A DNA stretch of 16,345 bases, taken from Clostridiales bacterium. GTDB lineage: Bacteria; Bacillota; Clostridia; Oscillospirales; Oscillospiraceae. The notes under the pieces are model-generated. The model was not told where the DNA came from. It made no database searches and saw nothing but the letters and a program-made list of their open reading frames with translations. The position numbers were made by a program, and so were the translations under genes. Of this stretch, positions 1-16,345 are shown piece by piece. The DNA lies in NCBI GenBank assembly GCA_021200895.1, contig JAJQFX010000088.1:1-16345 (forward strand). Reading direction: 5' to 3'. The first letter of the stretch is position 1, and each line of letters opens with the position of its first letter.

Positions 1-2000
1 ATGTTGGCGACTTCGGCGGTCAGGTCGGTAAACGCCGCGCTGTCCGCGGTCAGGTAGCCTGCCTCCACGAGGATGGCCGTCACATCGCTGGCCGTCACAA
101 ATCCGGCCACAAGCTTAGTGACCTCCGCCCGGTAGGCGGTCAGGTCATTGACCGTGGCATAGTTGGCGGACAGATACTCAATGGTGGCGTAGCTTGCCAG
201 CATTGTATTGATGTCCGCTACGTCCGCTTGCAACTCTGTGATGGCCGCGCTGTCCGCCGTCAGGTAGCCCGCCTTCACGAGGATGGCATCTACTTCTCCG
301 GCGGTGACATAGCCGGAAAGCAGCTCAGTAATGTTTGCCTGGTAGGCGGTCAGGTCATTGACCGTCGCATAGTTGGCGGACAGATACTCAATGGTGGCGT
401 AGCTTGCCAGCATTGTATTGATGTCCGCTACGTCCGCTTGCAACTCTGTGATGGCCGCGCTGTCCGCCGTCAGGTAGCCCGCCTTCACGAGGATGGCATC
501 TACTTCTCCGGCGGTGACATAGCCGGAAAGCAGCTCAGTAATGTTTGCCTGGTAAGCCGTCAATGTGGCGATTGTGGCGTAGTCTGCCAGCAGGGTGTCA
601 ACGGCTGCTACGGTGATGTAGGCGGCTTCGATTTCGGCAACGGTGGATTGCAGGGTGGCGATGGTAGCAGATGCTGCCGTGAGGTCATTGATGGTGGCAT
701 AGGTCAGCTTTGCATTGTCCGCCGTGAGGTAGCCAAACGCGGCCACCTCCGCCTCCAGGCTGTCCGCCTTGACGTAGAGGGCGGCGATGTCATCCGCTGT
801 GATGTATTTGGCGGTCAGATAGTCCGTGGTGATGGCGGTCGCCACCAGGTTGGTGTACCGTGCAGACAGCGATTCCAGCGCCGTCTGGACGTTCCGGTCA
901 GAGCTGCGCTGAGCATCCGTCAAACTGGCCGAATCCGCCCCAAAGGTCAGGGTGTCGTTGGCCGGGTCAAGGAGGTCAATGTCCATGGCAGTCAGCTCGA
1001 CATACTGATTGATGCCGTGGGGGTCGCTCCGAATCAGCACATAGTCCCCCAGGTTGATGTAGTCATACTCCGCCGACACCAGGGCCAGGTCTACCGCGCT
1101 GACCTCAAAGGAGGACACGGCGGAAGTGACCTGCGCCAGGTAGTTTTTCGCCTTGGTCAGCAGATTGCTGGCCTCCGTCACATCCTCCCAGATGTTGCAG
1201 ACCACGATCCAGCCGTATTCCGCTACGGCGGCTTCGTCGGCGTAATAGATGCTGCCGCCGTTGACGCTGGAGATGGTGAGGTATTCATCTGTCTGGTTGC
1301 CGTCGCTGTCCTCCAGCTTCGCCCCCAGGGGGAGAATGACCGTTGCCAGGTCGGAATACTCCACGTTCTGCGCGATGTCCAGCAGGTTCACCCCGAACTC
1401 CACCGGCTGGGTGGCGGTGGTGCCGTAGCTGGCCAGGTAGTCCAGATACTTGACCCCGTCCACGATGCGCACCCGGAAGTAGCCGCCCAGGCTGTCGTTC
1501 ACCAGTTTGTCGGTCAGGACGGTCAGGGTGCGGTTATACTCGATGCTGCTGCGGGCGATATAGTCGTTGCTGTCCTCCACGGTGACGGTGCCGAGGCGAA
1601 GCTGCTTGCGCTCCTCTACCTGGGCGTTGTGGTTGTCCAGGACAGACTGCAAAAAGTCTGTAGGACTGCCGGAGAACTCGAAGGGCGGGTAATAGGTATC
1701 ATACAGATAGGCCAGCACGCCCTCGCAGGTGAGCGTGCCGGTCTTGTAGAAATCCTCCTGCCGGGTGATGGCCCGGCCCCGCCACAGCTCCACCCCGTCC
1801 CGGTAGACGATGAGTTCATCCGTCAGGCAGACGAAATCCGCCTTCGCCGGGTTTGCGTCCGGGATGGAGATGGACAGCTCCCCCGCCGCGCCCACCTCCA
1901 GCGAGAGGGAAGCGGCGGTGAGGCAGTAGGCGGTGTCGCCGGGGCGGTAGAGGGGGTTTTCCGTTGTTTCATCCTTATGAATAAACTTGATTTCGTACAT
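1..2000 (-). CDS. Tail-associated protein / tail fibre (Tal-like N-terminal domain followed by a 70-aa-repeat fibre region); 3' end runs off the window
   Basis: Absent from the ORF track because there is no stop in the window. Minus-strand ATG at 2000-1998 is preceded by AGGTGA (2010-2005). I translated the frame by hand and it stays open for all 666 codons down to position 3. The product starts MYEIKFIHKDETTENPLYRPGDTAYCLTAASLSLEVG...LIVYRDGVELWRGRAITRQEDFYKTGTLTCEG..., which resembles the N-terminus of siphovirus 'phage minor structural protein / prophage tail endopeptidase' (Tal) proteins. It sits directly after the TMP and Dit genes. Confidence 0.85.
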   Translation of the reverse strand, partial: MYEIKFIHKDETTENPLYRPGDTAYCLTAASLSLEVGAAGELSISIPDANPAKADFVCLTDELIVYRDGVELWRGRAITRQEDFYKTGTLTCEGVLAYLYDTYYPPFEFSGSPTDFLQSVLDNHNAQVEERKQLRLGTVTVEDSNDYIARSSIEYNRTLTVLTDKLVNDSLGGYFRVRIVDGVKYLDYLASYGTTATQPVEFGVNLLDIAQNVEYSDLATVILPLGAKLEDSDGNQTDEYLTISSVNGGSIYYADEAAVAEYGWIVVCNIWEDVTEASNLLTKAKNYLAQVTSAVSSFEVSAVDLALVSAEYDYINLGDYVLIRSDPHGINQYVELTAMDIDLLDPANDTLTFGADSASLTDAQRSSDRNVQTALESLSARYTNLVATAITTDYLTAKYITADDIAALYVKADSLEAEVAAFGYLTADNAKLTYATINDLTAASATIATLQSTVAEIEAAYITVAAVDTLLADYATIATLTAYQANITELLSGYVTAGEVDAILVKAGYLTADSAAITELQADVADINTMLASYATIEYLSANYATVNDLTAYQANITELLSGYVTAGEVDAILVKAGYLTADSAAITELQADVADINTMLASYATIEYLSANYATVNDLTAYRAEVTKLVAGFVTASDVTAILVEAGYLTADSAAFTDLTAEVAN
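131..554. repeat. Tandem direct repeat, 2 x 210 bp (131-340 and 341-550), inside the tail-fibre CDS; a diverged third unit lies at 1-130
   Basis: Base-by-base comparison gives 209/210 identical positions. The single difference is g156 versus c366, which is synonymous on the coding strand (GCC/GCG Ala). Identity continues 4 nt further (341-344 = 551-554). Positions 1-130 align to 211-340 at roughly two-thirds identity. The 210-bp period equals 70 codons, so the repeat is in frame. Confidence 0.95.
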
Positions 2001-2008
2001 ATGATCAC

Positions 2009-2431
2009 CTACAAGGAGGTATTGCCGCTGGCATCCGTTTTGAGCGGATTGCACTTGCACAGGATGGTGATACTCTGACTTGCGCTTGTGTTGGTAAAGC
2101 TGTCAATGGTGCACCTGCCGTTGTACGTCCACTCGGGGTCATCATCAAGGACGATGCCCAGCCGCTGACCGTGGATGGCGGTGGCAATTTCGCTTATCAT
2201 GTCCGCCCACCCCTTTTGCGTCAGTGCCTCTGCGGTCTGAAAAGAAAAGGACAGCTCCCTGTCCTCGTAGACCACAGAGCCGGTCAGGGCCTCCGTCAAA
2301 TCTAACGACCCATTTGCGCCTGGAATATCAATGGTGTTCGTTTTCGGTGCAGGTATTGAAACGTCCTGCGCCTGCAAAACCAGCTTCCAATCATCCCAGC
2401 TGTGATATGAACCGAATTTAACGCCTTTCAT
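2009..2431 (-). CDS. Distal tail protein (Dit)-like, short form (140 aa)
   Basis: ORF track entry. The ATG at 2431 overlaps the TMP stop (ATGA) and has AAGGAG 8 nt upstream. The N-terminus MKGVKFGSYHSWDDWKLVL... resembles siphovirus tail-component (Dit) N-termini. Its position between TMP and Tal is the canonical Dit position. Confidence 0.7.
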   Translation of the reverse strand: MKGVKFGSYHSWDDWKLVLQAQDVSIPAPKTNTIDIPGANGSLDLTEALTGSVVYEDRELSFSFQTAEALTQKGWADMISEIATAIHGQRLGIVLDDDPEWTYNGRCTIDSFTNTSASQSITILCKCNPLKTDASGNTSL

Positions 2432-5259
2432 CGTCCACGCTCCTTTGCCGTTGACAACTTGCCAAGGGCGCTATCCATCGGTTTTGCCAGCCAACCGACC
2501 ACAGCGCCTGTGTCGGTCTTGATTTCCGCTTTGGCGAACTCGGGGAAATATTGCTCCATAAAGCTGACCATGGTTTTCATATAGGGGATAAGTTCATCGC
2601 CGCCGACGCCGGATTCATCGCGGACAATGCCCCGTAAATCATCCAATGCGCCGACGAACTCCGGGCGTTTTTCGCCAACGCCGATAACAGTCGGGCTGGT
2701 AAAAATGCCGCCCTCATCGTACCACTCGATAGAGAACTTCGGCACGGAGGGCGGGCTCAGGCTGAACGAACCGGTAATGCTGAAATGGGGCATTTTCAGC
2801 TTGGGCAGCGACCAGCTGAAGTTGAAGAAGCCCTTGATTTTGTCGATGGCGTTCTTCACGATGGTCTTTGCGCTGTCGAAGATGCTGGTAAACTTGTCCT
2901 TGATGCTGCCCAGCACGTTGCTGACCGTGGTCTTTGCCGCGTTCAGCCCGTTGGAGATGGTGGTTTTCACGCCGTTTACCACATTGCTGACCGTGGTTTT
3001 GATGGCGTTCCACACGCTGCTGAAAGTGGTTTTGATGGCGTTCAGGACGCTTGTGACAGTACCCTTGACCGCATTAAACACGGTTGTGATAACCGATTTG
3101 ATGGCGTTCACCACCGTTGTCACAACAGATTTGATTGCATTGAAAACCGTTGTGAAAACGGTCTTGTATGCGTTCAGCACCGTTGTGAAATAGGTCTTGA
3201 CCGCATTAAACACTGTCTGAATGACCGACTTCACCGCGTTCACCACTGTTGAAACCACGTTTTGAATGGCATTCCAGACGGTGGTAAATGTGCTCTTTAT
3301 CCCTTCCAGTATCGGGGTGAGGAAGGAAACAATGGCGTTCCAAACAGTACTGATCACATTCTGAATTGTGTCCAGTGCGGTCGATACTGCTGACTTGATT
3401 GCTTCCCATGCTGCAAGAATGGTTTCTTTGCAGTTCTCCCAAATAAACTGAAATGGAAGGGTAATCAAATCAAAGGCCGCTGTAATCAGTTCAACGATGA
3501 ACATGATTGCGACCTGAACCACATTCTTGATGGTTTCCCAGGCTGTTGACAGGGCATTTACCAGGGTATTGAAGATGCTGCTGACCGTGTTCCAGAGGCT
3601 TTGAAACCCCGAAACAATATTGTCAAGAACACCTGTGATAAAATTCCATGCCGATTCCAATGCGCCGCTGATACCATCAACCAGGCCACTGAAGAAATTC
3701 TTAATTGCTTCAATCGCCGTTTCAAACGCTTCTTTTGCGGTGCTCAGGGCGCCGCTGATGGCTTCCACCGCTGTGCTGAACGCGCTTTTGATTTTCTCCC
3801 AAATGTTCAGCACTGCATTCCGGAAATCCTCGTTGGTATTCCAAAGGGTGACCAGTGTCGTGATAACGCCAGCAATCAGAGTGACCACAATGGTAACTGG
3901 CCCGCCGAGCATGGAGACAACAGACGATATTCCGGTGATGCCGGAAATGAGGCTCTTTACGTTGCCAACAAGGGTCATTATTTTCGAGCCGATAGAGAAC
4001 CCAATGAGCATGGACACAAGCGGGATGACCACGTCCAGATGCTCTGCAATAAAGCCAATCGCATTGCCGAGCGTTTCGACAACAGGTGCAAGCTCTGCAG
4101 CAAGGTCGCTTATGGTCTCACTGATGGCGTCCATGTCGAGGCTGTCAATAAATTCAGATGCCTCATCAATCAGTTCCTCAAGCACGGGATATATATCTTG
4201 AAACAGCTGTATGCTGAGGTTTTCGGCCTTTGTTTTAAGATCATCCGTTTTCCATCCGAGGGTATCGGTCATCTGAGCGTATGCGTCCTCAGTCGTTCCG
4301 GCCTGTCCCTCCAGTTGTTCCAGATGCTCGTTGAACTCGTCCAAACCCTGGTTGACGATGGAGTTTGCCGCCTTACCGGCCTCTTGTGAACCCCATAGGT
4401 TCATAAACGCCTCTGAATCCTGGCCGCAATTATCGTACAAAATCCCGAGGACATCGCCCAGCGAATAACCGTCCTCCATCAGCTGGCCAAATGATTCGCC
4501 GGTTTCCGCTTGCAGGATTGCCGCCACGTCGCTGCCAGCGTCGCCCAGCTCAGACATCATACTGGACAGATATGTGGTGGATTCCTCAGTAGAAATACCG
4601 GCCTTTGTGGTGCTGATATAGGCCGCCTCAAGATTTTCGAGGGAAACATTGTAGCCGGATGCTGTGGCGATTGCGCGGCCCATGGTGGACGCCAAATCTG
4701 CAACTGTGGTGACACCTAAATTCTGCGTGGTAATCAGCGAATCGCTGATATGATCAACATCGTCTGCCTCCAACCCGTAGGCGTTCATGGCAGTGGTGAG
4801 GACGCTCACAGCGGATTCGGTATCGGTGAAGCCTGCGGTTGCCAGCTTTGCGGACTGCTCGACCACGTCCAGCGCCCCGGCGGTGTCTCCTGTTGCGGAA
4901 ATGACAGAATAGGCAGTCTCCGCCAGTTCGCTCTGCGAGATGCCTAACTCATCGGACATGGAGGCGATTTGGCTGCTCATGTCCTCAATAGACACAGCAG
5001 ATGTGTCTGCGATGGTGCCCAGCTTCGCGATTGAGGTTTCCCACTCTGTTCCGCTAGTAATCGCATCGGATACAATTTTGCTGATTCCGGCAGCGGCAAG
5101 CGCTTTGGATAATGCGCTTGTGAGAGACGATGCAAGCGTTTTCCCAGCTTTTTGCCCGGATTCCGGCACCTCGTCCCCCAGGATTTCCTCCAGTTGCTTT
5201 TTGATACCATCGGCAGACGGAACGATTTGTACATATGCTGTTGCGAGTTCTGTACCCAT
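2428..5259 (-). CDS. Tail tape measure protein (943 aa from ATG 5259)
   Basis: The track ORF is 2428-5280, but its first codon is TTG. I prefer ATG 5259, which has AGAGGTGAG 6 nt upstream and lies 7 nt after the upstream gene's stop. The N-terminal region (LGTIADTSAVSIEDMSSQIASMSDELGISQSELAETAYSVISATGD...) looks like the TP901-type TMP core. The protein also has central hydrophobic segments and a long 11-residue repeat array. Size and position are typical of a TMP. Confidence 0.95.
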   Translation of the reverse strand: MGTELATAYVQIVPSADGIKKQLEEILGDEVPESGQKAGKTLASSLTSALSKALAAAGISKIVSDAITSGTEWETSIAKLGTIADTSAVSIEDMSSQIASMSDELGISQSELAETAYSVISATGDTAGALDVVEQSAKLATAGFTDTESAVSVLTTAMNAYGLEADDVDHISDSLITTQNLGVTTVADLASTMGRAIATASGYNVSLENLEAAYISTTKAGISTEESTTYLSSMMSELGDAGSDVAAILQAETGESFGQLMEDGYSLGDVLGILYDNCGQDSEAFMNLWGSQEAGKAANSIVNQGLDEFNEHLEQLEGQAGTTEDAYAQMTDTLGWKTDDLKTKAENLSIQLFQDIYPVLEELIDEASEFIDSLDMDAISETISDLAAELAPVVETLGNAIGFIAEHLDVVIPLVSMLIGFSIGSKIMTLVGNVKSLISGITGISSVVSMLGGPVTIVVTLIAGVITTLVTLWNTNEDFRNAVLNIWEKIKSAFSTAVEAISGALSTAKEAFETAIEAIKNFFSGLVDGISGALESAWNFITGVLDNIVSGFQSLWNTVSSIFNTLVNALSTAWETIKNVVQVAIMFIVELITAAFDLITLPFQFIWENCKETILAAWEAIKSAVSTALDTIQNVISTVWNAIVSFLTPILEGIKSTFTTVWNAIQNVVSTVVNAVKSVIQTVFNAVKTYFTTVLNAYKTVFTTVFNAIKSVVTTVVNAIKSVITTVFNAVKGTVTSVLNAIKTTFSSVWNAIKTTVSNVVNGVKTTISNGLNAAKTTVSNVLGSIKDKFTSIFDSAKTIVKNAIDKIKGFFNFSWSLPKLKMPHFSITGSFSLSPPSVPKFSIEWYDEGGIFTSPTVIGVGEKRPEFVGALDDLRGIVRDESGVGGDELIPYMKTMVSFMEQYFPEFAKAEIKTDTGAVVGWLAKPMDSALGKLSTAKERGR
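2824..3790 (-). repeat. 33-bp (11-codon) periodic array within the tape measure gene, about 29 units
   Basis: Protein units include TVWNAIQNVVS / TVVNAVKSVIQ / TVFNAVKTYFT / TVLNAYKTVFT / TVFNAIKSVVT / TVVNAIKSVIT / TVFNAVKGTVT / SVLNAIKTTFS / SVWNAIKTTVS. An aromatic or aliphatic residue recurs every 11 positions. The boundaries are approximate. Confidence 0.8.
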
Positions 5260-5266
5260 ATGCCGC

Positions 5267-5653
5267 TCACCTCTTTTCAAATCTTGCTAAAGCCGCGTCC
5301 AGCTCTGCCTTCGTGCGAAAGCCGCACGGTTTACTGCTGTCAGGTTCGACGCCTCTCAATGCATCTACAAGCGATTTCGGGCGATTCCTGTGACGGCGTC
5401 CGTCCTCGCTCTGGAACCAGATAAGGGTTGCCAATCTGTCCGCTATCGTGGCGAGCAACAGTGTATTTGTATCCACCTTCTCACCGCTTAGCTTGCGCCC
5501 AACACGACTATCAGTGCCCAAGCCCAAAGCGAGAGTTGCCGCATAGTGCAGCGGCAACTCTCGGTAGTCGTATATGTGATATGTCTCGGCAAAGTCGCAA
5601 ATCAGTTCCGGCTCCGCCTCGCATATTATTTGGGCAAGGGCAATCAGTTTTTT
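5267..5653 (-). CDS. Tail assembly chaperone, T segment; expressed as a G-T fusion (~220 aa) by -1 frameshift from the G frame
   Basis: This frame is the -1 frame relative to ORF 5644-5928. By hand translation it is open without stops from the slippery site to the TGA at 5269-5267. The track lists only the part from the first start-like codon (5267-5557). It sits between the major tail protein and TMP genes. Confidence 0.75.
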   Translation of the reverse strand, partial: KKLIALAQIICEAEPELICDFAETYHIYDYRELPLHYAATLALGLGTDSRVGRKLSGEKVDTNTLLLATIADRLATLIWFQSEDGRRHRNRPKSLVDALRGVEPDSSKPCGFRTKAELDAALARFEKR

Positions 5654-5928
5654 ACGTCGGCGTTTGCTTTCTGGACGATGTCGAGGATTTCGGCGGCCTC
5701 GCTGATCATGGCGGTAGAGGATACAATCCCATCCTCGTCCCTCAGATGCTCCTCGAGGGCGGGTTCCTGCTTGCCGAGAACCAGCTCGACGAAGTCAACG
5801 GACGCAATCGTCTGTTCCTCTTCGCTCCCCGCTTTCATTTTCTTGAACAGCGTCAGGAACTGCCACGATGTGAGGATTTTCTCGTTCACCGTGAACTCAA
5901 AGCCTGAACTTGTCTTGCCTTTTACCAT
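5644..5928 (-). CDS. Tail assembly chaperone G (94 aa)
   Basis: ORF track entry. ATG 5928 has GGAGGC 6 nt upstream. It is a small acidic protein placed right after the major tail protein gene and ends at the slippery site. Confidence 0.85.
   Translation of the reverse strand: MVKGKTSSGFEFTVNEKILTSWQFLTLFKKMKAGSEEEQTIASVDFVELVLGKQEPALEEHLRDEDGIVSSTAMISEAAEILDIVQKANADVKN
5647..5653 (-). promoter_or_regulatory. Programmed -1 ribosomal frameshift slippery heptamer A_AAA_AAC
   Basis: The minus strand reads GTA AAA AAC TGA in the G frame, and the heptamer A AAA AAC fits X_XXY_YYZ. The zero-frame stop follows immediately (5646-5644), and the -1 frame stays open for a further 126 codons. Confidence 0.75.
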
Positions 5929-5930
5929 TT

Positions 5931-6488
5931 TTAAGCCTCCGCGATGTACTCGTAGTGGGTGTTGCCGTTGGTGTCCTGTGCGCAGGTCAGCGTGATTTCA
6001 TAACCGATGGCGTCGGAACGGGTGTAGGAAATGTCGCCAATCTCTGTGACTTTGGCGTTGGGCAGGACGATGCGCTTTCTGGTTCCGTTGCGCAGAACCA
6101 TGTCGAACGCATAAGCCGCATAAGACAGTTCGTCGCTGTTGGCTTTGATGGTGATTCCGGTGGAAAGGTCGCCGGTGACGTTGTCCTCACCATAGACCAT
6201 TTTGAGGACATTGGCATTTTTGCTCTCGATGAGGGTGAACTGCCAAGTGTCATCTTTAGCGGTCTGGGTGCTCAGAACAGTGGTTCCACCCCAATCCTTG
6301 ATGTCCTCGGATTCGGGGGAGTTGCTGTTGGTGACGCCGTCCTCAGAGATAAAGCCCAGCGAGACAAACGCCTCATCCAGAGCGGTGGTGGCGTCCGTGG
6401 GCAGGGTAGAACCAAGAGGGGCGGTGTAGGCGTAACCGCCGACTTTCGGTGCGCCGGTGGATACATATTCGGTGGTGTTATCTGCCAT
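5931..6488 (-). CDS. Major tail (tube) protein
   Basis: ORF track entry. AAGGAGTGA lies 6 nt upstream of ATG 6488. The N-terminus MADNTTEYVSTGAPKVGGYAYTAPLGSTLPTDATTALDEAFVSLGFISEDG resembles TP901-1/phi13-type major tail proteins. It sits directly upstream of the G/GT chaperones. Confidence 0.9.
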   Translation of the reverse strand: MADNTTEYVSTGAPKVGGYAYTAPLGSTLPTDATTALDEAFVSLGFISEDGVTNSNSPESEDIKDWGGTTVLSTQTAKDDTWQFTLIESKNANVLKMVYGEDNVTGDLSTGITIKANSDELSYAAYAFDMVLRNGTRKRIVLPNAKVTEIGDISYTRSDAIGYEITLTCAQDTNGNTHYEYIAEA

Positions 6489-6501
6489 AAATAATCACTC
6501 C

Positions 6502-6834
6502 TTAATAGTGTACGATGTCAAATACCGCTTGGTAGCGGTACACTTTTGTGGTTGTATCGGTGAAATTGTAGTCTGAATTGAGCCGACACTCGCTCACATC
6601 GTCCAGTGCCTCAATGCCCTGCATTGCCGCAATGACCTTCTCATTGAGGCAGGCCGCCTCATAGAGGGTCGGCGCGATAGATTGCACAGCGATGGTCGAG
6701 TAATAGATATAGTTTGTCTCATAGCCGCCGGTCTTTTCGAGGGCGACGTACTCGCTTTCGCCCTCCGGGACCTCAAGCGACACAGGAACGTCAAGCGTTT
6801 CCTCCAGATAGTCCAGAACGATTTTTTCAATCAT
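6502..6834 (-). CDS. Tail terminator / tail-to-head joining protein (SPP1 gp17 / DUF3168-like)
   Basis: ORF track entry, with an ATGA overlap onto the upstream gene. The sequence pattern MIEKIVLDYLEE...YVALEKTGG...RYQAVFDI and the position immediately upstream of the major tail protein gene support the call. Confidence 0.65.
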   Translation of the reverse strand: MIEKIVLDYLEETLDVPVSLEVPEGESEYVALEKTGGYETNYIYYSTIAVQSIAPTLYEAACLNEKVIAAMQGIEALDDVSECRLNSDYNFTDTTTKVYRYQAVFDIVHY

Positions 6835-7079
6835 TTACTGCGCACCGCCTTTAATAGCGTGTTGTATTTGGCGTTATCCAGCCGCGCTTTGTAGGTATCC
6901 GCATAGACCATGGCGTTGACACGGTTCTTGCCCACATGGGTGTCCGTTTCGTAGCCCTCGCCGCATCTGGATTGAATGTCTTTTGCGTGCTCCTCACAAA
7001 TTGCCATCATTTCAGCAGATTTCAGCAGCTGGTTCCGAACGGATTTGCGGTTCAGCTTAATCTTCAGCTTGCTGGCCAT
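6831..7079 (-). CDS. Neck / tail-completion protein (position-based; family not assigned)
   Basis: The track ORF 6831-7088 begins with TTG directly abutting GAGGG. ATG 7079, which is 9 nt from GAGGG, is the better start. It occupies the SPP1 gp16.1-type slot between the head-closure and tail-terminator genes. Confidence 0.55.
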   Translation of the reverse strand: MASKLKIKLNRKSVRNQLLKSAEMMAICEEHAKDIQSRCGEGYETDTHVGKNRVNAMVYADTYKARLDNAKYNTLLKAVRSK

Positions 7080-7404
7080 ATCGCTCAACCCTCACTTTCG
7101 TGTTCCAGCTTAACGGAATCATGGCGTCAATGCCGCCGATCGGCATTCCGATGGTGTGCCACCGTTCGCCAAAAAATGCAACGTCTTTGTCCTCCCAATC
7201 GTGCGTGTCGCCTTTTGGGATGCCCAGCGTATAAACCGCTTTTCGCCCTGTCAGGTTCAGGATGTCGAGGATTTCCTCCTCGCTTGACGGGGCGACAAGG
7301 ACGTTTTCAACCGTTGTCGCTGTTTCCTCGTAAATCGGCTTGTTGAACGGGTCGGAGCCGGTCTGCGTCCGCTCGTAGAGAACAACGGGGATTCCCTTAA
7401 TCAT
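7057..7404 (-). CDS. Head closure / stopper protein (SPP1 gp16-like head-tail joining family)
   Basis: The track ORF is 7057-7419. I prefer ATG 7404, which overlaps the upstream stop (ATGA) and has GGGAGG 7 nt upstream. The product MIKGIPVVLYERTQTGSDPFNKPIYEE... resembles phage head-closure proteins. Confidence 0.7.
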   Translation of the reverse strand: MIKGIPVVLYERTQTGSDPFNKPIYEETATTVENVLVAPSSEEEILDILNLTGRKAVYTLGIPKGDTHDWEDKDVAFFGERWHTIGMPIGGIDAMIPLSWNTKVRVERYGQQAED

Positions 7405-7769
7405 TCGGACGCCTCCCACGGGCTGGCAAACGTAAGCCGATTGCCGACGCCCAGCAGCCGTTTGTCCAGTTTTGAGAGATATAGCTCGCCGGAGCTGCCT
7501 GCCCCGATGGTGAAGCTCTGGGAATACCCTAACGCGGACATACTGCCCTGGGTGGTGCCAATGGGCATCTGGGCGCTGTCGGAATCCCCCAGCACACGAA
7601 TCACCATGTTGCAGGATACGACCCGTTTGGCATCGTCAGACGCATTGCTGTTGTAGCTGTCAATGATGACTGCCGCGTCCTCCAGCAGTGCCTCGCAGAT
7701 TTCCAGTTCCTCGTCCGAGAGGGTTCTGCGGCATCTGGTCGCGACTTCGTCCGTACTCGCATAAGCCAT
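7401..7769 (-). CDS. Head-tail connector / adaptor protein (gp6-like, SPP1 gp15 slot)
   Basis: ORF track entry. It is the first gene after the capsid gene and has an acidic helical N-terminus (DEELEICEALLEDAAVIID), as in gp6-like head-tail connector proteins. Confidence 0.7.
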   Translation of the reverse strand: MAYASTDEVATRCRRTLSDEELEICEALLEDAAVIIDSYNSNASDDAKRVVSCNMVIRVLGDSDSAQMPIGTTQGSMSALGYSQSFTIGAGSSGELYLSKLDKRLLGVGNRLTFASPWEASE

Positions 7770-7897
7770 GGGTTACACCTTCTTTGTTGGCCGCTTCCTT
7801 CCAGCCGGCTTTGTTTCCTCCACCGGCTGGAACAGGATTGGGTCGAGCTTAACGCTCGATGCTACGATTGTGCCAGTCGCTTTGTAGATGTAACGCA

Positions 7898-8788
7898 TCA
7901 GGCGCTGACGATTTTGGCGAAGGCAGTCGCGTCCAGGATGCCGATACCGTAGACGATTTCGGCGCGGATCGCCAGCTGGTTCTGGCGCTGGAGGTCGCCC
8001 AGCCCGTCAGGGTCGCCGTACTCAATCATGTGAGCGGCGATGGAACGCTGAACGCCCCACCGGAACGCGTCGAACTGGCCGACGATGCCCAGCAGATTGG
8101 ACGCCACAGCAATCTCATTCTTGGCAGAGACGGTGTCGCTGACGGCGGCGTTCATTCCGAGGAAATTGGTAATGTTCTGGCCGAAGCCGATGTCGGTATA
8201 AATCTTGCGGCCAGTGGTGTCCCGCATGGTGGACAGGCCGAAGGACAGGGTCGGGTCCATGGCGATTCCACTGGGGGTGTAACCGGCGGAGATAACGGTT
8301 CCTGCGGCGGCCTCGATGGCTTCATCATAGGCGGTTCCGTCCAGGGTGACGCTCTGGGTGGTGTCAATCAGCCCTTCGGCCACCAGAGAGGAAACCTCGC
8401 CGGTCAGGGGGTTGATTTTGTGGATGCCAACGAGGTCGAGGGCGCGGCCCAGCGCAATGCCGGCATTGGAGGACAGGTCCTGCAGGACGCCGATCTGCGT
8501 GTCCTCGTCGGCCCACTTGACCTCCTGAGAGAACCGCATAGTGACCTGCAGCTTGAGCGGGGTGATGGTCTTGCTGGAATAGGCGGCAGGGGTGGGGGGT
8601 TTCTGCACCGCTTCGCCGACCAGTTCGGCCTTGGGCGCAGAGGTCAGGACCCAAACCTGCTGGGTGCCGAATTTCTGCGGACGGGCGCCGGACGGCTGGG
8701 CGAGGGTGGAACCCTTCTGCGCCTTTTCAAAGATGCCGGTGGCGATGTCGTTAGGGATGTTGAAGTCAGTGGTGATTAAGGCTGCCAT
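7898..8788 (-). CDS. Major capsid protein (HK97 fold, no delta domain)
   Basis: ORF track entry. AAGGAG lies 10 nt upstream of ATG 8788. The 296-aa product follows a scaffold gene, and its C-terminal motifs (...FRWGVQRSIAAHMIEYGDPDG...LAIRAEIVYGIGILD) resemble HK97-family capsid proteins. Confidence 0.9.
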   Translation of the reverse strand: MAALITTDFNIPNDIATGIFEKAQKGSTLAQPSGARPQKFGTQQVWVLTSAPKAELVGEAVQKPPTPAAYSSKTITPLKLQVTMRFSQEVKWADEDTQIGVLQDLSSNAGIALGRALDLVGIHKINPLTGEVSSLVAEGLIDTTQSVTLDGTAYDEAIEAAAGTVISAGYTPSGIAMDPTLSFGLSTMRDTTGRKIYTDIGFGQNITNFLGMNAAVSDTVSAKNEIAVASNLLGIVGQFDAFRWGVQRSIAAHMIEYGDPDGLGDLQRQNQLAIRAEIVYGIGILDATAFAKIVSA

Positions 8789-8793
8789 GATAA

Positions 8794-9210
8794 TTAGTCT
8801 CCTTTACCAAAAATTTGTCGTGCGAACTCTCGCATTGCCGCATCGCTCTGCGAGGTTGCGCTGCTGTGGTTTGCTTTTGTGCCCGGATAACGTTTCGGCC
8901 TGGCGAACTCGATGATTTTCTCCGCGTATGCCTTGCAGGATTCCTCATCATCGCCAACCAGCAGTTCCACCGGAACGCCCGTCTCTTTTGAGACCGCAGA
9001 GCGCATCTGATTGATGCTGTTGGTGGTTTTCAGCTGGTTCAGTTCCGCCTGCAGGCTTTCCGTCTGCCCGGCCTTTTCCTTCAGCGCATCATAGTCGGCG
9101 TACTTTTTCTTTTCATCCGCCAGCCGGCTCTTGATGATAGCGTCCAGTTCCGCCTGCGTGAATGTGCGTTCGGCCTGCTCCGGGGCCTGATTGGTTTCCG
9201 TGTTTTCCAT
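8794..9210 (-). CDS. Capsid scaffolding protein (DUF4355-like)
   Basis: ORF track entry. AAGGAG lies 9 nt upstream of ATG 9210. FTQAELDAIIKSRLADEKKKYADYDALK is the typical DUF4355 scaffold signature. The protein is coiled-coil rich and sits just upstream of the capsid gene. Confidence 0.85.
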   Translation of the reverse strand: MENTETNQAPEQAERTFTQAELDAIIKSRLADEKKKYADYDALKEKAGQTESLQAELNQLKTTNSINQMRSAVSKETGVPVELLVGDDEESCKAYAEKIIEFARPKRYPGTKANHSSATSQSDAAMREFARQIFGKGD

Positions 9211-9284
9211 AGTTTCTTACTCCTTCATTTTTACGGTATGAATGACCTGAACCCTCGTTTGAGGCACGAGTTGCCGTTTTTTGT

Positions 9285-9310
9285 ATGAAAAAAGCACCCG
9301 GTGGGTGCTT
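9285..9310 (-). terminator. Rho-independent terminator (minus-strand orientation)
   Basis: The minus strand reads AAGCACCC-ACC-GGGTGCTT followed by TTTTCAT. That is a perfect 8-bp GC-rich stem (9292-9299 / 9303-9310) running into a T6 tract. Confidence 0.7.
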
Positions 9311-9332
9311 CAATCAACGTGTTTGGATTTTA

Positions 9333-9356
9333 CATTTTGTTGGGGTCAACAAAATG
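9333..9356. repeat. Perfect 10-bp inverted repeat with a 4-nt spacer (CATTTTGTTG-GGGT-CAACAAAATG)
   Basis: Read directly from the sequence. It lies between the two terminators in an AT-rich intergenic region. Its function is unknown; it could be a hairpin or a dimeric protein-binding site. Confidence 0.6.
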
Positions 9357-9376
9357 GTTTATGTGTACGTTTTTGG

Positions 9377-9414
9377 GGCATAAGAAAAGCACGGCGGTTT
9401 CCCACTGTGCTTTC
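9377..9414 (-). terminator. Probable rho-independent terminator directly after the small ORF
   Basis: The minus strand reads GAGAAAGCAC-AGTGGGAAACCGCC-GTGCTTT-TCTTAT. The outer stem is 7 bp (9386-9392 / 9407-9413), with some extra inner pairing and a T-rich 3' side. The loop is long, so confidence is moderate. Confidence 0.5.
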
Positions 9415-9627
9415 TCAGTTTACAAATGTTAGCGTCTGCCCGGTGTAGTCATGATTTCCATCAACCGAAATCCAATAATCATTATGTGTAAACATATACG
9501 GTATACGGTCATTGTTAATCATAACATACTTGTTTCGATATTCGGCGGAAGGAATAGCTCGGTCTAATGCTAAAACCGTCTTTCCATTAACAGGAAATGA
9601 TTCCCGGATTTTATATGATTCTGACAT
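9415..9627 (-). CDS. Small AT-rich protein of unknown function (70 aa; 73 aa if started at 9636); candidate immunity protein for the upstream MuF C-terminal domain
   Basis: The track ORF is 9415-9636. ATG 9627 has AGGGAG 9 nt upstream and starts one nt after the MuF stop codon (TGAtATG). The alternative ATG 9636 overlaps the stop by 8 nt. Hand-counted GC is 28-42%. I recognise no family. Confidence 0.6.
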   Translation of the reverse strand: MSESYKIRESFPVNGKTVLALDRAIPSAEYRNKYVMINNDRIPYMFTHNDYWISVDGNHDYTGQTLTFVN

Positions 9628-9628
9628 A

Positions 9629-10711
9629 TCATCCATCTCCCTTCATCATTTCTTCCAGTTGAGCCTCATATTCAGCAAGGTTTGCCCTTGTGACTTCTGT
9701 TTCTTCTACAGGTATTTTATATCTTTTTGCAGAGTTTAGCAAGTAGTTCTGAGCATCTATTTCACGTCGCAAACGCATTTCTTCATACTCACGATTGTTA
9801 TATGCTCCTGTTCTGTCCTGCTCCGCATGATACATCTCCTCAAGCACATCTGAAATGGTTGCATCATCTCTTATGATTGCCGTATCCGCGCCTACTATGT
9901 AAGAAGCATATGCACCAACAGTTTTCAAATGCTGCTCTGCTTCCTCACCCCGGATAATAATGCCGCCGCGCCGCAGGAAATCCCGTGTCAATTTGTTATA
10001 TGTTGCCTTGTCAATGATTTCCTGTCCCTGTTCCCCGATTTTGCGGCGCTTCGTTTCAGCTGTCAAGCTTCTTCGCATGGAATTTAACTTTTCCTGCGGC
10101 GTACTCCCTTCGGCGTTGTCATACATCTCCTTGTATTTATCCGGGTCATACCCTTCCACCGTACTTTTCCCATCAAACCGCACCGCATACTGGCAGTCAC
10201 AGTTCGCGTGGATATGTTCCGCGTGGCCGTTCTTCAACGCTTTCTTTGACATATACTGCCAGCCTCTGGACGCCAGCATCAGGCAAAAGGCGCAGGAATC
10301 GCCATGCGGGACCCAGGCGAACTGCGCGCCGTCCCGCTGTGCGTTCTTCAGCGTGGTGTCCGCCCCGACCTGCTTCACAAGCCGCCCGACGGTGGATGGA
10401 ACCAGCTTTTCAGACTGCTTCTTTGCGCCGTTGACCGCTTTCGCTACCTCGCCGTATTCCGGCGTGGCCGCCGCCTCTGCCGGGTTCACGGTGACGCCCT
10501 GCGCCGCCGCTGTGGCCTCATACATTTGGCAGGCAAGGGCGCCGATAGCGCTGCCGTAGCGTTCGGAAAGCGCATAAGCATAATCCAGCATGGCACTGCT
10601 GTCGGTGAAGCCGTGTTTATTCACCCATTCCTGCATCTTGTCCGCCGCTGTCTGGCTGATTTTCGACATTTGGCTGATGTACTGATTCCACGTCTTCGCC
10701 GTTATCCGCAT
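9629..10711 (-). CDS. MuF / SPP1 gp7-like head morphogenesis protein with an additional C-terminal domain of about 150 aa and unknown function
   Basis: The track ORF 9629-10717 starts with TTG. I prefer ATG 10711, which has GAGGAG 7 nt upstream. The gene follows the portal gene. The motif WVPHGDSCAFCLMLASRGWQY...HAEHIHANCDCQYAVRF matches the Cys/His-rich end of MuF/gp7-type proteins. About 150 residues then follow in markedly lower-GC DNA. Confidence 0.8.
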   Translation of the reverse strand: MRITAKTWNQYISQMSKISQTAADKMQEWVNKHGFTDSSAMLDYAYALSERYGSAIGALACQMYEATAAAQGVTVNPAEAAATPEYGEVAKAVNGAKKQSEKLVPSTVGRLVKQVGADTTLKNAQRDGAQFAWVPHGDSCAFCLMLASRGWQYMSKKALKNGHAEHIHANCDCQYAVRFDGKSTVEGYDPDKYKEMYDNAEGSTPQEKLNSMRRSLTAETKRRKIGEQGQEIIDKATYNKLTRDFLRRGGIIIRGEEAEQHLKTVGAYASYIVGADTAIIRDDATISDVLEEMYHAEQDRTGAYNNREYEEMRLRREIDAQNYLLNSAKRYKIPVEETEVTRANLAEYEAQLEEMMKGDG

Positions 10712-12089
10712 TTCCAAACTCCTCTAACAGGATTTGCTCGCCTTTCGCCCTCTGCTCCTGCGCTTTAATGCGCCGGATGTCCGCCTGGTCGAATCCTATC
10801 ATCTCCAGGAAAATATCTGTGCTCGCAAACCCCTCTCTTGCTGATGCGATTTTAATTGCCGCGTCCGCTGTTTCCGCTACGGACGGCATGGCAGGATTTT
10901 TAAAATGCGCTACAATGCTCTTTTCGTCGTCCGGCAATTCGTCCGGCGTGGTGCCGTATTCGATGGCAAGCGCCATCTGGCTGATTTGGTAGAGCGCATC
11001 ACCGTTAGACTTATTCAGCTGCTCCGCCATGAGAATCAGCGACTGCGACTGTGCGAGGATTGCCTCGCTGGAGGTGGGGTTTGCGTCGTTGATCACGCCC
11101 GTGTCGGTCACGGTCAACCCGGTAGCGGCAGAATACTGGGTCGCCAGCATTCTCAGCATCTGGACGTGCGGCTCGATACTGCCTTGCGGCAGCTGCCCGA
11201 ACGTGGGCTTTTCGCCCGTTTCAGGATTTACAGTTCCCAGCAGGACGGAGCCAACATACTGCTTGAATTTCTCGTCAACAAGCTGGTCGTACTGCTCATC
11301 CGTGACACCCAGCAGATATTTTTGCGGGCTGGTTGCAAATTCGAGGCCAATGGTGGCGTTTGCCACTGTCCTGACATAACCCTGTATCAGCCGCCGGACA
11401 GGTTCTTTCAGCCGTGACTGGCCGAACGGTTTATCACTTGTGGCATCCCAAACAAGAGGAACCATCAAAGGGCATCCGAACTGATGCGGGAACCTTGTGG
11501 CCTCCCAACGGCCCCCCGTCCGGTCTAACTGCCAAATGTCAGTGTCCGTGTAGAAATTGACGTGTTCCGGCGACCATGTCACGTCGGATTCATCTTTTCG
11601 GGCGTCCTCAAAGGCGAACCCACAGCCGATTCTGCCCTTTTGCCCGTCCCACAATGCTGCCGCAGAATGAGGGGAATAAAAGCGGATTTTCGCATTGCCA
11701 GGCTCGCCGGATACCGCCGCAAACGCGGAACCGTATTTCAGCTCCTCTTTGCAGGCTTTCGTGTATTCAGCAATCAGGTGATTCCGCTGGATGATGTCGT
11801 TCATCTCATCCGCGTCCGCACCGTTCTGGCCAACAAAGCCGTCAAACATAGACCTCGCCGCCAGAACATCAACGGTTTTCGCGCCCCATGCGCACCCAAC
11901 CTCGAGACGGCCAAAGCCGTTAGGCAGAGCAATCCCGAGGTTTACCTCGGCAAGGGTGATTTTGCCGTTGTAGTACCGCCGTTTTGTCCGGTTGGACGAT
12001 TTGTGGAAGTCGTATATTTCTTTCAGTTCAGCCAGTTTCCTGTGCTCCTCTGGCGGGAGGCCGTCTACATATCCGAAATTCAGCTCCAT
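10617..12089 (-). CDS. Portal protein (SPP1 gp6-like)
   Basis: ORF track entry, 490 aa. GAGGA lies 9 nt upstream of ATG 12089, two nt after the terL stop. The N-terminal ...RTKRRYYNGKITLAEVNLGIALP... and the overall size and position fit gp6-type portals. The C-terminal tail is acidic and low in complexity. Confidence 0.9.
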   Translation of the reverse strand: MELNFGYVDGLPPEEHRKLAELKEIYDFHKSSNRTKRRYYNGKITLAEVNLGIALPNGFGRLEVGCAWGAKTVDVLAARSMFDGFVGQNGADADEMNDIIQRNHLIAEYTKACKEELKYGSAFAAVSGEPGNAKIRFYSPHSAAALWDGQKGRIGCGFAFEDARKDESDVTWSPEHVNFYTDTDIWQLDRTGGRWEATRFPHQFGCPLMVPLVWDATSDKPFGQSRLKEPVRRLIQGYVRTVANATIGLEFATSPQKYLLGVTDEQYDQLVDEKFKQYVGSVLLGTVNPETGEKPTFGQLPQGSIEPHVQMLRMLATQYSAATGLTVTDTGVINDANPTSSEAILAQSQSLILMAEQLNKSNGDALYQISQMALAIEYGTTPDELPDDEKSIVAHFKNPAMPSVAETADAAIKIASAREGFASTDIFLEMIGFDQADIRRIKAQEQRAKGEQILLEEFGNADNGEDVESVHQPNVENQPDSGGQDAGMGE

Positions 12090-12090
12090 G

Positions 12091-13230
12091 TTATCCTATC
12101 CTCATTTTCCTTTTGGGATCGCGTTTCGATGTTCTGCAGCCCCACAGGGCAAGTGCCGCCGCTTCTATCGGGGTAGATTGACTGCCGCCAAACCCCCAGC
12201 CGCCGGAAATTGGCCGCTTGATGGAAGTAACGGCACTTTCCTCAAGGTCTGCCTGATATTGATACCATGTGACCGTCTGCTCTGTGACCTCGTTTGCAAG
12301 CTGGCTCGCCGCCGCAATCACATCCTTGGCGGACGGACGCACGATGGAATTTTTGAACTTCCATGTGCCTTTGATTTTATCTATCAAAAAATCAACGCCG
12401 TTTTTGCCGTCAATCACGACACATGACGCCTCCATATATCGCTGATTCAGCCAATCGGCAAGCCATTGGATTCCCTCGCTGGTTCTCCGGCGGTCAATCA
12501 GCGATACTCGTGCCAATCCGTCAACAGGGCAAACGGCACCGCAGAGGGAAACCTCCGAACCGTCAAGCGAGAATTTGACGCCGTAAGCGGTTTTACCCTC
12601 TGGCTTCTTTTCCTCTGACGCGCACGCCTCCCATTGGTCTTTTGGGATGGCATAGTCCTCATCATTGCCAACCTCCGACCACCAGCCGAGGCGTTCTCTG
12701 GCAAAGGTATCCGCGTCCATCTGCTGCAATTCGCCCTCAATGGTGCTTTCACGGATTCTGCGTCCCAATGCAGGGTTTGTTGCCGCCCATCTGGAACGGT
12801 CGGCAATGTTGCCTATTTCCTCAACGGAATACTCTGTCCATGCGGTTGTTTTGTTCTCGCCACTCAGCGTTTTTGCTCTGATTCGGCGGAACACATCGCC
12901 TGTGCAATTCTCGTCTGGTGGGGTTCCCAGGCAAATTGTCTGCGGATTTCGCGACGCAGAAATGGCAGGAATAAACGATGCCTGCTGGTCAGAGGTCAGT
13001 TCCTGCGCCTCGTCAAAAATCAGCGTATCACCATGCAGGCCGCGCCCTCCGTTCCTCGTTCGGGCCACGAACATCACCCTTGCGCCATTTTTTAAGAGCA
13101 CCTGCTCTCTGCCGAGCGCATTTTTTTCTCTTTGACGTACTTTTTCAAGCCGGGCGTTTCCAACAGGGCTTTGATTTCCGTGAAGGTCTCTGTGGCAGTC
13201 TTTTGCAGATGGGCGGTATAAATGACCCAT
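12091..13230 (-). CDS. terL: Terminase large subunit, C-terminal fragment (Walker B and nuclease part); frame-disrupted gene
   Basis: ORF track entry. It contains LIFDEAQEL (Walker B-like) and a long downstream nuclease-type region. Only the sequence downstream of about 13125 looks like genuine terminase (EKNALGREQVLLKNGARVMFVARTRNGGRG...). The first ~35 codons of the track ORF are out-of-frame overlap with the N-terminal fragment. Confidence 0.85.
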   Translation of the reverse strand: MGHLYRPSAKDCHRDLHGNQSPVGNARLEKVRQREKNALGREQVLLKNGARVMFVARTRNGGRGLHGDTLIFDEAQELTSDQQASFIPAISASRNPQTICLGTPPDENCTGDVFRRIRAKTLSGENKTTAWTEYSVEEIGNIADRSRWAATNPALGRRIRESTIEGELQQMDADTFARERLGWWSEVGNDEDYAIPKDQWEACASEEKKPEGKTAYGVKFSLDGSEVSLCGAVCPVDGLARVSLIDRRRTSEGIQWLADWLNQRYMEASCVVIDGKNGVDFLIDKIKGTWKFKNSIVRPSAKDVIAAASQLANEVTEQTVTWYQYQADLEESAVTSIKRPISGGWGFGGSQSTPIEAAALALWGCRTSKRDPKRKMRIG

Positions 13231-13523
13231 TCGTTATAAAGAATCATTCCTGCGACGATTCTGCCCGCTGTGATACAGGTTTTCCCGTTCTGGCGGGGAA
13301 CAGACAAGCCACAGGTCTTTGCCGCCCAACTGTCTGCATCTGCCCGGCACATCCAGTCCCGCAGCAGGTTCCTCTGCCACGGGTCAACAGTCAGACCGCC
13401 GACCGCAAGAATCGTTGCAGCGTCATCGCCGTCAGTGTACTCATATTGGGGGCATATCCTAACGGACGGCGTCTGACTTCCCATCAGCGTGTCTGGCTGA
13501 CAACAACTCGCCGATTTTGTCAT
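13092..13523 (-). CDS. terL: Terminase large subunit, N-terminal fragment (Walker A); frame-disrupted gene
   Basis: ORF track entry. It contains GLSVPRQNGKT (Walker A). The frame ends at TAA 13092, about 10 codons after an A7 run (13121-13127). The start is uncertain: ATG 13523 or ATG 13484, both overlapping the upstream ORF. Confidence 0.85.
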   Translation of the reverse strand: MTKSASCCQPDTLMGSQTPSVRICPQYEYTDGDDAATILAVGGLTVDPWQRNLLRDWMCRADADSWAAKTCGLSVPRQNGKTCITAGRIVAGMILYNEWVIYTAHLQKTATETFTEIKALLETPGLKKYVKEKKMRSAESRCS

Positions 13524-13737
13524 CGTTCTTGCTTGCCCCCTCTATTTCCTCAATCTCTCTGATTGTTTCTCTGTACTGCCTCGCAAGCTGCGGGAGCTGC
13601 TTTGCACCGTCTGGGTTGCTGGTTGTCTCGTCAATTTTGGCGGCTAAAACAGCGGCGAGGTTCTTTAGCTGTTCCAGCCTGTTCCCCCGCGCTGTTACCG
13701 TTGTCATTTTCTTCCTCGGCAAAATTTCAACCTCCAA
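13459..13737 (-). CDS. Terminase small subunit candidate (position-based)
   Basis: ORF track entry. It is a small helical protein immediately upstream of, and overlapping, terL, and downstream of the HNH gene. The start is ambiguous: TTG 13737, TTG 13722 (GGAGG 7 nt upstream) or ATG 13707 (GAGGAA 4 nt upstream). I see no recognisable DNA-binding motif. Confidence 0.5.
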   Translation of the reverse strand: MEVEILPRKKMTTVTARGNRLEQLKNLAAVLAAKIDETTSNPDGAKQLPQLARQYRETIREIEEIEGASKNDDKIGELLSARHADGKSDAVR

Positions 13738-13841
13738 ATGATTAGCTTAAAAAATCTCTGTGTGTAATTTGGCGCTGGACGGCTGGGGTCGCTCCAGGGC
13801 GCGGCGGGGGTGGTACCCCTCCCTTTTCCAGTCCATTTCAT

Positions 13842-14195
13842 TCACCAGTCACCGTCTGAAAGATTCACAGCTTTTTTTGGCACTGTGACTGTCCTGCTGA
13901 TTTCCACATTTGTCCGATTGGATTTCCAAGCATTGCAGCAGTAATGTGCAGCTTGCACGTTGTTCCAGTCCTGCGCCGCCGCTTGCTTCGATGGATAGCC
14001 GAACTCCTTCCATCTCGAGATTGGTTTTATCTCATCTACCACAAACGACAATGGATGCGCTGAATCACTAGGCTCATCGTAATGGATTGGCCCGAACTTG
14101 CCGTGACATATCCCGCACTCGCCACCTATGGCCTTTAATCTGGCGCGGTATTTCCGCCGCAGGTTCCCGTTCTGATAGCGGGGGTTTGTACTCAC
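13842..14195 (-). CDS. HNH endonuclease, packaging-associated type (117 aa from GTG 14195)
   Basis: The track ORF is 13842-14285. I prefer GTG 14195, which has AGAGGTGA 5 nt upstream. The HNH motif is CGICHGKFGPIHYDE...HPLSFVVDEIKP...NNVQAAHYCCNAWKSNR. It lies directly upstream of the terminase genes. Confidence 0.85.
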   Translation of the reverse strand: MSTNPRYQNGNLRRKYRARLKAIGGECGICHGKFGPIHYDEPSDSAHPLSFVVDEIKPISRWKEFGYPSKQAAAQDWNNVQAAHYCCNAWKSNRTNVEISRTVTVPKKAVNLSDGDW

Positions 14196-14340
14196 GGTAA
14201 TCACCTCTGGGGGTATGACAAAGCCGCCCCGATTGGAGCGGCCCTGCCGAAAGAAAGGAGAATAGAGCGCCGGTGGGCGGCTCATGCGCCGCCATATGCG
14301 GAGAAAGAAGCATAGACCCCCGCAGCGGACACCGGCATAT

Positions 14341-14368
14341 GTTAGCTGTTAGCTATCAGCTATCAGCC
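14341..14368. repeat. Four tandem heptamers GTTAGCT GTTAGCT ATCAGCT ATCAGCC (imperfect dyad centred on TAGCTA)
   Basis: Read directly from the sequence, in the non-coding gap between the late-regulator and HNH genes. It may be a protein-binding site. Confidence 0.6.
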
Positions 14369-14393
14369 ACTACTCGGCAACCAGAATTGCACT

Positions 14394-14427
14394 GGGGCGG
14401 CGCCAGACAACGCGCCGTGCCCCTTTT
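14394..14427 (+). terminator. Terminator-like GC-rich hairpin plus T4, plus-strand orientation (function uncertain)
   Basis: GGGGCGGCGC-cagacaac-GCGCCG(tg)CCCC followed by TTTT. The stem is 10 bp with a 2-nt bulge. There is no T-tract in the minus-strand orientation. Confidence 0.35.
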
Positions 14428-14543
14428 ACACCGAAGGGCATATGACAAGGAGGCCCCGTGACCAGCAAGGCCACAGGAACGATGGACGCCGGACACTTTT
14501 GCATCCGGTTTTCCACAATGGTATTGTAACACAGGCGGGCGGG

Positions 14544-14577
14544 ACAAACGGGACAACTTTCACCCGTCTGTTTTTTT
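14544..14577 (+). terminator. Terminator-like hairpin plus T7, plus-strand orientation, overlapping the stop codon of the minus-strand regulator gene
   Basis: ACAAACGGG-acaactttca-CCCGTCTGT pairs at 8 of 9 positions and runs into TTTTTTT (14571-14577). In the minus orientation the A7 precedes the hairpin and no U-tract follows it. Confidence 0.45.
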
Positions 14578-14961
14578 GAGGTACCGGTAACAAGTCTTTT
14601 TGACGCTGTCCGCCGTATTCCCTCCGCCGACGCTGGTGGCCACTTGCTGCCACGACAGCCCGTTCACAAACCGCAGCCTGAAAATCATCCGGGTCAGGCT
14701 GTCATCAATGTCCGCGATGTACCGCTCCAGCCGGTTCCGCTCGTGAATGCACTGGAGGTGTTTGGCGTCAATGATGGCTTGCAAGTCCACGATCTCCGCC
14801 GCAAGGCGCTCCACGCTGCTGGAGTTGTCCCCGCCCCCCGGCAGTCCGGTGAGGCTGGGGGAACGGGGAGACGCTTTGCTCCGCAGTTCTGCCAGCCGCT
14901 GCTTGTCCAGCTCGATTTCCCGATTCAGCCAGTAGAGCTGGGATAACTCCTGAATGGTCAT
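14560..14961 (-). CDS. DUF1492-like protein with sigma-70 region-4-type HTH; probable late-gene transcriptional activator (RinA/ArpU-type role)
   Basis: ORF track entry, with an ATGA overlap onto the upstream gene. The N-terminal coiled segment is LYWLNREIELDKQRLAELRS, followed by GLPGGGDNSSSVERLAAEIVDLQAII. The C-terminal DSLTRMIFRLRFVNGLSWQQVATSVG...SVKKTCYRYLKK looks like a region-4 HTH. It sits upstream of the packaging genes. Confidence 0.7.
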   Translation of the reverse strand: MTIQELSQLYWLNREIELDKQRLAELRSKASPRSPSLTGLPGGGDNSSSVERLAAEIVDLQAIIDAKHLQCIHERNRLERYIADIDDSLTRMIFRLRFVNGLSWQQVATSVGGGNTADSVKKTCYRYLKKTDG

Positions 14962-15593
14962 GCGTCCTCACCCTGGGAGAAGATGCTTTCCTGGTTCGCC
15001 TCCTCAGCCGCCCGCGCCCGGCGGGGGTTGGTCAGTTCCGCCTCCATGGCAAAGGTGAACTCCTCCAGTTCGTTCTTCAGTTCTCCCGTGCTGGGGTATT
15101 CCTCCAGGTCGATGGGCAGAATGATGCCCACCAGTTCAAACCCCTCCTTCGCGCAGAGATAGGGCAGTCCGGTGGTTTTCGCCTCCCGCACCGTGTAGGA
15201 CAGGTATTCCGCGTCCCGCACCGGCTCCAGGTAGGCGTCCCGGACAAACAGGTGCCGCACGCTGTCCCCGGCCCGGTATTGGAAGCACCGCAGCACAGTG
15301 CCATGCCATCCCACGGTGACGGTCATCATTTCCGCCTCCAGTTCCTCCGCCGTCTGGTTGGCCGTGTCCAGCACAGCGGGCAGTTCCCCTGTCTCGGTGT
15401 AGAAGTTCTTCTCCGCCCTGTCACTGACATCGTACAGGGTGAAAAACTCCCCCGCGTTCTCCAGCGGCGGCGTCCCCGCCATGCACCACAGGCAGCCCCC
15501 GTCGCCCATCCATTGCACCAGGGGCCAGCCCCCTGTCAGGATGTAAAGCCGCTTGCTTTTCTTCACGATGGTGATTACTTTGCTGTATTTCAT
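14958..15593 (-). CDS. Hypothetical protein (211 aa), function unknown
   Basis: The track ORF 14958-15863 has a Gly/Arg/Pro-rich N-terminal extension that overlaps the RecU-like gene out of frame. ATG 15593 overlaps the upstream stop (ATGA) and has GGAGGAGGGG upstream. The product starts MKYSKVITIVKKSKRLYILTGG... and has an acidic C-terminus. Confidence 0.7.
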   Translation of the reverse strand: MKYSKVITIVKKSKRLYILTGGWPLVQWMGDGGCLWCMAGTPPLENAGEFFTLYDVSDRAEKNFYTETGELPAVLDTANQTAEELEAEMMTVTVGWHGTVLRCFQYRAGDSVRHLFVRDAYLEPVRDAEYLSYTVREAKTTGLPYLCAKEGFELVGIILPIDLEEYPSTGELKNELEEFTFAMEAELTNPRRARAAEEANQESIFSQGEDA

Positions 15594-16345
15594 GTTTTTT
15601 GCCCCTCCTCCGCCAAATTTGACAGGAAATACACGGTGCTGCCCGTGTATTTGACCTGAAACGGCCCCAGCTCCGTCTGGTTCATGTACTTGTGGCCGCA
15701 GATGGCTTTCATGTCCCGCCAGACATCCCACGGGACGAAGTAGGCGTTTCCGCCCAGGCCCACCGCCACGCCGCAGACCGCCCCCAGCTTCCAGTGCCGC
15801 TCCGGCTCCTCCGCCTGGGTCTCCGTCAGGGCGCTTTGCTCGATGCGGTCTTTCCCGGTGCATTTCGCGTCAAACAGGATGGAAACCCCCTGTCCCCACA
15901 GGCGCACCGTCCCCTGAAAGTCCACCTGCGCCTTTCCGATGAACCGCCCTTCAAACAGGCCGTTGCCCTTCTTTTTCAGCACCCGGAACCCCTCCGGCGT
16001 TTTGTCGATTTCCGCCAGGCCCTTTTCCCGGTAGAACTTGCACCCCCGCTGAATGGCCTGCTCAAAATAGTGCCCCTGGGCGTTGTTTTTCGCCGCCCGG
16101 TAAGACCGCTTCGCGGCCTCCTCCCGCTGGTGCTGCAAGTCCGGCTCCCGGTCTGCCGCCTGCTCTGTCAGCAGCTCGCCCGTTGCCGTCTCTCCGCTCG
16201 TGTGCAGCAGGATGCGCAGTTCCCGGTCTCCCTGCCGCACGGCGACGATGCAGCTCTCTCCCTCTGGGTCTTTCCAGAGAATTTTCCCTTTCTGCCTGGT
16301 TCCGCCCGGCTTCATGGCAAAGGTGATGTTGTCTCCCTCTCGCAA
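15590..16345 (-). CDS. recU: RecU-like Holliday junction resolvase with an N-terminal extension; 5' end may lie beyond the window
   Basis: ORF track entry, open to the window edge. The C-terminal ~160 aa (GHYFEQAIQRGCKFYREKGLAEIDKTPEGF...VDFQGTV...ILFDAKCTGKDRIEQSALTETQ...GAVCGVAVGLGGNAYFVPWDVW) matches the RecU pattern (G..fE..I...Y, D.xG, F[ED]AK, Q/E). The ~90 residues upstream are unassigned. Confidence 0.75.
   Translation of the reverse strand: MREGDNITFAMKPGGTRQKGKILWKDPEGESCIVAVRQGDRELRILLHTSGETATGELLTEQAADREPDLQHQREEAAKRSYRAAKNNAQGHYFEQAIQRGCKFYREKGLAEIDKTPEGFRVLKKKGNGLFEGRFIGKAQVDFQGTVRLWGQGVSILFDAKCTGKDRIEQSALTETQAEEPERHWKLGAVCGVAVGLGGNAYFVPWDVWRDMKAICGHKYMNQTELGPFQVKYTGSTVYFLSNLAEEGQKT

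Follow-up and report, generated by a model that had tools for sequence, protein, structure and literature searches.

The 70-aa open reading frame (ORF) behind the MuF-like gene of this window (the whole 16,345-nt stretch of Clostridiales DNA that we analysed; Table 1) probably encodes the cognate immunity protein, or inhibitor, of a polymorphic toxin of the MuF family, judging from comparative sequence analysis. This role had been proposed in the first-pass annotation, together with that of a moron. Linkage to the C-terminal domain (CT) of the MuF-like protein at 98 loci, a joint swap of CT and ORF within 651 nt, and absence of the ORF from 80 phages with other CTs support the immunity reading; this linkage, specificity and cassette exchange, along with orphan copies found beside CT remnants, argue for a cognate immunity gene rather than an independent moron.

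Table 1 Features of the window around the small ORF.
Feature	Position	Strand	Remarks
Capsid gene	7898-8788		
Scaffold gene	8794-9210		
AT-rich spacer, cassette to scaffold gene	9211..9414	-	204 nt; GC 0.43
Hairpin	9381..9417	-	Starts at the small-ORF stop codon; right junction of the cassette
Small ORF, candidate immunity/inhibitor gene	9415..9627	-	70 aa; ATG 9627, stop TGA 9417-9415
Exchangeable cassette, CT and small ORF	9420..10070	-	651 nt; replaced wholesale in sister phage L200
MuF-like minor head protein gene	9629..10717	-	362 aa from TTG 10717
CT core	9632..10039	-	MuF residues ~227-362; candidate zincin-like toxin/effector
Shine-Dalgarno-like AGGGAG	9637..9642	-	Inside the last MuF codons; read from sequence
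Putative third ligand E319 in REIDAQ	codon 9761-9763	-	
EEMYH codons, family EExxH motif	9827..9841	-	MuF residues 293-297; predicted active-site helix
Linker codons N-S-M-R-R	10070..10084	-	Left recombination junction; junction alignment
SPP1-type portal gene	10617-12089		Adjoins the MuF-like gene

We examined the gene itself and its start. The ATG lies one nucleotide past the MuF stop (TGA 9631-9629, t 9628, ATG 9627-9625; TGAtATG), with a 9-nt spacer from AGGGAG (9642-9637), both as originally annotated; the alternative ATG at 9636 likewise overlaps the MuF ORF by 8 nt. Starting from ATG 9636, the ORF (9415..9636, minus strand) would encode 73 aa rather than the 70 aa from ATG 9627, with zero spacer to AGGGAG. 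ATG 9627 is the likely start, because MSESY... is where the alignment of the homologues begins. When the ORF alone served as query, a word-indexed search retrieved only the window ORF itself; the family was recovered via the neighbours of CT homologues, a full phmmer scan and a profile search, and related loci were gathered with the CT alignment, since the small-ORF alignment contains no sufficiently conserved stretch. Approximately 105 homologous clusters (55-100 aa) were obtained in this way, which identifies the small ORF as a real gene.

The product had been described as beta-rich and without a recognised family, and both descriptions held. AlphaFold2 (AF2) gave a confident model of a six-stranded beta-barrel with one short helix (pLDDT 93), in which helix-turn-helix (HTH), ribbon-helix-helix (RHH) and AbrB features are absent. 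Searches of Pfam, PHROG and NCBIfam returned no match: the window ORF matched 0 Pfam families, including none of the curated immunity families (Pfam Imm*, SUKH, SuFu etc.), and no Pfam family was matched consistently across 65 members of the small-ORF family. Foldseek comparison of the model with the PDB gave nothing significant, the best hits being generic small barrels (best E 0.058). The product is a member of an unannotated family of ~65-80-aa proteins with a predicted beta-barrel fold.

The MuF-like protein consists of a VG15 domain (residues 5-202; PF25310, Pfam E 1.4e-52; PHROG 193), a linker and a C-terminal effector domain, and its gene stands in the order terminase-portal-MuF-like-X-scaffold-capsid. 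VG15-type and PF04233-type proteins have an H..NC.C motif in common in the alignment and occupy the same slot, and the protein would therefore carry an N-terminal MuF-superfamily head domain beside the portal. Megablast with the entire window as query retrieved nothing from the GenBank phages. The element contains a split TerL and a short Dit, so that it may be defective and its present-day virion function is uncertain.

We then characterised the CT, a conserved, unannotated alpha/beta domain of ~135 aa (AF2 pLDDT 91). Its homologues form 92 clusters, either fused to PF25310, PF04233, PF06152 or PF04327, or truncated. Across 78 sequences, no variation was seen at E90, H93, Q96 and E115 (CT numbering), and E89 is kept in at least 90%; LEExxHxxQ occurs in 65 of the 66 unique CTs, the remaining one having LGE, and the family signature reads EExxH...ExxA. 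In the AF2 model, strands 49-51, 67-70 and 75-78 accompany helices 84-99 (with E89, E90 and H93) and 107-124 (with E115). The location of the invariant polar residues E90, H93, Q96 and E115 on two adjacent helices suggests an active site.

Several comparisons pointed, weakly, to a zincin-like domain distantly related to the Tox-MPTase4 metallopeptidase toxins. PF15640 (Tox-MPTase4) was matched by 28 of 78 CT members (best E 4.5e-5), although all those checked individually were sub-threshold: against the Pfam gathering cut-off of 25 bits, the window CT scored 14.0 (E 0.047), P0060 18.8 and P0022 15.0. The HMM alignment was collinear over the entire profile in one CT member. In BFVD, zincin-like proteins were enriched among the fold matches, those ranking below the true homologue being IrrE-like, PolyVal-MPTase and SprT-like (E 8e-3 to 0.4), and hhalign of the window CT with the HEMWH-containing CT of a sister phage (E 0.002) placed EEMYH opposite HEMWH. 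Foldseek of the CT model against the PDB yielded nothing significant, and, at the sequence level, the CT profile drew only spurious gp41 coiled-coil matches from the PDB. The HExxH motif of Tox-MPTase4 was found in 0 of the 66 unique CTs; since its first His is Glu throughout the family, the CT may be a non-peptidase or even non-catalytic. We also considered the CT as an ADP-ribosyltransferase (ART; R-S-E, read as IIRG ... ASY ... EE) and rejected this assignment, since the residues lie too close together, the predicted fold is rich in helices and has a three-stranded sheet, and no ART match was obtained.

Linkage between the CT and the small ORF was evaluated at 98 CT loci. A clear small-ORF homologue was present downstream of the CT in approximately 83 of these, starting -29 to +24 nt from the CT-gene stop, offsets that are consistent with translational coupling. 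At two loci (L071 and L074) the space behind the CT is too small for an ORF, and in the remaining ones a 65-106-aa ORF (mostly 65-79) abuts the stop and matched the family HMM weakly. The linkage holds with the CT on PF25310, PF04233, PF06152 or PF04327, or truncated in non-phage neighbourhoods. Pairwise identities of the CTs and of the small ORFs were correlated (Mantel r 0.75; 0 of 2000 permutations as high), as linkage alone predicts for the co-divergence of adjacent genes.

Neither the window-type CT nor the small ORF was found in any of 80 phages whose MuF-like proteins have this VG15 N-terminus (50-77% identity). At least 12 other CT types occupy these loci, among them ADPrib_exo_Tox (E 2.6e-16) and CdiA_C (E 1e-5), each preceding different small ORFs. 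The small ORF accordingly co-varies with CT type, present with the window-type CT and absent from the 80 same-N-terminus phages with other CTs, as a cognate partner had been expected to do. An occurrence of the small ORF independent of this CT had been named beforehand as evidence against the pairing; the small-ORF family proved to lie directly behind this CT in essentially all loci, and the apparently independent copies mostly have a CT remnant upstream. The locus shows a variable CT behind a common N-terminus, the same CT behind other N-terminal families, and a CT-type-specific small ORF immediately downstream, the arrangement of a MuF system.

Comparison with the sister phage L200 defined the limits of the exchangeable unit. 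By blastn, the window and L200 are 93-94% identical, only over 13790-10071 and 9419-6649; in place of window positions 9420-10070, L200 has an unrelated CT and a 77-aa ORF. The left junction falls at a linker, [IL]N[AS]MRR, that precedes the 12 or more CT types of the 80 related MuF proteins. By alignment, the CT and the small ORF are exchanged as one unit. The AT-rich spacer, with a palindrome at 9333-9356, belongs by the same comparison to the conserved backbone outside the swapped cassette, because it lies within the 94% identical block 9419-6649 common to both phages.

Base composition was consistent with this unit being of foreign origin. The hand counts of GC content made at annotation proved exact (9421-9480, 0.417; 9481-9540, 0.283), and the small ORF is indeed of low GC (0.37; GC3 0.34), whereas the extent given for the tract was too narrow, as it also takes in the MuF C-terminal core (GC 0.44, GC3 0.39) and the spacer. 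The GC3 of this island (0.34-0.39) is set against 0.66-0.81 in its flanks, namely the MuF N-terminus (GC 0.58, GC3 0.74), scaffold (GC3 0.66) and capsid (GC3 0.81) genes. We count the apparently foreign composition of the CT and the small ORF in favour of the immunity reading.

Of the hairpin and T-rich tract reported after the ORF, the hairpin was confirmed (9381-9417, minus strand; RNA fold -18.5 kcal/mol, z = -4.4; 0 of 200 shuffles folded as well); the U-rich tract UUUUCUUAU is present too, but mostly within the 3' arm. A simple terminator scan did not call this hairpin on the minus strand, and with the tract so placed a terminator is only plausible. The stem is kept in L200 with a different loop, and the hairpin is possibly a terminator or an RNA-stability element of the phage backbone. 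Further, there is a promoter-like site at 9742-9714, from which the small ORF might be transcribed separately from the late operon.

Low GC, a hairpin after the ORF and a place outside the core head-gene synteny would also suit a moron, i.e. an independent lysogenic-conversion gene that chanced to insert after MuF. The low-GC tract, however, takes in the CT itself; the ORF starts one nucleotide past the MuF stop, with no promoter-separated position, has been swapped jointly with the CT, and never occurs with other CT types among the 80 N-terminus relatives. We therefore consider a moron extremely improbable.

We further investigated small ORFs standing apart from a full CT. Intact orphans (P0145, P0193 and P0150) lie behind CT remnants consisting of the last 58-66 residues only, which lack the whole domain up to and including the EE of the active-site helix. 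Beside the orphans of two lineages (P0114, at loci L195/L196, and L111), no CT remnant was detectable. Some orphans lie in arrays of other small genes (Cys_rich_CPCC), and one lineage adjoins an ADP_ribosyl_GH gene, which we read as coincidental given the rejection of the ART assignment for the CT.

These orphans bear on whether the small protein could instead be a chaperone or adaptor for CT folding or capsid entry, the CT being a structural or DNA-ejection accessory and not a toxin. Strict linkage and coupling are equally expected of a chaperone-client pair, the small barrel fold is generic, and the CT is without confirmed catalytic identity. A chaperone deprived of its client should nevertheless decay, whereas intact orphans persist by CT remnants and in non-phage neighbourhoods; moreover, recognised toxin domains (ADP-ribosyltransferase, CdiA_C) occupy the same slot in sister phages, and the invariant E90, H93, Q96 and E115 suggest an active site. 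These observations make a chaperone role quite unlikely.

Truncated MuF-CT and small-ORF pairs are also retained at chromosomal sites that lack any other phage gene (L001, L002, L008 and L011), as would be expected if the two genes formed a selfish toxin-antitoxin or abortive-infection module with incidental virion delivery; the possibly defective state of the window element would fit as well. Most CT copies, however, are fused in frame to full-length MuF in intact portal-MuF-scaffold-capsid modules (56 viral loci; P0138 in 458 collection blocks), and the stand-alone CT proteins look like prophage debris, because they retain pieces of MuF N-terminal domains. In addition, the toxin gene comes first in order, and the small protein has no DNA-binding domain, which, with a toxin part that is as a rule an in-frame extension of a virion protein, distinguishes the pair from type II toxin-antitoxin systems. 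We judge such a module unlikely; its neutralisation mechanism would be that of the immunity reading, only what is selected being different.

From these genes we infer, for the cognate immunity reading, peptidase-type activity and toxicity of the CT, direct binding between the two products, and the timing of their expression. The MuF-like protein would combine a VG15/MuF-like virion-incorporation domain, the ..NSMRR.. linker and an exchangeable C-terminal effector, here the ~135-aa zincin-like domain with EExxH...ExxA. The 70-aa beta-barrel protein would be made from the same late mRNA by translational coupling, and probably keeps the CT inactive in the producing cell by binding to it; the same block may extend to lysogens or to other cells receiving the CT with injected phage DNA. 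The CT and the immunity gene would recombine as a low-GC cassette running from the linker codons to the post-stop hairpin. An extension of this scheme, which we rate as rather unlikely, is that orphan small ORFs serve as host-side 'vaccination' genes blunting phages with this CT, the latter being an injected, non-canonical EExxH metallohydrolase effector for takeover or for harm to non-lysogens. If true, this would be a defence mode built on captured phage immunity genes.

The serralysin-family inhibitors AprI/Inh are periplasmic eight-stranded beta-barrels of ~100 aa or more that plug the active site of a zinc protease. The small-ORF product resembles them, by analogy only, as a small all-beta barrel and proposed inhibitor encoded beside a zincin-type enzyme, but has no detectable sequence similarity or significant fold similarity to them. 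CdiA and Rhs proteins carry the demarcation motifs VENN and PxxxxDPxGL. In CdiA-CT/CdiI and Rhs-CT/RhsI (PMC3482391, PMC5576092), as here, toxin tip and immunity gene are swapped at a short demarcation motif, and immunity genes stay intact beside toxin fragments that have been displaced or truncated; the delivery machinery is different, the motif here being the [IL]N[AS]MRR linker of a phage head protein, and the present orphans are dispersed over chromosomes instead of following the main gene in tandem. The Bxa-Bsi pair (and BAH) of a Bacteroides stercoris prophage (PMC11699363) is likewise a prophage polymorphic toxin with an adjacent small immunity gene and an N-terminal domain common to many other toxin CTs. 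The C-terminal enzyme of Bxa is neutralised through physical binding by its small immunity protein, as we would predict for the window pair. Bxa, however, is an ADP-ribosyltransferase from Bacteroidota with two immunity proteins (one enzymatic) and no sequence relation to the window pair.

MuF toxin-immunity systems were predicted by Zhang et al. 2012 (PMC3482391), and Jamet et al. 2017 (PMC5576092) reported small ORFs, proposed to be immunity genes, downstream of the MuF polymorphic toxins of temperate phages in 89% of cases, and metallopeptidase domains in ~20% of the described toxins. The window locus has in common with these a conserved MuF-type N-terminus beside the portal, a variable CT, here a candidate toxin, with a small ORF next downstream, and a CT found with different MuF N-terminal families. 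It differs in that the N-terminus is PF25310 (VG15) and not PF04233, the CT stays below the cut-off of every Pfam model and has EExxH for HExxH, and the ~70-aa partner family is unannotated. The NSMRR/hairpin cassette boundaries and the decapitated-toxin orphans come from the present analysis, not from the parts of PMC5576092 and PMC3482391 drawn on here. Tox-MPTase4 itself (PF15640), found in Rhs, T6SS and T7SS toxins, resembles the CT as an alpha+beta polymorphic-toxin C-terminus of ~130 aa (PMC3482391); its listed motifs are F[DN], [RK] and HExxH, and no immunity family is listed there for Tox-MPTase1-5. The CT differs in its scores (14-19 bits in the checked members, with a cut-off of 25), in having EExxH for HExxH, in its predicted delivery by a phage head protein rather than a secretion system, and in having a partner family, defined here.

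What is new in these results is the protein family; the MuF kind of phage toxin is already known. Although MuF polymorphic toxins occur widely among the prophages of gut Firmicutes, few of their toxin-immunity pairs are defined. This locus gives a clean candidate pair, a ~135-aa EExxH zincin-like domain and a ~70-aa beta-barrel partner, each with a confident structure model and represented by over 90 sequence clusters from gut and rumen metagenomes, and it flags two unannotated families for database curation. Now that the limits of the cassette are exact and natural 'toxin-deleted, immunity-kept' variants are known, it becomes testable what a peptidase-like domain delivered by a phage head targets, how so tiny a barrel would block it, and whether bacteria with an orphan immunity gene are shielded against phages that carry the matching toxin.

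The minus strand of the window encodes a siphovirus-type morphogenesis module, in which the small ORF lies between the MuF-like gene (PF25310 VG15, residues 5–202, E 1.4e-52) and the scaffold gene. The first-pass annotation had proposed this ORF as a cognate immunity protein or moron, and its sequence details on the locus were all correct: the ORF starts 1 nt past the MuF stop (TGA 9631–9629, next ATG 9627), AGGGAG lies upstream at 9642–9637 with a 9-nt spacer, an ORF begun at the alternative ATG (9636) overlaps MuF by 8 nt, and the hand GC counts were exact on recount (0.417 and 0.283). Homologues align from MSESY, where the 70-aa form starts, which makes this form the likely product. The exact 70-aa and 73-aa products were recorded only from Logan assemblies, whereas the window capsid and portal proteins are present in NCBI protein sets too; the public annotation of the contig therefore apparently omits the small ORF. 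The MuF-like ORF, with a TTG start at 10717, overlaps the portal gene 3′ end by ~100 nt (10617–10717), and since the VG15 match begins at residue 5, either this long overlap or a start slightly further downstream is likely.

A word-indexed homologue search with the small ORF returned only itself; an exhaustive phmmer scan gave 15 representatives (68–75 aa), and a profile search gave 105 clusters (55–100 aa), all of them lacking Pfam domains and informative names. The ORF itself has no Pfam, PHROG or NCBIfam family, as had been suspected, and represents a genuine gene whose family is unannotated. The expected beta-rich product was borne out by AlphaFold2, which confidently predicted a barrel of six strands plus a single short helix (pLDDT 93, pTM 0.80); Foldseek against the PDB returned only generic small barrels (best E 0.058).

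The low GC claimed for the small ORF (GC3 0.34) held, and the anomaly is wider than described, including the MuF C-terminal core (0.39), against 0.74 for the MuF N-terminal domain, 0.66 for scaffold and 0.81 for capsid. The hairpin reported after the ORF is present (−18.5 kcal/mol, z −4.4) and starts at its stop codon; the accompanying T-rich tract lies mostly within the stem. The hairpin was not called by a simple terminator scan.

We then considered the C-terminal domain (CT). MuF residues ~205–362 gave no above-threshold Pfam match; CT homologues formed 92 clusters (40–66% identity) carried by PF25310, PF04233 (Mu F), PF06152 (minor capsid 2), PF04327 (Prp) or short truncated proteins, which is how the tip of a polymorphic toxin is shuffled between carriers. 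At locus L014, a full PF04233 MuF gene (486 aa) precedes a separate 234-aa protein that joins a Prp-like cysteine protease domain (PF04327) to the CT, with the small ORF next; carriers of the CT are therefore not all of MuF type.

The confident AF2 model of the CT (pLDDT 91) has a three-stranded sheet and helices 84–99 and 107–124, on which the invariant residues sit: LEExxHxxQ[DN] (E89, E90, H93 and Q96 in CT numbering; MuF 293–300) and [RN]EI[DE]A (E115; MuF 319). This arrangement resembles the layout of a gluzincin such as thermolysin, HExxH plus a Glu ~20 residues downstream, with the first His replaced by Glu in 65 of 66 unique CT sequences and by Gly in the remaining one. PF15640 Tox-MPTase4 matched 28 of 78 CT members (best E 4.5e-5); the best BFVD fold matches after the single true homologue were IrrE-like, PolyVal-metallopeptidase, SprT-like and "peptidase" proteins (E 8e-3 to 0.4); and hhalign aligned EEMYH with HEMWH in another type of CT, carried by a sister phage (E 0.002). 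Because these independent hints, each weak by itself, agree and both Foldseek and sequence searches of the PDB were uninformative, we call the CT zincin-like and Tox-MPTase4-related. Membership of the Tox-MPTase4 family itself was rejected, as the window protein scored 14 bits, and one member that aligned over the whole profile 18.8 bits, against a cut-off of 25.

Linkage was evaluated in 98 loci: the window, 14 from protein look-ups, 56 from viral contigs and 27 from genomes, which include Oscillospiraceae, Eubacteriales, Selenomonadaceae, Ruminococcus albus and Roseburia. In ~83 of them, a small-ORF-HMM match begins between −29 and +24 nt relative to the CT stop. Two others have no downstream room; the rest form the most divergent CT branch, and all have a stop-abutting ORF of 65–79 aa (one 106 aa) with a weak HMM match. 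Cluster P0138 (458 collection blocks), fetched through the small ORF, always lies behind a CT-bearing PF04233 MuF protein in portal-MuF-X-Prp-scaffold-capsid modules. Identities of CT and small protein co-vary (Mantel r 0.75, 0/2000 permutations as high, 66 unique pairs), part of which would be expected from linkage alone, and the small protein diverges faster (~32% identity where CTs share 50–60%). The comparative test named in the first-pass annotation supports the ORF as cognate to the CT; that it is instead an independent moron is extremely unlikely. In L011–L013, which belong to the divergent branch, a 109-aa protein matching PF21825 "Sequestin" and a 66-aa ORF come after the small ORF and could represent further neutralising or immunity-type cassette genes.

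Comparison of 80 viral contigs sharing the VG15 N-terminus (50–77% identity) revealed neither the window-type CT nor the small ORF in any of them. The linker [IL]N[AS]MRR... is conserved, followed by at least 12 other C-terminal types, among them ADP-ribosyltransferase (PF03496, E 2.6e-16), CdiA_C-like (E 1e-5), DUF6883, two HExxH types and a JAB-like type, each then followed by other small ORFs (scaffold-gene distance 270–2167 nt). Decisive here is the sister phage contig L200, whose portal clusters with that of the window at ≥90% identity and whose DNA is 93–94% identical to window 13790–10071 and 9419–6649. Between these blocks, 651 nt of the window give way in L200 to an unrelated 684-nt segment, whose CT and 77-aa ORF both differ from the window pair; the junctions lie within the ..LNSMRR codons (left) and at the small-ORF stop codon (right), where the shared hairpin starts. 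The CT and the small ORF therefore form a single exchangeable unit; hairpin and AT-rich spacer are phage backbone, outside the cassette.

This spacer, which separates cassette and scaffold gene, holds a palindrome with perfect 10-bp arms, CATTTTGTTG-GGGT-CAACAAAATG, within the backbone block common to both phages; it could be an operator, terminator or recombination-related site. A promoter-like TTGCTA-17-TAAAAT (9/12 matches) lies inside CT coding, ~90 nt before the small-ORF start, in a region enriched for such sites (8 observed vs 1.7 expected); it could permit small-ORF expression independent of the late operon, but is only a consensus match in AT-rich DNA. The large terminase gene, intact in L200, is split in the window into two overlapping ORFs by a frameshift, indicating a sequencing error or a defective prophage. 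The ORF after the tape-measure gene matches only N-terminal Dit (phrog_33, profile positions 48–166 of 651), no further minus-strand tail genes follow in the window, and the convergent ORF found there instead is without a family in Pfam or PHROGs. The tail module (window 228–2431) may be truncated.

Coordinates of features in the window and in related loci
Feature	Contig or locus	Coordinates	Strand
Large terminase, split (ORFs of 143 and 379 aa)	window	12091–13523 (13092–13523; 12091–13230)	−
SPP1-type portal	window	10617–12089	−
MuF-like protein	window	9629–10717	−
Left swap junction	window	10070–10084	
Segment replaced in L200	window	9420–10070	
Promoter-like site	window	9714–9742	−
Small ORF, 70 aa (73-aa form)	window	9415–9627 (9415–9636)	−
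Hairpin	window	9381–9417	
Palindrome	window	9333–9356	
Scaffold	window	8794–9210	−
HK97-type capsid	window	7898–8788	−
Tail tube and tape measure	window		−
140-aa ORF	window	2009–2431	−
616-aa ORF	window	228–2078	+
Large terminase, intact, 473 aa	L200	290–1711	
MuF, PF04327-CT fusion, small ORF	L014	1745–4435	
Sequestin-type and 66-aa ORFs	L011 (also L012, L013)	4970–5299	
P0145 with glycohydrolase gene	L106–L111	about 1274–2734	
Orphan small ORF with CPCC gene	L192	2719–3916	
Same	L194	423–614	
Same	L197	2806–2940	
Same	L198	1994–2185	
Same	L199	1702–1893	

Three small-ORF lineages at first appeared MuF-independent: P0145, downstream of an ADP-ribosylglycohydrolase gene; P0193, downstream of a DUF1016_N protein; and P0150, downstream of divergent genes. 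In all three, the adjoining upstream frame encodes a CT remnant (last 58–66 residues; E about 1e-20 to 1e-23), joined in P0193 to an unrelated N-terminus; none was found at the two orphan loci L195/L196 and L111. The remnant starts within or after the active-site helix, so both glutamates and everything N-terminal to them are lost, and the small ORFs are full length and intact. That the small gene is retained when its neighbour has lost the catalytic part is expected for an immunity gene and hard to reconcile with a chaperone or structural partner; a chaperone or adaptor role is in our view quite improbable.

Some orphan small ORFs are followed on the same strand by at least one Cys_rich_CPCC (PF14206) gene and other 70–96-aa ORFs, resembling a heterogeneous polyimmunity array; the unit of remnant, small ORF and CPCC gene recurs in at least three different genomic neighbourhoods. 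P0145 always lies ~270 nt downstream of the 486-aa glycohydrolase gene. ADP-ribosylglycohydrolases are immunity proteins for ART toxins in other systems (PMC11699363), and this one may likewise be of immunity type and share the islet with the small ORF, unless its position is coincidental. It is rather unlikely that the orphans serve as host defence against phages delivering the zincin-like effector.

The locus is thus probably a MuF polymorphic toxin-immunity cassette, and the cross-locus comparison supports the proposed cognate-immunity role. The head protein would carry a zincin-like EExxH effector as its CT, and the coupled 70-aa barrel would bind and block this effector in the producing cell and perhaps also in lysogens or recipients; CT toxicity, binding, enzymology and expression timing are what we infer. 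A selfish TA- or Abi-like module, which would share the neutralisation mechanism with the immunity reading, is improbable. The cassette matches the MuF toxin system that Jamet et al. (PMC5576092) described and Zhang et al. (PMC3482391) had predicted, where 89% of MuF toxin genes have downstream small ORFs and metallopeptidases make up ~20% of toxin domains; the survey (PMC3482391) gives no immunity family for Tox-MPTase-type toxins. Relative to these accounts, this CT/small-ORF pair, both families unannotated, is new, as are the non-canonical EExxH motif, the defined cassette junctions and the decapitated-toxin orphans. Rather than a new principle, the cassette offers a well-defined, experimentally tractable pair.
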